Shown in pieces: positions 1 to 64,000 of a stretch of DNA of 64,000 bases. The notes under the pieces were generated by a model, which ran no database searches, was not told the DNA's origin, and was given only the letters and a program-made list of their open reading frames with translations. Origin of the DNA: Planctomycetales bacterium 71-10 (GTDB lineage: Bacteria > Planctomycetota > Planctomycetia > Isosphaerales > Isosphaeraceae); NCBI GenBank assembly GCA_001898385.1, contig MKTT01000061.1, forward strand, positions 22,856 through 86,855. The letters are read 5' to 3'. Position 1 is the first letter of the stretch; the number at the start of each line of letters is the position of its first letter. A program made the position numbers and the translations under genes.

Positions 1-534
1 CATCGCCAGCGGGCTGAGGGCCCACTCGCCCTGGGCGAAGGCCAGGGTCGTCACCCCCGCCGCCGCGTAGAAGACCGCCACCGCCGACATCGGCCGGGGG
101 AGGAGCCGCGAGGTCGCGAAGATCCCCAGGCTGTAGAACACCTGCCACAACCCCGGCAGGATCCACGCCAGCGACGGCGACGTCCGGACCACCACCAGCG
201 TCGTCAGCGCGCCCGCGGCCAGGCACGGGAAGAACTGCTCCATCGCCAGGGCGGTCTGCTCGCGGGTCAGCGACGAGCCGGCGTTGCGGGCCCGGATCAC
301 CATCTCCATCACGGCCGAGGCCCCGCTCACCACCGCCGCGCCGATCCAGAGCGCGAGGTAGGCCCGGTACCGCTGCGCCGGGTCCGGCAGCGCCAGCGCC
401 TGGACCGTCGCCGCCGTCAGCGCGACCGCGCCCGAGAAGGCCGCGGGCACCGCCCGATAGCCCCGGAACACCTCGGCCCGCGCCATCTGGGTGCGGATCT
501 CGGTGATCTGCACCAACGCTTCCTTGAGTTCCAT
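1..534 (-). CDS. Conserved hypothetical multi-pass membrane protein, partial (runs off the left edge)
   Basis: ATG at 534 on minus gives MELKEALVQITEIRTQMARAEVFRGY..., followed by several hydrophobic segments (LALWIGAAVV, LAWILPGLWQVFYSLGIF); no stop before position 1; missing from the ORF track because it is truncated. Confidence 0.75.
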   Translation of the reverse strand, partial: MELKEALVQITEIRTQMARAEVFRGYRAVPAAFSGAVALTAATVQALALPDPAQRYRAYLALWIGAAVVSGASAVMEMVIRARNAGSSLTREQTALAMEQFFPCLAAGALTTLVVVRTSPSLAWILPGLWQVFYSLGIFATSRLLPRPMSAVAVFYAAAGVTTLAFAQGEWALSPLAM

Positions 535-653
535 GCGGCCCCTTCCGAGGGTCGGCGACCTCGAACGTCCGGGCCTCCGCGGCCCTGATGCTTGGGATCA
601 TAAAGCCCCGAGGCCCTCCGCGCCAAGGGGCGCGAGGGCCTCGGGGGTAGGGA

Positions 654-1853
654 TCACTTGGGGCCGAGGTTCTCGAACAGGTAGAGCCCGCTCTTGCCGG
701 GGCAGACCAGGTCGAGGTCGCCGTCGCCGTCGATGTCGACGGCGGTGAGCTGGAGGCCGGTGCCGGCGGTGCCGGCGGGGAAGTCGCGGAGGGCCAGGCG
801 GTCCTGGGCCTTCTCGGGGGCGTCCTTGGCGGGCTCGCCCTGGAAGACGACGTGCTTCGTCCACGCCTTGGCGGCCGGGTCGAACTTGTACCAGGCGACG
901 AGCGAGCCGTCGGTCGCGCCGGGCTCGATCTCGTGGGCGTAGACGCGCTTGCCGGTGATCAGCTCGTCGGCCTTGCCGTCGCCGTCGACGTCGGCCCAGA
1001 GCTGGGTGTGGACGGAGGCGACGCCCTCGTCGATGGGGGCTTTGGTCCAGGTGGGCTTGCCGTCGGCGCCCTTGGACTGCCTGGCCCAGTAGAGGCCGAA
1101 GTCGTGGCCCATGCCCCAGACGAGGTCGGAGAGGCCGTCGCCGTCGACGTCGCGGGCGACGATCTGGATGCCGGTGGCGCCCAGGTTCCAGTCGGGGTGC
1201 CAGGTCCAGGTGTCGTGGGCGGGGTCGGCGGGGGCTTCGAACCAGCCCTTGGGGGTCAGGAGGTCGGTGCGGCCGTCGAGGTTGACGTCGCCGGTGCCGA
1301 CGCCGTGGCCGGCGGCCTCGGTCCCGAAGTCGTGCTTCTTGAACTCCACGCCCTTGCCGTCGGCCTTCTTCGCCACCTCGTACCAGACGACGACGTTGGT
1401 GGAGTTCGGCAGGACGTCGGGGACACCGTCGCCCGACAGGTCGACCGCGACGGCGGCCTCGCTGGTCCCCGGGGTGTCGACCAGGTGGAAGTTCCACTTC
1501 TCGCCGGCCTTGCCCGGGTTCTCGACCCAGGCGACCTCCCGGCCGAAGTACGAGGCCGTGACGAAGTCCAGGTCGCCGTCGCCGTCGGCGTCGAGCGGGA
1601 GGACGGCGAAGTCGTTGTAGTACGTCCCGTGGCGCTGGACCTCGCGGATCGGGTGCTTCTTCCAGTCGGGGGCCTGGAACCACGAGTCGCCCGAGACGAC
1701 GTCGAGCTTGCCGTCGCCGTCGACGTCGAACACGCCGGCCGCTTCGAACTCATGCTTGCCGTCGATCGCGTGCTGCTTCCACCTGGGCTCGCCGGCCGAG
1801 GCCGTCCACGAGGCCCCCGCGACGAGGGCGGCGGCGATGAGCGTCCGTTTCAT
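654..1853 (-). CDS. Secreted FG-GAP/VCBS repeat (beta-propeller) protein
   Basis: Sec signal MKRTLIAAALVAGASWTASA; about 7 DxDGDGxxD Ca-binding repeats. Confidence 0.9.
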   Translation of the reverse strand: MKRTLIAAALVAGASWTASAGEPRWKQHAIDGKHEFEAAGVFDVDGDGKLDVVSGDSWFQAPDWKKHPIREVQRHGTYYNDFAVLPLDADGDGDLDFVTASYFGREVAWVENPGKAGEKWNFHLVDTPGTSEAAVAVDLSGDGVPDVLPNSTNVVVWYEVAKKADGKGVEFKKHDFGTEAAGHGVGTGDVNLDGRTDLLTPKGWFEAPADPAHDTWTWHPDWNLGATGIQIVARDVDGDGLSDLVWGMGHDFGLYWARQSKGADGKPTWTKAPIDEGVASVHTQLWADVDGDGKADELITGKRVYAHEIEPGATDGSLVAWYKFDPAAKAWTKHVVFQGEPAKDAPEKAQDRLALRDFPAGTAGTGLQLTAVDIDGDGDLDLVCPGKSGLYLFENLGPK

Positions 1854-1911
1854 GGCATTCTCCCTGGGGGTCGTCGTGTCGGTCGTGGGGGGAAGGCGGG
1901 GGGCGTCGCGG

Positions 1912-3231
1912 TCAGACGGCGGGCAGGACCCACGGCTTGCGATATTCCTTGGTCAGGAACTGGTTCGCCTCGGCGTGGTTCGTGATCCGCTCGGCGGCGG
2001 GATCCCAGACCAGCTTCTCGCCCGTCCAGAGCGAGATGTTCCCCAGCTCGCCCACGGTCGTCAGCCGGTGGCCGTACTCGAAGTTGCACGAGCACGCCGC
2101 GCGGGTCCGGATGGCGTTCAGCCACTCGCGGTGGTGCCCGGGGGAGCGGGGGAGGGTCTGGGCGATCGCGGCCTCGTCCACGGCCTTCCCCTTCACGGGG
2201 AAGATCTCGTGGTGGTTGTAGTTCGTGACCAGGGTCGCCTCGGTCCCCTGGAACATGACGCCGGACGGCTTGCCGTCGAAGCCGTGGTCGCTGGCGTCGG
2301 TCTGGCTCCAGGCCAGGACGAAGCGGTCGTCCCCCTTCTCGTACTCGTAGGCGACCTCGAGCGTGTCGGGGGTCTCGGCGTTGTCGTCCGAGGCGTATCG
2401 GCCGCCGGTCGCGGCGATGGTCCGGGGGGCGTCGACCTCCATCGCCCAGTGGACGAGGTCGATCAGGTGGCAGCAGAAGTCGGTGAGGATGCCGCCGCCG
2501 TAGTCCCAGAACCAGCGCCAGTTGAACGTGAAGCGGTTGATGTTGAACGGCCGCTCGGGGGCGGGGCCGAGCCAGAAGTCGTAGTCGCAGCCGGCGGGGG
2601 GGGAGGCGTCGGCCGGGCGTCCGAACGACTCGCGGGAGGCGGCCATCCAGGCGCGGGTCTTGGTGATCTTCCCCAGCGCGCCGGAGCGGACGATCTCGAC
2701 GACGCGGTGGTAGTTCTCCCCGGCGTGGATCAGGTTCCCCATCTGGGTCACCCGCTTGTACTTCGCGGCGGCGTTCGCGACGGCGCGGCCCTCGGCGACG
2801 CGGTGGGCCAGGGGCTTCTCGCAGTAGACGTCCTTCTCGGCCTGGCAGGCCATGATGGTCGGGATGGCGTGCCAGTGGTCGGGCGTGGCGACGACCACGG
2901 CGTCGACGTCCTTCCGGTCGAGGACCTTCCGGAAGTCGCCGTAGACGTCGGGCTTGCCGCCGGCCGCCTCCTTGGCCTTCAGGGCGTGGGGCTCGAAGAC
3001 GTCGCAGACCGCCGCGACGCGGACGTCGGGGAAGCCTTTGAAGATGTTCAGGAGGCCCGACCCCATCCCGCCGACGCCGATGAAGCCCAGCGTGATCGCC
3101 TCGTTCGGCGAGCCCGAGGGCTTCTCCTGCGGGGCGGCGTCCTGGGCCGAGGCCCTCGGCCCCGCGGCCGTGGCGGCGGCGCCGAAGGCCGAGTAAGCGA
3201 GCAACTCCCGCCTGGTCCAACGTCCCGTCAT
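1912..3231 (-). CDS. Gfo/Idh/MocA family oxidoreductase with Tat-type leader
   Basis: TRRELL leader; Rossmann GFIGVGGMG; ATPDHWH and YCEKP motifs. Confidence 0.92.
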   Translation of the reverse strand: MTGRWTRRELLAYSAFGAAATAAGPRASAQDAAPQEKPSGSPNEAITLGFIGVGGMGSGLLNIFKGFPDVRVAAVCDVFEPHALKAKEAAGGKPDVYGDFRKVLDRKDVDAVVVATPDHWHAIPTIMACQAEKDVYCEKPLAHRVAEGRAVANAAAKYKRVTQMGNLIHAGENYHRVVEIVRSGALGKITKTRAWMAASRESFGRPADASPPAGCDYDFWLGPAPERPFNINRFTFNWRWFWDYGGGILTDFCCHLIDLVHWAMEVDAPRTIAATGGRYASDDNAETPDTLEVAYEYEKGDDRFVLAWSQTDASDHGFDGKPSGVMFQGTEATLVTNYNHHEIFPVKGKAVDEAAIAQTLPRSPGHHREWLNAIRTRAACSCNFEYGHRLTTVGELGNISLWTGEKLVWDPAAERITNHAEANQFLTKEYRKPWVLPAV

Positions 3232-3440
3232 CGCTCCTCCTCCCAGATCGGCCGGCCCCGCGGATGTCCCGAGGCCGGGCGCATGGCGCTAATGAGCTTC
3301 CTACCAGACCCCCGCCCGCTTCTCAAGGCTCCACCGGGCCGGGGCGGCGTCGCGCCGGCCTCGGGCGATGAAACGAGGAGGCCCCGGGCGCGACCGGCGT
3401 CGCGCCCGGGGCCTCCGGTTCAAGGCGGACGCGGGCCGGG

Positions 3441-4820
3441 TCAGCCGAACTCGCGGTCGCGGACGATGCCCGGCTGCGGGATCGGGTACTTGCCGTTGGG
3501 GAGCGTCTGGAGCGGGGCGGGCCCGTTCATCGTCAGCTTCTCGAGGTCGGGGGCGAACTCGTGGGGGCAGTTGAGCATGTCGTCGAAGGTGATGACCTCG
3601 CCGGTGTGGGCGGCCATGCGGCCCATCGACGTGACCAGGCTGGCCTTCACGCCGCGCTCGACCTCGTTGTACGGGTGGTCGGTGCGGATGGCCTCGACGA
3701 GGTGGTCCCACTCGAGCTGGTAGGGGTTGGGCTCGGGCTGGGGGACGGCCCAGATCAGGTCCTTCTTGGAGCCGAGCTTCTGGCCCTTGTAGATGCGGCA
3801 CTTGGCCGGCGAGTGGGCCGCGGTCGAGATCACGGCCGAGTTCTTCGAGCCGTGGGCGTAGCTGGCGAACTCGGACTTGCAGCCGTCCAGGTTGCGGCCT
3901 TCGAGGAAGAACTTGGACCCGTCCTCGAAGGTGTACTCGACGGAGTAGGTGTCGAAGTTCTGATCGATGCAGCCGTTGCGGTAGGTCCGGGCGCCGGAGG
4001 CCTCGGCCTTGACCGGCCAGGCGTCCTTCACCCAGCAGCACTCGTCGATGTTGTGGATGAGGAAGTCGCTGTAGCAGCCGCCGGAGGCCCACAGGAAGCC
4101 GTGGAACTTGCGGATCTGGTACAGCAGCTCGCTGATGTCGTCCGGCTTGGGGGGGACGAAGGCCACGCCGACCGGGCCGGTCTGACGGTAGGCCCGCATC
4201 GTGATGATGTCGCCGATCTCGCCCGAGCGGACGCGGTCGATCAGCTCGGCGCGGGCCTTGCAGTGGCGGCACATCAGGCCGACGCCGACCTTCAGGTTCT
4301 TCGCCTGGGCCTTCTCGTTCAGCTCCAGCATCCTCTTGGAGGTGGGGCCGTCGACGGTGACGGGCTTCTCCATGAAGACGTTGACGCCCTTCTCGATCGC
4401 GTAGGTGTAGTTCACCCAGCGGAAGGCCGGCGGGGTGGCGAAGATGGCCACGTCGCCGGGCTTCAGGCAGTCGATGGCCTTCTTGTAGGCGTCGAAGCCG
4501 ATGAACTTGCGCTCGGCCGGCACGTCGAGCTGCTTGGACTCGGTGAAGCTCTTCTCCAGTTGGGAGTAGCTGTCGTTGAGCTTGTCCTCGAAGACGTCGG
4601 CCATGGCGACGAGCTTGATCGGCCCGCTCTTGGTGGAGAGGGCGTTCTCGGCGGCTCCGGTCCCACGCCCGCCGCACCCGATCAGCGCGACGTTGATGGT
4701 GTTCTCCTCGCCGGCGTGGACGAGCGGGGCCGCGGTCTGCGCGATCGCCGCGGTGGCGGCGACGGCGCCGCCGGTCTTGAGGAAGTCTCGGCGCGAGGCG
4801 CCCGTCTTGGGATCGGTCAT
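3441..4820 (-). CDS. Gfo/Idh/MocA family oxidoreductase with Tat leader
   Basis: Real start is MTDPKTGASRRDFLK at 4820 (the 1282-aa ORF call is an upstream overrun); LIGCGGRG, ATPPAFR and FMEKP motifs. Confidence 0.9.
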   Translation of the reverse strand: MTDPKTGASRRDFLKTGGAVAATAAIAQTAAPLVHAGEENTINVALIGCGGRGTGAAENALSTKSGPIKLVAMADVFEDKLNDSYSQLEKSFTESKQLDVPAERKFIGFDAYKKAIDCLKPGDVAIFATPPAFRWVNYTYAIEKGVNVFMEKPVTVDGPTSKRMLELNEKAQAKNLKVGVGLMCRHCKARAELIDRVRSGEIGDIITMRAYRQTGPVGVAFVPPKPDDISELLYQIRKFHGFLWASGGCYSDFLIHNIDECCWVKDAWPVKAEASGARTYRNGCIDQNFDTYSVEYTFEDGSKFFLEGRNLDGCKSEFASYAHGSKNSAVISTAAHSPAKCRIYKGQKLGSKKDLIWAVPQPEPNPYQLEWDHLVEAIRTDHPYNEVERGVKASLVTSMGRMAAHTGEVITFDDMLNCPHEFAPDLEKLTMNGPAPLQTLPNGKYPIPQPGIVRDREFG

Positions 4821-5123
4821 GTCGTCGCTCCTGGGGTCTTCGTTCCGAAGCAGCGGCAGGGAGGGGACGCGTGGTCGAAAGCAAGGCACGAACCGGATCG
4901 GAGCCCGGAAGCGTGGCCGGTCCCCGTCATGGGGGTCGCGGAGATCCGGACCCTTCGACACGCCTGGATCATAACCCCGGCCTCGTGAAGTCTCCAAAAG
5001 AAATCCAATTTTCGGCGCCGCCGCCCCGGTCCGATCCGCCGATCCCCCGGGACGCCCGCGGCGGGATCTGCTATGCTCGCGCCGAGCGGGGCCGCCCCGC
5101 CCCCAGGCCCCGGAGGCAGCCCC

Positions 5124-6626
5124 ATGGCGACCGCCCTCGACTCCCCCCTCGTGACGCGAAACCCGGCCACCGGCGTCGAGGTCGGCCGCGCCTCGCCCGC
5201 GGCCCCCGAGTCGGTCGCGGCCGTCGTCGCCGAGGCGCGGCGGGCCCAGGCGGCCTGGGCCGGACTCCCCTGGCACGAGCGCCGGAGGCCCCTCGACCGC
5301 TGGCTGCGGATCCTCGCCCGCGACGCCGACGCCTGGGCCGACCTGATCCGGGACGAGGTGGGCAAGCCCGCGGCCGAGGCCATGGCCGGCGACGTGATCC
5401 CCAGCCTGGACTCCCTCCGTTGGACCTACGGTCGGGCCTGGGCGAGCCTGATCGACGAGCGGATCGGCCCCGGGTGGCAGCGGATGCTGCTGATGCCGGC
5501 CGGCCGCCTGCGCTGGCGGCCCCTGGGCGTCGTCGGGATGATCGGGACCTGGAATTACCCGCTCTTCCTCAACGCCGGGCCGATCGCCCAGGCCCTCGCG
5601 GCCGGCTGCGGCGTCGTCTGGAAGCCGTCCGAGCTGGCCGTCGCCTGCGGCGAGCGGCTGCAAGCGAGCCTGGAGGAGGCCGGCTTCCCCGCGGGGCTCG
5701 TGGGGATGGTGCAGGGGGGGGGGGACGTCGGCGCGGCCCTCCTGGAAACCCCCATAGATAAGGTCGTGTTCACCGGCGGCGTGGCGACGGGGCGGCAGGT
5801 CCTCCGGGCCGCCGCGGCCCGGGGGATCCCCGCGGTGGCGGAGTTGTCGGGGTTCGATCCCGCGATCGTCCTGCCCGACGCCCCGCTGGAGCCGACCGTC
5901 CGGGCGTTGCTCTGGGGGGCGTTCGTCGGCTGCGGCCAGACGTGCGTCGCGGTGAAGCGCGTGCTGGTCGTCGGCGACCCGAAGCCCTGGGCCGCGGCCC
6001 TCGCCGACGCCGCCCGGCGGTTGGTGGTGGGGGACCCGTCCCGGCCGGGGGTGGACGTCGGGCCGATGATCGACGCCCACGCCCGCGATCGGTTCCATTC
6101 CCTGATCCGGTCGGCCGTCGAGGCCGGGGCCGAGGCGCTCGCCGGGGGCGGGCCGATCGAGGGCCCCGGATCCTTCTATGAGCCGACGGTCCTCCTGGGC
6201 CGGACCGCGGAGTCCGAACGGGCCCTGGAGGGGGCGTTCGGGCCCGTCGTCCTGGTGCGGGGCTTCGCGAGCGTCGACGAGGCGGTGGCCGCGGCGAACT
6301 CGGCGGAGATGGCCCTGGCCGCGAGCGTCTGGGGGGCCGACCGCTCGGCCGCGCGGGCGGTGGCTCGCCGGGTGACGGCCGGGACGGTCGGCGTGAACGA
6401 GGCCGTGACCCCCGCCGCCTCGGCCGCCGCGCCGTTCGGCGGCTTCAAGGCCAGCGGCCACGGCCGGACCCACGGCGCGATCGGCCTCCGCGAGTTCGTC
6501 GCGCCCCAGGTCCTCTTCGAGCGCCGGGCGGGGGGCTTCCGTCCCCAACTCTTCCCCTACGGCGACGGCCGTCTCGTCGCCCGATTCCTGCGGTTTTACC
6601 GATCCCTCTTCCATCCCCGCGCGTAA
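5124..6626 (+). CDS. Aldehyde dehydrogenase family protein
   Basis: GTWNYP, FTGG, catalytic Glu in AELSG, catalytic Cys in GQTC, AFGPV, PFGGFKASG; ATG at 5124 after GGAGG. Confidence 0.9.
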   Translation: MATALDSPLVTRNPATGVEVGRASPAAPESVAAVVAEARRAQAAWAGLPWHERRRPLDRWLRILARDADAWADLIRDEVGKPAAEAMAGDVIPSLDSLRWTYGRAWASLIDERIGPGWQRMLLMPAGRLRWRPLGVVGMIGTWNYPLFLNAGPIAQALAAGCGVVWKPSELAVACGERLQASLEEAGFPAGLVGMVQGGGDVGAALLETPIDKVVFTGGVATGRQVLRAAAARGIPAVAELSGFDPAIVLPDAPLEPTVRALLWGAFVGCGQTCVAVKRVLVVGDPKPWAAALADAARRLVVGDPSRPGVDVGPMIDAHARDRFHSLIRSAVEAGAEALAGGGPIEGPGSFYEPTVLLGRTAESERALEGAFGPVVLVRGFASVDEAVAAANSAEMALAASVWGADRSAARAVARRVTAGTVGVNEAVTPAASAAAPFGGFKASGHGRTHGAIGLREFVAPQVLFERRAGGFRPQLFPYGDGRLVARFLRFYRSLFHPRA

Positions 6627-6650
6627 AATGCGGTCGGGAGGACAACCAGC

Positions 6651-7295
6651 ATGAAACAGAACAAGATGATTTTCGCGTCGGCCCTCGGCCTGATCGCCGC
6701 GGCGGCCCTCTCGGTGGCCGCCGTGGCCTCGCTCCGGGCCTTCGGCGACGCCCCGGCCCCCGCGCCCCCGCCCGAGGCGCCCCGGGCGAGCACGCCCGTC
6801 CCGACGCCGACCACCCCCAGGGAGACCGCCACGAACATGCCCACCCAGGACGAGACCCCCGCGGCCGACCTCCCGAAGACCGAGGAGGAATGGCGGAAGA
6901 AGCTCACCCCCGAGCAGTACCACGTCGTCCGCGAGAAGGGGACCGAGCGCGCCTTCACCGGCAAGTACTGGGACCACCGCGAGGACGGCGTCTACCGCTG
7001 CGTCGGCTGCGGCGAGCCCCTGTTCGACTCCACCTCCAAGTTCGACTCCGAGTGCGGCTGGCCCAGCTTCGACAGGCCCATCGGCGACGGCAAGGAGGTC
7101 AAGGAGGAGGTCGACAACAGCCTCTACATGACCCGCACCGAGGTCCTCTGCAAGAAGTGCAACGCCCACCTGGGCCACGTCTTCGACGACGGCCCGACCG
7201 CCACCGGCCTGCGCTACTGCATCAACTCCGCCTCCATCGACTTCCAGAAGCGCAAGCCCACCGAACCCAAGCCCGAAGCCCCGAAGCAACCCTGA
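6651..7295 (+). CDS. msrB: Peptide-methionine (R)-S-oxide reductase MsrB with N-terminal signal peptide
   Basis: GTERAF, two CxxC Zn motifs (CVGC, CKKC), [16 protein letters not shown], catalytic RYCINS. Confidence 0.95.
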
Positions 7296-7372
7296 GATTC
7301 CTCCCCATCGGAGAACGGTTTTCGCGAATTTCCCCCGCTTCGACTTGTTCGGACGTTTCGCAGGATGTACCT

Positions 7373-7384
7373 TTTCTGTAGAAA
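7373..7384. promoter_or_regulatory. AT-rich palindrome TTTCT-GT-AGAAA, candidate auto-operator
   Basis: 5-bp inverted arms in an unusually AT-rich patch ~30 bp upstream of the GbsR-like regulator; function is inference only. Confidence 0.3.
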
Positions 7385-7413
7385 CTGTCTAACCTGTCAG
7401 AGCGGTGACCATC

Positions 7414-8043
7414 GTGGAAATGACCCCTGCCGCACAGAAGTTCGTGCTCCACTGGGGCGAGATGGGCCAGGCCTGGGGCATCAACCGGACGATGGCCCAG
7501 GTCCACGCCCTGCTGTTCATCGCCCCGACCGCGCTCGATGCGGAGGAGATCAGCTCGCTGCTGGACGTGAGCCGATCGAACGTCTCGACGAGCCTCCGCG
7601 AGCTGATCACCTGGGGGGTGGTGCGCCGGGTCCACATCATCGGCGACCGTCGCGACCGCTTCGAGGCGTTGAAGGACGTGATGGACACGTTCCGCGTCAT
7701 CATGGCCGAGAGGCGTCGGCGCGAGATGGACCCGACCATCTCGCTGCTGGAACACTGCATCGAGGAGGCGAAGTCGGGCGGGGAAGGGGAGGCGTACACC
7801 CGCGAGCAGCTTGAGAAGATGCTCAACTTCACCCGGATGGTGACCGACTGGTACGGCCAGATCGAGAACCTGCCGACGCCCGCCATGCTCCGCCTCTTCC
7901 GCGGGGGCACGCTGATCGCCAAGCTCTTCTCCAGGACCGGCAAGGCGGGCAAGCCCGGCTTCGGCCCCGAAGACTCGGAGGAAGCCTTCGACGAGGAGGA
8001 GCCGGCCCCGCCGGCCCCGAAGGACGCCCCCCCCAAGAAGTGA
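7414..8043 (+). CDS. GbsR/MarR-family transcriptional regulator
   Basis: FVLHWGEMGQAWGINRTMAQVHALL...SRSNVSTSLREL winged HTH; start could be 7405, 7414 or 7420. Confidence 0.85.
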   Translation: MEMTPAAQKFVLHWGEMGQAWGINRTMAQVHALLFIAPTALDAEEISSLLDVSRSNVSTSLRELITWGVVRRVHIIGDRRDRFEALKDVMDTFRVIMAERRRREMDPTISLLEHCIEEAKSGGEGEAYTREQLEKMLNFTRMVTDWYGQIENLPTPAMLRLFRGGTLIAKLFSRTGKAGKPGFGPEDSEEAFDEEEPAPPAPKDAPPKK

Positions 8044-8509
8044 CGTCGCGAGATGGGTCCGCTTGCGGTTCGTTCGTCGGCCGAAGTTGGCCGCGGGACG
8101 TTTTGCAAGTTGTTTGCAGGGATCGTTTTAGATGCCGGTTTCGGGCCTGCGGATTTGGCTTCGATCGTCGTTTTCGAAGTCGTTTTCGTTCGACCTTTGC
8201 CGACGTCCCTTCTCCCGGCGAGCCGAGATGAGGGCCCATCCGTGTCGATCCGGATCCGGGCGGGAAGAGCGGGCGTGGAGTTTGGAACGGGCGAAGGGAA
8301 GTAGGGAACGGTGGTCCGGGCGGCCGGCCCGGACGTCCCCATCCCGAATGCTTTTCGACGTCCGGGCGGGCCGCCCGGACCACCGTTCCGCCATCCCAAA
8401 CCTCAGCCCGCTGATCGCGCCCCCAACATGCCCACCGCGCTCCAACGACCCTCATCCGGCCCTCCGGGCCAATATTGTTCGGCACGAGATTTGAGCGGGT
8501 TTGAGATGT

Positions 8510-8670
8510 CCCCTCTCCCGCCGGGAGAGGGCGGCCGCGCAGCGGCGGGTAAGGGTCGCCGGAGCGCGGAGGGCATGTCGGCGCGCGAAGACGTGGGACC
8601 TGGGCTCTCTCAGCCGACCCGACGCCCCTCACCCGGCCCTTCGGGCCACCCTCTCCCGGCGGGAGAGGGG
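8510..8670. repeat. REPIN-like inverted doublet of REP-type palindromes (variant family)
   Basis: Arm 1 CCCTCTCCCGCCGGGAGAGGG...GGGTAAGGG (8511-8555) is an imperfect inverse of arm 2 CCCCTCACCCGGCCCTTCGGGCCACCCTCTCCCGGCGGGAGAGGG (~8626-8670). Confidence 0.8.
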
Positions 8671-8956
8671 ACTTCGGACGCGGCTGAAACGCTTTCATAT
8701 GCAAGTCGTGCCGACCGAGGGCGTTCGCCGGGCGGGCCGTCGGTCTATCGCGCTTGAGCTTCGGGCCGCGGTGCTGCTGGACGTATTGTCAAAGATCCAT
8801 GGGTAGGCTCGCCGGTTCGGGCCCCGGGATTTCAGGAATCTCCACCGGCCCCCGATTTTCTTGGCGGCTCCGGGGTCGCGGCTCGGGCCGGGAGAAAGGT
8901 GATAGACTGGCCTCGGACCGCGTCCCCATCCTCCATCGCCCCCGAGGCCCCCCGCC

Positions 8957-9568
8957 GTGAGCGCGACTTCGAACGAACGTGTCTTGGTGGTCCCCGCCGC
9001 GGAGCTGGACCGGCTGGGGCGGTTCCAGGGGTTCCACGCGGACGCCGATCGCTATCTTTCGGTGTTGCTCCGGCCCGAGAACACGTCGTTCCGGCCCCGA
9101 TCCGAGGTCGAGACCGACCCGAGCCTGAAGCAGCTCATCGCTTACGTGGTGATCCGGTCGCGAGGCTCGGTCTTCTGCTACACCCGAGGGGGGTCGCAGG
9201 GCGAGGCCCGGCTGCATCGGCTGCGGTCGCTGGGGGTGGGGGGGCACGTCGACGAGGCCGACGCCGAGGGGCGTTGCGGCTTCGAGGCTTACGACGTGGC
9301 CATGCGGCGCGAGCTGGCCGAGGAGGTGGACGTCCGGAGCCCCGGCGTCCTGAAGCTGGCCGGGCTCATCAACGACGACGCGACGCCCGTGGGGGAGGTC
9401 CATCTGGGCGTCGTCCACATCTACGATCTCGACGAGCCGATCGTCTCGCCGCGGGAATCCGGCCTGGCCGACGCCGGATTCGTGCCGGTCGCCGAGCTGA
9501 TCGCGGGCCGCGAGCGGTTCGAGACCTGGTCGCGGTTCTGCATCGACGAGCTACTGGCCGGCCGGTGA
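8957..9568 (+). CDS. Predicted NUDIX-family phosphoesterase
   Basis: GVGGHVDEAD...AMRRELAEEV Nudix-like box; KQLIAY and VHLGVV motifs; GTG start. Confidence 0.85.
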   Translation: MSATSNERVLVVPAAELDRLGRFQGFHADADRYLSVLLRPENTSFRPRSEVETDPSLKQLIAYVVIRSRGSVFCYTRGGSQGEARLHRLRSLGVGGHVDEADAEGRCGFEAYDVAMRRELAEEVDVRSPGVLKLAGLINDDATPVGEVHLGVVHIYDLDEPIVSPRESGLADAGFVPVAELIAGRERFETWSRFCIDELLAGR

Positions 9569-10759
9569 ACCCTCCGAGGGCGCCTCGGCGACCTGGGGGC
9601 TGGGCGTCGCCTGGGGGCTGGGGGCCGGGCCGGGCTGGCGGGCGTCGAGCCACTGGATGACCGCCGGGAAGATCTCGACCGGGGCGTGCTTGCTCCAGAC
9701 GAGGTCGCAATGGCCGTAACGGCCCAGGCTCCCCTGGCCCTCGCCGAAGATCAGCAGGGTCTTGTCGGGGCTCCCCAGCCGTTCGTAGGTCATCCGGGTC
9801 GAGGGGACGTCCGAGATCAGGTCGGATTCGCCGGCCACCATGAGCGTGGGGACGACCACCTCGGGGAGGTGCTCCGCGTAGTCGATGCGGTCGTCGGCCG
9901 AGAGCAGGTGGCCGTGCCGGAGGTACGGGGCGAACTGCCGGAGCGCCGCCGGGCCGGGGTCTTCCAGGGTGTAGCCGTAGAACCGCGAGACGGTGCGGGG
10001 CTCGACGTTCTCGGCCGTGTAGTAGAAGCGGTCCACCTTGTCCATGCCCGGCATGCGGAAGAAGGTGAGGGGGCGGCCCAGCCGGCCGGGGCTGGCGACC
10101 CGGGACAGGGTCTGGATGCCGTTGTTGGCCGCGAGCATCGGCTTCTGGGGCGTGGTCGCCTGGATGATGGTGCTCCCCATGCCGACGAAGTTGGCGATCC
10201 GGTACGGCTCCTTGCTGAGCTGCTGGAAGGGGAACATGACCATCCCCCCCAGGCTGTGGCCGACCCAGTTCACCTGGCGATGGCCCGTCTGGCGTTCGAC
10301 ATGGTCGAGCATCGTCGGCATGTCGTAGCGGACCACGTCGTCGAGGGTCCAACTCGATTCCCCGCGCTCGCGGAATGGGGTCTCGCGAAGGAAGCGGTTG
10401 AACCGGTCGCACGAGCCCAGCCGCGCGTTCTCGCCGGAGGCGCGGAGGTCGAACAGGAAGACCTCGTAGCCGGCCGCGGCGAGCTGCGAGGGGAGGTGGT
10501 CGTCGGTGATGGTCCAGAAGGTGGCGTTGAGCCCCAGCCCGTGGCAGAGGACCACCGGGAGCTTGCCCGGGTCGGGCCGCGCGGGGCGATAGCGCCGGAC
10601 GCCCAGCCGCCAGCCGTCCTCGGTGTAGGCGTACTCGTCCGAGCAGGGCCGCAGGTCGATGGACGCGGCGTTCCGTCGCATGGCGGCGCAGCCGGACAGC
10701 CCGGAGAGGCCGAGGGCCAGGGCGGCGGCCGTCCACTCCCTGCGCGACAGTCGGTGCAT
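9551..10759 (-). CDS. Alpha/beta hydrolase, predicted Tat lipoprotein
   Basis: MHRLSRREW...LSGLSGC (RR plus lipobox); CHGLG oxyanion motif, GHSLGG nucleophile, YGHCDL His. Confidence 0.85.
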   Translation of the reverse strand: MHRLSRREWTAAALALGLSGLSGCAAMRRNAASIDLRPCSDEYAYTEDGWRLGVRRYRPARPDPGKLPVVLCHGLGLNATFWTITDDHLPSQLAAAGYEVFLFDLRASGENARLGSCDRFNRFLRETPFRERGESSWTLDDVVRYDMPTMLDHVERQTGHRQVNWVGHSLGGMVMFPFQQLSKEPYRIANFVGMGSTIIQATTPQKPMLAANNGIQTLSRVASPGRLGRPLTFFRMPGMDKVDRFYYTAENVEPRTVSRFYGYTLEDPGPAALRQFAPYLRHGHLLSADDRIDYAEHLPEVVVPTLMVAGESDLISDVPSTRMTYERLGSPDKTLLIFGEGQGSLGRYGHCDLVWSKHAPVEIFPAVIQWLDARQPGPAPSPQATPSPQVAEAPSEGSPAGQ

Positions 10760-11021
10760 GCGTTTCGGAGTCCTTCCGACGGCGACGAGATCGCGGTCCT
10801 CCCGACCGCGGGGGCGGATTCTAACCCAGGCCCCCCGGCGAGGGAACGCGAGATTGCACCCCCGAGGGCGCGGGGGGCCTCGCCCTCCATAATCGGCCCG
10901 GGAGGACGGGCTTGCGCCTTGAACCTCGCGCGGCGGGGCCGCAAGATCGTGGTGCGGCCCGGCGCGAGTCCGGGGCGGGTGGGAAACCGGCGCCGGGCCC
11001 GGCGTCCAGGGGAGCGCAGTC

Positions 11022-11624
11022 ATGCCTTCGGGAATCTCGGGCGTCCTCATCGTGGCGGGCGTGGTCGTGGCGGCGGTGCTGGGCTGGATCGCCATGGCCT
11101 ACAACGGCCTGGTGGGGCTCCGCAACCGCTACAAGACGGCCTTCAGCCAGATCGACGTCCAGCTCAAGCGGCGGTACGACCTGATCCCCAACCTGATCGA
11201 GACCGCCAAGGGCTACCTGAACCACGAGCGCCAGACGTTGGAGTCGGTGGTGCAGGCGCGGAACTCGGCCCTGGCCGCGAGCCGGACCGCCGCCGCCAAC
11301 CCCGGCGACCCTTCGTCTATGGCCGGCCTGGCCGCGGCCGAGACCCAGCTCAACGGCGTGCTGGGCCGGCTGTTCGCCGTCGCCGAGGCGTACCCGGACC
11401 TGAAGGCGAACCAGACGATGACGGCGCTCCAGCAGGAGCTGAGCAAGACCGAGGACCAGATCGCGGCCTCCCGCCAGGTGTTCAACGAGAGCGTCCGACG
11501 CTACAACACCGCGCGCGAGAGCTTCCCGACGAACCTCGTCGCCGACGCGATGGGCTTCGCCCCGGCCCAGCTCTTCGAACTCGGCTCCGAGAAAGAACGC
11601 GAGGTCCCCGGCGTCTCATTCTGA
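11022..11624 (+). CDS. lemA: LemA family protein
   Basis: N-terminal TM; YNGLV...IDVQLKRRYDLIPNLIE; AEAYPDLKAN; YNTARESFP. Confidence 0.93.
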   Translation: MPSGISGVLIVAGVVVAAVLGWIAMAYNGLVGLRNRYKTAFSQIDVQLKRRYDLIPNLIETAKGYLNHERQTLESVVQARNSALAASRTAAANPGDPSSMAGLAAAETQLNGVLGRLFAVAEAYPDLKANQTMTALQQELSKTEDQIAASRQVFNESVRRYNTARESFPTNLVADAMGFAPAQLFELGSEKEREVPGVSF

Positions 11625-11630
11625 CCGGGC

Positions 11631-11659
11631 TTGCACGATCGGGCCGAGATCCCTATGAT
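11631..11659 (+). promoter_or_regulatory. Sigma70-type promoter for tRNA-Gln
   Basis: TTGCAC-N17-TATGAT ending ~43 bp before the tRNA. Confidence 0.7.
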
Positions 11660-11701
11660 GCGTGGGTCGGGTCGAAAGCGATCCCCGACTCCCGCCTGCC
11701 T

Positions 11702-11772
11702 TGGGGAATGGTGTAACGGTAGCACGACTGACTCTGGATCAGTTAGTCTAGGTTCGAATCCTAGTTCCCCAG
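11702..11772 (+). tRNA. tRNA-Gln (CTG)
   Basis: Acceptor TGGGGAA/TTCCCCA; anticodon arm ACTGA-CTCTGGA-TCAGT; T-loop GGTTCGAATCC; CCA not encoded. Confidence 0.95.
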
Positions 11773-12234
11773 CTTCTTAAGCGATTCGCCCATAACGACT
11801 TGCACTTGCAGTAGTTCCTTCCGGGCGGTCGTGTTTTCCCGGTGGCCATCCGGGTTGCAGATCAGGGGCGAGGGCGACCCCTCCAACCTTTCCTTTGGCC
11901 GCTCGGCTCCAGGGGCGATGACGAGGTCTTCTTCGCGCCCCGGAAAACCCTGGCCGAATCCGCGGCGGGGGGCTTCGGCCCCGCTCCCGAGCGCCGGGCC
12001 GTCTTCCCGCGCGCCGGCCCGCCTGGGGCTCGTTCGCGCGACCGTTCACGTCGCGTCGGGATCGGCCATGAGCCTCCAAGGATTGCGTCGGCGGTCGTCG
12101 GGGAGGACGTCGCGCCGCTACGTCGGCGGAGCCGGGGCGGATCTCCCGATCATTTCGCGGGGTGGGCCGCGGGCCGTCCCATGTGAGAGAATCCGGACGG
12201 AGTCCTTGTCCACCTGCCTGGGAGATTGCGGCCG

Positions 12235-14589
12235 ATGTCGCTGGAGATACCGACGCGCGACGAGTTGTATGTGCGGTATGTGGACCAGTTGCCCTACGAG
12301 CCCTACCCCGTCCAGGACGCCGCGCTGGCGGCCTGGTTCGAGTCCGATCAGGGGGTGCTGGTCTGCGCCCCGACGGGGACGGGCAAGACCCTCATCGCCG
12401 AGGCGGCCCTCTTCGAGGCGCTCCATACGCGGAAGGTCGCCTACTACACGACGCCGCTGATCGCGCTGACGGAGCAGAAGTTCCAGGAGATGCAGGACCG
12501 CGCCGTGGAGTGGGGGTTCCGCCGCGAGGACGTGGGGCTGGTCACCGGCAGCCGCAAGGTCAACCCCGACGCCCCGGTGCTCGTCGTCGTGGCCGAGATC
12601 CTCCTCAACCGCCTGCTCAACCGGGCGGACTTCTCCGACGTGACGGCCTGCGTCATGGACGAGTTCCACAACTTCGCGGAGATCGACCGGGGGATCGTCT
12701 GGGAGCTGTCGCTGGGCATGCTGCCGGCGCACGTCCGCCTGCTCCTGCTCTCGGCGACGGTCGGGAATTCGGCCGAATTCGTCGCCTGGCTGGCGAGGGA
12801 GCACGACCGCAAGATCAGGCTGGTCGAGGGGAACGAGCGCCGGGTGCCGCTGACCTACGAATGGGTGCCCGACCTGTTCCTCAACGAGCAACTCGTCGCG
12901 ATGGCGGTCGGCGACGAGGAAGGTCGCCGGACGCCCGCCCTGGTCTTCTGCTTCGACCGCGAGGAGTGCTGGAGCGTCGCCGAGAACGTCATGGGCAAGG
13001 ACCTCAACCTGTCCGACGAGAAGAAGAAGGAGCTTCACGACCGGGTCAACGCGCTCGACCTCGGCCAGGGGGCCGGCCCCAAGCTCAAGCGATTGCTCCA
13101 CCGCGGGGTCGGCGTCCACCACGCGGGGCTCCTGCCGAAATATCGCCTGGCCGTCGAGGACCTCTTCCAGCGCAAGCTCCTCCCGGTCGTCGTCTGCACC
13201 GAGACCCTGGCGGCCGGGATCAACCTGCCGGCGCGCTCGGTGGTGCTGTCGTCGCTGGTGAAGGGCCCCTTCGGGGCGAAGAAGCTGATCCAGCCCAGCA
13301 TCGCCCACCAGATCTTCGGCCGGGCCGGCCGGCCGCAGTTCGACGACCGGGGCTTCGTCTACGCCCTGGCCCACCCCGACGACGTCGACATCCTGAAGTG
13401 GAAGATCAAGTACGACGCCATCCCCGAGGACACCCGCGACCCGGGCCTGATGAAGGCGAAGAAGGCCCTCAAGAAGAAGAGGCCGAAGCGCCGCGAGACC
13501 GAGCAATACTGGGTCGACGCGCATTTCAACCAACTCCAGGCCGCACCGCCGGGCAAGCTCTACAGCAAGGGGGCGCTCCCCTGGCGGCTGCTGGCCTATC
13601 TGCTGGAGGTCTCGCCGGAAGTCGAGGGCCTCCGCGCCGCGGTCCGCAAGCGCCTGATGGACGACCCGAGGATCGCCGCGGGCGAGAAGGCGCTCGACCG
13701 GATGCTGCTGGCGCTGCACGCCGGCGGTTTCGTGACCCTGAGCCCCGAGCCCCCCGCGCCGCCGGAGGCCGGACAGCCCCCGACGCCCTATGCGCCGGAC
13801 CTGGCTAGGCCGACCCCCGCGCTGGGGAAGCTGCTGGCGTTCCGGAGCATCCATCCCCTCTACGGCGCCTTCCTGATCGAGATGCTGGCCGAGGCCGACG
13901 CCGACGAGCGCGTGCAGGCGATGGAGAGCGCCCTGGAAGTCCCCGGCCCGGTCCGCAAGCGCCTTCGGGTCCCGCTCAAGCTGCTGGACTCGGGCGCCCT
14001 CGCCGCCTCGAAGCTCGACGCCGAGCTGATCCAGCGCGGCCTCATGATCGCGAAGGTCGAAGAGGAAGAGGAGGACGACGACGACGAATGGAAAGAGAGG
14101 CCGCCGGCGTTCGCGGAGAAGCTCCGATCCTATTTCGACCACGCCTACCCCGATGTCGGCGAGGTCCGCACGAATCCGATCTGGTGCGTCGGCGAGTTGG
14201 TCGAGTTCGGCGGCAACTTCAACAAGTTCGTGACCAGCCTCGACCTGACCAAGCAGGAGGGGATCATCTTCCGGCACACTCAGCGGATGATCATGCTCTG
14301 CGGCGAGTTCGATCGGGCCCTCGCCCTGGCCGTCGACCCCGGCCCCTCCGTCCTCGCCTGGCGGGACGAGCTGCGCGACCTGGCCGCGATGCTGATCGAG
14401 AGCTGCCGGGCCGTCGACCCGACCAGCACCGATCAACTGGTCGCGAAGATCGGCGAGCCCGACGTGATCGACGCCGAGGCGGCGAAGCTCGTGGGCGGGG
14501 CGAGCCCGGGGCCGCAAGGGAGCGATGACGAGCCTCCTCCCCCCCTCGTGGGCCGAGATGAGGCCACACCGTTCGGATTCGGGCTTTAG
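12235..14589 (+). CDS. Ski2/HelY-like SF2 DEAD/DEAH-box helicase (DUF3516-type C-terminus)
   Basis: APTGTGKT, MDEFH, LSAT, HHAGL, TETLAAGINLPA, QIFGRAGR. Confidence 0.92.
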   Translation: MSLEIPTRDELYVRYVDQLPYEPYPVQDAALAAWFESDQGVLVCAPTGTGKTLIAEAALFEALHTRKVAYYTTPLIALTEQKFQEMQDRAVEWGFRREDVGLVTGSRKVNPDAPVLVVVAEILLNRLLNRADFSDVTACVMDEFHNFAEIDRGIVWELSLGMLPAHVRLLLLSATVGNSAEFVAWLAREHDRKIRLVEGNERRVPLTYEWVPDLFLNEQLVAMAVGDEEGRRTPALVFCFDREECWSVAENVMGKDLNLSDEKKKELHDRVNALDLGQGAGPKLKRLLHRGVGVHHAGLLPKYRLAVEDLFQRKLLPVVVCTETLAAGINLPARSVVLSSLVKGPFGAKKLIQPSIAHQIFGRAGRPQFDDRGFVYALAHPDDVDILKWKIKYDAIPEDTRDPGLMKAKKALKKKRPKRRETEQYWVDAHFNQLQAAPPGKLYSKGALPWRLLAYLLEVSPEVEGLRAAVRKRLMDDPRIAAGEKALDRMLLALHAGGFVTLSPEPPAPPEAGQPPTPYAPDLARPTPALGKLLAFRSIHPLYGAFLIEMLAEADADERVQAMESALEVPGPVRKRLRVPLKLLDSGALAASKLDAELIQRGLMIAKVEEEEEDDDDEWKERPPAFAEKLRSYFDHAYPDVGEVRTNPIWCVGELVEFGGNFNKFVTSLDLTKQEGIIFRHTQRMIMLCGEFDRALALAVDPGPSVLAWRDELRDLAAMLIESCRAVDPTSTDQLVAKIGEPDVIDAEAAKLVGGASPGPQGSDDEPPPPLVGRDEATPFGFGL

Positions 14590-14713
14590 GCGGCCTGGGC
14601 CGTATCAAGGTGGCCCAGGATCCTCTTTCCCGTCCCCGCTCCCGGCGGGCTGACGGCCCGACACTTTTCTCCGTCGGTTCGAAAGCCCCGGGGAAGGCGT
14701 GACGACGAGCATT

Positions 14714-14757
14714 CTTCTCCCCTGGTGGGAGAAGGTGGCCGAAGGCCGGATGAGGGG
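14714..14757. repeat. Solo REP-like arm
   Basis: CTTCTCCCCTGGTGGGAGAAGGTGGCCGAAGGCCGGATGAGGGG matches the left arm of the ~180-bp elements. Confidence 0.7.
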
Positions 14758-15025
14758 CCCGGTCCGGGATTTCTCCCATCCCTCGGGCGAATTTCGGCCG
14801 CCGCCCTCGGCGGTCGCGGCCTCGGCTCTCGCGCCTGGGTTCGATATGATCGCCGCGATTTGGAACTTCCGAGGCCGGATGTTTCCCAAAAGCTGCAAAA
14901 CTCGAGTTCGAGCCCGATTCCATGCCGATGGATTGCTTCGGTCGGCGATATTGTTAGGATCGTTTCACTTTATGGGCCCTTCGTTCGATCGGGCCCCGGG
15001 TAACGTTACGCCAGGAGGCTCCACC

Positions 15026-15877
15026 ATGTCGTCGACGTCCCGTCGCCTCGCCTTGCTGTTCGTCGCCTCGGTCTCCTCCCTCGCGCTCCCGGCCCGAGCG
15101 GACATCGAATTCGTCGACCAGTTCCGATCCCTCTACAGCACGCAGACGGGCGACGGCGCCACACTGACCCAGGACGGTTACGTCTTCTCCACGAGGCTCT
15201 TCGCCAGCGGCGCGAACGTCTATGATTCGGTGACCATGACCGGGCCCGGGGGCGTCGTCTCGCTCGTCGCCGATCCGTCGGCCCCCGCGGTCTACAGCTA
15301 CGGCTCCGGCCTGTATCCCACCGAGGCGGCGATGGACGCCGACTTCCCGCTCAACACGACCTATGAATATCTCGCGACGAACGCCTCCGGCTCCGACGCG
15401 ACGTCCCTGCCCGTCGATTCGACCGCCTACCCTCAGTCGATCCCGTATCTCGACGGGACGACGTACTCGCGCCTCCAGGGGATGGACGCCGCGGCCAGCT
15501 TCCAGGTCGACTTCAGCCCGTTCACGACCGGGTCCGCCGCCGACGAGTCGTTCATCTTCTTCACCATCTACGACGTCACCCAGGGGTCTTCGGTCTATGA
15601 CGCGGGCCTTCTCCCGCCCACGAGCGGCGGGCTGACGCTCGCGGCCAACACGTTGAAGGCCGGCCACCAGTACACTTACGAACTCATCTTCTCGAACCGC
15701 GACCTGGTCCCGACCGGCGGGACGACCTTCGCCTCGCAGCTCGGCTTCGACTACCGGACCGGCGGGACGTTCACGACCGCGGTCCCCGAACCGGCGTCGT
15801 TCGCCCTGGCCGCCTTCGGCATCGCGAGCGGGCTCCTCTACGGGCGAGGCCGTCGCACCCGCCGCGAGGCCCGTTGA
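15026..15877 (+). CDS. PEP-CTERM sorting domain protein
   Basis: ATG at 15026 after GGAGG; Sec signal ending ...PARA; C-terminal VPEPASFALAAFGIASGLLYGRGRRTRR (PEP, TM, Arg cluster). Confidence 0.88.
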   Translation: MSSTSRRLALLFVASVSSLALPARADIEFVDQFRSLYSTQTGDGATLTQDGYVFSTRLFASGANVYDSVTMTGPGGVVSLVADPSAPAVYSYGSGLYPTEAAMDADFPLNTTYEYLATNASGSDATSLPVDSTAYPQSIPYLDGTTYSRLQGMDAAASFQVDFSPFTTGSAADESFIFFTIYDVTQGSSVYDAGLLPPTSGGLTLAANTLKAGHQYTYELIFSNRDLVPTGGTTFASQLGFDYRTGGTFTTAVPEPASFALAAFGIASGLLYGRGRRTRREAR

Positions 15878-16128
15878 AGGGGCCTCGCCTCGTCGCCCGA
15901 CGCCCTGGATGAGCCGGATGCGAGGCTTGACGCGGGCGTCACGGCGCGAGATCCGAGGAGCTTGGCGGAAACGGGGCCGGCCGCCGGGCCGTCGCCGCCG
16001 CCCTGCGGGCGCGCGGCGGGGCCTTGTCCGCGGGGCCCGCTCGTGATGGAATCGGGAGCGTCCGGTCGCGGCCGAGAGGTCACGGATTCCCGCGCGATCG
16101 CCAGAACGTCGAGGATCGAGAACGCGCC

Positions 16129-17421
16129 ATGCCTCCCCGCAACGTCGTCGTGGCCCAGTCCGGCGGGCCGACCTGCGTCATCAACAACTCGCTGCGGGGG
16201 ATCATCGAGACCGCCCGGCGACGCCCCGACAAGATCGGCAAGGTGTACGGCGGCCGGTTCGGGATCGAGGGGGTGCTGAAGGAGGAACTGATCGACCTCT
16301 CCGCCAGCCCCGCCGAGGAGGTCGCCCTGCTGCGGACCTCGCCGGCCGCGGGGAGCATCGGCACCTGCCGCTACAAGCTGAAGGAGGGGCAGGACCAGGA
16401 CTTCGCCCGCGTCGTCGAGGTCTTCAAGGCCCATGACGTCGGCTACTTCTTCTACATCGGCGGCAACGACTCGCAGGACACCGCTCACAAGGTCAGCGTC
16501 CTGGCGAACGAGCACGGCCTGGACCTGGTGGCCGTCGGCGTGCCGAAGACGATCGACAACGACCTGGGCGACGCCGCGTTCACGCTGCTGGACCACTCGC
16601 CGGGATACGGCTCGGTGGCCCGATACTACGCCCACTACGTCCGGCAGGCGAACGAGGAGAACGCGGGGTCTTGCCCGGCCGACCCGGTCCTGGTGATCCA
16701 GGCGATGGGCCGGAAGATCGGATACATCCCGGCCGCCGCCCGCCTCGCCGACCCTGCGCGGGAGATGCCGCTCCAGATCTACCTGACCGAATCGGGGTTG
16801 AGCCTCCAGCAACTCGGCGAGAACGTCGTCCGCCAGCTCGAATCCGACGGCCGCTGCATCGTCGTGGTGAGCGAGGGCTTCGACGTCGGCGAGGTCGGCA
16901 ACGTCCGCGACAACTTCGGCCACGTCCAGTTCAGCTCCAGCCAGCAGACCGTGGCCCAGGTGGTGGTCAACTACCTGAACACGCTGAAGTTCCCGGTGCC
17001 CGGGAAGGCCCGCGGCCAGGTCCCCGGCACCGACCAGCGGAACGCGATCGCCTACGCCAGCTCGGTCGACCTGGACGAGGCCTACGGCGTCGGCTGCCAC
17101 GCGGTCGAGATCGCGCTGAACGAGGGGAACGGCTGGATGGCCACGATCCTCCGCGACCGCTCCGGCTCGGCCTACAACGTCCGCTACGACAAGGCCCCGC
17201 TCGACAAGGTGGCCAACTCGGAGCGCTTCTTCCCGAAGGAGTGGCTCGCCCCGAACGGGATCGACGTCACCGACGACTTCGTAGAGTATGCCCGGCCGCT
17301 GATCGGCGAGGACTGGGTGAGCGTGCCGACCGTCGCCGGGCTCCCCAGGTTCGCGAGGCTGGCCCAGGTCTTCGCCCCGAAGAAGCTGCCGGAGTACGTC
17401 CCGCAGACCTATCGCAAGTGA
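16129..17421 (+). CDS. pfp: Pyrophosphate-dependent 6-phosphofructokinase
   Basis: AQSGGPT, GGNDS (Asp variant typical of PPi-PFK), PKTIDNDL, MGRKIG, SEG. Confidence 0.88.
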   Translation: MPPRNVVVAQSGGPTCVINNSLRGIIETARRRPDKIGKVYGGRFGIEGVLKEELIDLSASPAEEVALLRTSPAAGSIGTCRYKLKEGQDQDFARVVEVFKAHDVGYFFYIGGNDSQDTAHKVSVLANEHGLDLVAVGVPKTIDNDLGDAAFTLLDHSPGYGSVARYYAHYVRQANEENAGSCPADPVLVIQAMGRKIGYIPAAARLADPAREMPLQIYLTESGLSLQQLGENVVRQLESDGRCIVVVSEGFDVGEVGNVRDNFGHVQFSSSQQTVAQVVVNYLNTLKFPVPGKARGQVPGTDQRNAIAYASSVDLDEAYGVGCHAVEIALNEGNGWMATILRDRSGSAYNVRYDKAPLDKVANSERFFPKEWLAPNGIDVTDDFVEYARPLIGEDWVSVPTVAGLPRFARLAQVFAPKKLPEYVPQTYRK

Positions 17422-17539
17422 GGCCGACGGGGTTCCCCGCCCGGGGGCCGCGCCGCGGCGATGGACCCGGCCGCGCGCCGGGGATAGAATCACGTCCTTG
17501 GACCAACTCTTCCGCCTGAACGATCGGGAATCGAAGCAC

Positions 17540-19006
17540 ATGGCCGCCATCCAACCGACCGCCGACATCGGGCTCGTGGGCCTCGCCGTGATGGGCGAGA
17601 ACCTGGTGCTGAACATGGCCAGCCACGGGTACACGGTGGCCGTCTTCAACCGGACGACCGCGCGGGTCGACGCCTTCCTCGCCGACCGGGCGAAGGGGAA
17701 GACGATCATCGGGACCCATTCGGTCAAGGAGCTGGTGGCCAACCTGAAGCGGCCCCGGAAGATCATGATCATGGTCAAGGCCGGCGCGCCGGTCGACCAG
17801 GTCATCGACGAGCTGGTCCCGCTGCTGGAGCCGGGCGACGTCCTCATCGACGGCGGCAACTCCCACTTCCCCGACTCCACCCGGCGCACGCGGGCGCTGA
17901 AGGAGAAGGGGATCCTGTTCGTCGGCACGGGCGTCTCGGGGGGCGAGGAGGGGGCGCTGAAGGGCCCCTCGATCATGCCGGGCGGCAACCCCGACGCCTG
18001 GCCGCTGGTGAAGCCCATCTTCCAGGACATCGCCGCCAAGGCCCCGGACGGGACCCCTTGCTGCGACTGGGTCGGGCCGGAGGGCGCCGGGCACTACGTC
18101 AAGATGGTGCACAACGGCATCGAGTACGGCGACATGCAGCTCATCTGCGAAGCCTACTTCCTGATGCGCAGGCTGCTGAAGATGGAGCCGCCGGCCCTCC
18201 GCGACGTCTTCGACCGCTGGAACAAGGGCCCGCTGGACAGCTACCTGATCGAGATCACCCGCGACATCCTCGGCCACAAGGACGAGGAGACCGGCAAGGC
18301 GACCGTCGACGTCATCCTCGACGCCGCCGGCCAGAAGGGGACCGGCAAGTGGACCGTGATCTCGGCCTGCGACAACGGCGTCCCCCTGACGCTCATCGCC
18401 GAGGCCGTCTTCGCCCGCGCCCTCTCGGCCCAGAAGGATGAGCGCGTGGCGGCGTCGAAGGTCCTGAAGGTCCACCCGACCTCGTTCAACGGCAACCCCC
18501 AGACGATGGTCGACGACGTGGAGCGGGCCCTCTACGCCAGCAAGATCATCTCCTACGCCCAGGGCTTCGCCCTCATGCGGGCGATGGCCAAGGAGTCGGG
18601 CTGGGAGATCAACAACGGGGCCGTCGCCATGATGTGGCGGGGGGGCTGCATCATCCGGAGCGCCTTCCTCGGCCGCATCAAGGAGGCGTTCGACCGCGAC
18701 CCCAACCTGACGAACCTCCTCATCGACCCGTTCTTCACCCAGGAGGTGAGCCGGGCCGAGGAGAGCTGGCGGCACGTCTGCGCCTCGGCCATCACCCACG
18801 GCGTCCCCGCGCCCGCGATGACCTCGGCCCTCTCGTACTTCGACGGCTATCGCACCGCCGACCTGCCGGCCAACCTGCTCCAGGCCCAGCGCGACTTCTT
18901 CGGCGCCCACACCTACGAGCGGACCGACAAGCCCCGCGGCCAGTTCTTCCACACGAACTGGACGGGCCACGGCGGCACCACCGCCTCCACCACCTACAAC
19001 GTCTGA
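17540..19006 (+). CDS. gnd: 6-phosphogluconate dehydrogenase, NADP-dependent, decarboxylating
   Basis: GLAVMG, NRT, DGGN, GVSGGEEGA, KMVHNGIEYGDMQ, QAQRDFFGAHTY. Confidence 0.97.
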   Translation: MAAIQPTADIGLVGLAVMGENLVLNMASHGYTVAVFNRTTARVDAFLADRAKGKTIIGTHSVKELVANLKRPRKIMIMVKAGAPVDQVIDELVPLLEPGDVLIDGGNSHFPDSTRRTRALKEKGILFVGTGVSGGEEGALKGPSIMPGGNPDAWPLVKPIFQDIAAKAPDGTPCCDWVGPEGAGHYVKMVHNGIEYGDMQLICEAYFLMRRLLKMEPPALRDVFDRWNKGPLDSYLIEITRDILGHKDEETGKATVDVILDAAGQKGTGKWTVISACDNGVPLTLIAEAVFARALSAQKDERVAASKVLKVHPTSFNGNPQTMVDDVERALYASKIISYAQGFALMRAMAKESGWEINNGAVAMMWRGGCIIRSAFLGRIKEAFDRDPNLTNLLIDPFFTQEVSRAEESWRHVCASAITHGVPAPAMTSALSYFDGYRTADLPANLLQAQRDFFGAHTYERTDKPRGQFFHTNWTGHGGTTASTTYNV

Positions 19007-19438
19007 CCTCAACGGCCCGGCCCCGGTCCCCGCGCCGGGGCGAACACGGGGGTGATGCGTCGCGGGCGACGCCTCGCATCATCCCCGGCGAGCCTCCCCC
19101 CGCCGGGCCCCCCCGACCCTCCACGCCTGCACCTCTCTCATCCGTCGCAAGTCGTTTCCTGGGACGCGGTTCACGTCGAGAGCCGGCCGCCGCGGCACGG
19201 CCTCGTGCGCGCTCCTTGCGCGAGTCGACGATCCCTGGAAGGGACGACGGCCGATTTCTCGCGTGAGACAGCGGCCGGAGCGATCGAGGCGACCGCCCGC
19301 CGGACCGCTCCCTTCGGAAAATCCTGTCGCCTGGACGGCCTGGAATCCGTCCTATCTGGTGACGGAGATGAAGGAAACGCACGATACGACGATCGAGGTT
19401 TGGCTCCAGGGCGATTGGCGAGAGACAAGGAGGTCACG

Positions 19439-19648
19439 ATGCTGGTTCTCAGCCGCAAGGCGTTGCAGTCGGTGGTGATCGGGCAGGACGTCAAGATCAC
19501 CGTGATCCGGGTCGAGGGGAATCAGGTCCGGATCGGGATCGAAGCCCCCGGCGACGTCCGCATCCTCCGCGGCGAGCTGGTGGACGAATCCGAGTCGACG
19601 CCGTCCCTCGCGGGCGAACTCCTCGAACTGGCGTCCGCCGCCTCCTGA
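19439..19648 (+). CDS. csrA: Carbon storage regulator CsrA family
   Basis: MLVLSRK...IGQDVKITVIRVEGNQVRIGIEAPGDVRILRGEL; AGGAGG RBS. Confidence 0.92.
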   Translation: MLVLSRKALQSVVIGQDVKITVIRVEGNQVRIGIEAPGDVRILRGELVDESESTPSLAGELLELASAAS

Positions 19649-20009
19649 CGCCCGGCCCGAGGCTCGACCTCGCCGCGACGACCGGGCGGGCCCTCGGTGC
19701 GCACGCCCCGAGTGCCGACGCGCCCTCGTACCCCGTTCCCGGATGCGATGTCGCATCTCGGCCGCCCCGACGACGATCCGGGGAGGCATCGGGCCTCTTC
19801 CCCCCTCATCACGAAGGGGGGCCATGCCGCCAAACAAACAGGCTTCGACGAAGCGTCCCGACGACCCTCGGGGCGCGATGCAAGCCCGTCACGGCCCATG
19901 GGGCGGCGGTCTCGGGCTGCGCCCCGGCGACGCTGAGGGCGCAGGAAATGGCCCGAGGTCCGTCGCATCTCGACGGGCCTCGGGCCGTTGTCTTGCGGGG
20001 GCCGGGGGC

Positions 20010-20750
20010 TCAGATGGGGGGGGCCGCCTCGCCGCCGCCTTCGCCGCCCTCGCCGTCGTCTTCCTGGCCGCCGCTGAAGGCCTGGCGGGCGGGGTCGCCG
20101 ACCAGGAAGTTCTCCAGGGTGAGGCCGATCTTCGGGCTGATGGAGTTCTTCTCGGTCTTGGGATACTCGAAGATCAGCGCCACCTTGTACGGCGTGGTCT
20201 TGGAGCCGTAGAGATAGACCTGCATCTCCTTGTCCCCCCGGTCGATCGTCTTGGCCAGGAAGGTGTTGGCCTGACGCCTCGCCTTGACCTGCTTGGTCTC
20301 GGGCTTGAACTGGCTCAGTTCGACCTCCGCCCCGGTCTGATTCTTGATCAGTTCGACGACCTCTTCGTTGAAGTCGCCGCGCGGCGGGGGCTCCGGCTGG
20401 GGGGGGGCGTCCTTCTTGGGGGCGGCCTTGGGCCTGTCGACGCGGGCGAGGACGTGCAGGCTCTGCCGGTCCCCTTCCAGGAAGGAGTTCTCAAGATCGA
20501 ACCGGCCGGCCTCGATGGCGGCGAACTGGAACGTCTGGGTGGGGCCCTGGAGGTTCTGCGGCGGGCGCAGGTAGATCCCCAGTTCCTCCATCTTGCCCTT
20601 GGCCACGGGCGGGGTCAGGTTGGCGTTCAGCCGCTTGTCGTACTTGATCCGTTCCAGCGTCTGCTCGATGCGGTAGTCGTAGTTCTTCATCCCGCAGCCG
20701 ATCGCCAGGAGCATTCCGAAGCTGATCAGCATCGCCCGTGCGCGTTTCAT
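20010..20750 (-). CDS. Hypothetical lipoprotein
   Basis: MKRARAMLISFGMLLAIGC lipobox; strongly biased codon usage. Confidence 0.75.
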   Translation of the reverse strand: MKRARAMLISFGMLLAIGCGMKNYDYRIEQTLERIKYDKRLNANLTPPVAKGKMEELGIYLRPPQNLQGPTQTFQFAAIEAGRFDLENSFLEGDRQSLHVLARVDRPKAAPKKDAPPQPEPPPRGDFNEEVVELIKNQTGAEVELSQFKPETKQVKARRQANTFLAKTIDRGDKEMQVYLYGSKTTPYKVALIFEYPKTEKNSISPKIGLTLENFLVGDPARQAFSGGQEDDGEGGEGGGEAAPPI

Positions 20751-20898
20751 CAACGAAAGCCCCTCTCGTCTCGTCCCGCCCCGCTCGCCGACGACCCCGG
20801 CGCGTTCCCGGGAGGCCGGGCCCGTGGTAATCTCAGAATCATAGTCCTCCGGCGGGGCCGACGCCAGTCGCCCGCCGTGATTGGCAGGAGCCGCCGCG

Positions 20899-21255
20899 AT
20901 GCCCGAGCCCGCCGAGACCGATGAGCACGATCCCGGGTCGGCCCCGGTCCAGATCATCGCCCTGGTGAAGCCCTTCCGCGCCCAGGCCGTGCTGGCGGCG
21001 CTGGAGTCGGTGGAGATCCTGGGGGGCGTCGTGCGCGAGGCGATGGGGTACGGGCGGCAGAAGAACCGGCTCCACCAGTACCTCGGGAGCGAGTACAACA
21101 CGTCGTTCCTCCCGAAGGTCGAGCTGACGATCTTCGTGGAGGAGCGGCACCTGGCCGCGGCGCTGCGGGCGATCGCCGAGCAGGCCCGGACCGGCCGCAT
21201 CGGCGACGGCAAGATCCTGATCTTGCGCTGCCACCCCGATTACCTGGCCTGGTGA
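20899..21255 (+). CDS. P-II family signalling protein (non-canonical C-terminus)
   Basis: KPF, GYGRQK, SEY (T-loop Tyr), FLPKVEL, GRIGDGKI. Confidence 0.88.
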   Translation: MPEPAETDEHDPGSAPVQIIALVKPFRAQAVLAALESVEILGGVVREAMGYGRQKNRLHQYLGSEYNTSFLPKVELTIFVEERHLAAALRAIAEQARTGRIGDGKILILRCHPDYLAW

Positions 21256-21271
21256 AATGGGCGCGGCTCGA

Positions 21272-22078
21272 TCAGCGAGCCGCCTCGATCCAGAGGACCC
21301 GGCGGATCGAGGCCGGGTCGTCGTCGGCCAGGTCGACGCGCATCGGCCGCTCGCATTCGTCCTCGGCGCGGAGCACGCCGTGGTCGCCGCGGTCCTCGAA
21401 CCAGCGGACGAAGACCTGGCCGTCCATCCGGGCCACGACCATGCGGCCGTCGAGCGCCGTGGGGGGCTCGGCCTCGGCGGCGAACGCGACCGTCATGCCG
21501 CGCGTCAGCACCGGCCCCATGGCGTCGTCCGGGACCGCCAGGCAGCGGCCCTCGCGACGGGCCTGGAGCCACTCGCGCTCGCCCCGGCCGCGATCGGCGC
21601 GGAGCATGTCGCGGTCCGGCGCGGAGGACGCGCGGGGCGGGCCGTCGAGCTTGCCGTCGGCCTCGCCCGCCGGCGAACGCCCCGACTCCAGGAACCGGGC
21701 CGTGGCGGACCCCGGCTCGGGGGGGGCCCCCCCCTCCAGGAGCTGGAGCGCGGTCCGCAGGAGGGCGCCGACCATCACGGCGGGCTGGGATGAGGGATCG
21801 CCGCGCTCCTGGCGGTGGGACGGGCGGAACTTCGGACCCTTGCCGCGCAGCAGCCAGCCGGGCTCGGCCGACGTCAGCTCGATGATCTTGAGCACGACCT
21901 CGGCGGGGACGGTGACGCCCCCTTCATAGTTGTACCAGGTGCGGACGGGGATCCCGAGCCGCCGGGCCATCTCCGGCCCCCCGCGATCGCCGAACAATTC
22001 CAGGCGCAGGGCCGTCAGCCTCTCGGCGAGCTCGAGCTTGGCCCGCAGGGACTCCGGGAGGGTTTTTCGCCGAGCCAT
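21272..22078 (-). CDS. XRE-HTH regulator with degenerate S24/LexA-like C-terminal domain
   Basis: EMARRLGIPVRTWYNYEGG HTH, WLLRGKGP linker, C-terminal AVPDDAMGP...VVARMDGQVFVRW. Confidence 0.75.
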   Translation of the reverse strand: MARRKTLPESLRAKLELAERLTALRLELFGDRGGPEMARRLGIPVRTWYNYEGGVTVPAEVVLKIIELTSAEPGWLLRGKGPKFRPSHRQERGDPSSQPAVMVGALLRTALQLLEGGAPPEPGSATARFLESGRSPAGEADGKLDGPPRASSAPDRDMLRADRGRGEREWLQARREGRCLAVPDDAMGPVLTRGMTVAFAAEAEPPTALDGRMVVARMDGQVFVRWFEDRGDHGVLRAEDECERPMRVDLADDDPASIRRVLWIEAAR

Positions 22079-22264
22079 TTGGAGGATCCCATCCTGCAAG
22101 GAGGCCGTCTACCGGTCGTCGAGGAAGCTCCCCAATCGCGCCTCGGATCGAGGAGGCGGCGCGACGGGGCCATTTATAGCAGAGGCTCGGCCGACGTCCA
22201 AGATGGAAGCGGTGATGATGATAAACGTCAACATCCGGCGGGCGCGGCCGTGCCGAAGCCCGCG

Positions 22265-22897
22265 TCAGTCCTCTTCATCGAGCTTGAGGTCCATCAGGAA
22301 CTGCGCGACGGCGTCGTCCTCGCCCGCGCCCGCCTCGGTCGCGAGATCGACCGTCTCCTCCTCGGCGGGCTTGGCCTTCGCCGGGGCGGCCTTCTTGGCG
22401 GGGGCGGGAGACGGCGGGGCCTCGTCGTCGAGCGGGATCACGTCGTCGAGGCCCATGTTGAAGCCGTCGTCGTCCTCGGCGGCGACGCTGACCTCGAAGT
22501 CGTCGGCCTCGTCGACCTCGACGGCGTCCGCCACCTCCTCCAGCTCGGCGGTGTCGTTCGCGGGCGTCGCGACCGGGGCGGGGGCCCCGGCCCCGGCGGC
22601 GCCGCCGGCCGGGTCGACGCGGAGCGCCACGCCGCCGATCGAGATCACGTCGCCCACCTTCAAGGGCTGCTGCCCCAGCACCCGCAGGCCGTTCACGTAG
22701 GTGCCGTTGGAACTCCCCAGGTCGCGGACCATCAGCCGGCCGTCGGCCTCGAAGATCTCGCAATGCCGCCGGCTCACCTGCGACGAGCGGATCCGGATGA
22801 CGCAGTCGTCATGCCGGCCCACGCTGTTGACGCCGTCGATCAGCCTGAGGGCGGTGACGTCGCTCCGCCCCTTCAGGACCTGGAGTGTGTAATTCAT
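22265..22897 (-). CDS. FHA domain protein with acidic disordered tail
   Basis: VGRHDDC, VSRRHC, DLGSSNGTYVNG. Confidence 0.92.
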   Translation of the reverse strand: MNYTLQVLKGRSDVTALRLIDGVNSVGRHDDCVIRIRSSQVSRRHCEIFEADGRLMVRDLGSSNGTYVNGLRVLGQQPLKVGDVISIGGVALRVDPAGGAAGAGAPAPVATPANDTAELEEVADAVEVDEADDFEVSVAAEDDDGFNMGLDDVIPLDDEAPPSPAPAKKAAPAKAKPAEEETVDLATEAGAGEDDAVAQFLMDLKLDEED

Positions 22898-23080
22898 CGC
22901 GAATCGATCTCGCCTGCTTCGGGACCGCGAAGAGTCGTCGCGAGGGCGGTCGGGGGGGACCGCCGGGGCGCTCGCGTCTGTCGTTCGAACCTACATTCTG
23001 GGCGACGCGCGAGCAAATGGAAAGCCCTCGGGCGGCCGAGCCGCCCCGCCGGGGAAATCCGAGATTTCGGGGCCGGCCGC

Positions 23081-23108
23081 TTGCATTCCCGGAGACGGCC
23101 GATATAGT
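23081..23108 (+). promoter_or_regulatory. Sigma70-type promoter for tRNA-Gly/tig-clpP
   Basis: TTGCAT-N16-TATAGT upstream of tRNA-Gly. Confidence 0.65.
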
Positions 23109-23186
23109 AGGTCTACCGCCTGACGAGAGGGGCCGAAAACGCCCCTCACCCCAAGTCGGCGGCCGCGGTCCTGAAGGCCGAGATAC

Positions 23187-23258
23187 GCGGGAGTAGCTCA
23201 GGGGTAGAGCACCACGTTGCCAACGTGGTTGTCGTGGGTTCAAATCCCATCTCCCGCT
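23187..23258 (+). tRNA. tRNA-Gly (GCC)
   Basis: Acceptor GCGGGAG/CTCCCGC; anticodon arm CCACG-TTGCCAA-CGTGG; GGTTCAAATCC; CCA not encoded. Confidence 0.95.
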
Positions 23259-23361
23259 CTCTTGAATAGCCATCTGGGTTGGCCGTTTTCGCTCGAGCGC
23301 GTCGGTTGCGTGTTGGCGAGTCAAGCCGCCCAGCCCGACGTGAACCGAGGAAACGCCTCTC

Positions 23362-24840
23362 ATGACACCCGGCGAAGAGCTTCAGTCGACCGCCGTCGAG
23401 CCCACCGAAGCCGAGGCGGCCCAGGCCGAGCCCGAGAAGAGGAAGCTCGAGATCGACGTCCAGGTCTCGGACGCCGGTGCCTGCAAGAAGCACGTCACGA
23501 TCACGATCCCTCGGGCGGAAATCGACCGCCAGTATGAGGAGTCGCTCAAGACCCTCCAGAAGGAAGCCCAGGTCCCGGGCTTCCGCCCCGGCCGCGCCCC
23601 CAAGACGCTGGTCGTGAAGCGGTTCAAGAAGCAGGTCGGCGATCAGGTCAAGTCGGCCCTGCTGATGGAGACGCTGGAGCAGGTCGACCGCGACTACCAG
23701 CTCAACCCCATCACCCAGCCCAAGCTGGACGTCGCCGCCATCGCCCTCCCCGACGAAGGGCCCCTCACCTTCGACATGGAAGTGGAGGTCCGCCCCGAGT
23801 TCGCCGCCCCGGCGTACCAGGGCCTGAAGGTCAAGCGTCCCGTCCGGACCGTGTCGGACAAGGACGTCGACGTCCAGTATGACCGCTTCCTGGAGCGTTA
23901 CGCCCGCGTCGTCCCCAAGCTCGAAGGCGGGGCCGAGATCGGCGACTACGTCACGGCCGACCTGGCCTTCCTCCGCGAGGACGGCTCGACGATCAACGAG
24001 GTCAAGGAGATCCAGTTCCGGCTCCAGCCGGAGCTGCGGTTCCAGGACGGCCGCGTCCCCGAGATGGGCAAGGCCCTCGCCGGGGTCAAGCCGGGCGAGG
24101 CCCGCGACGCCGAGGCCGAGCTGGGGACCGCCGTCTCCGACCCGTCGCTCCGCGGCGCCAAGGTGAAGGTCAAGGCCGACGTCCATGACCTGAAGACGCT
24201 GGAACTCCCGCACGTCGACCACGAGTTCCTCCAGGGCATCGGCTTCGAGAGCGTCGACGAGCTGCGCGACGCCGTCCGCGACGCCCTGGTGCGCCGCGTC
24301 GAGGCCCAGCAGCGCCAGGCCGTCCGCCGCCAGGTGCTCGACGCCCTGATCGACGCCACCCCCTTCGAACTCCCCCCCGACCTGGTCTCCCGCCAGGAGA
24401 AGAGCACCGCCAGCCGGCTCGTGATGGAGCTGCGCGAGGAGGGCTTCTCCCCCGAGGACATCCGCGCCCGCCAGGCCGAGATCCGGGCCAACGCCCACGA
24501 GATGACCCTGCGGTCGCTCAAGGAGTTCTTCATCCTCGCCAAGATCGCCGAGGCCGAGGACATCAAGGTCGAGGCCGAGGACCTGGAGGCCGAGATCGAG
24601 GCGATGGCCGAGCGCTCGGGCGAGAGCGTCCGCCGCGTCCGCGCCCGGGTGGAGAAGGAGGGCCTCGACGACGCCCTCGCCACCCAGATCCTGGAGCGCC
24701 GCGCCCTCGACCACATCCTCAAGTCGGTCGAGTATGAGGACGTCGCGGCCGACGAGCCCGAGGTCGCCGTCGAGACCCTCGACGAGGCCGCCACCCCCGA
24801 GACGGAAGCCGGGGAATCCGACGAGACCGCCCCGGAGTGA
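23362..24840 (+). CDS. tig: Trigger factor
   Basis: VPGFRPGRAP ribosome-binding signature; FKBP-like middle domain; upstream of clpP. Confidence 0.95.
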   Translation: MTPGEELQSTAVEPTEAEAAQAEPEKRKLEIDVQVSDAGACKKHVTITIPRAEIDRQYEESLKTLQKEAQVPGFRPGRAPKTLVVKRFKKQVGDQVKSALLMETLEQVDRDYQLNPITQPKLDVAAIALPDEGPLTFDMEVEVRPEFAAPAYQGLKVKRPVRTVSDKDVDVQYDRFLERYARVVPKLEGGAEIGDYVTADLAFLREDGSTINEVKEIQFRLQPELRFQDGRVPEMGKALAGVKPGEARDAEAELGTAVSDPSLRGAKVKVKADVHDLKTLELPHVDHEFLQGIGFESVDELRDAVRDALVRRVEAQQRQAVRRQVLDALIDATPFELPPDLVSRQEKSTASRLVMELREEGFSPEDIRARQAEIRANAHEMTLRSLKEFFILAKIAEAEDIKVEAEDLEAEIEAMAERSGESVRRVRARVEKEGLDDALATQILERRALDHILKSVEYEDVAADEPEVAVETLDEAATPETEAGESDETAPE

Positions 24841-24947
24841 CCCGGCCGGAGCGGACCCCCTTGAATTTCGGCCGCCGGCCCCTTCAATAACACCATGAAG
24901 GGCCGCGCGGCCGTCTCGCCCCCACTCGTCACCGAAAGGGATCGTCC

Positions 24948-25598
24948 ATGGCCTTCGACCACCCGCTGGCGGAACCGAAGCTCCAGCGCTATCGCGACTA
25001 CGCGCGCCAGAGGCAGATGACCCTCGGCGACCTGCTGCTCGAGAACCGGATCGTGTTCCTGGAAGGCGTGATCGACGACGGCGTCGCCAACGCGGCCGTC
25101 ATGAAGTTCCTCTACCTCCAGTACGAGAACCGGACGCAGGGGATCAGCTTCTACATCAACAGCCCCGGCGGCAGCGTCAGCAGCACGCTGGCGATCTACG
25201 ACACGATGCAGTTCATCGAGTGCCAGATCGCCACCTATTGCATCGGCCTGGCGGCCTCCGGTGCCGCGGTCCTGCTGGCCGGCGGCAGCAAGGGCCGGCG
25301 CTTCTCGCTCCCCCACTCCAAGATCATGATCCACCAGCCCTACGGGCAGGTCGGCGGCCAGGTCTCGGACATCGAGATCCAGGCCGAGGAGATCGTCAAG
25401 AGCCGCCACGTCATCAACGAGATCCTCGCCCGCCACACGGGCCAGCCCATCGAGCGGATCGCCAAGGACACCGAGCGCGACCGCTACCTGACCGCCAATC
25501 AGGCCAAGGAATACGGCCTGGTCGATCAGGTCGTGGGCCGCATCGACGGCATCAAGGGCGTCGACGGCGTCACCCCGCCGGCCCCCGGCTCCTATTGA
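24948..25598 (+). CDS. clpP: ATP-dependent Clp protease proteolytic subunit (paralog 1)
   Basis: [16 protein letters not shown], catalytic Ser in AASG, MIHQP, RDRY. Confidence 0.93.
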
Positions 25599-25680
25599 TT
25601 CGATCCGGGACGAGGACGAACTCCACCGCGGCGTCGGGCCGGCAACGCCCGACGCAACGCCTGTCCGAGGGCTCACACCG

Positions 25681-26301
25681 ATGCCACTGGTTCCCATCGT
25701 CATCGAGCGCAGCGGCCGCGAAGAGCGGGCGATGGACATCTACTCGCGCCTGCTCCAGGACCGCATCATCATCCTGGGGACCGCGATCGACGACAACGTC
25801 GCCAACCTGGTCGTCGCCCAGATGCTCGTCCTGGCCCACCAGGACGCCAAGGCCGACATCCACCTGTACATCAACAGCCCCGGCGGCAGCGTGACCGCCG
25901 GCATGGCGATCTACGACACGATGCAGTGGGTCCCCTGCGACGTCGCCACCTACTGCATGGGCCAGTGCGCCAGCATGGGCTCCCTCCTCATGACCGCCGG
26001 CGCGGCGGGCAAGCGCTACGCCCTGCCCAACAGCCGGATCATGATCCACCAGCCGCTCGCCGGCATGGAAGGGACCGCCACCGAGATCCTGATCCATGCG
26101 GAAGAGTTCATCCGCATGAAGAAGGCCCTCAACGACATCTACCGCAAGCACACCGGCCAGACCCTGGAACGCCTCCAGGAAGACACCGACCGCGACCGCT
26201 TCATGTCGCCCCAGGAGGCGAAGGAGTACGGCCTGATCGACCACGTCGTCGACCGCGCCCCCGCCTTCCCGACCAAGACCGACGAGCCCGAGAAGTCCTG
26301 A
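25681..26301 (+). CDS. clpP: ATP-dependent Clp protease proteolytic subunit (paralog 2)
   Basis: [37 protein letters not shown]. Confidence 0.96.
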
Positions 26302-26333
26302 CTTCGGCCCCGCTCGTCCTATACGCCCCGATC

Positions 26334-26362
26334 ACGCCGCGTCCGACCGACGCGGCGTTTTT
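26334..26362 (+). terminator. Intrinsic terminator after clpP
   Basis: Perfect 10-bp stem ACGCCGCGTC-CGACC-GACGCGGCGT followed by TTTT. Confidence 0.8.
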
Positions 26363-26415
26363 CATGCGCGGGCGTTGCAGGATCGGGACGCCCGTCGAGG
26401 ATTTCCGCGGGCCTC

Positions 26416-26447
26416 TTGACTTCGCTTCCGGTCGCCTGTTCAATAGT
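26416..26447 (+). promoter_or_regulatory. Candidate sigma70 promoter for the SWIM-VWA-AAA operon
   Basis: TTGACT then, 17-19 bp later, an AT-rich TTCAATAGT; GGAGG RBS before ATG 26496. Confidence 0.45.
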
Positions 26448-26495
26448 CCATCGTCTGGTCGATGGGATGAATCCTCACATGGGAGGACGGCGGCC

Positions 26496-26963
26496 ATGCT
26501 GGAGCGGGCGAGCGTCGTCGGGGGCGGCATGCCGGCGGGGAGGCGGACGGTGAAGGCCGTGCCGTTCGTGGAGTTGGCGGGGGGGCGGGTGCAGGGGGTG
26601 GTGTCGAGCGGGTCGGACGTCGAGCGGGTGTACGTCTCGTTCATCGCTTCCGGCGGCGATTACTACTGCTGCACGAACAACAACCGGCCTTGCGGCGGGC
26701 TCGGCGGCGGCCCTTGCAAGCATATCCGCGAGATGGTCGACGAGGCCGTCGTCCAGTGCGGCGCGGCTCGCGTGGCCGAGTATCTGGGGATCGCGGAGGC
26801 CCAGGGCCTGGACGACGGCCGGGCCATCCTCGGGGCGTTGCGGGGAGACGAGCGGAAGGAGTCGCCCGGGGAGGTGTTCAGCCGGTTCCTGGGCTACCTC
26901 CGCTATTGCGAACTCCAGGCCAGGCCGGGGACGGTCCTGGAGATGGGCTGGTTCGCGTCATGA
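26496..26963 (+). CDS. Small SWIM-type zinc-finger protein
   Basis: YCCTNNNRPC-x7-CKH Cys/His cluster; ATG at 26496 with GGAGG; stop overlaps next start (ATGA). Confidence 0.8.
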   Translation: MLERASVVGGGMPAGRRTVKAVPFVELAGGRVQGVVSSGSDVERVYVSFIASGGDYYCCTNNNRPCGGLGGGPCKHIREMVDEAVVQCGAARVAEYLGIAEAQGLDDGRAILGALRGDERKESPGEVFSRFLGYLRYCELQARPGTVLEMGWFAS

Positions 26964-28246
26964 ACGCCCTGCAAACCATCCCCCCCGGCGTGGCCGAGGC
27001 GCTGGGGCTGGCCGAAGGCTTCGACGACGCCCTGATGCACGGCTTCGCCCGGCTCGGCGAGGACCAGCGCGGGGGGCTGGAGGCCCTGGCCGGCGTGTTC
27101 GACGGGTCGCCGCTGGGCCCGATCGTGGCCGAGGCGGTCGAGGCCGTCGGCCGGAGCGAGTTCGTCGCCCGCTCGTTCGCGGCGCTCGCGTCGGCCCGGG
27201 TCGCGCTCCTCGGCGCGGCGCACGACGCGCTCGTCGCCCAGGCCCGCGAGGCGCTGGGTCGGGTCGTCCCCGCGCCGGACGAGCCGCCGCCGTCCCCGCC
27301 GAACGGCTCGGCGGCCCTCCTGGCGAGCGTCCAGCAGTGGCTCTCGGAGCTGGCGATCGCGGGGCTGAAACACCTGGAGGAAGACTCCATCGCGCCGTTC
27401 TCCGCGACGCTGGAGAACCTCCAGGCCGTCCCGGAGATGGCCGGGCTCGCGGCGCTGCTGACCGGGTTCGCGAACGAGCTGACGCGGTACGTCCCGGCCT
27501 CGCGACGCCCCGACGTCCCCGCCTTCCGCTGGGGGGATCTCTGGTCCGCCGCGATGGTCCGCACCCACCAGTCGCCCGCCTCGCCGACGTTCCGCGAGGT
27601 CGAAGGCGTCCTGACGCCGCTGGGGCTCGACGTCCAGGCGCACGAGAACTTCCTGTGCGCGATCCTGTACGGGATCCTCGACGACGGCGAGGCCCGCACC
27701 GTCCGCATCCCGTTCAGCTCCTACAAGGTCGACGCCCTCGCGGGCCCCGAGGTCTGGGACCTTTTCGACCCGATCCAGGCGCCCGTGCTGGACGCGCTCG
27801 ACGGCCACAAGACCTTGCAAGTGAAGGGCGAGTTGCGGGCCGACGGCGACCTGATCCTCCGGTCGCCCCCCGAGGTCGGCGCGGCGGCGGACCCCTTCGG
27901 CGCGGCGGAACGGCTCGGGTCGTTGCCAGCGCCGCCGGCCCTCCATCGCCACCCGGTCCACATCGCCGAGCCGATCAAGCTCGCCGTCGGCCACGGCCTG
28001 CCGATCGCCCGCGAACGCCTCGGCGCGGCGAGCGAGCTGACCGAGGCGATCGTCGAGAAGGCCGCCGAGCTGGTCGGCCTGCTCCGATTCGACCGCGGCG
28101 GCTGGCGGTTCCAGCCGCTCTGCGCCGGGGCGAAGAAGAAGTACGTCGTGAGCGGCGAGGGCCTGGCGGGGGCCCGGAAGAAGCTCAAGAACCGCTCGCT
28201 CGACGTGCTCAAGGAACGCTCCGGCCGGCTCCTGCGCAAGGGGTGA
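26960..28246 (+). CDS. Hypothetical protein of the VWA/MoxR operon (428 aa)
   Basis: ATGA-coupled to the SWIM gene; ends 6 bp before the VWA gene; no family motif recognised. Confidence 0.8.
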   Translation: MNALQTIPPGVAEALGLAEGFDDALMHGFARLGEDQRGGLEALAGVFDGSPLGPIVAEAVEAVGRSEFVARSFAALASARVALLGAAHDALVAQAREALGRVVPAPDEPPPSPPNGSAALLASVQQWLSELAIAGLKHLEEDSIAPFSATLENLQAVPEMAGLAALLTGFANELTRYVPASRRPDVPAFRWGDLWSAAMVRTHQSPASPTFREVEGVLTPLGLDVQAHENFLCAILYGILDDGEARTVRIPFSSYKVDALAGPEVWDLFDPIQAPVLDALDGHKTLQVKGELRADGDLILRSPPEVGAAADPFGAAERLGSLPAPPALHRHPVHIAEPIKLAVGHGLPIARERLGAASELTEAIVEKAAELVGLLRFDRGGWRFQPLCAGAKKKYVVSGEGLAGARKKLKNRSLDVLKERSGRLLRKG

Positions 28247-28252
28247 TGCACG

Positions 28253-29665
28253 ATGGGCGACGCGAACGTCCTGAAGCGGCGGCAGATGCTCTACTGGCGG
28301 CTGATCGCCGCCTCGTCGGGCCTGGAAGACGTCGGGGCCGCGTTCGACGCGACGGCCGTCGAGTTGGCCGACCGCCTCGAACTGCCGGCCGCGATCCTCG
28401 ACCCGAACGTCGGCGTCGACGTGCTGCTGCATCGATATCCGAAGCTCAAGCCCGACTTCGACGCCGTCGCCGCGTGCGTCCAGGCCCCGGAAGGCGAAGG
28501 GCAGGGGGGGGCGGACGACGTCGACCTGCGGCGGACGTTCGCCTACTCGAAGCTCCTGCTCAACGTCTTCGGGCCGAACACCCGGACGCCGTCCTGCACC
28601 GCGGGCCAGTACCAGCAGTGGTGCCAGGACGTCGAGGCGCTGGAGCGTTGCATGGGCCTCGCCCCGGGGAGCCTGCGGGCCGGCGCGGGGCCGCCCGGCG
28701 GGGGGGCGGGGCAGACCATGGCGGGGACCAGCGGGGCCGGGATCAGCGGCAACGCCCCGAACGTCGACGATCGTCAGCTCCGCGAGGAGCTGGTGGCGAT
28801 GGAGAGCGACCTCGTCAAGCGCATGGACCTGCGCGAGGTCCTGAAGGACGACCGCCTCGCCGCGCAGCTCACGCCGACGCTGTCGCTGCTGGAACAGCTT
28901 CTTCGCGACAAATCGAACCTGTCGGGGCCGGCCCTGGCCAACGCCAAGCGACTCATCAAGAAGTACGTCGACGACCTGGCCGCGGTCCTCAAGCGGCAGG
29001 TCTTCAGCACGAAGACGGGGGAGATCGACCGCTCCGTCCCGCCGAAACGGGTCTTCCGCAACCTGGACCTCAAGCGGACGGTCTGGAAGAACCTCAAGAA
29101 CTACAACCCGCAGGACGGCCGGCTCTACGTCGACCAGCTCTACTACCGCCGCACCGCCCAGAAATCCCTGAACAAATATTTGATCGTCGTGGTCGATCAG
29201 TCGGGCTCGATGGTCGACGCGATGGTGCAGTGCGCGATCCTGGCGTCGATCTTCGCGACGATCCCGCGCGTGGTGGTCTCGCTGGTGGCGTTCGACACGA
29301 ACGTCATCGACCTGACCCCGTGGGCGGCCGACCCGTTCGAGTCGCTGCTGCGGACCAACCTCGGCGGCGGCAACGACGGGCCGCTGGCGATGCAGCACGC
29401 GCGGGGCCTGATCGTCGACCCCAGGCGCACCACGATGGTCTGGATCTCCGACTTCTACGAGTTCCACAACGACCGGCCGCTGTTCGAGATGATCAAGGCG
29501 GTGAAGCAGTCGGGGGTGCATTTCATCCCGGTCGGCTCGGTCAGCGGCAAGGGCTATTTCAGCGTGAACGAGTGGTTCCGCAAGCAACTGAAGTCGATCG
29601 GGCTGCCGGTCCTCACCGGCAACATCAAGAAGCTCATCGTCGAGCTGAAGAAGCAGCTCAACTGA
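28253..29665 (+). CDS. VWA domain protein (CoxE/YehP-like)
   Basis: MIDAS VVVDQSGSM, VAFDT, LGGGNDG, WISDFYE; helical N-terminus, IDxxxTV-like region. Confidence 0.88.
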   Translation: MGDANVLKRRQMLYWRLIAASSGLEDVGAAFDATAVELADRLELPAAILDPNVGVDVLLHRYPKLKPDFDAVAACVQAPEGEGQGGADDVDLRRTFAYSKLLLNVFGPNTRTPSCTAGQYQQWCQDVEALERCMGLAPGSLRAGAGPPGGGAGQTMAGTSGAGISGNAPNVDDRQLREELVAMESDLVKRMDLREVLKDDRLAAQLTPTLSLLEQLLRDKSNLSGPALANAKRLIKKYVDDLAAVLKRQVFSTKTGEIDRSVPPKRVFRNLDLKRTVWKNLKNYNPQDGRLYVDQLYYRRTAQKSLNKYLIVVVDQSGSMVDAMVQCAILASIFATIPRVVVSLVAFDTNVIDLTPWAADPFESLLRTNLGGGNDGPLAMQHARGLIVDPRRTTMVWISDFYEFHNDRPLFEMIKAVKQSGVHFIPVGSVSGKGYFSVNEWFRKQLKSIGLPVLTGNIKKLIVELKKQLN

Positions 29666-29688
29666 CGCGACCGGATCGGAGGCGAGCC

Positions 29689-30855
29689 ATGGCCAGGGCG
29701 AAGTCGGGCGGGGCCGAGGGGGCTGTCGCGACGCAGGCGGATCCGGGCGAGGTCCTGCGGGCGCCGGCGGAGGTGAAATACGCCGAGGAGCTGGAATGGC
29801 TCCGGTCGATCGACGGCGACGCGAGGCCGGCGTCGTGGCGGCTGTCGCCGCGGCTGGTCCGCGTGTTCGTCCTGGGATCGTCGCCGTCGGACCGGCTGGA
29901 GCGCGAGATCCGGCCCAAGTTCTTCGGCGACCCGGGGACCGTGGAGCGCGCCATCGTCACCCTGGCGAGCGACCGCGGCCTGCTGCTGATCGGCGACCCG
30001 GGGACCGGCAAGAGCTGGCTGGCCGAGCTGATGGCCGCGGCGATCTGCGGCGACAGCACGCGCGTCGTGCAGGGGACGGCCGGGACGACGGAAGATCATA
30101 TCAAGTATTCCTGGAACGTCGCGATGGTCATCGCGGCCGGCCAGTCGCGCGAGAGCCTCATCCCGTCGCCGATCATGACGGCCATGCAGGGGGGGCTCAT
30201 GGGACGGTTCGAGGAGCTGACCCGATGCTCCAGCGACGTCCAGGACGCGCTGATCTCGATCCTGTCGGAGAAATACATCGCGATCCCCGAATTGAAGGGG
30301 GACGACGTGGTCTTCGCGAGGCCGGGCTTCAACGTCATCGCCACGGCCAACGCGCGCGACCGGGGCGTGAACGACCTCTCGTCGGCGCTCAAGCGGCGGT
30401 TCAACTTCGTCCAGATCCCGGTCGTCACGAACAAGAAGACCGAGCGCGAGATCGTCCTGTTCCGGACGAAGGAACTCCTGGCGCGGAACCGATTCGAGGT
30501 CGAGACGCCGCCGGCCCTGCTGGACATCCTGCTCCAGACGTTCGCCGATTTGCGCGAGGCGTCGGCCTCGCAGACGTCGGAGGATGACCGGCTGGAGAGC
30601 GCGCTGTCGACGGCCGAGCAGATCGGCGTGCTGGAGGACGCGGTGTTGCACGGCCGGTTCTTCGGCGACGGCTCGCTCGCCCCCGGGGCCCTGGCGAAGT
30701 CGCTGGTGGGGACGCTCGTCCGCCGCATCCCGGAGGATGTCTCGATCCTCAACAAGTTCTGGCACGCGGCCGTCGCCAAGCGGGCCAAGAAGGACGGCGG
30801 CGCGTGGGAGGCGTTCGAAGCCGCCGGCAAGGACGCCCTGGAAGGGATGAAGTGA
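29689..30855 (+). CDS. MoxR-family AAA+ ATPase, YehL subfamily-like
   Basis: Walker A GDPGTGKS, QGTAGTTEDHIKYSWN, Walker B RFEELTR, ATANARDRGVNDLSSALKRRF; ATG at 29689. Confidence 0.92.
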   Translation: MARAKSGGAEGAVATQADPGEVLRAPAEVKYAEELEWLRSIDGDARPASWRLSPRLVRVFVLGSSPSDRLEREIRPKFFGDPGTVERAIVTLASDRGLLLIGDPGTGKSWLAELMAAAICGDSTRVVQGTAGTTEDHIKYSWNVAMVIAAGQSRESLIPSPIMTAMQGGLMGRFEELTRCSSDVQDALISILSEKYIAIPELKGDDVVFARPGFNVIATANARDRGVNDLSSALKRRFNFVQIPVVTNKKTEREIVLFRTKELLARNRFEVETPPALLDILLQTFADLREASASQTSEDDRLESALSTAEQIGVLEDAVLHGRFFGDGSLAPGALAKSLVGTLVRRIPEDVSILNKFWHAAVAKRAKKDGGAWEAFEAAGKDALEGMK

Positions 30856-30891
30856 CGCGACCGTCGCGGCCCTGGGATGGTCCCTGTAACG

Positions 30892-31075
30892 CCCTTCCCC
30901 CCTCGCGGGGGAAGGTGGCCCGGAGGGCCGGATGAGGGGGACGACACGCGATAAGGCTGTTGGGTTTCGTGGCGGCCGTTTCGAGAGGGCCCGCAAGCTC
31001 CGATGGCGCCCGTGCTGGTCGTCCCCCTCATCTGACGCCTTCGGCGTCTGTCTTCCCCCGCGAGGGGGGAAGACC
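30892..31075. repeat. ~180-bp REPIN-like element, copy 1
   Basis: Left arm CCTTCCCCCCTCGCGGGGGAAGG...ATGAGGGGGA; right arm TCCCCCTCATCTGA...TCTTCCCCCGCGAGGGGGGAAGAC. Confidence 0.85.
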
Positions 31076-31121
31076 GTCCGCGTCGCAAGTCCAGAATCCT
31101 TGAGGGCCAGGAAGTGACGCC

Positions 31122-34040
31122 ATGAGCACGCCGACCGACCGCGACCGGGCGGACCTGCCCATCTCCTTCGCCCCGCTCCGCGACCAGCTCCTCGCCGCCG
31201 CCGGCGCGTTCGCCGCCGACGCGAAGGCGCTCGGCCACATCCTGGGCGGGCTGGTGGACGACGTGGAGCGGGCGTTCCGCGAGCCGATGGAGATCTTCCC
31301 GGTCTGCCACCACTCGCCGTCCTCGGCCTTGCACATGGCGCGTCGGCTGGCGGCCCGGCCGCCGCGGGCGATCTTCATGGAGTGCTGCGAGGACATGCGG
31401 CCGGTCGTCGAGGGCCTGCGCGATTGCCGCGCGCCGGTGGCCCTCCAGGCGTTCGCGTCCACGTCCGAGCACTTCCCGGCCGCTTGGTCGCCGCTCAGCC
31501 TGGTCTGCCCGCTCACCGAGTTCTCGGCCGAGTACCAGGCGATCGCTTACGCGATGGAGACGTCGGGCGTCGAGCTGCATTTCGTCGACCGCTCGGCCGA
31601 TCACGTCTTCCAGTGGATGCCCCAGGAGCCGGGGGCGCTGGAGGACGCGGTGCCGGACGACCCCGACGCCGAGGATCAGGACGCCGGCATGCACGGCTCG
31701 GCCGTGGGCGTGGAGATGGGCTCGCTGGTCCCCACGTTCGGCCTCTTCCGCGACGTCCTGCTGAAGAACGCCCGCGTCCAGCACTTCAGCGAGTGGTGGG
31801 ACCAGTACGTCGAGGAGGCCGTGATCGACGGCGACTACCCGGCGTACCGGCAGGTGATGTTCCTGATCGGCAGCCTCTTCCGACGCCTCGGCACGGCCGA
31901 GCCCGACCGCCGCGAGGACGAGCTGCGCGAGCGGCACATGTGGACGCGGATCAAGCAGGGGCTCCGCGCGACGGGCGTCGACCCGAAGGACGCCCTCTAC
32001 ATCTGCGGCGCGGCCCACGTCGCCAGCCGGGTCGCCGAGTTCGGCCTGGAGAACGACGCCCTCTGGGACGTCCCCCCGCGCACGCCCACGACCTGGCTCT
32101 ACGGGATCCTCCCCAGCAGCTACAGCGCCATCTCGCACCAGTTCGGCCACCCGCGCGGGGCCGTCACGCTCGCGGAGACCCGCTGGCGCAAGGGGATCGC
32201 GCGGAACGGCCTCAAGCCGTTCGCGATCCAGCCCCGGATGAAGGGGCGGAAGGGCGAGGAGGAAGGTGCCGCGCCGGCGAAGGCGACGAAGCCGAAGAAG
32301 GCCCCGAAAGCGGTCCCGCCGCCCCCGCCGATCGAGGTCGCGCCCGCGCCTGACCGCCTCCTCGGGTATCTCCAGGGGCCGCCCCCGCCGGTGGAGTCGG
32401 ACGAGGAGGAGCTGCTGAAGAACTGCGTCAAGATCGTCGAGCTGGCGCGGAACAACGGCTACCTCGCGTCCACGGCCGACGGCATCGCGACGTACCAGAC
32501 GGCCATCCTGCTGGCGAACCTCCGCAACCGCCGCCACCCCACCCCCTACGACTTCCGCGACGCGGCGATCACCTGCATCGAGAAGGAGTCCGTCCCGGGC
32601 AGGCGCGACGTCGCCCGGCTCTGCGACGTCCTGCTCGGGGGCGATCGGGTCGGCCGGATCGGATTCGAATCGCTCCCGCCGCTCGCCCGCGACGTCTACG
32701 CGCGGCTCGCCCCGCTGCCGATCACGTTGGAGTCGCGGACGATCCAGCGGGCGCTGCTGGACTTCCGCAAGTCGCCCGAGCTGCTGCCGTGCTCGGACCT
32801 GCTGTGGAAGCTGCGCTATCTGCTCCCCCAGAACGTCGTCCGGCCGATCATGGGCCGGCGCGAGCTGGGGCACGTCCCGCAGCAGGAGAGCTGGGACGTG
32901 GCGATCGGCCAGAACCAGGGGGCCGTGATCCAGCTCGGATACGAGGGCATGACGGTCGAGCATGTGCTCGAACGTCGATTGAAGAAGGCGGCCTTCGACC
33001 CCGACGCCCGCGCGGCCGACGCGCTCCGCGCGGCCGAGGACGGCCTTTTGTTCCTCGGGAGCGAGCGGCTGGTGGAGGAGCTGGGCGAACGCGCCGTCGA
33101 CCTGCTCACGCGCGAGCCGGACGCGAGGCAGGCCCGCGAGATCCACACGCGGGTCACGCGTCTGGTCCACTACTACCGGACCACGGAAGCCGGCCTGCCG
33201 GCGTGGCTGAAGCGGTTCGTCACCGCGGGGTACTCGCACTACGCGACGATGCTGCCGAACGGCTTCGCCGACCGGGGCGTCGCGCCGGGCGACCTGGCGG
33301 CGATGCTCCAGTTCATCTTCACGCTGGAGAGCCTGGCGCTCTCGCTGGGGTGCGAGCGCAGCCAGCTCGTGATCGCGGTCCGCCAGGCCGGGCCGGTCGC
33401 GGTCGACCCGCCCAAGCTCTCGATCCTCTGGGCCGCGGAATGCGTCCTGCGGCTCCGGGATGTCGCCGGCCTGCGGGCCCGGTTCGACGCCCTGGCCGAG
33501 AACGAGCTGACGCTCCCCGCGCTGCCGGAATACCTGGAAGGGCTGCTGCTGGCCCTCGCCTTCACGCCGCTGGTGGGCGGGCTGACGGTCGAGCTGTTGA
33601 GCAAGGCGTTCGAACGCCTGCCGGATCGACTGCTCATGCCGTGGATGCCGAAGCTCCTGCGCATGCTGCGCCCGCACGCGGACGCCGCGCTGCCGGTCCT
33701 GGTGAAGGAGGCCGCGGCCGTCTTCCCGAGGGGGCTCGACGCCCTGGAGGGCTGGACGGCCCCCTGGGATCGGACGAAGGCCGGGCCGAGCGTCGCGACC
33801 GTCGAGGCGCCCCGGGCGGCGAAGGGGCCGACCGAACGCGAGGCGTCGCGGCTCCTCGCGGCCTTCCCCGCGACGACCGACGCCCTGGCGACGGCCCTCG
33901 GACTCCCCGCCGTCTGGTCGGCCGACGGACCGTCCCCCTCGCCGTCGGACGCGCCTCGCGACTCCGAGCACGAAGCCGCCCGCGCCCTCCTCCGCGATCA
34001 TCCCGCGACGTCCATCGCGGCGGCCTCGGCGCTCGGGTGA
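31122..34040 (+). CDS. DUF5682/YehM-like large protein
   Basis: PVCHHSP, LQAF, CPLTEFSAEYQA, RERHM, CGAAH motifs; directly follows the YehL-like ATPase. Confidence 0.82.
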   Translation: MSTPTDRDRADLPISFAPLRDQLLAAAGAFAADAKALGHILGGLVDDVERAFREPMEIFPVCHHSPSSALHMARRLAARPPRAIFMECCEDMRPVVEGLRDCRAPVALQAFASTSEHFPAAWSPLSLVCPLTEFSAEYQAIAYAMETSGVELHFVDRSADHVFQWMPQEPGALEDAVPDDPDAEDQDAGMHGSAVGVEMGSLVPTFGLFRDVLLKNARVQHFSEWWDQYVEEAVIDGDYPAYRQVMFLIGSLFRRLGTAEPDRREDELRERHMWTRIKQGLRATGVDPKDALYICGAAHVASRVAEFGLENDALWDVPPRTPTTWLYGILPSSYSAISHQFGHPRGAVTLAETRWRKGIARNGLKPFAIQPRMKGRKGEEEGAAPAKATKPKKAPKAVPPPPPIEVAPAPDRLLGYLQGPPPPVESDEEELLKNCVKIVELARNNGYLASTADGIATYQTAILLANLRNRRHPTPYDFRDAAITCIEKESVPGRRDVARLCDVLLGGDRVGRIGFESLPPLARDVYARLAPLPITLESRTIQRALLDFRKSPELLPCSDLLWKLRYLLPQNVVRPIMGRRELGHVPQQESWDVAIGQNQGAVIQLGYEGMTVEHVLERRLKKAAFDPDARAADALRAAEDGLLFLGSERLVEELGERAVDLLTREPDARQAREIHTRVTRLVHYYRTTEAGLPAWLKRFVTAGYSHYATMLPNGFADRGVAPGDLAAMLQFIFTLESLALSLGCERSQLVIAVRQAGPVAVDPPKLSILWAAECVLRLRDVAGLRARFDALAENELTLPALPEYLEGLLLALAFTPLVGGLTVELLSKAFERLPDRLLMPWMPKLLRMLRPHADAALPVLVKEAAAVFPRGLDALEGWTAPWDRTKAGPSVATVEAPRAAKGPTEREASRLLAAFPATTDALATALGLPAVWSADGPSPSPSDAPRDSEHEAARALLRDHPATSIAAASALG

Positions 34041-34150
34041 GTCCCGAAGCCGCGGATCGCCCCGGAAGGGCCCGCGGTTTGCACGTCGGGACATCGAAAG
34101 CAGGAGCTTGGAATTCGTGATGCGCAAGCGAGCGTGATCGGAGGCGCGCG

Positions 34151-34825
34151 ATGATGCGTGAAACGTTCCGCGACCGCCGCGAGGCCGGGCGGGACCTGGC
34201 GGACCGGATGACCGGGCTCGCAGGCCGTCCGGACGTGCTGGTCCTGGCCCTCCCGCGCGGGGGCGTGCCGGTGGGGTACGAGGTCGCGCGGAAGCTCGGC
34301 GCTCCGTTGGATGTGTTCCTCGTCCGCAAGCTGGGCGTCCCCGGGCAACCCGAGCTGGCCTTCGGGGCCATCGCCAGCGGCGGGGTCCGGCTGCTCAATC
34401 GCGACGTCGTGCAGGGGCTCCGCATCCCTCCCGAGGAGGTGGAGGCCGTCGCCGCCGAGGAGGGCGAGGAACTGGCCCGCCGCGAGCGCGCGTACCGCGA
34501 CGACCGGCCCCCGCCCGACGTCCGGGGCAAGACCGCGATCCTGGTGGACGACGGCCTGGCCACCGGCGCGAGCATGCGAGCCGCCGTCGCCGCCCTGCGC
34601 GGGCTCGACCCCGCCCGGATCGTGGTGGCGGTCCCCGTCGCGGCGCCGTCGGTGTGCGAGGCGTTCCGCCGCATCGTCGACGAGGTCGTGTGCGCCCGCA
34701 CGCCCGACCCCTTCCATGCGGTCGGGCTGTGGTATCACGACTTCTCGCAGACGAGCGACGCGGAGGTGCGCGAACTCCTCGACCGGGCGGCGTCGGAACA
34801 TGAAGCGCCGTCGATCCCGAACTGA
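34151..34825 (+). CDS. Phosphoribosyltransferase-family protein
   Basis: FRDRREAG, LALPRGGVPV, PRPP loop LVDDGLATGAS, VGLWYHDFSQTSD. Confidence 0.9.
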   Translation: MMRETFRDRREAGRDLADRMTGLAGRPDVLVLALPRGGVPVGYEVARKLGAPLDVFLVRKLGVPGQPELAFGAIASGGVRLLNRDVVQGLRIPPEEVEAVAAEEGEELARRERAYRDDRPPPDVRGKTAILVDDGLATGASMRAAVAALRGLDPARIVVAVPVAAPSVCEAFRRIVDEVVCARTPDPFHAVGLWYHDFSQTSDAEVRELLDRAASEHEAPSIPN

Positions 34826-34839
34826 GGGAGGGCCCCGTC

Positions 34840-35502
34840 ATGCGTCCAGCAACCCTCGCCACCCCCGCGCCCGTGGAGATCCCCGCCGGGACGGTCATCC
34901 TGAAGGGCGACCTGACGGTCCCCGAGGCGCCTCGGGGCGTGGTCCTGTTCGCGCACGGCAGCGGCAGCGGCCGTCTCAGCGCGAGGAACCGCCACGTCGC
35001 CGAGGCGCTCCAGGCCGGCGGCCTCGCGACGCTCCTGTTCGACCTGCTCACCGAGGAGGAGGAGCGGCGGGAGCGCCATACGCGCCACCTGCGGTTCGAC
35101 ATCGACCTGCTGATCGGCCGCCTGATCGCCGCGACGGGATGGGCGGAGTCGCGGCCCGAACTCCTCGGCCTGAAGGTGGGGTATTTCGGGGCGAGCACGG
35201 GCGGGGCGGCGGCGCTGGGCGCGGCGGCCGAGCGGCCCGAGGTCGCGGCGGTCGTCTCGCGAGGAGGCCGGCCCGACCTCGCCCCCGACTCCGCGCTGCT
35301 CGCCGTGCGGGCCCCGACCCTGCTGATCGTCGGCGGCGCGGACGCGCAGGTGCTCGCGCTGAACCGGCGGGCGATGGACCGGATGTCCGGCCCCGTCGCG
35401 CTGGAGGTCGTCCCGGGCGCCACGCATCTGTTCGAGGAGCCCGGCGCCCTGGAGCGGGTGGCGGGCCTGGCCCGGGAGTGGTTCGAACGGCATCTCCGGT
35501 GA
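34840..35502 (+). CDS. Alpha/beta hydrolase (dienelactone hydrolase-like)
   Basis: FAHGSGSGR, GYFGASTGG nucleophile, SRGGRPDL, GATHLFEE. Confidence 0.9.
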   Translation: MRPATLATPAPVEIPAGTVILKGDLTVPEAPRGVVLFAHGSGSGRLSARNRHVAEALQAGGLATLLFDLLTEEEERRERHTRHLRFDIDLLIGRLIAATGWAESRPELLGLKVGYFGASTGGAAALGAAAERPEVAAVVSRGGRPDLAPDSALLAVRAPTLLIVGGADAQVLALNRRAMDRMSGPVALEVVPGATHLFEEPGALERVAGLAREWFERHLR

Positions 35503-35529
35503 GCCGCGCGGCCGACATCGGCCGGGAGG

Positions 35530-36891
35530 ATGGCCATGGCTCGGATCGATCGCAGGATGTGGCGGGAACCCTCGACTCCCGCCGGCCTGATCTCCCAGGC
35601 CCGCGCGCTGGCGAGGCCGCTGCGCGGGCCCGACGACCTGGGGCCGCTCATCGACCGGATCGGGGACGCTCGCTTCGTCCTCCTCGGCGAGGCGTCGCAC
35701 GGGACGTCCGAATTCTACTCGTGGCGCGCGGCGATCTCGCGGCGGCTGATCGTCGAGGAGGGCTTCTCGTTCATCGCCGTCGAGGGGGACTGGCCCGATT
35801 GCTACCGGGTCGACCGCTACGTCAAGGGCCGCGCCGACGCCGCCGGCTCGGCCCGCGAGACGCTCCGCGCCTTCGAGCGCTGGCCGACGTGGATGTGGGC
35901 GAACGAGGACGTCGTCGCGCTGGCGGAGTGGCTCCGCCGCCGCAACGATTCCGTCCCGGAGGGCCGCAAGGTCGGCTTCTACGGGCTGGACGTCTACAGC
36001 CTGTGGGAGTCCCTGCACGCGATCGTGGGCTATCTGAAGAAGCACGACCCCTCGGCGCTGCCGGCCGCTCTGGCGGCCTTCCGCTGCTTCGAACCCTACG
36101 CGGAGGACGTCCACGACTACGCGCGGGCGGCCCGGTTCGCGCCCAACTCGTGCGAGCGCGAGGTCGTCGAGCTGTTGAAGGAGGTCCGCCGCGCGAAGGG
36201 GCGCGACGAGCCCCCGTCGGCCGACGAGCGCGAGGCCCGGTTCGCGGCCGAGCAGAACGCCCTGGTGCTGCGCGACGCGGAGACCTACTACCGCATCATG
36301 GTGCGCGGCGGGCCGGACACCTGGAACCTCCGCGACCGGCACATGGTCGAGACGCTGGAGCGGCTGATGGAGTTCCACGGGCCGGACGCCCGCGCCATCG
36401 TCTGGGAGCACAACACCCACGTCGGGGACGCCCGGTACACCGACATGGCCGACCGCGGCGAGGTCAACGTCGGCCAGCTCGTGCGCGAGCGCCGCGGGGA
36501 CGAGGGCGTCGTGCTCGTCGGCTTCGGCGCGCATCGCGGGACCGTCCTCGCCGGCCGCGAGTGGGAGGCTCCGATGGAGAGGATGCCCGTCCCTCCCGGC
36601 CGCGAGGGGAGCTGGGAGGACGTCTTCCATCGGGCGCTCGGGTCGGACGCGCTCGTCGTCTTCGACGAGGCGTCGCGTACGCCCGAGGCCCTGGAGCCTC
36701 GCGGCCACCGCGCGATCGGCGTGGTCTACCACCCCGAGTACGAACGGCTCGGCAACTACGTCCCGACGGTCCTCCCGCGGCGCTACGACGCGTTCCTGCA
36801 CCTGGAGCACGCGCGGGCGCTCCGCGCCCTGCACGGCATCCCCGTCCGCGAGGGGGGCGAGGTCCCGGAGACGTACCCTTCGGGCGTGTGA
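35530..36891 (+). CDS. Erythromycin esterase family protein
   Basis: LLGEASHGT, VEGDWPD, FYGLDVYSL, RDRHM, WEHNTH, RAIGVVY. Confidence 0.92.
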   Translation: MAMARIDRRMWREPSTPAGLISQARALARPLRGPDDLGPLIDRIGDARFVLLGEASHGTSEFYSWRAAISRRLIVEEGFSFIAVEGDWPDCYRVDRYVKGRADAAGSARETLRAFERWPTWMWANEDVVALAEWLRRRNDSVPEGRKVGFYGLDVYSLWESLHAIVGYLKKHDPSALPAALAAFRCFEPYAEDVHDYARAARFAPNSCEREVVELLKEVRRAKGRDEPPSADEREARFAAEQNALVLRDAETYYRIMVRGGPDTWNLRDRHMVETLERLMEFHGPDARAIVWEHNTHVGDARYTDMADRGEVNVGQLVRERRGDEGVVLVGFGAHRGTVLAGREWEAPMERMPVPPGREGSWEDVFHRALGSDALVVFDEASRTPEALEPRGHRAIGVVYHPEYERLGNYVPTVLPRRYDAFLHLEHARALRALHGIPVREGGEVPETYPSGV

Positions 36892-36938
36892 GCCGAGGGT
36901 GCTCCGTCGAAAACATGAGAGCAGGGTGATGACAAGCG

Positions 36939-36963
36939 CCCTTCTCCCACGAGGGGAGAAGGG
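36939..36963. repeat. Solo REP-like hairpin between convergent genes (possible terminator)
   Basis: CCTTCTCCC-ACGAG-GGGAGAAGG resembles the REP outer palindrome. Confidence 0.55.
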
Positions 36964-37010
36964 GGGGATTTATGCTCGTACTCCGATACTTTCGACGGGG
37001 CGAGCCGCGG

Positions 37011-38706
37011 TCAGAAGAACATCGCGAACCGCATCCAGAAGGTGTTGTACTGGTCGATCGACCCCGGGCCCGCGATCGGGATGGGGTTGTTGAACCAGGT
37101 CCAGACGTAATTGAAGCTGATGCGCGTGTACTTGTTGGGCCACCAGTTCAGGCCGGTCATGAGGCTGTCCATCCGCTCGGTGGAGCGGGCGACGTCCACG
37201 AAGCCGCGGTCGATGTCGCCGCGGCCGGCGTTGAACTCGGACCACTGGGCGGCGACCTGCCAGGCCCCCGGGCCGTACTCGCCGCGGCCGGGGATGAACG
37301 AATGGAGCGGCTCCATCACCGTGTAGCCCTGGAAGCCGTTGCCCATGAAGTCGCGCTCGCCGGTGAGCCAGTAGGACGCGTTGACGTAGTAGGCCCACTG
37401 CGTCGAGCGGCCGGTGGTGCGGCCGTCGGTCAGCTCGCGGCTGAAGTTCATCATCTCGGCCAGGACGCTGAACCGGCCGTACCAGTAGATGTGAGGCGCG
37501 ACCCGGGACCGCATGCCGTCGGCCCAGACGTTCTGGTTGTAGATGTACCAGGGGAGCCCGACGGGGGTCACGAAGCTGGGGTTCGTGGTCGCCTCGCCGT
37601 TGTTCAGGAACGCGATGCTCGACTGATGCAGGGCGTACTTCTGGTCGCCGGCCGACATGCCGATGCCGCCGCCCAGCCCCTCGAAGATCGAGTCGTGCCA
37701 CGCCTCGCCGCGGAAGGGGGTGAAGTCGACGGCACCGTTGTACTCGACGTTCCGGTTCAGGTCGCCGAACAGGCTCGTCCCCGTGTTCGTCACGCCCGAC
37801 CACCACTGCATCCGGTTGTCCAGAGCCGTGCCGCTGAACATGAGCCCGATGGGGCGCTTGGCGGCCAGCTGGAACAGCGGCGAGTTCGTGATGACCGGCT
37901 CCAGCGCCGGGGAGAAGGCGTAGTACTCGTAGAGCGGCGGGGCCAGGCCCTTGCCGGCGCGGAGGGTGATGTTCTTCGTCAGGTGCCAGGACATGAACAT
38001 GTCGAGAAGGTTGTAGGTCCCGAGGAAGCCCTGCGTGCCGACCTGGTAGCTCCAGTCCTTGGTGATGTTCCCGTAGAAATACATACGGGTGAAAGGGATG
38101 TTGAAATTCTGCTCGTTGGTGGGGAGGTTGGCGCGGTCGAAGAAGGTGCCGTCGAGGGTGAGCTGGTTCGTGATGTTGAGCGAGAACTCGTCGTTCTCGT
38201 CGCTGAAGCTGAAGTAGCCGCCGCCGCCGTTGGGGCCGGTGCCGTCGTGGTGGTATTTGTAGAGGCCCGACAGGGGATGGCGGTCGGCGTCGGGGGGCTC
38301 GCCTTGGTCCGGGCCGAAGGTGCCGGAGTGGTAGCGATTCGGGACTCCGTTGGAGCCCTCCCCGGACGGCGCGGACGCCGCGCCTGGCGCCCCGAGCCCG
38401 GGGGATCCCGCGCCCCCCCCGACGGCGGCCGTCCCGGCGCCGCCGACGGTCGCGGATTGGAGCTGGTGCTGGAGGGCCTCCACCTGGGCCTTGAGCTGGT
38501 GGGCCTCGGCGACCTCGGCGCGGAGGCGGCGGAGTTCGGCCAGGATCTCCGCATCGGTGGCCGAGGCGGGGGACTCCGGCGGGGTCGTCCCGGCCGGGAT
38601 CGGGGGTGCGTAGGGGGGTCTGCCCGTGCGAAGGAGCGGCGCAAATGCCCCAGCCGATCAGTACGCCGGCGAAGACCCCGCCAATCCGCGCAACCCGATG
38701 AGCCAT
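37011..38706 (-). pseudogene. Outer-membrane porin (OprO/OprP-like) interrupted by a 1-nt frameshift
   Basis: Signal peptide MAHRVARIGG...SHGQ (ATG 38706) is one frame off the coiled coil plus beta-barrel ORF, which ends ...WMRFAMFF; the barrel frame has an upstream TGA and no start before GTG 38483; removing one base of G6 (38613-38618) fuses the two. Confidence 0.75.
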
Positions 38707-38912
38707 GACGCCCTCCCTTGGGGCCGGAGCGATCCTCGAACACCGCCCGGGGGCGGTCGATGGGCCTGACGATCTTTACGGTGGTATCGATCGAGGGGGC
38801 CGTCCGGCATGACGAATTATTCAGCGGCACTGCCCGATTGATTCGAACGCGGGGTTCTGAGATGCTCGGGACGTGGGCTGTAGGATTCTTCATCTGGGAC
38901 GGTCGTCGACAC

Positions 38913-39821
38913 ATGGGTCGGTTCGAATCACTCGCCCCTCGCTCCGGCGAGGACGCCCAGCACGCGGCGCGGGTCGCCCTGCGAGGCGTCGGCCAGATCA
39001 TGTTCCAGGGGCACGCCGGGACCGGCCTGTTCTTCCTGGCGGGGATCGCCCTGGCGTCGCCGGCGATGCTTGCGGGGGCGATCCTGGGCGCGGCGATCGG
39101 CCCGCTCGTCGCCCGCCTCGCCGGCTTCGATCGGGACGGGCTGGAGCAGGGGCTCTACGGGTTCAACTCGACGCTCGTCGGGCTGGCGACGCCGGTCTTC
39201 CTGAAGCCCTCGCACCCGCTGACCTGGCTCCTGGCCGCGGCCGGCTGCGCGGCGGCGACGTTCCTGACGCGGCTGGCGGGGCGATATCTCAAGTTCCCGG
39301 CCTACACCGCGCCGTTCGTCGTGACGACGTGGCTGGTGCTCCTGTCGGCCCACGGGCTGATGGGGCATGCCATCGACGCCCCCGCGCCGCCGACGGTCAT
39401 CGAGGAGGGCGGGTTCCTCTCGGCCGTGCTGCGCGGCGAGGCCGAGGTGATGCTGGGGGCGAACGCGCTGACGGGCGTGCTGTTCCTGGCCGGCATCGCG
39501 ATCAGCAACCCCTGGCACGCGGCGATGGCGCTGATGGGCTCGCTGGTGGGGACGGCCGTGGCCGTCTACCACGGCGACCCGGACGCGCCGGTGTCGGTGG
39601 GCCTGTACGGGTACAACGCCTCGCTCGCCGCGATGGCCCTGTTCCTGCCGCGGCCGTCGCTGACGCTCCCGCTGCTGGCGGCCGTGGCCTCGACCCCGCT
39701 GACGGAATTCTTCCCCAAGTCCCTGGGGATCCCGGCCCTGACCGCCCCGTTCGTGGTCGCGGCCTGGCTGGTGCTGCTCGCGACCTGGGCCGAGCGGCGG
39801 CTGTTCGGGACGCGAGACTGA
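38913..39821 (+). CDS. Urea transporter (UT/Yut family)
   Basis: [39 protein letters not shown] duplicated UT signature; about 10 TM; start could be 38862. Confidence 0.9.
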
Positions 39822-39856
39822 CCCCCCCGGGAAACGCCTGGATTCGGAGACGGCCC

Positions 39857-40159
39857 ATGCACCTGACCCCCCGCGAGATCGAGAAGCTGATGATCCATCA
39901 GCTCGCCGACGTCGCCCACCGGCGCAAGGCGAAAGGCCTGAAGCTCAACCACCCGGAGTCCATGGCCGTCATCTGCGCCGCGGCCCTGGAGGGCGCCCGC
40001 GAGGGGAAGACGGTCGAGGAGGTCATGAAGGAGGCCGCGACCGTCCTGACCCGCGCGGACGTGATGGATGGGGTCGCCGACATGATCCCGTTCGTCCAGC
40101 TCGAGGCGATCTTCACCGACGGCAGCCGCCTCGTCACCGTCCACGACCCGATCAAGTGA
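39857..40159 (+). CDS. ureA: Urease subunit gamma
   Basis: [11 protein letters not shown]...LKLNHPE...EGAREG...LVTVHDPI (100 aa). Confidence 0.96.
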
Positions 40160-40187
40160 CCCCCCACCGCGAGACCGGAGGCGAACC

Positions 40188-40679
40188 ATGGCCGAGCCCG
40201 AGAAGCAGCCGGATGAGCCCGGCGTCGGCGACTGGAAGGAGGGGCATCCCGACGCCCCGCCGCACGTCAGCGCCAGCGCCAAGAAGGTCCCCGTCGGCGG
40301 CGTAGTCCTCGCGCCGGGCGAGATCGAGCTCAACGCCGGACGCCCGACGACGACCCTGAAGGTCCGGAACACCGGCGACCGCCCCATCCAGGTCGGCTCG
40401 CACTTCCACTTCTTCGAGGTCAACCGCTACCTGGAGTTCGACCGCGAGGCGGCGTTCGGCCGGCGGCTCGACATCCCGGCCACGACGGCCATCCGGTTCG
40501 AGCCGGGGGATGAGAAGGAAGTGACGCTCGTCCCGATGGGGGGCAAGCAGTTCTGCTTCGGGTTCAACAACCTCGTCGACGGTTGGACCGGCGACGGCCC
40601 GACGCCCGACTACCGGCCGAACCGCGAGGCGGCCGTCCGGCGGGCGAAGGATAGGGGCTACAAGTCGAGCGGGTCCTGA
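40188..40679 (+). CDS. ureB: Urease subunit beta
   Basis: [34 protein letters not shown]. Confidence 0.96.
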
Positions 40680-40698
40680 CGAGGGGGGTGGTAAGGCC

Positions 40699-42417
40699 AT
40701 GTCGAAGATCTCGCGCAAGCAATACGCGGACCTGTTCGGCCCGACCGTCGGCGACAAGGTCCGCCTGGGCGACACCGACCTGTACGTCGAGATCGAGCGC
40801 GACCTGCGCGTCTACGGCGACGAGCTGGTGTGCGGCGGCGGCAAGACGCTCCGGGACGGGATGGGCTCGGACAACAACCTGACCCAGGAGGCCGGCTGCC
40901 TCGACCTGGTGATCACCAACGTCACGATCCTCGACCCGCTCCTGGGCGTCCTGAAGGCCGACGTCGGCATCCGCAACGGTCGGATCGTCGGCGTCGGCAA
41001 GGCGGGCAACCCCAGCACGATGGACGGCGTGACGCCCGGCCTGACGACCGGCACCGCGACCGACGCCATCACGGGCGAGCACCTGATCCTGACCGCGGCC
41101 GGGATGGACACCCACGTCCACTACATCTGCCCGCAGCAGGCGTGGGACGCCCTCTCCAACGGGGTCACGACCCTCTGGGGCGGCGGCATCGGGCCCACCG
41201 ACGGGACCAACGGCGTCACCTCCACCAACGGCCCCTGGAACCTGGAGATGATGCTCCGGTCCGTCGAGGGCCTGCCGCTCAACTTCGGCTTCCAGGGGAA
41301 GGGGAACGCCAGCGCGCCCGGCCCGCTCGTCGAGCAGCTCCGCGCCGGCGCCGCCGGGTTCAAGATCCACGAGGACTACGGCACCACGCCGGCCGCGATC
41401 CGGTCGTGCCTCTCCATCGCCGACGAATACGACGTGAGCGTCGCCGTCCACACGGATACGCTCAACGAGTCCGGCTTCGTGGAGGACTCGATCGCCGCGT
41501 TCGACGGCCGCACCGTCCACACCTACCACTCCGAGGGCGCCGGCGGCGGCCACGCGCCCGACCTGCTGAAGGTGGTCGGCCAGCCCAACATCCTCCCCAG
41601 CTCGACCAACCCGACGCTCCCCTGCGGCGTCAACTCGGTGGCCGAGCTGTTCGACATGATCATGGTCTGCCACAACCTCAACCCCCGGATCCCCTCCGAC
41701 GTCGCCTTCGCCGAGAGCCGCGTCCGGGCCGAGACCATCGTGGCCGAGAGCGTCCTGCACGACATGGGCGCCATCTCCATGATCGGCAGCGACTCGCAGG
41801 CCATGGGGCGCATCGGCGAGAACTTCCTCCGCGCCGTCCAGACGGCCGACGCCATGAAGAAGGCCCGCGGCCAGCTCCCCGAGGACGCCCCCGGCAACGA
41901 CAACTTCCGCGTCCTCCGCTACCTGGCCAAGGTGACGCTCAACCCGTGCATCACCGCCGGCATCTCCGAGCACCTGGGCTCGATCGCCCCGGGCAAGATG
42001 GCCGACCTGGTCCTCTGGGAGCCCGCCTTCTTCGGCGCCAAGCCCAAGATGGTCCTCAAGGGGGGCTTCGTCGTCTGGGCCAACATGGGCGACCCCAACG
42101 CGTCGCTCCCCACGCCCCAGCCGATGTACTACCGGCCCATGTTCGGCGCCTTCGGCTCGGCGCTGGCCAAGACCTGCACGACCTTCGTCTCCCGCGCGGC
42201 ATACGATTTGAACGTCAAGGAGAAGTACGGCCTCCAGCGGTCCGTCGAGCCGGTCTCGCAGACGCGGGTCCTGACCAAGCACCACATGGTCCGCAACGGC
42301 CTGGTGCCGAAGATCGACGTCGACCCCCAGACCTTCGCCGTGAAGGTCGACGGCGTCCACGCGACGGTCACGCCGCCGAAGTCGATCTCGCTCAACCAGC
42401 TCTACTTCTTCTGCTGA
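40699..42417 (+). CDS. ureC: Urease subunit alpha
   Basis: Ni ligands intact: [36 protein letters not shown]; flap MVCHNL. Confidence 0.98.
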
Positions 42418-42442
42418 TCCCGCGAGGGCGGCGGGGGGGACC

Positions 42443-43006
42443 ATGATCCTCATCGAACGACCGCTGGGCAACGCCGACGATCCGGCGTGGGCCCAGCTCC
42501 TGGAGGGGGCCGTCGTCGACCCCCTCGACCTCGACCAGTGGCAGGCCCAGAAGAACCGGTTCCGCCTCAAGACGGAGTCCGGCGTCGAGGTGGCCGTCGC
42601 GCTGGAGCGGAACACCCGCCTCCGCGACGGCGACGTCCTCGCCTGGGACGAGCCCAACCTGACGGCGATCGTCGCGCGCGTCAGCCTGAAGGAGGTCATG
42701 GTCCTGCGCCTCGACGGCCTGCTCGGCAGGCCGCCGGAGGAGCTGGCCCGGACCTGCGTGGAGCTGGGCCACGCGCTGGGGAACCAGCACTGGCCGGCCG
42801 TCTTCAAGGGGGGGGCCGTGTACGTCCCGCTGACGGTCGACCGCAAGGTGATGGCCTCGGTCATGAAGACCCACGCCTTCGAGGGGATCTCCTGCGAGTT
42901 CATCCCCGGCTCCGAGGCGATCCCGTACCTGGCCCCTCACGAGGCCCGCCGGCTGTTCGGCGGCGCCGGCGCGACGCCCCACTCGCACACGCCGCCGTCG
43001 CCATGA
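42443..43006 (+). CDS. ureE: Urease accessory protein UreE
   Basis: LRDGDVL, GHALGNQHWP; follows ureC; no long His tail. Confidence 0.9.
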   Translation: MILIERPLGNADDPAWAQLLEGAVVDPLDLDQWQAQKNRFRLKTESGVEVAVALERNTRLRDGDVLAWDEPNLTAIVARVSLKEVMVLRLDGLLGRPPEELARTCVELGHALGNQHWPAVFKGGAVYVPLTVDRKVMASVMKTHAFEGISCEFIPGSEAIPYLAPHEARRLFGGAGATPHSHTPPSP

Positions 43007-43046
43007 GCCGCCGGACCGGCCCCGCACCCCAGCCCCCGGAGGACGC

Positions 43047-43736
43047 TTGGCGACGATCGCGGAACTGATGCGCGTCCTCCAGTTCGGCGACTCGCTGCTG
43101 CCGATCGGGGCCTTCTCGTTCTCGAACGGCCTGGAGACGGCCGTGCAGCTCGGCGTCGTGCGCGACGTGGGGACGCTGCGCGCGTTCGTCCGCTCGGCCG
43201 TCGACCAGGCGGCGACCTCCGACGGCCTGGCCGTCCTCGCGGCCCACCGCGCCGCCGCGGCCGGCGACGCCGACGGGGTCGACCGCGCCGACCGGGCCGT
43301 CTTCGACCGCAAGCTGAACGAGGAGATGCGGACCATGACCGTCCGCATGGGCCGCAAGCTCGCCGAGATGGCCGGGCGCGTCCTGGGCCGGTCGGCCGCG
43401 GCCGATTGGCTGGGCCGGATCAAGGCCGGCGCGACGCCGGGATGCCTCCCCGTGGGGCAGGCCCTCGTCTTCGCCGACCTCGGCCTGTCGGAGCGCGACG
43501 CCTTCGCCGTCCACCAGTACGGCGTGGCCACGATGATGGTCAACGCCTCGCTCCGGCTGATGAAGGTGCACTACCTGGATGCGCAGGCGATCCTGTTCGA
43601 GGTCAACGAGCTCGCCGGGGCCGCCTACGACCGCGCCGCGGGCCTCGGCCTGGGCGACATGGCCGCCTTCGCGCCCGAGTTCGACGTCCTGGCGTCGCTG
43701 CACGTCCGGGCGCACGTCCGCATGTTCATGAATTGA
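43047..43736 (+). CDS. ureF: Urease accessory protein UreF
   Basis: QFGDSLLPIGAFSFSNGLE, C-terminal HVRMFMN; TTG start after GGAGG. Confidence 0.92.
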   Translation: MATIAELMRVLQFGDSLLPIGAFSFSNGLETAVQLGVVRDVGTLRAFVRSAVDQAATSDGLAVLAAHRAAAAGDADGVDRADRAVFDRKLNEEMRTMTVRMGRKLAEMAGRVLGRSAAADWLGRIKAGATPGCLPVGQALVFADLGLSERDAFAVHQYGVATMMVNASLRLMKVHYLDAQAILFEVNELAGAAYDRAAGLGLGDMAAFAPEFDVLASLHVRAHVRMFMN

Positions 43737-43745
43737 GGTTCGATC

Positions 43746-44384
43746 ATGGCCAGGAACATCACGCGGATCGGCGTCGGCGGCCCGGTCGGGTCGGGGAAGA
43801 CGGCGATCATCGAGGCGATCACGCCCAAGCTCCTCGACCTCGGCGCCCGGGTGCTCATCATCACCAACGACGTCGTCACGACCGAGGACGCCAAGCAGGT
43901 CCGCCGGACGCTCAAGGGGATCCTGGTCGAGGAGCGGATCATCGGCGTCGAGACCGGCGCCTGCCCGCACACGGCCGTCCGCGAGGACCCCAGCATGAAC
44001 CTCGCCGCCGTCGAGGACATGGAGGCCCGCTTCCCCGACACCGACGTCGTCCTGATCGAGAGCGGCGGCGACAACCTCACGCTCACCTTCAGCCCGGCGC
44101 TGGTGGACTTCTTCATCTACGTCATCGACGTCGCCGCCGGCGACAAGATCCCGCGCAAGAACGGCCCGGGGATCTGCCAGTCGGACATCCTGGTGATCAA
44201 CAAGACCGACCTGGCCCCCTACGTCGGCGCCAGCCTGGAGGTCATGGACCGCGACTCCAGGCTGATGCGCGGGGAGAAGCCCTTCGTCTTCACCAACTGC
44301 AAGACCGGCGAGGGGATCGACCGCCTCATCGACGTGATCCGCGAGAACGTCCTGTTCGACCTGGCGACGAAGGATACCGCGTGA
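43746..44384 (+). CDS. ureG: Urease accessory GTPase UreG
   Basis: [32 protein letters not shown]. Confidence 0.96.
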
Positions 44385-45295
44385 GCCCCGCATCGACGCC
44401 CCACGAGCTGCTCCCGTACCTCGACGAGCCGCCGCAACTCCCCGTCGGGTCGTTCGGCAAGGATGCTCACCTGCGCCTGCGCTTCGAGCCCCGCGGCGAG
44501 CGCTCCATCCTGGCGGTGATGGAGCGTCGCGCGCCGCTGCTGGTGCAGAAGGCCCTGTACTGCGACGAGGGGATGCCCGGCCTGCCGGTCGTCTTCATCA
44601 TCACGAACTCCGGCGGCGTCCTCCAGGGCGATCGCTACACGATGGACTTCGCCGTCGCCGCCGGGGCCTGCGGCCACGTCACCACCCAGGCCGCGACCAA
44701 GATCCACGAGATGGACGCCAACCACGCCGTCCAGACGCAGGAGATCACGCTGGAGGACGGCGCGTACCTGGAATACCTCCCCGAGCCCGTCATCCCCTTC
44801 GCCCGTTCGCGATTCCTCACGCGGACGAGGGTCCGCATCGCGCCGACGGCCACGCTCCTCTATGCGGAGACGCTGATGGGGGGGCGGAAGTATTATCGCG
44901 ACGGCGAGCTGTTCCGGTTCGACCTCTTCTCGTCGACCGTGGCCGGCGAGCGGCCCGACGGGTCGAGCCTGTTCGTCGAGAAGTTCGTGATCGAGCCGGA
45001 CCGCTCCCCCGTCCCTCGTCCGGGCGTGATGGGGGATTTCGACGTCTTCGGCAACGTCCTGCTGCTGACGCCGCCGGCCGTCGCCGACGCCGTCGCGGAG
45101 CGGGCGGCCTCGGCGTGGAATCGCGAGGAAGGCTGGGCCGCGGGCGTCGGACGGCTGCCGAACGGGGCGGGGCTGGTCTACAAGATCATCGCCCGCGAGA
45201 CCAGCGTCGTCCGCGCGAAGATCCGCGACTTCTGGTCGATCGTCCGCCCCGAGGTCGTCGGCCTCCCGGTGCCGCCGGAATACCCCTGGCGCTGA
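44381..45295 (+). CDS. ureD: Urease accessory protein UreD
   Basis: GTGA overlap with ureG; [26 protein letters not shown]. Confidence 0.92.
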
Positions 45296-45347
45296 GGGCG
45301 AGGCGGCCGTCTTCCGCATCCTTGCGCCCGATGTGTGGGAGGTTCGC

Positions 45348-46523
45348 ATGGCCGACTTGCCGAGGCGGGAATTCCTGGGCGGTGCCGGCGTGGCCGCGGC
45401 CGTCGCGGCGATGGCCGCCTCGAAGGAGGCCGCGGCGGGCGACCCCAGCTTCCTGAACAACGTCCCCGACGACGTCCTCGCCGGTCGCGAGCTGCCGACG
45501 TTCAAGTTCGAGCTAGAGAAGTCCCAGGGCAAGGTGATCGGCGGCAGCTACGGCAAGGAGGCGACGGTCGAGCAACTGCCGATCTCCAAGGGGATCGCCG
45601 GCGTCTCGATGAAGCTGGAGCCGGGCGCGATGCGCGAGCTGCACTGGCACGCCACGGCCGCCGAATGGGCCTTCGTCATCGGGGGCCGCGTCCGCACGAC
45701 CGTCATCGACCCGGAGGGGGGGGCCGAGACGAACGACTTCAACCCCGGCGACGTCTGGTACTTCCCGCGCGGGCACGGCCACGTCCTCGAATGCCTGGGC
45801 GACGAGCCCACGCACTTCATCCTCATCTTCGACAACGGCTACTTCTCCGAGTTCGGCACGTTCAGCATCAGCGACTGGATCGGCCACGCGCCCAGGGCCC
45901 TCCTCGCCAAGAACTTCGGCCTGCCCGAATCCGCCTTCGACGGCTTCCCGAAGGAGGAGGTCTACTTCGCCCGCGGCGCGAAGCCGCCCGAGCCCCCGCG
46001 GGCTCCGCTCCAGGGCTGGAAGGCCCCGGCGCTCACGCACAGGTACGAGTTGCTCAAGCGCCCGCCCCACCGGACGTTCAAGGGCGGTCGCGAGTGGCGG
46101 GTGGATTCGACGACGTTCCCGATCTCGAAGACCGTGGCGGGCGTCGTGCTCGACCTGGAGCCGGGGGCCCTGCGCGAGCTGCACTGGCACCCGACGGCCG
46201 ACGAGTGGCAGTACGTCATTGAGGGGGACGTCTCGGTCACGATGTTCGGCTCGCACGGCCGCTTCCGCACCGAGACGCTTTCCAAGGGGGACGTCGGCTA
46301 CATCCCCCAGGGGTACGGGCACTCGATCGAGAACGTGGGGGAGAGGCCGGCCCGCGTCCTCATCGGCTTCAACACGGGAGTCTACGCGACCATCGACCTC
46401 TCGCAGTGGATCGCCGGCAACCCGGCCGACGTCCTGGCGACGAACTTCGGCAAGCCGGCCGAGCTGTTCGAGAAGTTCCCGCGCAAGGACGTGTTCATCG
46501 CCCCGCCGCCGGAGGGCGACTGA
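45348..46523 (+). CDS. oxdC: Tat-exported oxalate decarboxylase family bicupin
   Basis: PRREFLG Tat leader; two RELHWH...EW cupin Mn sites; lid SEFGT keeps the Glu. Confidence 0.85.
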   Translation: MADLPRREFLGGAGVAAAVAAMAASKEAAAGDPSFLNNVPDDVLAGRELPTFKFELEKSQGKVIGGSYGKEATVEQLPISKGIAGVSMKLEPGAMRELHWHATAAEWAFVIGGRVRTTVIDPEGGAETNDFNPGDVWYFPRGHGHVLECLGDEPTHFILIFDNGYFSEFGTFSISDWIGHAPRALLAKNFGLPESAFDGFPKEEVYFARGAKPPEPPRAPLQGWKAPALTHRYELLKRPPHRTFKGGREWRVDSTTFPISKTVAGVVLDLEPGALRELHWHPTADEWQYVIEGDVSVTMFGSHGRFRTETLSKGDVGYIPQGYGHSIENVGERPARVLIGFNTGVYATIDLSQWIAGNPADVLATNFGKPAELFEKFPRKDVFIAPPPEGD

Positions 46524-46548
46524 GCGACGGGCGGCCCGCGGCCCTCGT

Positions 46549-47316
46549 TCAGAGGGTCGCGAGGTAGCCGCCGTCCACCGGCAGGGCGACGCCGGTGATG
46601 TAGTCGCTGGCCGGGCTGGCGAGGAAGACCGCCGCGCCGGCCATGTCGGCGGGCTTGGCCCAGCGGCCCTTGGCGATGCGCGACAGCACGCGCTCGTGCA
46701 GGCCGGGGACCTGCTGACGGGCGGCGATGGTCATCTCGGTGTCGAACCAGCCGGGGAGGATGGCGTTCACCTGGATGTCGTCGGCCGCCCAGGCCAGCGC
46801 CAGGCTCTTGGTGAGCTGGACGATGGCACCCTTGGAGGTCGCGTAGGCCGCGGCGAACGACGAGCCCAGGACCGACGTCATGCTGCCGGTGTTGACGATC
46901 TTCCCGCCCCCCTGGCGCTTCATCCAGGGGTAGACGGCCTGCGACGCCAGGAACGCCGAGGTGACGTTGGCGTTCATGACCTCGTTCCACTCCTCCAGCG
47001 TGAAGTCCTGCGGGGCGCGCCGGATGTTGATGCCGGCGTTGTTGAACAGGGCGTCGATCCGGCCGAAGCGCCCGCCGGCCTCGGCGACGGCCCGCTCGAC
47101 GTCCTCGGGCTTGCAGAGGTCGGCGACGACGGCCAGGGCCTTGGAGCCGGTCTTCTCCTCGATCTCGGCGGCGGCGCGGCGGGTCTTCTCGGCGTCGCGG
47201 CCCACCACGGCGACCGACGCGCCGGCCTCCGCCAGCCCCAGGGCCATCCCCAGGCCGATGCCGCCGTTGCCCCCGGTGACGATCGCGGTCTTTCCCGACA
47301 GGTCGAACAGGCTCAA
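46549..47316 (-). CDS. SDR oxidoreductase (KduD/gluconate 5-dehydrogenase-like)
   Basis: TGGNGGIG, NNAG, YATSK, NAILPG; TTG start after GGGAG. Confidence 0.9.
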   Translation of the reverse strand: MSLFDLSGKTAIVTGGNGGIGLGMALGLAEAGASVAVVGRDAEKTRRAAAEIEEKTGSKALAVVADLCKPEDVERAVAEAGGRFGRIDALFNNAGINIRRAPQDFTLEEWNEVMNANVTSAFLASQAVYPWMKRQGGGKIVNTGSMTSVLGSSFAAAYATSKGAIVQLTKSLALAWAADDIQVNAILPGWFDTEMTIAARQQVPGLHERVLSRIAKGRWAKPADMAGAAVFLASPASDYITGVALPVDGGYLATL

Positions 47317-47488
47317 GGAACCGCTCCCTTTCCCGGCCGGTTCGGGGGCTCGTCGTCGAGGCCCGCCGGCCGCCGCGTCTTGCCGCCGCGGCGCGAAGGT
47401 TGGATCATGGAGGCGGGGCCCCGGCTGGTCCGGTCCCCCTCGCTGTTAGGCTATACCACGCCCTCGCCGCGGGCAAGCGGGGCGGCGG

Positions 47489-47775
47489 CCGGGTGTGCCT
47501 TCGGAATTTGGCGGATCGCGTCGGGGGTTGAAGGGACATCATGACGGCCTTCCCCCCTGGCGGGGGAAGGTGGCCCGAAGGGCCGGATGAGGGGGAAGAC
47601 GAGCGAGGAGGCCGCCGGATCTCGCGCCGGCCCGGACGGGCGGGCCTTCGAATCCCGACGGTGCCCGTGCTTCGCGTCCCCCTCATCTGACCGCTTCGCG
47701 GTCTGTCTTCCCCCGCGAGGGGGGAAGACGTCCATGAACCCGCGACCTTCCGCCGAATTCCGAAGGCACACCCGG
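47489..47775. repeat. ~180-bp REPIN-like element copy 2 (47548-47729) nested in an outer 27-bp inverted repeat
   Basis: Inner arms as in copy 1; outer IR 47489-47515 vs 47749-47775, 26/27 identical. Confidence 0.85.
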
Positions 47776-47817
47776 ACGCCGACCCCTAGCGCCGCGGCGT
47801 CACGGAGCCACGCGCCG

Positions 47818-48933
47818 ATGCCCGACCCCCGCTGGGAGACCCTGGCCGACATCCTCATCGACCACTCCGTCCGCCTCCAGGCCGGCGAGACCCTCCTCGT
47901 CGAGTGCTTCGACCTGGCCGATTCCACCCTCCCTCGCCTGCTGGTCGAGAAGGCCGCGGCGCGGGGCGGGATCGCCCTGGTGGAGACGCGCGACGCCCGC
48001 ATCGTCCGCGAGTTGGTCCTGCGCGGATCGCCCGAGGCCGTCGAGAAATGGGGGCGGATCGACCGCGCCCGGATGGACCAGGTCCAGGCTTACATCGGCC
48101 TGCGCGGGGCCTGGAACATCAGCGAGATGAGCGACGTCCCGCCCGAGAAGCTGGACGCCTACAACGCCCTCTATCAGAAGCCCGTCCACTTCGAGCGCCG
48201 GGTGACGCACACCAAATGGTGCGTCCTCCGCCTGCCGAACTCCAGCATGGCCCAGCAGGCCGGCATGAGCACCGGCGCGTTCGAGGACTTCTACTTCGAC
48301 GTCTGCACGCTCGACTACGCGAAGATGGCGAAGGACCAGGCCCCGCTCGTCGCCCGCATGGACGCCGCCCGCGAGGTCCGCATCACCGGCCCGGAGACGG
48401 ACCTGACCTTCTCCATCGCCGGCATCCCGGTCGTCCCCTGCTTCGGCACGATGAACATCCCCGACGGCGAGGTCTTCACCGCCCCGGTGCGCGACTCGAT
48501 CGACGGCCACATCCGGTTCAACACCCCGACCATCTACCAGGGGGCCTCGTTCGACGGCGTCCGGCTGGAATTCCGCGCGGGGAAGGTCGTGAAGGCCGAC
48601 TGCGCCGGCGGCGACGCCGAGAAGCTGCGGCGCATCTTCGACGCCGACGAGGGCGCCCGCTACACGGGCGAATGGTCCATCGGCTGCAACCCGAAGATCC
48701 TCTCGCCGATGCGCGACATCCTGTTCGACGAGAAGATCGCCGGCAGCTTCCACCTCACGCCCGGCAACGCCTACGACGAGGCCGACAACGGCAACCGCTC
48801 GAAGATCCACTGGGACCTCGTGCAGATCCAGCGCCCGGAGTACGGCGGCGGCGTCATCGCGTTCGACGGAGCGCCGATCCGCGTGGACGGCAAGTTCGTC
48901 GTCGACGACCTGAAGCCGCTGGACGCGAGCTGA
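47818..48933 (+). CDS. M29 family aminopeptidase (AmpS/AmpT-like)
   Basis: NIPDGEVFTAP, GEWSIG, LFDEKIAGSFHLTPG, IHWDLV; ATG at 47818. Confidence 0.92.
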   Translation: MPDPRWETLADILIDHSVRLQAGETLLVECFDLADSTLPRLLVEKAAARGGIALVETRDARIVRELVLRGSPEAVEKWGRIDRARMDQVQAYIGLRGAWNISEMSDVPPEKLDAYNALYQKPVHFERRVTHTKWCVLRLPNSSMAQQAGMSTGAFEDFYFDVCTLDYAKMAKDQAPLVARMDAAREVRITGPETDLTFSIAGIPVVPCFGTMNIPDGEVFTAPVRDSIDGHIRFNTPTIYQGASFDGVRLEFRAGKVVKADCAGGDAEKLRRIFDADEGARYTGEWSIGCNPKILSPMRDILFDEKIAGSFHLTPGNAYDEADNGNRSKIHWDLVQIQRPEYGGGVIAFDGAPIRVDGKFVVDDLKPLDAS

Positions 48934-48939
48934 CGGGCG

Positions 48940-50367
48940 TCAGGCGAGGATCTCGTGGATGACCTCGCCGTGGACGTCGGTGAGGCGGCGGTCGATGCCG
49001 GCGTTGCGGAACGTGAGCCGGGTGTGGTCGACGCCCAGCAGGTGCAGGATCGTGGCGTGCAGGTCGTAGCAGTAGGTCTTCCCCTCGACGGCCTGGTATC
49101 CCAGGTCGTCGCTGCGGCCGTGCGCCACGCCCGCCTTGATCCCCGCCCCCGCCAGCCAGGTGACGAACGAGCCGCCGTTGTGGTCCCGCCCCAGCGAACC
49201 CTGCGCGAACGGCGTGCGGCCGAACTCGGTCGACCAGACGACGAGCGTGTCTTCCAGCAGGCCGCGGGCCTTGAGGTCGCCGAGCAGGGCGGCGATGGGA
49301 CGGTCGACGCTGGCGGCCATCGGCGGCAGCTCGGCCGGGATGTTGCCGTGGTTGTCCCAGTTGTCAGCGGCCCCCTGCGGCCCGCTCCAGACCTGCACGA
49401 TCCGCGTCCCGCGCTCGATCAGCCGGCGGGCCAGCAGGCAGCGGCGGCCGAAATCGGCCGTGCGGTCCTCGTCCAGCCCATACGCCTTGCGGACCACGTT
49501 CGACTCGCGCGAGAGGTCGAAGACCTCCGGCGCGCTGAGCTGCATCTTCGCGGCCAGCTCATACGAGGCGATCCGGGCCTCCAGCCGCGAGTCGTCGCCG
49601 CGGGCCTCGGCGTGGCGGCGGTTGAAGCGGCCGAGCGCCGCCAGGCCGTCGCGGTCGGCGTCGGCGCCGACGAACGGGAACGAGGGATCCGGGAAGAGGT
49701 CGGGGACGGGCCGCGGCGATCCGGCGTGGATCATGGTCCCCTGATGCCGCGCCGGGAGGAACCCCGCGCCGAAGTCCGCCTTCTGGTTGTACGGCAGGCC
49801 GCGGGGGTCGGGCAGGACCACGAACGCGGGGAGGTCGTCCGCCAGGCTGCCGAGGCCGTAGGAGATCCAGGCGCCCATGCTGGGGAACCCGGGGAGGACG
49901 AACCCGGTGTTCATCATGAAGCTGGCGGGGCCGTGGACGTTGGTCTTGGAGGCCATCGCCATCAGGAACGCCATCTCGTCGACCCACTGCGCCTGATGCG
50001 GGAAGACCTCGCTGACCCACTGCCCGCGCTCCCCGTAGCGTCGGAACTTGAACGGCGTCTTCATGATGGCCCCGGCCGGCGCCGTGAAGCCTTCCGGCTT
50101 CTCCTTCGGGCCGATGCTCTGGCCGTGGAGCCGGTCCAGCTCGGGCTTGTAGTCGAACGTGTCCATCGGGCTCGCGCCGCCGTTCATGAACAGCTGGATG
50201 ACGCGCCTGGCCTTGGCCGGGTGGTGCAGCCCGCCGATGGCCCCGGCGTCGGCGGCCCCCTCGCGGGCGAGCATGTGCGCCAGGGCGACGGAGCCGATCC
50301 CCCCGCCCAGCCCGGCGAGGAAGTCGCGACGCGAGACGGCCGGCCGGCGATCGAGGGGGCGGTTCAT
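48940..50367 (-). CDS. DUF1501 domain protein (Tat)
   Basis: SRRDFL, AKARRVIQLFMNGGAS, WDNH, TEFGRTP, GRDHN, DLHATILHLLG. Confidence 0.93.
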   Translation of the reverse strand: MNRPLDRRPAVSRRDFLAGLGGGIGSVALAHMLAREGAADAGAIGGLHHPAKARRVIQLFMNGGASPMDTFDYKPELDRLHGQSIGPKEKPEGFTAPAGAIMKTPFKFRRYGERGQWVSEVFPHQAQWVDEMAFLMAMASKTNVHGPASFMMNTGFVLPGFPSMGAWISYGLGSLADDLPAFVVLPDPRGLPYNQKADFGAGFLPARHQGTMIHAGSPRPVPDLFPDPSFPFVGADADRDGLAALGRFNRRHAEARGDDSRLEARIASYELAAKMQLSAPEVFDLSRESNVVRKAYGLDEDRTADFGRRCLLARRLIERGTRIVQVWSGPQGAADNWDNHGNIPAELPPMAASVDRPIAALLGDLKARGLLEDTLVVWSTEFGRTPFAQGSLGRDHNGGSFVTWLAGAGIKAGVAHGRSDDLGYQAVEGKTYCYDLHATILHLLGVDHTRLTFRNAGIDRRLTDVHGEVIHEILA

Positions 50368-50370
50368 GCG

Positions 50371-53343
50371 TCAGTCCACGAAGAGGAATTCGTTGCTGTT
50401 GAACAGGACCCGGCCGACGGCGGCCGCGCCTCGCGATTCGGCCAGGGCGCGGAACTCGGCCAGCTCGGCCGGATCCGGGTCGCGGAGCAGCACCAGCCGG
50501 AACGCGGCGCGGATCCGCCCGTCGGCCGACGGGTCGATCGCCTCCACGCGGGCCGCCAAACGGGCGGCGGCGCGGAGCACGAACGGGTTGTTGTAGAGCG
50601 TCAGCGCCTGGAGCGGCGAGGCCGAGAACCCCCGCGACGGCGTGAGCAGGCCGGCGTCGGGGAAGTCCAGGGCCTCGAACAGCGGGTCGGGGATCCCGCG
50701 CCAGACGACGCGGTAGATCGAACGGCGGTCGGCCGAAGGGGACTCGGGGTCGAACGCCTCGTAGTCGAGCTTGGGCGTGACCTGGGCCCCGGGCGAGGTG
50801 GTGAAGTGGGCGTCGCCCGGCCCGCCGGCGCGGTCGTCGAGGCGGCCGGTGGCGGCGAGGACCGCGTCGCGGAACTCCTCGGCGTCGAGCCGGCGGCGGG
50901 GCATGCGCCAGGCCAGGCGGGCATCCGGGTCGACGGCCGTCGCGTCCTCGCGGCCGGCCGAGGATCGCCGGTAGGCCGCGCTGGTGCAGATCAGCCGGTG
51001 CAGCCGCTTGACGGAGCCGCCGTCGCGCAGCTCGACGGCCAGCCAGTCCAGCAATTCGGGATGCGACGGGACCTCGCCCATGCGGCCGAAGTCGCTCGGG
51101 GTGTCGCTGAGGCCCCGGCCGAAGTGCTGCTGCCAGATGCGGTTGGCCAGGCTCCGCCACGTCAGCGGGTTGCGAGCGTCGGCCAGCCAGTCGGCGAGCG
51201 CCGCGCGCCGGGCGGATTCATCGCCTTTTGCGGCGGAGTCGAAGCGGGAATCCAGCCCTGCGACGGCCGACAGGGCCCCGGGCCCGACCTCGGGCCCCGG
51301 CGCGTCGATGTCGCCGCGGCGGAGGAGGTGGATGGGCCTGGGCGTCGCGTAGGCGACGACCCCGCGCTCGTTCTCGGCGGCCTTCGACGCGGCGTAGACC
51401 TTCGCGGGAGCCGGCAGCCGGGCCAAATCGTCCTCCGCGACGGCCCGCAGGACGACGGCCGCTAGCGCCAGCCGCTGGGCGTCCGTGCGGTCGGCCTCCG
51501 GCGTCGCGAGCGCCTCCCGAGCGGCCTCCGGGAGCACGAGCAGCGATTCGCCCGGGGCGTCGGAGGTCGAGACGCGGAACCGCCCCAGGGTGTGGGCCCG
51601 GCCGTGGCCCTGCTTCAGGGCCACGACCAGCCGCGACCCGGCCGGCAACTCCGCCGGGGCCTCCAGCTCGAAGACGGCCTCGTGCGCCTCGCCGACCTTC
51701 GGGAAGATCCCCCAGGCGGTGGCGGGGTCGCCGTCGATGGCGTGGGCGGCGGTCCAGTTCTCCTGGTCCCAGTCGGCCGAGGCCCTCCGGAACTTCAGGT
51801 CCCGGGGCTTCGCCTCGCCGGGCGCGACGACCTGGGCGGTGACCTCCGACAGGTGGAAGTTGCCGTTGTCCGCCCGGCCGGGCCCGCGGCCGGGGAGGGC
51901 GTCGTCGGGGAGGACTTCCAGCCGGATCCCGGCGATGCGGCCGGGGGGCGGCTTCAGCGTGAGCGTCGCGACGTCCTTCTCGGGCCGGGCCCCCGCGACG
52001 AGGATCGAGCCGTCCGGCCGGCGCTCCAGGGTCGCGCCGTCGGACGAGGCGAGGGCCTCGACGTCCGCCGGCCGCCACGCCGCGTCGACGCCCCCGCGCC
52101 GGCGCTCCCAGGCGGCGACCCGCTCGCGGTTCTCCGTCGCGAGGAGGACCGCCGCGTCGCCCCCTCGGATCGAGGCGAGGAACGCGCGGATCTCGCGACG
52201 ACGCGCCGCGACCTCGTCGTCGGCGTCGAACTCCACGTTCCCCTTGCCCACGCCCGCGAAGACGGCCTGGAGGGCGTAGTAGTCCTCCTGCGGGATGGGG
52301 TCGAACTTGTGCGAGTGGCAGCGGGCGCAGTTGATGGTCGTGCTGGCGAACGCCGCGATCGTCTGCGTCACCAGGTCGTCGCGGTCGAGGTTCTCGAAGT
52401 TCCGCGGCGCGGTCCCCGCGGCGCTCCGGTCGTAGGGCCCGGCGCCGAGGAACCCCAGGGCGACGGTCAGGCTGGGGCGGTCGGGATGGAAGGCGTCGGC
52501 GGCGAGCTGCTGGCGGATGAACTCCGCCCAGGGGAGGTCGCGGTTGAAGGCGGCGATGACGTAGTCGCGATAGCGCCAGGCGTGGGGCCGGAACTCGTCG
52601 TGCTCGAAGCCGTGCGTATCGGCGAAGTGGATCACGTCCAGCCACTTCCGGGCCTGGCGCTCGCCGTACCGCGGCGAGGCCAGCAGGCGGTCGACCAGGC
52701 GATCGTAGGCCGCGGGGTCGGCGTCGGCGACGAAGGCGTCGACCTCCTCGAGGGTCGGCGGCAGGCCGGTCAGGTCGTGGTGGAGCCGTCGGATCAAGGT
52801 CCGGCGGTCGGCCTCGGCGACGGGCCGGATCCCCTCGGCGTCGAGCTTCGCGAGGAGGAAGGCGTCGATCGGGTTGCGGACGTCGCCGCGGGCGGCGGGG
52901 ACCTCGGGGCGGGCGAGGGGCCGGAGCGACCACCAGTCGGACGTGGGGGCGGCCGGCGGCGCGGCGTCGGGCGTGCGCGGGTCGACCGCCCCGGCGACGA
53001 TCCAGGCGCGGAAGTCGGCGGCGACGGCGGCCGGGAGCTTCGCCTTCGGGGGCATCGGGGGCGCGTCGTCGGCGTGCTCGATGGCCCGGAGGAGCAGGCT
53101 CTCCTCGGGATCCCCCGGCACGACGGCCGGGCCCGAGTCGCCGCCGCCGCGGACGTGGTCGCGCGTGTCGACCCGCAGCCCCCCCTTCGGCGCGGGGCCG
53201 TCGCCGTGGCACTTCGAGCAATGCTCGACCAGCACGGGCCGGATCTTCGTCTCGAAGAACGCGACCGACGCGGCGTCCTCGCCCGCATGGGCGGGGGCCG
53301 CCAGGAAGGCGAGGAAGATCAGGAGGAAGGAGGCGAGACGCAT
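50371..53343 (-). CDS. Planctomycete cytochrome c / DUF1549 / DUF1553 protein with galactose-binding-like insert
   Basis: CSKCH and CARCH heme motifs; NPIDAF, RYGER, ANRIWQQHFGRGL, PSHPELLDWLA. Confidence 0.93.
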   Translation of the reverse strand: MRLASFLLIFLAFLAAPAHAGEDAASVAFFETKIRPVLVEHCSKCHGDGPAPKGGLRVDTRDHVRGGGDSGPAVVPGDPEESLLLRAIEHADDAPPMPPKAKLPAAVAADFRAWIVAGAVDPRTPDAAPPAAPTSDWWSLRPLARPEVPAARGDVRNPIDAFLLAKLDAEGIRPVAEADRRTLIRRLHHDLTGLPPTLEEVDAFVADADPAAYDRLVDRLLASPRYGERQARKWLDVIHFADTHGFEHDEFRPHAWRYRDYVIAAFNRDLPWAEFIRQQLAADAFHPDRPSLTVALGFLGAGPYDRSAAGTAPRNFENLDRDDLVTQTIAAFASTTINCARCHSHKFDPIPQEDYYALQAVFAGVGKGNVEFDADDEVAARRREIRAFLASIRGGDAAVLLATENRERVAAWERRRGGVDAAWRPADVEALASSDGATLERRPDGSILVAGARPEKDVATLTLKPPPGRIAGIRLEVLPDDALPGRGPGRADNGNFHLSEVTAQVVAPGEAKPRDLKFRRASADWDQENWTAAHAIDGDPATAWGIFPKVGEAHEAVFELEAPAELPAGSRLVVALKQGHGRAHTLGRFRVSTSDAPGESLLVLPEAAREALATPEADRTDAQRLALAAVVLRAVAEDDLARLPAPAKVYAASKAAENERGVVAYATPRPIHLLRRGDIDAPGPEVGPGALSAVAGLDSRFDSAAKGDESARRAALADWLADARNPLTWRSLANRIWQQHFGRGLSDTPSDFGRMGEVPSHPELLDWLAVELRDGGSVKRLHRLICTSAAYRRSSAGREDATAVDPDARLAWRMPRRRLDAEEFRDAVLAATGRLDDRAGGPGDAHFTTSPGAQVTPKLDYEAFDPESPSADRRSIYRVVWRGIPDPLFEALDFPDAGLLTPSRGFSASPLQALTLYNNPFVLRAAARLAARVEAIDPSADGRIRAAFRLVLLRDPDPAELAEFRALAESRGAAAVGRVLFNSNEFLFVD

Positions 53344-53434
53344 CGGCGGGCCCCTCGGCATGCGGTTCCGGGCGGCGGCGTCGGGCGGGTCGACGCCCCC
53401 CGCGGCGGCGCGGGGGGCGTCGAGGTTCGGCGGC

Positions 53435-55348
53435 TCAGTCGTACTTCAGGATCGCGCCGGTGTCGGCGCTGGTGGCGAGCTTCTGGTAGCGGGCGAGCCA
53501 GCCGGAGCGGAACTTCGAAGGCCGGGGCTGCCACGCGGCGCGGCGGGCGGCCAGCTCTTCGTCGGAGAGGCGGACGGCCAGCTTGCCGGCGGGGATGTCG
53601 ACCTCGACGATGTCGCCGTCGCGGATCAGGCCGATGGGGCCGCCGACGGCCGCCTCGGGGCTGACGTGGCCGATCGACGCGCCGGCGGTCCCGCCGGAGA
53701 AGCGGCCGTCGGTGATGAGGGCGCACTTGTCGTCCAGGCCGACGCCCTTCACGGCGGTCGTCGGGGCGAGCATCTCCTGCATGCCGGGGCCGCCGCGCGG
53801 GCCCTCATACCGGATGACGATGACGTCGCCGGCCTTCACCTTGCCGAAGACGATGCCGTTGTAGGCGTCCTCCTCGCTTTCGAAGATGACCGCCGGGCCG
53901 GAGTGGACGAACATCTTGGGGCTCACGCCGGCCGTCTTCACGACGGCGCCGTCGGGGGCGAGGTTCCCCTTCAGCATCGTCAGCCCGCCCGTCTTCGAGT
54001 AGGCGTTCTCGACGGTCCGGATCACGTCGTAGGCGTCGTAGCCGTCGTCGGCGGGGCCGTCGCCGTTCCCGGCCCCGTTCCCGTTCGAGCCGACCACCTC
54101 CGACTCGCCCTCGGATTCGAGCACGGCCAGGCCCGCCGCCTGCGAGCGCGGGTCGTCGCCGACGCTGGCGACGGTCCACGCCTGGGACGTGCGCTCGCCG
54201 CCGGGGCGGACGCGGGTCATCGTGCGGGCGGATTGCAGGGCGTTGGCGCCGCGGACGTCGTACGCCTCGATGTTCTCGCCCAGCGTCTTGCCGGTGACGG
54301 TCCGGGTGGTCAGGTCGAGCAGGCCGGGGAGGCCGCGGGCGACCTCGCCGAGGATCGTGTGGATGCCCCCGGCGCGGGCGACGTCCTCGATGTGATACTT
54401 GCTGGACGGGCTGACCTTGCAGATGTTGGGCGTCTTCTTGCTCAGCTCGTCGATCCGCTCCAGGCTGAACGGGACGCCCGCCTCGTGGGCGATGGCCAGG
54501 ATGTGCAGGACGGTGTTGGTGCTGCCCCCCATGGCCATGTCCAGGACCATCGCGTTGTCGAACGCGGCGGCCGTGGCGATCTCGCGCGGGAGCAGGCCGT
54601 GGCCCTCGCCGACGCGGCCGAACTCCTTCGCCATCTCGACGACCCGCTTCGCGGCGGCCTCGAACAGGGCCTTGCGGTCGGCGGCGGTGGCCAGGATCGT
54701 GCCGTTGCCGGGCAGGGCCATGCCCAGGGCCTCGGCCAGGCAGTTCATGCTGTTGGCCGTGAACATGCCGGAGCAGCTGCCGCAGGTGGGGCAGGCGGCC
54801 TTCTCGATCGCGTCCAGCTCCTCGGCCGAGATCTCGCCGCGGGCCTTCTGGACGCCGCCGACGAAGGCGTCGATCAGGTCGACCGTCTTGCCGTCGGCCG
54901 TCTTGCCGGCCTCCATCGGGCCGCCGGAGACGAAGACCGTCGGCACGTTCACGCGCATCGCGCCCATGAACATGCCGGGGACGATCTTGTCGCAGTTGGG
55001 GATGCAGATCATCCCGTCGAACATGTGCGCGTTGATCATCGTCTCGACGGAGTCGGCGATCAGCTCGCGCGAGGGGAGCGAATACTTCATGCCGACGTGG
55101 CCCATCGCGATGCCGTCGTCGACGCCGATCGTGTTGAAGATGAACGGCACGCCCCCGGCCGCCCGCACGCACTCCTTGACGAAGTTGCCGACCTCTTGCA
55201 GGTGGACGTGGCCGGGGATGATGTCGACGTGGCTGTTGCAGATGGCGATGAACGGCTTCTTCCAGTCGTCCTCGCGGACGCCGGTGGCGCGCAGGAGGCT
55301 GCGGTGACCCGCGCGCGCGTCGCCTTTCTTGATCGTGTCGGAACGCAT
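53435..55348 (-). CDS. ilvD: Dihydroxy-acid dehydratase
   Basis: [46 protein letters not shown]. Confidence 0.97.
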
Positions 55349-55549
55349 GGCATCGTCCTCGGTCGGCGGACCGTCTGTGGGCAGGGGGACCCTCGCTGCG
55401 ACCCATGATCGTAGCAGAAGTCACGCCGGCCCTCCAAGCCGCCTGCGACGCCGTCGTCTTGACGACGGTGCCACGCCGGGGTACTGTTTGTCGTGGCGGC
55501 CGAGCTGCCCTGGACGTCTCCATCGGGGGCCGCCATCGGAGATGAGTCG

Positions 55550-55938
55550 GTGTCCGATCCCCGCTCGCCCGACCCCGGAGCCCGCGACCCGAAGGCTTGT
55601 TCGTTCATCTGGTCGCCGTCGTTTCGCGCCCGCTGGGATCGCCTCAAGCTGCCCGTCGACGACCTACGCTCGAAGGCCTCATCCAGGCCTCGCCGAAAGG
55701 CTGGGTCGTGGTGCCCGGATCGAATGGCATGCGCAAGGTCCGGTTCTCGCCCCCCAGCCTTCGAAGGGGCAAAAGCGGCGCTTATCGCGTGTTCTACCTG
55801 GACGCCCTCGAGCACGGCCTCTTCTTCCTGATCACGATCATCGACAAGGGCGAGGAGGCGAATCTTACGCGAGACGACGTCAACCATTTCGCGGGCCAGA
55901 TCGCCGAGATCAAGCGACTTCTGAGAGACAAGAAATAG
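55550..55938 (+). pseudogene. RelE/HigB-family toxin, frameshifted near 55664-55672
   Basis: One frame gives ...SFIWSPSFRARWDRLKLPVDDLR; the next frame gives LEGLIQASPKGWVVVPGSNGMRKVRF...GKSGAYRVFY; adding 1 nt restores ~129 aa. Confidence 0.72.
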
Positions 55939-55997
55939 GCCGGGCCTCACGGGTCGCAGGTCCGCCGACTCGACGCCCGGGGCTTGGAGTGGAATTT

Positions 55998-56342
55998 ATG
56001 GACGATGAGAAGCACCTCTCCCCGTTGGGGGCGGAGATCGCAGCCAGCCTGGACGAGGTGATCGACGCCCTCAGGTCCGGCGAACCGCTTGAGAAGCGTT
56101 TCACCGTCCGCACGGTCTCGCTCGACCTGGAGCCGCACGCCTACGCCCCGGACGACGTCAAGGCGGCCCGACGGAAGCTCGGCGCCAGCCAGCCGCTCCT
56201 GGCCAAGTTCATCGGCGTGAGCGTGAAGACGCTGCGAGCCTGGGAGCAGGGGACTCGCCCCGTCCCGACCATCGCGGCCCGTTTCCTGGACGAGATCCAA
56301 GCCACGCCGGAAATCTGGACGCGACGGCTTCGGACCCCCTGA
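55998..56342 (+). CDS. HigA-like XRE-HTH antitoxin
   Basis: VKAARRKLGASQPLLAKFIGVSVKTLRAWEQG; directly follows the toxin. Confidence 0.88.
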   Translation: MDDEKHLSPLGAEIAASLDEVIDALRSGEPLEKRFTVRTVSLDLEPHAYAPDDVKAARRKLGASQPLLAKFIGVSVKTLRAWEQGTRPVPTIAARFLDEIQATPEIWTRRLRTP

Positions 56343-56477
56343 TCTTTCGTCCCCGATCGACTCCATCGGGCCCTCCACCGACCAGGCCCCGAACCCCTTC
56401 CCGTCTTGACGATCGCGAGGGGGCCGATACAGTCGCGTGCGGCGGCGGAGGGGGAGGAGCGGTCGGGAGGGGCGGCG

Positions 56478-56816
56478 GTGACGCAAGGATCGGGCGCGAC
56501 CAGGCCGCGACGGCCGCCGATCTCGTCGCACTGGCTGGCCCGCCTGGGGTTCGTCATGAGCCATCAGCCGGGCGTCTCGCGCGCCTGGCGGCTCGACGTG
56601 GGGGACGACTATCTCCTCGTCACGGACGTCGGCGGGTACGACGTCCCCGAGCCCGGGGCGCCGGCCTCGGCCTACGCGTTCACCCGGTCGGACGACCTGC
56701 TGGAGTTCGAGGAAGTCTTGATCGACTCCCGCTCGCTCCACGGCTGGGTCCGGTCCGCCTCGCGGCGATGCCGCCGCCGCTCGCGCCAGGGCGGGGGAGC
56801 CTCGCTCACGCCTTGA
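56478..56816 (+). CDS. Hypothetical protein (~112 aa)
   Basis: GTG after GGAGG; globular-looking core WLARLGF...WRLDVGDDYLLVTDVGGYD; no family recognised. Confidence 0.5.
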   Translation: MTQGSGATRPRRPPISSHWLARLGFVMSHQPGVSRAWRLDVGDDYLLVTDVGGYDVPEPGAPASAYAFTRSDDLLEFEEVLIDSRSLHGWVRSASRRCRRRSRQGGGASLTP

Positions 56817-57471
56817 GTTCGAGCGTCGACCAGAGGCCGGGGTTCTCGCCGACGGGGAAGTCGCGGCCGACCCCGAGGAACTGGTCCTCGCGCTCGGCGT
56901 CGGAGACCTGATAGGCGAAGCCCAGCCGCCGGTTGACGTCCGGGTCGTAGCCGTGGAGCGCCTTCGCGGGCAGGAAGAGTTCGAGCTTCCAGCCCTTCCT
57001 GAGCAGTTCGGCGCGGTGGCGGAGGAGGGAAGGGGGGGCGATCGGGGCCTCGGCGGTGGCGCGGGCGATGGCGCGCTGCTCGACCTCGGCGTTCAGCGAC
57101 TTCTTATCGCGGCCCAGGGTCAGCCGGGCGTGGAAGCGGTGGCAGAAGCGGGTCGCGCGGGCGACGTTGCGGGTGTCGCGGGTGTCGATCCAGAGCGAGA
57201 CGTTCGCGAAGCCCTCGGGTCGGTCGGGCGACTTCGCGTTCGCCCCGAGCCCCTCGGCCTCGATCGCGATCCCCAGGCCCTCCGGGTTCCAGCCGACCCG
57301 GACGTGCGCCCAGGACTCGCGGCCGTCGAGCGCCGCCAGGTCCGGGATGGCGCAGGACTTCGGCAGGTCGAGCAGCGGGCCCGAGTCCCCGGGCCGGGGG
57401 ATGTCGTCCACGCGAGGGGCGGACGCGGCCACGCGGAACCAGAACGCTTGCGGCAGCAGGAGGGAGGACAT
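56806..57471 (-). CDS. Conserved hypothetical protein, CBM9/DOMON-like fold possible
   Basis: VRVGWNPEGL, LWIDTRDT, WKLELFLPAKALHGYDP, LGFAYQV; ATG at 57471. Confidence 0.75.
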   Translation of the reverse strand: MSSLLLPQAFWFRVAASAPRVDDIPRPGDSGPLLDLPKSCAIPDLAALDGRESWAHVRVGWNPEGLGIAIEAEGLGANAKSPDRPEGFANVSLWIDTRDTRNVARATRFCHRFHARLTLGRDKKSLNAEVEQRAIARATAEAPIAPPSLLRHRAELLRKGWKLELFLPAKALHGYDPDVNRRLGFAYQVSDAEREDQFLGVGRDFPVGENPGLWSTLELKA

Positions 57472-57485
57472 CGCGGGCGCTCCGG

Positions 57486-57809
57486 TCAATCGAGGGTGCT
57501 GTCGACGTAAGGCTTAGGCCCCGCGGTCCCGCGGAGCAGGGCGGAGGCGATCATCCCGGTCCCGAGGCACACGAACAGGGCCGGCAGGCTGAACCGCATC
57601 GTCGCCCAGGCGCCCAGCAGGATCATCAATGCCCCGGCCCGGCCGGCGTCGCGACGCTCCGGATGACGGTACGCCGTCGCGAGTCCCGTCGCGCCGCCCA
57701 AAAACAGGATCCCCGGCCAGACCCAACGCGCCTCCAGCAGCGCCGCCAGGCCGATCAGCCAGAGGCCGGCGATGATGAGGCCGGACTTGTCGTGGGTGGG
57801 ACGATTCAC
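57486..57809 (-). CDS. Small membrane protein (paralog A)
   Basis: About 4 hydrophobic helices; WPGILFLGGA...RHPERR...RAGA; ends KPYVDSTLD. Confidence 0.7.
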   Translation of the reverse strand: MNRPTHDKSGLIIAGLWLIGLAALLEARWVWPGILFLGGATGLATAYRHPERRDAGRAGALMILLGAWATMRFSLPALFVCLGTGMIASALLRGTAGPKPYVDSTLD

Positions 57810-57831
57810 GGTCCGGGCCTCCCAGGCTTCG

Positions 57832-58158
57832 TCATTCCAGCCGCATGTCCACCGCCGGCTTGCGATCGTCGGCCTGCCGTTCGACCATCCGATACAGGAT
57901 CACGCCCGCCGCGCCCAGGAGCAAAAGTTCCAGGACGCCGACGCGGCAGGCGACGACGAGGCCCAGGGCGACCAGCACGGCCCCGGCCCGGAACGACCGC
58001 CGCCGTTCGGGGTGTCGGCAGGCTTCGACGAGCCGGACGGCCCCGACCAGGAACAGGAGGTCGGGCCAGATCCGGTTGCGGAGGAGCATCAGGCCGATCC
58101 CGGCCAGCCACATCCCCCGCGTCAGTTGTTGCGTCCGTTCCCATCCCGCCGATCGCAT
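57832..58158 (-). CDS. Small membrane protein (paralog B)
   Basis: WPDLLFLVGA...RHPERR...RAGA; ends KPAVDMRLE. Confidence 0.7.
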   Translation of the reverse strand: MRSAGWERTQQLTRGMWLAGIGLMLLRNRIWPDLLFLVGAVRLVEACRHPERRRSFRAGAVLVALGLVVACRVGVLELLLLGAAGVILYRMVERQADDRKPAVDMRLE

Positions 58159-58587
58159 CGCGCCCCCCTCCCGTCGACACCTCGCGCCGTCTTCCCGGGT
58201 CTTCGGTCCTCGCCCGGGATTATTGGACCCCTCACGCCGTCGTGACCGCGGTTCGGGTGTCGCATTTTCGACGGAATCCTGAAATCCCGCGGCGTCCGGC
58301 CGGGATCATAGGGGTGGATCGTCGTTCCTTGACAATTCGGAAGCTCGGAACGGGAGCCGATGCGACCCGCCGCGACCCCGATGCGCGGAGGGCCGGCGCG
58401 AGCGAGTGGCCACCGGGCGGGTCGACGCCGGACCTGCGGCGAGGTCGACGACGGATCGTCGGAAACCCGATCGATTTCGACGAACGAAGCCGAAGTTGTT
58501 CGGCGAAACTGCTTGTCGTCCAAAGGTTTGCGATGATCGCTTCGGCGAAGCCGGCCGCGAACGAAGCCACCTCGGCCTGTCGCCGGA

Positions 58588-59058
58588 TCACGCGTCGTCG
58601 ATGGTCTTCAGGAGGTTGACCATCTCGATCGCGGCCATCGCGGCCTCGCCCCCCTTGTTGCCGGACTTGAGGCCGGAGCGGTTCAGGGCCTGCTCGACGG
58701 TCTCCGTGGTCAGGACGCCGAAGATCACCGGGACGCCCGTGGCCAGCCCGGCCTGGAGGATGCCGCCGGCGGCCTGGCCGGCGACGTGGTCGTAGTGGCC
58801 CGTCTCGCCCCGGATCACGCAGCCCAGGCAGATCACCGAGGCGTGCCCGCCGGCCTCGGCCAGCTTGCGGGCCACCAGCGGGACCTCGAAGGAGCCGGGG
58901 ACCCAGTAGACGTCCAGGCGGTCCTCGCCGACCCCGTGGCGCACGAAGGCGTCGCGGCAGCCGGCCAGCAGGGCCTCCGTCACCAGGGAGTTGAACCGCG
59001 ACACGACGATCGCGAACCGGCCCGACGGGGTGGAGAAGTCGCCTTCGTAGATCGGCAT
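58588..59058 (-). CDS. ribH: 6,7-dimethyl-8-ribityllumazine synthase
   Basis: VSRFN, VPGSFEVP, GCVIRGETGHYDHV, FGVLT, NKG. Confidence 0.97.
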   Translation of the reverse strand: MPIYEGDFSTPSGRFAIVVSRFNSLVTEALLAGCRDAFVRHGVGEDRLDVYWVPGSFEVPLVARKLAEAGGHASVICLGCVIRGETGHYDHVAGQAAGGILQAGLATGVPVIFGVLTTETVEQALNRSGLKSGNKGGEAAMAAIEMVNLLKTIDDA

Positions 59059-59091
59059 GGGAGTCCGGGGGCAGGGGGATGCGAGATGACC

Positions 59092-59272
59092 GTCTTCCCC
59101 CCTCGCGGGGGAAGACGGACGCCGAAGGCGTCAGATGAGGGGGACGCGAAGCAGGGGCACTGTCGCGATTTCGAAGGCCCGCCCGACCGGCCTGGGATCC
59201 CGACGGCTTTCTCGCTCGTCTCCCCCCTCATCCGGCCCTTCGGGCCACCTTCCCCCCGCGAGGGGGGAAGGC
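59092..59272. repeat. ~180-bp REPIN-like element, copy 3 (opposite orientation)
   Basis: Close reverse complement of 47548-47729, including much of the spacer (GACGCGAAGCA...CGAAGGCCCGCCCG). Confidence 0.88.
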
Positions 59273-59389
59273 CGTTCGTATAGGATGGCCGCCCTATAAC
59301 GCCGGGACGGCCAGGCGAAAGGGCCCGCCGGGGCCCCGAAGGACCCGGGCAGACCCGGGGATCGTCGCGACGAGTCCGACCGGCCGGGG

Positions 59390-61327
59390 TCAGCCGATGT
59401 TCATGCTCGACAGGAACTCGGCGTTGCTCTTGAGCTTCTTCATCCGGCCGATGAGGAACTCCATGGCCTCGACGGGGTTCATGTCGTTGAGCACGCGGCG
59501 GAGGATCCACGCCCGGCGCAGCTCGTCGGCGTCCATGAGGAGTTCCTCGCGGCGGGTGCCCGACTTGTTGATGTCGATGGCCGGCCAGACCCGCTTGTCG
59601 ACCAGGCGGCGGTCGAGGTGCAGCTCCATGTTGCCGGTCCCCTTGAACTCCTCGAAGATCACGTCGTCCATCCGGCTGCCGGTGTCGACCAGCGCGGTGG
59701 CGAGGATCGTGAGGCTGCCGGCCTCCTCGATCTTGCGGGCGGCCCCGAAGAACCGCTTCGGCTTCTGGAGGGCCGAGGCGTCGATGCCGCCGGTCAGGAT
59801 CTTGCCCGAGTGCGGCGCCTCCGTGTTGTAGGCGCGGGCGAGCCGGGTGATCGAGTCGAGCAGGATCACCACGTCCTTGCCGAACTCGACCATCCGCTTG
59901 GCCTTCTCGATGACCATCTCGGCCACCTGGATGTGCCGCGAGGCGGGCTCGTCGAAGGTGGAGCTGATGACCTCGGCCGTCGGCCCCTTGACCGACCGCT
60001 CCATGTCCGTCACCTCCTCCGGCCGCTCGTCGATGAGCAGGACCATGACGTAGGCTTCGGGGTGGTTGGTCAGGATGCTGTTGGCGATCTTCTGGAGCAG
60101 GATCGTCTTGCCCGTGCGGGGCGGGGCCACGATCACCCCGCGCTGGCCGAAGCCGATCGGCGTGACCAGGTCGACGACCCGCATGTTGATCTCTTCGTTC
60201 GACGTCTCCAGCTTGATGCGGCCCTGCGGGTGCAGCGGCGTGAGGTCGTCGAACCCGACCTTCTCGCTGAGCTTGTCGGGATCCTCGAAGTTGATCGCCT
60301 CGACGCGGAGCAGGGCGAAGTAGCGCTCGTTCTCCTTGGGCGGGCGGATCTGGCCCGAGACGATGGCCCCGGTCTTCAGGCCGAAGCGGCGGATCTGGCT
60401 GGGGGAGACGTAGATGTCGTCGGGGCAGGGGAGGTAGTTGTAGTCCGGGCTGCGGAGGAAGCCGAAGCCGTCGGGGAGGACTTCCAGCGTCCCCTCGCCG
60501 TACATGAGGCCGTTCTGCTTCACCCGCTCCTTGAGGATCTTGAAGATGAGGTCCTGCTTCTTCAGGCCCATGTAGTCGGCGATCCCTTCGGACTTCGCCG
60601 TCTTGATGAGCTGGGGCATGGTCATCTTCTGCAGCTCGGTGAGGTGGATCTCGCCGCGCTTGATGTCCTCATACCGGTCGTGGATCGCGGCGTCGCCGAA
60701 GAGGTCCTCGTCCTCGACGTCGGGGAATGCCTCGGCGGCGGGCTCGGCGTAGTTCGCCGCGGGCGCGGGGGCCGGGGCGCGCTCGGCCTTCGCCGGGGCC
60801 GAATAGTCGCGGTCGCGGGAGTTGAACGAGGGCTCGCGGTCGGGGCGCTCGCGGTCGCCGCGGTCGCGGTAGCTCGGGGCCGGCTCGATGGCGGACTCGC
60901 GGGCCCGCTCGCGGGCGGGGGGGGCGTAGTCGCGGTCCCGGTCGCGGTCGCCGCCCCGCTCCCGCACGGGGATGCCGTCGTGGGCGGCGGGGGCCGAGGC
61001 GGCCTCGCGCTCGGCGCGGTCGCGGGCGAGGCGCTCGCGGAGGGTCATGCCGGCGCGGGGCTCGGGCTCGTGGCGCTCGGCCGGGGCCTCGGCGCGGTCG
61101 CGGGCGCGGATGAAGCGGATCGGCTCGCGGTCGGCGGGGGCCTCCTCGCGGAAGGGCTCGCGGGCCGGGCGCTCGGGGGCCGCGGCGGGCTCGGGGGCCG
61201 GCGCGTAGCCGGGCGTGGAGGCGGTCCCGGCGCTCTCGTCCTGCGCGGGCGGAGGGGCCGACGCGGCGCTCTTGCGGATGCGGGAGCCTCCGGAGGGCTC
61301 CCGGCGGGGGCGGGTCTCGTTGGCCAT
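59390..61327 (-). CDS. rho: Transcription termination factor Rho with ~225-aa N-terminal low-complexity extension
   Basis: DGFGFLR, DDIYVS, P-loop [26 protein letters not shown]. Confidence 0.97.
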
Positions 61328-61503
61328 GATGGACCGTTCTCCATGAACAGACTAGACGAGTGTATCGGCCGAGGCGAGTGCGCCGCGGGGGACCTGGGGC
61401 GTGGGACTTTCGTGGCGGAGGGCTGCGACGTGGGGCATGGCCGGGCGTGGTTCTCTGGGATGAGGCGTCCGAGATCGGGCGGCGACGGCGCTTCGGCTTC
61501 AAC

Positions 61504-62178
61504 TCACGGGGCGGGCTCCGCGGGGGCGAGCTTCATCAGCAGGCGGTCGACCTCGGCCTCGAGGCGGGCCGGGTCGCCGTCGTTGGTCAGGACGTGGTCG
61601 GCGCGGGCTTTCTTACGTTCGAGGGGCCACTGGGCGGCCTCGCGGGCCGTCAGCTCCGCGTCGGACCAGCCCCGGTCTCGGCGGACGCGGTCGAGGCGGG
61701 CCTCGCGCGGGGCGTCCACGAAGGCGACCGCGTCGCACGCCCGATCCCAGCCGGACTCCAGCAGGATCGCCGCGTCCAGGACGACGAGCGGGGCGTCGCC
61801 CCGGGACCGGGCCGCGGCGATGCGGCGCTCGAACTCCTCGAACATCGGCGGGTGGACGATGGCCTCCAGGTCGCGGCGGGCCGCCGGGTCGGCGAAGACG
61901 ACCCGCCCCAGCGCCCGGCGGTCGACCCGGCCGTCGGCCGCGATCGCCCCGGGGCCGAACCTCTCGGCGACGCGGCGGGCGACCTCGGGGCGGCGCAACA
62001 CCTCGTGCCCGACGGCGTCGGCGTCGACGACCTCCGCCCCCCGACCGGCGAGGATCGACGCCGCGGCGCTCTTGCCGCCGCCGATCCCCCCGATCAGCCC
62101 GATCACGGGGATCGGGCCTCGGCCGGCTCGCGACGCCGGCGCGGCGGGGTTGCCGATGGTCGTGGTCGACTCGGGCAT
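61504..62178 (-). CDS. coaE: Dephospho-CoA kinase
   Basis: GLIGGIGGGKS, DADAVGH, LEAIVHP, LDAAIL. Confidence 0.95.
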   Translation of the reverse strand: MPESTTTIGNPAAPASRAGRGPIPVIGLIGGIGGGKSAAASILAGRGAEVVDADAVGHEVLRRPEVARRVAERFGPGAIAADGRVDRRALGRVVFADPAARRDLEAIVHPPMFEEFERRIAAARSRGDAPLVVLDAAILLESGWDRACDAVAFVDAPREARLDRVRRDRGWSDAELTAREAAQWPLERKKARADHVLTNDGDPARLEAEVDRLLMKLAPAEPAP

Positions 62179-62570
62179 GACGGGCCTTGGTGCTCGCGAC
62201 GGGGAGGTGGGGAAAGGAGACGTCGACCGGCCCCCTCGACGGCCGAGGGCCCCCGCGCGGGGGCGTCCCTCGGACGAGGCACCGGACGGTCAGGTTCGGC
62301 GGACGTCGGTGCGGACGAGCCGACCCATCCCGGGCGCGACCGACGGACGCGGTCCCGGACGAGCGGGCGGCTGGGGTGCGATCTCTAAGCCCTCATCTCG
62401 ATCCGGGCAAGTCACGGGGGGTGGGCCGCGGGGAGGAGATGATGGGGGTGATGGGGACGCGCCTCGGGCCGGCGCGGGCCAAACACGATTGATCCACTAA
62501 CTTATACGCTCCGGACCTCCCCGCCGCAATGCCGTTCCGACGATTTCCGGCCCTCGCGGGCCCCGCGGAT

Positions 62571-64000
62571 TCAGGCCCCCAGCGGCTCGACGTCCAGCCA
62601 GTTCGGGCCGGCCGCGAGGTCCACCTTGAGCGGCACGGACAGCGCCAGCGCCCCGGTCATCTCGTCCCGCACCAGCGCCGCCAGGGCGGGCGTCTCGGCC
62701 GCGGGCCCCTCGAACACCAGCTCGTCGTGGATCTGGAGGATCATGCGGGATGCGAGGCCCTCGGCCCGCAGGCGGCGGTCCACCAGGATCATGGCCCGCT
62801 TGATGAGGTCGGCGGCCGAGCCCTGGATGACGGTGTTCACGGCCAGGCGCTCGGCCAGGTTGCGATTCCTCCCCGTCGTGGCCTTGATCCCGGCGATCGG
62901 CCGGCGGCGCCCCAGGATCGTCTCCACCCGGCCGGCGGCCTGGGCGGACTCCAGGGTCGTCGTGATGAACCGATCGACCCCCTCGTACTCGCGGAAGTAC
63001 GCCTCGATGAACGCGGCGGCCTCGGCCTGCTTGATCCCCAGCCGGGCGGCCAGGCCGAACGGGCTCAGGCCGTAGATGACCCCGAAGTTCACGGTCTTCG
63101 CGACGCGCCGCATGTTCGAGTCCACCTGATCCTCGGGCACGCCGAAGATCCGGGCCGCGACGGCCTGGTGGATGTCGTGGTCGGCCTCGAACGCCCGGCA
63201 CATCGCCGGGTCCTGCGAGTAGTGGGCGAGGATCCGCAGCTCGATCTGCGAGTAGTCGGCCGTGAGGAGCGCGCGGTCGGGGCCCTCGGCGACGAACGCC
63301 TGGCGGATCTGGCGGCCTTCCTCGGTCCGGACCGGGATGTTCTGGAGGTTGGGGTCGCTGGAGCTGAGCCGGCCCGTCGCCGCGACCCCCTGGTTGAACG
63401 ACGCGTGGATCCGGCCGTCGTCGGGGTGGACGAGCAGGGGGAGGGCGTCGAGGTACGTCCCCTTCAACTTGGTGAGCTGGCGGTGCCGCACCAGCAGCGC
63501 GGGGAGGGGGTGCTTGCTCGCCAGCTCCTCCAGGACTTCGGTGTCCGTGCTGGACTCCCCGCCGGGCGTCTTGCGGAGGCGCGGGAGCTTCAGGTCCTCG
63601 AACAGCACCTGGCGGAGCTGGGGCACGGAGTTGATGTTGAACGGCCGGCCGGCGAGGGCGTGGATCTCCTCCTCCATGGCGGCCAGCCGGACGGCGTATT
63701 CCCCGGAAAGCTGCTTGAGCCGGGGGACGTCGACCATCACCCCGAGGGCTTCCATGTCCGCCAGGATCGAGACCAGCGGGCGTTCGAGGTCCGCGTACAG
63801 GTCCCACAGCCCTTCCTCGCGGACGCGGGGGGCGAGGATCTCGTAGATCCGCCAGGTGGCGTCGGCGTCCTCGCCCGCATACTCGGCGATCCGGGGGACG
63901 TCGACCTGGTCCATCCGCAACTGGTTCTTCCCCTTACCGATCAGGTCGGAGATGGGGATCATCTCGTGGCCCAGGAGGCGGTCGGAGAGCTGGTCCAGGC
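62571..64000 (-). CDS. polA: DNA polymerase I, C-terminal part (runs off the right edge)
   Basis: TGRLSSSDPNLQNIP, ADYSQIELRILAH, RRVAKTVNFGVIYG, QIHDEL. Confidence 0.97.
   Translation of the reverse strand, partial: LDQLSDRLLGHEMIPISDLIGKGKNQLRMDQVDVPRIAEYAGEDADATWRIYEILAPRVREEGLWDLYADLERPLVSILADMEALGVMVDVPRLKQLSGEYAVRLAAMEEEIHALAGRPFNINSVPQLRQVLFEDLKLPRLRKTPGGESSTDTEVLEELASKHPLPALLVRHRQLTKLKGTYLDALPLLVHPDDGRIHASFNQGVAATGRLSSSDPNLQNIPVRTEEGRQIRQAFVAEGPDRALLTADYSQIELRILAHYSQDPAMCRAFEADHDIHQAVAARIFGVPEDQVDSNMRRVAKTVNFGVIYGLSPFGLAARLGIKQAEAAAFIEAYFREYEGVDRFITTTLESAQAAGRVETILGRRRPIAGIKATTGRNRNLAERLAVNTVIQGSAADLIKRAMILVDRRLRAEGLASRMILQIHDELVFEGPAAETPALAALVRDEMTGALALSVPLKVDLAAGPNWLDVEPLGA

Follow-up and report, generated by a model that had tools for sequence, protein, structure and literature searches.

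The TIKI/TraB/Ere superfamily has so far been associated with Wnt processing, pheromone control, and macrolide resistance, and the motifs of its TIKI/TraB/PrgY/GumN family are reportedly those defined by Bazan et al. in 2013 (cited in PMC12329661). DUF5682 proteins are found with MoxR and VWA partners in many bacterial phyla, and nearly every E. coli carries yehLMPQ, which encodes a MoxR ATPase, a DUF5682 protein, a VWA protein, and a SWIM protein. Within the Ere branch, EreC catalysis proceeds via H50, E78, H289, and R261, and Ere enzymes with this same tetrad are metal-independent (PMC7979712). ChaN, another relative, is a haem-binding lipoprotein, and some members of the superfamily bind rather than catalyse. 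Kaur et al. 2020 described ternary conflict MoxR-vWA systems and mentioned neither DUF5682 and YehM nor TIKI and EreA (PMC7159879).

Our searches of the literature returned no paper for "DUF5682" and nothing relevant on the combination of MoxR, vWA, and TIKI, and yehL and yehM are named in three papers, each time only in passing. No paper or source annotation was found that states a link between DUF5682 and TraB, and DUF5682 homologs are called "DUF5682 family protein," "hypothetical protein," or something equally uninformative in their sources. Here, we compare the N-terminal domain of a planctomycete DUF5682 protein with the TIKI/TraB/Ere superfamily and propose that it is probably a hydrolase.

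Results

The DUF5682 gene lies in a window of 64,000 nucleotides, by which we mean the whole stretch of DNA analysed, as the last of five genes on the forward strand. Gene 1 (26496-26963) encodes a 155-aa protein that lacks a Pfam match, including to SWIM, and contains a Cys/His cluster (CC-x6-C-x7-CxH) that may bind zinc in a SWIM-like manner; it is 74% identical to the product of the first gene (157 aa) of the corresponding Singulisphaera operon. Gene 2 (26960-28246), with a 4-nt overlap between its start and the stop of gene 1, encodes a 428-aa helical protein that had no match in Pfam, NCBIfam, or PADLOC and shares 68% identity along its entire length with the product of a 431-aa Singulisphaera gene. 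Gene 3 (28253-29665) encodes a VWA protein of the CoxE type (Pfam VWA_CoxE, E 3.8e-25) with a MIDAS DxSxS motif at aa 315-319, and gene 4 (29689-30855) encodes a MoxR-class AAA+ ATPase of the AAA_5/YehL type (Pfam AAA_5, E 2.5e-37; 40% identity to E. coli YehL) in which a Walker A motif (GDPGTGKS) and a Walker B-like motif (RFEE) are invariant across six homologs. The Walker motifs of the ATPase and the MIDAS site of the VWA protein are intact. Gene 5 (31122-34040) encodes the 972-aa DUF5682 protein, which matches Pfam PF18934 in two stretches with 94.2 bits against a gathering cut-off of 26. Since a canonical paralog on the same contig reaches 375 bits with the same model, we assign the window protein to a long divergent subfamily.

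The operon is conserved across two phyla, Planctomycetota and Myxococcota, where Singulisphaera and Haliangium have these five genes in an unchanged order. It also contains the core of E. coli yehL-yehM-yehP-yehQ, namely genes for an AAA_5 MoxR ATPase, a VWA_CoxE protein, and a DUF5682 protein grouped together. Compared to the E. coli genes, the window operon encodes a DUF5682 protein of ~970 aa that is 22-27% identical to canonical members, its genes are arranged differently (Cys/His protein, helical protein, VWA, AAA, DUF5682), and the 155-aa Cys/His protein takes the place of the 614-aa SWIM protein. A copy with the canonical yehLMPQ order, including a weak SWIM match, is located ~48 kb away on the same contig. 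Searches with PADLOC returned no defence model for the operon beyond a weak AAA match, and no effector-type domains are present. A role in anti-phage defence, which we considered, is unsupported: PADLOC gave that weak match only, and the family goes unmentioned by Kaur et al. 2020 (PMC7159879).

Between the genes for the ATPase and the DUF5682 protein lies a palindromic dispersed repeat of ~190 bp with inverted arms (30889-31077), of which the genome holds at least 40 copies at 80-86% identity. The two genes are spaced by 2-4 bp in the Singulisphaera and Haliangium operons; because the repeat element separates them here, their co-transcription in this genome is uncertain. We also considered whether the 266-bp gap upstream of the DUF5682 gene hides a longer N-terminus and ruled this out, as the N-terminus agrees with those of homologs and the gap represents an insertion of the repeat element. 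No gene with exactly the same product (P0088) was found in the contig collection. On reading the sequence, we saw neither a signal peptide nor a membrane anchor, and the DUF5682 protein appears to be cytoplasmic.

The protein can be divided into three regions. A TraB/TIKI/EreA-like domain, modelled as alpha/beta by AlphaFold2 and linked to TraB by hhalign, spans aa 1-361 (31122-32204, forward strand, as for all features of this gene) and includes a helical insert at ~aa 159-258. This is followed by a low-confidence linker rich in Pro, Lys, and Ala at aa 362-410 (32205-32351), with a pLDDT of ~48-57 and devoid of secondary structure, and by a C-terminal region at aa 411-972 (32352-34037) in which alpha-helical repeats predominate in the model, apart from a small beta element at 542-593. 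Foldseek matched the C-terminal region best to karyopherins, HEAT-like proteins, and designed repeat proteins, and no match reached significance (E >= 0.015); a profile HMM search of PDB sequences matched de novo helical repeat proteins only, through this same region.

The original prediction held that the N-terminal domain carries the catalytic motifs of the TraB/TIKI/EreA superfamily in the order His, strand with Glu, RERHM, and GAAH, and all four were located in the 972-aa ORF exactly as described. Motif 1 (PVCHHSP, aa 60-66, 31299-31319) has the form (P/G)xxH with the invariant H63, which corresponds to the His of TraB GTxH and to H50 of EreC. Motif 2 (AIFMEC, aa 83-88, 31368-31385) is a strand with the invariant E87, the equivalent of EreC E78. 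Motif 3 (RERHM, aa 269-273, 31926-31940), in which R269 and M273 are invariant and E270 is E or D, corresponds to RNxxM of TraB and RDxxM of Ere, with R269 in the position of EreC R261. Motif 4 (GAAH, aa 296-299, 32007-32018) is the second GxxH, with the invariant G296 and H299; it corresponds to GAxH of TraB, and H299 has its Ere counterpart in the second His of HNxH.

Conservation among homologs showed that the pattern exceeds chance. In all of 47 homologs, with identities down to 22%, H63, E87, R269, M273, G296, and H299 are unchanged, and a second set of 104 homologs gave the same result except for M273, which is conserved in at least 90%. Across the homolog alignment, position 60 is P (37 sequences) or G (11), E270 is E or D in 47/48, and H63, R269, and M273 are each present in 48/48. 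E. coli YehM, which we checked separately, retains all invariant residues, with the first motif reading GIRH, and the motif residues are also kept in the second DUF5682 paralog of the same genome. S135, E137, D156, and E231 are further polar invariants of the family. The Arg equivalent to R269 is found in 24/25 TraB and 15/15 Ere sequences, while 29/30 sequences of the haem-binding ChaN type have W or K at this position.

Profile-profile comparison then linked the domain to TraB. Aligned with hhalign against the TraB family alignment, DUF5682 reached a probability of 93.3% (E 2.8e-7, 201 columns; 91.4% in another run), and the alignment (P about 3e-7) is colinear, covers TraB positions 8-248 of 265, and has the four motifs in register, pairing (P/G)xxH63 with GTxH, E87 with Glu, R269/M273 with RNxxM, and G296xxH299 with GAxH. 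Reversed and column-shuffled controls scored 0.5% or less. The comparison with ChaN yielded 68.8% (P 4.5e-5), and that of the whole domain with the Ere family was weak (1.5%). When split, the two halves of the domain matched their cognate regions of TraB, ChaN, and Ere independently of each other, with P values of 2e-6 (TraB), 5e-6 (ChaN), and 0.005 (Ere) for the C-half alone and of 0.0015 against TraB for the N-half alone. Pairs within the superfamily gave 94.8% (TraB-ChaN), 96.5% (Ere-ChaN), and 2.5% (Ere-TraB), so that accepted pairs score in the same range as the DUF5682 links or worse. As the accepted Ere-TraB pair is itself at only 2.5%, we do not count the weak Ere score against homology. 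Together, these findings bear out the predicted presence of TraB/TIKI/EreA-type catalytic motifs in the N-domain and show that it is homologous to the superfamily.

At the level of single families, the domain lies outside the existing models. Pfam TraB_PrgY_gumN (PF01963; gathering score 26.8 bits) does not match the window protein, and only 2/47 homologs touch this model, at E 0.045 and below threshold, so we regard DUF5682 as a relative within the superfamily and not as a member of PF01963. There was likewise no Pfam match of DUF5682 to erythromycin esterase (PF05139), with P or G instead of E at position -3 from H63, nor to ChaN/Cofac_haem_bdg (PF04187), with the invariant Arg in place of the W/K of W/K-D-x-x-M. 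No solved relative of the N-domain emerged when PDB sequences were searched with a single-sequence or a profile HMM.

A confident AlphaFold2 model of the N-domain (pLDDT 88.8, pTM 0.88) places a strand at 57-61 before H63, E87 within a strand at 83-89, RERHM on a helix at 260-284, and a strand at 291-296 leading into GAAH; the full-length protein was modelled with pLDDT 86.8 and pTM 0.79. In the N-domain model, the key residues lie at the C-termini of strands and N-termini of helices in an alpha/beta sheet, a modelled arrangement that is consistent with their sharing one face of the sheet. Foldseek searches of the PDB with the N-domain model gave no significant match (best E 1.5). Matches to the superfamily, none of them significant, had TM values of 0.23-0.27 over 283-316 aligned columns; they were the sole long alignments and the top four by TM, and comprised the Ere-like BcR135, at ranks 2 and 8, and a Tetrahymena "TraB family protein." The full-length model returned non-significant alpha-solenoid matches only. 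The Tetrahymena protein is the one solved TraB-family protein.

A separate module follows the operon at 34151-36891 on the forward strand and consists, by Pfam, of a phosphoribosyltransferase (PRTase; 34151-34825), a dienelactone-hydrolase-like protein (DLH; 34840-35502), and an Ere-family esterase (35530-36891; Pfam Erythro_esteras, E 1.4e-126). The Ere protein had been noted for motifs parallel to those of DUF5682, and we find EASHG at 54-58, VEGD at 84-87, RDRHM at 268-272, and WEHNTH at 292-297. The Ere gene lies 3.5 kb downstream and does belong to the superfamily. A functional link between it and the DUF5682 operon can be rejected, since the DUF5682 operons of Singulisphaera and Haliangium have no PRTase-DLH-Ere module beside them and Ere has PRTase and DLH partners of its own: PRTase and Ere are paired in three other planctomycete genomes (L032, L033, and L035), one of which (L032) also has DLH.

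Discussion

We propose, with a probability of roughly 60%, that the N-terminal ~360 aa of DUF5682 are a divergent member of the TIKI/TraB/PrgY/GumN-EreA-ChaN superfamily that has a complete catalytic set and functions as a hydrolase. The set consists of a His following strand 1, a Glu within strand 2, Arg-(D/E)-x-x-Met on the helix that leads to strand 6, and the second GxxH. Since the complete set of the enzymatic branches is kept, a hydrolase is the most likely function, and the intact residues give the DUF5682 protein a predicted enzyme activity that can be tested.

A reading that we consider unlikely, though worth more weight than the two that follow it, is that the TraB/ChaN fold serves to bind a ligand (a metal, haem, or another cofactor) and does not hydrolyse, with the operon acting as a cofactor-insertion or maturation chaperone like CoxD/CoxE and His/Glu/His holding the cargo. 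In its favour, the operon has a CoxE-type VWA protein, and the MoxR class is known for metal-cluster insertion (PMC7159879). ChaN, a fold relative that aligns with DUF5682 at 68.8%, is a haem binder not known to act as an enzyme, and gene 1 offers a Cys/His cluster. However, the similarity to TraB exceeds that to ChaN, the equivalents of all four EreC catalytic residues are invariant, and at the position where the ChaN type has W or K, DUF5682 has the Arg found throughout the enzymatic TraB and Ere families.

It is improbable that the domain is a pseudoenzyme scaffold that only assembles the MoxR/VWA complex, its conserved residues serving folding or protein-protein contacts. No activity is known for any DUF5682 protein, eukaryotic TraB-family proteins such as TRABD and TRB1/2 have described non-proteolytic roles with protease activity unproven (PMC12329661), and in Tetrahymena a TraB-family protein serves complex IV as a structural subunit. 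Pseudoenzymes usually lose their catalytic residues, though, and here His, Glu, Arg, and His never vary among at least 47 sequences, which reach down to 22% identity and come from several phyla, E. coli included; further invariants are the polar residues S135, E137, D156, and E231. Least credible of all is a coincidental likeness of the motifs in a DUF5682 domain unrelated to TraB/TIKI/EreA. The Foldseek E-values, which are not significant, and the Pfam TraB model, which stays below threshold on every member, would fit such a coincidence, but it is very hard to reconcile with a colinear profile-profile match at P about 3e-7, halves that align correctly on their own, reversed and shuffled controls at 0.5% or less, and superfamily members as the only long Foldseek alignments.

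If the domain is a hydrolase, its predicted chemistry, its substrate, and a link to the ATPase could be pictured as follows. H63, E87, and H299 would hold a water molecule in place and activate it, perhaps with the help of a divalent metal, which TIKI is reported to use, while R269 would stabilise the transition state as proposed for EreC. The original prediction assumed metal dependence, whereas Ere enzymes with an equivalent tetrad work without metal (PMC7979712). The hydrolase domain would be tethered by the flexible linker to the alpha-helical repeat scaffold. The ATPase/VWA pair may bind and remodel either a substrate protein or the hydrolase itself, and on this proposal remodelling would make cleavage ATP-gated. 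The examples of TIKI and PrgY suggest that a peptide or a protein terminus may be the substrate. More tentatively, and with the balance somewhat against it, DUF5682/YehM might be the catalytic subunit of a widespread and unrecognised ATP-gated hydrolase machine, in which a TIKI-like protease trims the terminus of a substrate protein that is delivered or unmasked by the MoxR ring and the VWA adaptor. Such a machine, occurring in many phyla and in E. coli K-12, would parallel in bacteria the processing of Wnt by TIKI and would found a new class of proteases coupled to an AAA+ ATPase. The placement in the superfamily, together with the intact tetrad, makes the DUF5682 family a testable enzyme with E. 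coli as a tractable model, and would, if correct, add a cytoplasmic AAA+-coupled branch to the TIKI/TraB/Ere superfamily.

Compared to known systems, DUF5682 most resembles TIKI/TraB/PrgY/GumN (PF01963), with which it shares two GxxH motifs, the Glu of strand 2, and the R-(N/D/E)-x-x-M helix in identical order and spacing, as well as an alpha/beta fold with a helical insert and an alignment that spans nearly the whole TraB model. DUF5682 alone has the extra invariants S135, E137, D156, and E231, two added N-terminal helices, a fusion to ~560 aa of helical repeats, a MoxR/VWA operon setting, and a cytoplasmic location. With EreA/B/C/D and BcR135/136 (PF05139), it shares the layout of the tetrad, such that H50/E78/R261/H289 of EreC correspond to H63/E87/R269/H299, and a major lobe with a helical minor lobe. 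On the other hand, GExxH of Ere has a Glu at -3 from the first His where DUF5682 has (P/G)xxH, and the DUF5682 operon has no macrolide context. In ChaN/Cofac_haem_bdg (PF04187), the His, Glu, xDxxM, and GxxH positions align with those of DUF5682, whereas the ChaN type carries W or K in place of the Arg that is invariant in DUF5682, TraB, and Ere. At the level of the operon, DUF5682 joins the MoxR-vWA systems, such as CoxD/CoxE, RavA/ViaA, and the ternary conflict systems, in combining a MoxR AAA+ ATPase with a VWA co-chaperone and further components (PMC7159879).

Conserved residues of the DUF5682 N-terminal domain

The window, at about 70% G+C, has its nearest protein-level relatives in Paludisphaera and Singulisphaera (Planctomycetota, Isosphaeraceae). 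Its DUF5682 gene (31122-34040, + strand) encodes a 972-aa protein that scores 94 bits against the Pfam DUF5682 model (cut-off 26) and has a start consistent with the N-termini of its homologs. The original prediction had read four motifs in this protein, and we found each of them at its predicted position: PVCHHSP at aa 60-66, AIFMEC at aa 83-88, RERHM at aa 269-273, and GAAH at aa 296-299. A HMMER scan of aa 1-370 against 1.8 billion cluster representatives found 254 relatives with E-values of at most 0.001. When the query was aligned with 46 of these (22-56% identity), H63, E87, P105, S135, E137, D156, E231, R269, M273, G296, and H299 were invariant, a set that includes the His and Glu residues (H63, E87, and H299) that the prediction expected to be conserved among homologs. 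The same core emerged from a second set of 104 sequences covering two subfamilies, and the complete invariant set is kept in the second DUF5682 paralog of the source genome and in E. coli K-12 YehM, where motif 1 is G-I-R-H, a literal GxxH. Judged from these alignments, the motifs are not due to chance.

Relationship to the TraB, ChaN, and Ere families

For TraB_PrgY_gumN (n=25), Cofac_haem_bdg/ChaN (n=30), and Erythro_esteras (n=15) we aligned family members taken from planctomycete genomes, and compared DUF5682 with each alignment by hhalign. The N-terminal domain matched TraB at 91.4% (P 9e-7), ChaN at 68.8% (P 4.5e-5), and Ere at 1.5%; with full-length rows, the TraB match was 93.3% (E 2.8e-7) over 201 columns, spanning TraB positions 8-248 of 265. 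With the same family alignments, the known pairs scored 94.8% (TraB and ChaN), 96.5% (Ere and ChaN), and 2.5% (Ere and TraB). The alignment to TraB is colinear, pairing P60-x-x-H63 with G-T-x-H, E87 with the strand-2 Glu, D156 with the Glu at the end of the 'LE' strand, R269-E-x-x-M273 with R-N-x-x-M, and G296-x-x-H299 with G-A-x-H. The C-half alone (aa 250-345) matched the cognate regions of TraB (P 2e-6), ChaN (P 5e-6), and Ere (P 0.005), while the N-half alone (aa 40-160) matched TraB positions 9-51 (P 0.0015), and at the profile level these separate matches are mutually consistent. No negative control, whether the C-terminal region of DUF5682, a reversed profile, or any of 20 TraB profiles with shuffled columns, scored above 0.8%. 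Two DUF5682 members had an E-value of 0.045 with the Pfam TraB model. These findings support the predicted placement with the TraB/TIKI/EreA group, and we conclude, with a confidence in the homology of about 0.9, that the domain is part of the TraB/TIKI/ChaN/Ere superfamily. It lies outside all three Pfam families.

Several planctomycete proteins of 330-570 aa matched the Pfam model for TraB below threshold and over no more than its final ~60 positions (RNxxM...GxxH), for example G126:C37:1090-1290, G141:C44:7861-8046, and G030:C188:1118-1297 in other genomes, and these may be further unrecognised superfamily members.

Predicted structure

The AlphaFold2 model of aa 1-370, built from the 104-row alignment (pLDDT 88.8, pTM 0.88), places H63 after strand 57-61, E87 within strand 83-89, S135 and E137 at a helix N-terminus after strand 125-131, and D156 at the end of strand 151-156, followed by a helical excursion (~aa 159-258), a long helix (260-284) bearing RERHM, and a strand (291-296) leading into G296xxH299. 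This modeled layout is as expected for a parallel α/β sheet whose strand C-termini carry the active site, with an added helical 'minor lobe' resembling the one described for EreC and BcR135 (PMC7979712). The proposed fold check by Foldseek leaned towards the predicted fold without reaching significance: no PDB entry matched the domain model significantly (best E 1.5), and the four highest-TM matches, themselves non-significant (TM 0.23-0.27, 283-316 aligned columns), were 2rad_A and 3b55, which are the Ere-like BcR135 used as search model for EreC, and 7w5z_E and 8b6h_DQ, which a search with the TraB profile showed to be Tetrahymena complex IV's 'TraB family protein'. In the full-length model (pLDDT 86.8), a Pro/Lys-rich linker (aa 362-410) is disordered, and the region after it is mostly helical, with karyopherin/HEAT-like solenoids as weak Foldseek neighbours.

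Gene neighbourhood

DUF5682 is preceded by genes for a 155-aa Cys/His-cluster protein (26496-26963), a 428-aa protein without a family match (26960-28246), a VWA_CoxE protein with a DxSxS MIDAS site (28253-29665), and an AAA_5 MoxR ATPase (29689-30855) that shares 40% identity with E. coli YehL and has invariant Walker motifs; all five genes occur in identical order in Singulisphaera and Haliangium (Myxococcota). The canonical subfamily is arranged as AAA-DUF5682-VWA-SWIM in E. coli and AAA-(213-aa protein)-DUF5682-VWA on a metagenomic contig. A canonical system also lies outside the window on the same contig (~98000-107500; 4075-13546 of locus L084), encoding a 1000-aa protein without a family match, an AAA_5 ATPase, DUF5682 (Pfam E 9e-112), VWA_CoxE, and a protein that matches SWIM weakly, in the gene order of E. 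coli yehLMPQ; two divergent, paralogous systems thus stand ~48 kb apart in this genome. The CC-x6-C-x7-CxH cluster of the first gene is recognised by no Pfam model and may be a minimal SWIM-like zinc module standing in for the 614-aa YehQ-type SWIM protein of canonical operons. No PADLOC anti-phage defence model matched, except for a weak AAA match. On the same strand, the operon directly follows the trigger factor gene (tig) and a tandem pair of clpP genes (23362-26301); in Singulisphaera and Haliangium it is preceded by other genes.

Between the ATPase and DUF5682 genes (30856-31121) lies a palindromic, MITE/REP-like dispersed repeat of ~190 bp, with arms at 30889-30914/31052-31077 and 30931-30945/31018-31032. 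At least 40 near-full-length copies (80-86% identity; 334 first-look candidates) occur on many contigs of the source genome. Since the corresponding gap in related operons is only 2-4 bp, the repeat is an insertion, and it may affect co-transcription of the two genes.

The Ere-family protein downstream (35530-36891; Erythro_esteras E 1.4e-126) bears EASHG, VEGD, RDRHM, and WEHNTH; it is distantly but genuinely related to the N-terminal domain of DUF5682, and the parallel motifs noted earlier are therefore real. We rejected its gene as a conserved partner of the operon: unrelated genes follow the operon in Singulisphaera and Haliangium, and here the gene belongs to a separate module of phosphoribosyltransferase, DLH-like hydrolase, and Ere-family esterase (34151-36891), whose phosphoribosyltransferase and Ere genes also lie side by side in three further planctomycete genomes (loci L032, L033, and L035), sometimes with the hydrolase. 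The adjacency to DUF5682 is coincidental. Nor is the protein a macrolide-resistance allele, since it scores at most 32 bits against EreA/B/D resistance-gene models with cut-offs of 750-800.

Proposed activity and comparison with known systems

Our literature search on DUF5682 found no paper mentioning the family; the three that name yehL and yehM do so in passing without addressing function, and the main MoxR-vWA survey (PMC7159879) mentions neither the DUF5682 family nor TIKI or EreA. Public names of homologs are all 'DUF5682 family protein' or 'hypothetical', and automatic structure classifications, e.g. ECOD on AlphaFold models, may already hold YehM in this fold group. The new findings for this window are a divergent long DUF5682 subfamily whose genes stand in a permuted order, a further, canonical system elsewhere on the contig, a repeat element that has entered between the genes for the ATPase and DUF5682, and an Ere neighbour shown to be there by coincidence.

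For this system, activity, metal use, substrate, and ATPase coupling are all inferred. The N-terminal domain is probably an active hydrolase; that it is a protease rather than another hydrolase type is a more doubtful suggestion. TIKI proteins are described in PMC12329661, on the authority of Zhang 2012 and Bazan 2013, as metalloproteases clipping Wnt N-termini. EreC is metal-independent, with a nucleophilic water held by H50, E78, and H289, H50 as base, and R261 stabilising the oxyanion (PMC7979712). DUF5682 has equivalents of all four EreC catalytic residues, including the Arg, which leads us to propose that it is a hydrolase of the His/Glu/His/Arg type, using a metal or not, which a tether would join to a helical scaffold and which the MoxR/VWA pair would gate. 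The Arg equivalent to R269 is invariant in the TraB and Ere families and kept in DUF5682, whereas the haem-binding ChaN type has W or K, and this difference speaks for an enzyme rather than a binder like ChaN.

Follow-up and report, generated by a model that had tools for sequence, protein, structure and literature searches.

Urease and Tat-signal oxalate decarboxylase genes of Planctomycetales bacterium 71-10 are probably independent modules brought together by a deletion

Introduction

On contig MKTT01000061.1 of Planctomycetales bacterium 71-10, a gene for an oxalate decarboxylase-family protein with a twin-arginine leader directly follows a complete urease cluster, which is preceded by a urea channel gene and a divergent porin gene. 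An earlier note on this DNA had proposed that these genes form one co-regulated, envelope-spanning acid-resistance unit. Does their proximity reflect such a unit, or do separate modules happen to lie side by side? We analysed the locus within a window of 64,000 nt, the whole stretch under study, and compared it with related genomes and urease loci. Coordinates are positions in this window, and G000 denotes the 71-10 genome.

Results

Layout of the locus

Profile matches recovered the porin, the UT channel, ureABCEFGD and the Tat oxalate decarboxylase-family gene, all where the earlier note had placed them. The features are as follows.

37011..38483, minus strand: Porin_O_P porin, barrel and end of the N-terminal coiled coil (Pfam PF07396, 39.7 bits; cut-off 20.9)
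38590..38706, minus strand: signal peptide of the porin, not in the barrel's reading frame (three-frame translation)
38785..38866, plus strand: elements conserved between the divergent porin and UT genes (six genus genomes aligned)
38913..39821, plus strand: UT-family urea channel (Pfam UT, 215.9 bits; start from orthologue alignments)
39857..40159, plus strand: ureA, urease gamma subunit (PF00547, 143 bits, full length)
40188..40679, plus strand: ureB, urease beta subunit with N-terminal extension (PF00699, 147 bits; NF009682, 141 bits, cut-off 129)
40699..42417, plus strand: ureC, alpha subunit of a Yersinia/ure2-type urease (NF009834, 1117 bits; cut-off 1001)
42443..43006, plus strand: ureE (UreE_N and UreE_C domains)
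43047..43736, plus strand: ureF (PF01730, 114.7 bits)
43746..44384, plus strand: ureG, GTPase (cobW/HypB/UreG domain, 114.7 bits; orthologues 87-93% identical)
44381..45295, plus strand: ureD (PF01774, 165.7 bits; start also matches a 304-aa orthologue ORF)
45296..45347, plus strand: ureD-oxdC junction of 52 bp, probable deletion scar (sister synteny)
45348..46523, plus strand: oxdC, oxalate decarboxylase-family Mn bicupin, MncA-like and with a Tat signal (TIGR03404, 344 bits; cut-off 254)
46534..46565, no strand assigned: GC-rich hairpin where oxdC and the SDR gene converge (stem of 13 bp; z = -1.9 relative to shuffles)
46549..47316, minus strand: short-chain dehydrogenase (SDR), convergent with oxdC, ending the plus-strand run (adh_short_C2, 201 bits)

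All seven urease proteins (UreA, UreB, UreC, UreE, UreF, UreG and UreD) score above the Pfam gathering thresholds, and the GTG start of ureD overlaps the ureG stop codon (GTGA). The hairpin at 46534-46565 is devoid of a U tract and may act as a terminator.

A urease of the Yersinia/Brucella ure2 type

The best-matching solved structures for UreC are 4Z42 and 6YL3, both of Yersinia enterocolitica urease (925 bits). Alignment to 4Z42 shows that the HxH motif, the carbamylated Lys, two further His, the Asp and the flap His of the active site are all identical, and that both proteins have the flap motif MVCHNL instead of MVCHHL, which bears out the intact Ni ligands and the flap reported earlier. 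The assignment to the Yersinia/Brucella ure2 type is likewise upheld by the score on NF009834 (PRK13309), the MVCHNL flap, the gene order ureABCEFGD and the adjacent UT gene. Both the Y. enterocolitica locus (ureABCEFGD with yut) and Brucella ure2 (ureABCEFGDT-nikKMLQO) have this order and an adjacent UT-family channel (PMC2868824), and share with the locus described here an extended UreB, the MVCHNL flap and a UreC above the NF009834 equivalog cut-off. In contrast to Brucella ure2, no nik genes adjoin the planctomycete cluster; it differs from both in its divergent porin and in its host, an environmental planctomycete without a second urease.

As for the channel, which had been described as UT/Yut, membership of the UT family holds, but the Yut assignment does not: its score on the Yut equivalog model TIGR03441 is 171.7 bits, under the cut-off of 274.6, and the protein is a UT-family member and not a Yut equivalog. 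Its identity to the proteobacterial UTs is only about 35%. The gene precedes ureA, an arrangement shared with other Planctomycetota and one Nitrospira lineage, instead of following ureD as in Yersinia and Brucella. A UT gene is nearly universal among 80 other loci of this urease type.

Phylogenetically, UreC falls with Brucella anthropi, Morganella and Providencia and apart from a second type of urease found in the same genus; the 71-10 copy groups, weakly, with those of G008 and G006 (support 80/36). Acquisition of the planctomycete urease from Proteobacteria was not upheld, as the tree places the Isosphaeraceae copies beside other Planctomycetota. One Nitrospira lineage and the ure2 type of Rhizobiales lie close to, or nested among, Isosphaeraceae/Planctomycetota UreC, and Isosphaeraceae monophyly could not be rejected (AU test, p = 0.198). 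The phylogeny, which had been suggested as a check for horizontal transfer, hence does not bear out a proteobacterial donor, and tree and AU test give no direction of transfer.

The Yersinia-type urease and Brucella UreT have been tied experimentally to acid survival (PMC7547064, PMC2868824), a precedent on which the acid-resistance proposal draws. However, the closest relatives of this urease are found in Nitrospira, which are nitrifiers, and in other environmental lineages, and the single UreC encoded in the whole 71-10 genome makes it the only urease there; for both reasons acid survival cannot be read from the urease type. Since the genome has no other urease, this enzyme most likely serves mainly to supply nitrogen from urea and may secondarily help to buffer acid. 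A UrtA-like protein in the 71-10 genome was matched below the cut-off only.

Porin and porin/UT intergenic region

In six sister genomes a porin orthologue (60-85% identity) is found at the corresponding position. Signal peptide, linker (GQTP..PPIPAG) and coiled coil are in one frame in the porins of G003, G005, G006, G007 and G008. Three-frame translation of the 71-10 assembly places the signal-peptide ATG at 38706 in a frame different from that of the barrel, with the break at or near the G6 run at 38613-38618. The porin also recurs at the urease loci L027, L028 and L040 and is differently arranged in L049 and L052, so that two different arrangements exist across the loci compared. The 'Kuenenia' label of L049 and L052 was discarded as evidence for anammox bacteria; their contigs have 67% G+C, which makes the binning doubtful. 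Like the porin here, FmdC of Methylophilus methylotrophus is an outer-membrane porin genetically tied to urea/amide use; it is a short-chain amide/urea porin that is annotated also in comammox Nitrospira (bioRxiv 10.1101/138586; PMC5877670). The likeness is by association only; the 71-10 protein is placed as Porin_O_P, and its gene is frame-broken in the assembly.

Alignment of six genus genomes identified a conserved block upstream of UT, the TATCGATCG box at 38785-38793, and a conserved, promoter-like element resembling sigma-70 sites, TTGATT-17 nt-GATGCT with an upstream TG, at 38838-38866. Both may have a regulatory function; the consensus promoter scan flagged neither. No nitrogen-control (sigma-54-like) motif was seen upstream of UT in this alignment, an observation that weighs against the two-module reading proposed below.

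The bicupin resembles MncA

Enzymes of the OxdC type are acid-active. The best structural match of the bicupin is 2VQA, Synechocystis Sll1358/MncA, with 327 bits, compared with 277 bits for B. subtilis OxdC; the likeness to OxdC drawn earlier therefore stands at the level of the oxalate decarboxylase family, but the protein is nearer to MncA. According to the alignment to 5VG3 and 2VQA, the His-His-Glu-His Mn sites of both cupins and the lid Glu of the N-terminal domain (SEFGT) are kept. The Arg, His, His, Glu and His of the N-terminal site, together with the lid Glu, are conserved between the bicupin and B. subtilis OxdC (YvrK). We predict that the bicupin acts as an oxalate decarboxylase, an assignment at family level. 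Its leader carries the Tat motif P-R-R-E-F-L and, behind it, a hydrophobic stretch and an Ala-rich end; the motif is conserved in five orthologues. Tat export is thus predicted, whereas B. subtilis OxdC has no Tat leader. MncA of Synechocystis PCC 6803, a Tat-exported periplasmic Mn(II) oxalate decarboxylase (PMC11742986), likewise combines two Mn sites and a twin-arginine leader with membership of the oxalate decarboxylase family. Identity between the two proteins is roughly 50%, and their gene context differs, with ECF/kinase genes beside the bicupin gene in relatives and urease in 71-10. Oxalyl-CoA decarboxylase, which would indicate other oxalate catabolism, gave no match above the cut-off in the 71-10 genome. 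A limited literature search gave no report of a Tat-exported Agrobacterium oxalate decarboxylase, and such an enzyme is not relied on.

The 52-bp junction is specific to 71-10

The spacing noted earlier was confirmed: the RR-leader gene begins, on the same strand, 52 bp past ureD (ureD stop to oxdC ATG). Among the genus genomes compared, this junction occurs only in 71-10. The spacer in sister genomes measures 0.95-4.1 kb and contains an R2K ATP-grasp gene and/or an opposite-strand ECF-sigma/Ser-Thr-kinase pair: R2K, kinase and ECF sigma in G005, kinase and ECF sigma in G003, and R2K alone in G008. Because of the opposite-strand pair, urease and oxdC cannot be one operon in G005 and G003. G006 has the urease but no oxdC, and its ureD is followed directly by the SDR gene, which is syntenic with oxdC in sister genomes; G001 has no urease beyond a ureE scar, which is followed by R2K, kinase, ECF, a gene for a di-haem cytochrome c peroxidase (CCP) and oxdC. 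Both urease and oxdC are present but unlinked or far apart in G007 and G004. Orthologues of the spacer genes (R2K, kinase, ECF sigma) were not found elsewhere in the 71-10 genome, which is 99.9% complete; the best matches reach 46% for the kinase and 37% for R2K, compared with 70-79% for true orthologues. The spacer genes thus appear to have undergone a real deletion in 71-10. Since the sisters carry 0.95-4.1 kb at this site and the spacer-gene orthologues are missing from 71-10, the junction is, on this genomic comparison, a recent deletion specific to this genome.

These data weigh on the proposal that porin, UT channel, urease and Tat-OxdC were selected as a co-regulated unit for acid resistance, in which one reaction consumes protons in the cytoplasm and another in the periplasm. 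It can point to the same-strand arrangement with a 52-bp gap and no terminator, to the intact lid Glu and Mn ligands of the bicupin, and to four of nine genus genomes in which urease and oxdC are neighbours within 7 kb, a frequency that leaves room for a loose functional association. Yet the tight junction was made by deletion in 71-10, opposite-strand genes part urease and oxdC in G005 and G003, losses are independent in G006 and G001, and the porin gene is frame-broken in 71-10 itself. Furthermore, oxdC was absent within 10 kb of this urease type at all 80 other loci, from other species, and urease-oxdC adjacency is not kept across genomes beyond shared ancestry. As the recent deletion in 71-10 alone put the two 52 bp apart, they do not constitute a conserved acid-resistance unit; the proposal largely fails, and we regard selection as such a unit as quite improbable.

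The genomes could also be read as stages in the loss of oxdC, in which the 71-10 gene, deprived of its ECF/kinase regulator, would be poorly expressed or silent and on its way to the full loss seen in G006. The graded series from G005/G003 (kinase and ECF; R2K in G005) through G008 (kinase/ECF lost) and 71-10 (R2K lost) to G006 (oxdC lost), together with the weak grouping of G000 with G008 and G006 in the UreC tree, fits such decay. It is nevertheless very unlikely, given an intact gene that retains all catalytic residues and the Tat motif and is 85-88% identical to its orthologues, in line with neighbouring genes.

Transcription across the junction

The junction carries a GGGAGG ribosome-binding site, and neither the terminator scan nor folding, which was no better than shuffles (z = 0.27), gave a terminator within it. 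Read-through co-transcription from ureD into oxdC is plausible, as the gap is 52 bp, the genes share a strand and a terminator or hairpin is absent. Over 36.8-47.6 kb, the sigma-70 scan found no promoter and the terminator scan two minus-strand terminator-like sites, both inside ureC and fewer than in shuffles, which renders these scans uninformative. Alternatively, oxdC may be expressed independently of the urease from a promoter of its own, kept or gained, that lies within the 3' end of ureD; the neighbourhood would then be without regulatory meaning. About 35 nt upstream of the oxdC ATG still resemble the orthologous leader in G008, and high-GC planctomycete promoters are poorly predicted, as the missed UT element illustrates. 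However, the ancestral oxdC intergenic region common to G005 and G003 is gone in 71-10, and the scan found no promoter-like site in 45100-45347; we consider a separate promoter unlikely.

Two probable modules side by side

We regard it as probable that two independent modules lie side by side and that the adjacency of oxdC, with its probable read-through, is an accident of deletion and not an evolved acid-resistance operon. The conserved module is, from this comparison, porin-UT-urease: a urea uptake and hydrolysis locus of Isosphaeraceae-like planctomycetes, identified here as porin-UT-ureABCEFGD. The Porin_O_P porin, though broken in the 71-10 assembly, would let urea through the outer membrane, the UT channel would carry it over the inner membrane, and in the cytoplasm the Ni urease UreABC, with UreEFGD as its maturation proteins, would convert it to ammonia and CO2. 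The second module would be the MncA-like Mn bicupin, which by analogy may fold and bind Mn in the cytoplasm before Tat export and then, once in the periplasm, convert oxalate to formate and CO2. Its gene is divergently paired, in sister species, with ECF-sigma and Ser/Thr-kinase genes; in 71-10 the deletion probably took these two together with the ATP-grasp gene, so that oxdC came to lie 52 bp past ureD, where it is now probably read through from the urease promoter.

The same event, a loss of about 1-4 kb, could have given birth to a new operon in which the Tat-exported oxalate decarboxylase, having lost its own ECF-sigma/kinase control and come under the urease promoter, contributes co-expressed proton consumption to survival in acidic, oxalate-rich habitats. 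If true, this would be a natural example of an operon born by deletion and with a benefit for physiology, joining urea-driven proton consumption in the cytoplasm to oxalate-driven consumption in the periplasm; we hold it to be of low probability. As independent modules, the genes carry little mechanistic weight: urease type, UT channel and Tat-exported Mn oxalate decarboxylase are all of known kinds, and the tight linkage is a local accident. The case cautions that a short intergenic gap in a single genome does not equal an evolved operon without synteny checks.

A candidate native regulator of oxdC

Judged by the genomes compared, the conserved partner of oxdC is the divergent ECF/kinase pair that was lost in 71-10. 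We hypothesize that the planctomycete oxalate decarboxylase is natively controlled by this pair, sometimes together with a periplasmic peroxidase, as the arrangement suggests. Kinases are numerous in planctomycetes (54 matches in the 71-10 genome), and the adjacency could therefore be partly due to chance. In B. subtilis, oxdC is induced through the two-part sigma factor SigO-RsoA, so that both systems pair oxdC with an alternative sigma factor, a Sigma70_ECF factor with a Ser/Thr kinase in planctomycete relatives; unlike SigO-RsoA in B. subtilis, the regulator pair has been deleted in 71-10. Control of oxdC by the ECF sigma factor and kinase would parallel that by SigO-RsoA in Bacillus and is testable. 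The CCP gene precedes oxdC in both G007 and G001, and a second oxdC paralogue in G001 likewise stands beside a divergent ECF-sigma/kinase pair.

Gene content of the locus

Because the G+C content of the window is about 70%, spurious open reading frames (ORFs) are abundant; the genes at 37011-46523 were called by profile searches, which confirmed every gene that the earlier note had named there.

Genes of the urease-oxdC locus
37011-38483, minus strand: Porin_O_P-family porin (profile search)
from ATG 38913, plus strand: UT-family urea channel, UT (Pfam match and orthologue alignments)
between UT and oxdC, plus strand: ureA, ureB, ureC, ureE, ureF, ureG and ureD (profile searches)
45348-46523, plus strand: oxdC, a bicupin of the oxalate decarboxylase family, with conserved start ATG 45348 (profile search and orthologues)
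46549-47316, minus strand: short-chain dehydrogenase (SDR) gene, converging on oxdC

The Pfam match of UT begins at residue 85 of its longest ORF, and its start was set by orthologue alignments. The start codon of ureD, GTG 44381, overlaps the ureG stop, and the ureD stop lies 52 bp before the oxdC ATG on the same strand, as previously described. Since the minus-strand SDR gene converges on oxdC, the latter closes the plus-strand run.

UreC scores 1117 bits against the curated equivalog model NF009834 (cut-off 1001). Among solved structures it matches those of the Yersinia enterocolitica urease best (4Z42 and 6YL3, 925 bits), with all other ureases at about 700-727 bits. The HxH pair, the carbamylated Lys, the further His, the Asp and the flap His are all identical to those of 4Z42/6YL3, and the flap motif MVCHNL is common to both enzymes, which bears out the assignment to a Yersinia-type urease with intact Ni ligands. 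The channel clearly belongs to the UT family, as the earlier note had it, but falls below the curated Yut equivalog score.

The bicupin passes TIGR03404. Among solved structures it comes closest to 2VQA, Sll1358/MncA of Synechocystis, at 327 bits, ahead of B. subtilis OxdC at 277 bits. It retains both His-His-Glu-His Mn sites, the Arg in front of each and the lid Glu; the lid reads SEFGT where that of B. subtilis OxdC reads SENST. In the leader, a hydrophobic stretch comes after P-R-R-E-F-L, a motif retained in five orthologues; the proposed RR-leader oxalate decarboxylase thus holds at the family level. MncA has been described as a protein exported by Tat that captures Mn in the cytoplasm and works in the periplasm as an oxalate decarboxylase dependent on Mn(II) (PMC11742986), so a Tat-exported enzyme of this family is an already known kind. 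The oxdC product is a separate, MncA-like, predicted periplasmic enzyme.

The divergent porin gene is present on the minus strand, but its signal peptide and barrel lie in different frames. A good signal peptide starts at ATG 38706 (38590-38706, minus), whereas the barrel frame is closed by a stop further upstream and offers no start codon ahead of GTG 38483. In five sister genomes of the same genus, signal peptide, Pro-rich linker and coiled coil lie in one continuous frame. Here a G6 run (38613-38618) marks the frame break, which falls between the residues matching GQTP and PPIPAG and is due either to a homopolymer assembly error or to a true frameshift. Upstream of UT, an alignment of six genomes displays conserved blocks at 38785-38866, namely a TATCGATCG box and TTGATT-17 nt-GATGCT with an upstream TG, which are candidates for operator and promoter; no sigma-54-type motif was seen in this alignment.

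Linkage of urease and oxdC in sister genomes

OxdC and UreC were searched in 40 relatives, the loci were retrieved and all proteins of the window were mapped onto them. The alignments point to a common genus layout: PRTase/hydrolase/Ere-like, porin(-), UT-ureABCEFGD, an R2K-clade ATP-grasp gene (R2K), kinase(-), ECF sigma(-), oxdC, SDR(-) and M29 peptidase, where (-) denotes the strand opposite to the urease genes.

Arrangement in the sister genomes
G005: ureD-oxdC spacer of 4.1 kb with R2K, Ser/Thr kinase and Sigma70_ECF factor
G003: spacer of 3.3 kb with kinase and ECF factor
G008: spacer of 0.95 kb with R2K only
G006: ureD followed directly by SDR, without oxdC
G001: without porin and urease genes (81-residue ureE remnant left); R2K, kinase, ECF and oxdC kept
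G007: urease block and ECF-kinase-oxdC-SDR-M29 block on separate contigs
G004: urease and oxdC 6 Mb apart

In G005 and G003, the kinase and ECF genes lie on the opposite strand, diverging from oxdC. R2K is not recognised in G003, where a 254-aa ORF without Pfam match takes its place. Four other genera of the family possess both urease and oxdC, unlinked. The variable spacers with opposite-strand genes, the separate losses and the unlinked copies in sister genomes speak against a conserved urease-oxdC unit. The earlier note had proposed that porin, UT, ureABCEFGD and oxdC form an envelope-spanning, co-regulated acid-resistance unit; its gene types are right but the unit is not, since the conserved module is porin-UT-ureABCEFGD and oxdC is separate. 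The component genes are all of known kinds; of modest interest are the deletion-made ureD-oxdC junction and the association of oxdC with ECF/kinase genes, and with a peroxidase, in relatives.

In G001, a deletion took out the Ere-like gene, the porin, UT and the greater part of the urease operon; its scar is the ureE remnant (L020:15063-15305), which is flanked by the hydrolase gene and R2K. R2K itself (L013:12951-13715 (+), L014:13259-14053 (+), L020:13456-14187 (-)) directly follows ureD in sister genomes and overlaps the ureD stop in G008. It is retained in G001 despite the urease loss and is absent from the best 80 of at least 590 urease loci.

The 52-bp junction

This genome, 99.9% complete, has neither a kinase orthologue (best match 46%, versus 70-77% for orthologues) nor an R2K orthologue (best match 37%), so these genes were deleted rather than moved. 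Upstream of the oxdC ATG, only about 35 nt still resemble the orthologous leader. ureD and oxdC owe their proximity to a deletion that occurred in this genome alone. The stretch between them holds no terminator-like site and folds no better than shuffles, and read-through from the urease operon would therefore be the simplest expectation for oxdC transcription. A GC-rich hairpin lies 3' of oxdC.

Candidate regulatory partners of oxdC

In four sister genomes, oxdC lies next to a divergently oriented ECF-sigma/kinase pair, both genes of which have been deleted in the genome studied here.

Sigma70_ECF/Ser-Thr kinase pairs beside oxdC
G005, L013:14401-16832
G003, L015:6300-8716
G007, L016:10580-12978
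G001, L020:11000-13413
G001, L021:10140-13780, beside a second oxdC paralogue

The second paralogue of G001 is 80% identical and has its own pair, the kinase of which is just 39% identical to the first. ECF factors with a Ser/Thr kinase encoded beside them form a known regulatory class. An analogue in Bacillus is the alternative sigma pair SigO-RsoA, on which B. subtilis oxdC depends (PMC8103513). In the genus, oxdC may natively be under ECF/kinase control, within a periplasmic stress module, and this control would have been lost in the present genome and in G008. Given the 54 kinase matches in this genome, some ECF/kinase-oxdC adjacency may be due to chance. A gene for a di-haem cytochrome c peroxidase (CCP_MauG; L016:9376-10557 (-) and L020:9796-11271 (-)) immediately precedes oxdC, on the same strand, in G007 and G001, which suggests a periplasmic peroxide/oxalate module.

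Phylogeny and role of the urease

In a UreC tree covering loci L013-L111, the Isosphaeraceae copies form a clade (support 100/100) with one Nitrospira lineage, 86-89% identical to them, and the Rhizobiales ure2 type, including Brucella anthropi. This clade is sister to other Planctomycetota, and the enterobacterial copies are further off. The grouping hints at transfer among three phyla, possibly out of Planctomycetota. Monophyly of the Isosphaeraceae copies was not rejected (AU test, p = 0.198), so the transfer may have run in either direction.

UreC occurs once in this genome, as its sole urease. Four sister genomes carry a second urease type as well (55% identical), and G001 has only this second type. 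A UrtA-like protein below cut-off is encoded on another contig of this genome, in which no oxalyl-CoA decarboxylase scored above cut-off. The urease type had been taken as a sign of acid survival; it is not diagnostic, because nitrifiers share it and it is the only urease here. Its role is more economically read as nitrogen supply. Acid buffering is possible, since work on Yersinia and Brucella ties this type experimentally to acid tolerance (PMC7547064, PMC2868824).

With one genome scanned per species, at least 590 UreC proteins related to this one were found, and the best 80 of their loci were examined with 10-kb flanks. The expected synteny with oxdC did not emerge: none of these 80 flanks contains an oxdC homologue. 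UT is nearly always present at these 80 loci. Planctomycetota and one Nitrospira lineage have it ahead of ureA; in Proteobacteria, Bacteroidota and others it comes after ureD. Synteny with a porin was found in two arrangements. A homologous porin adjoins the urease in Tautonia sp., Aquisphaera insulae and one unclassified metagenome-assembled genome; at L049 and L052, on contigs binned as Candidatus Kuenenia (G+C 67%), a porin lies past ureD on the same strand. As the adjacency survives rearrangement, it speaks for a functional link between porin and urease. The urea/amide porin FmdC is a precedent at the level of genomic association (bioRxiv 10.1101/138586, PMC5877670). The Candidatus Kuenenia label of L049 and L052, both of 67% G+C, looks doubtful.
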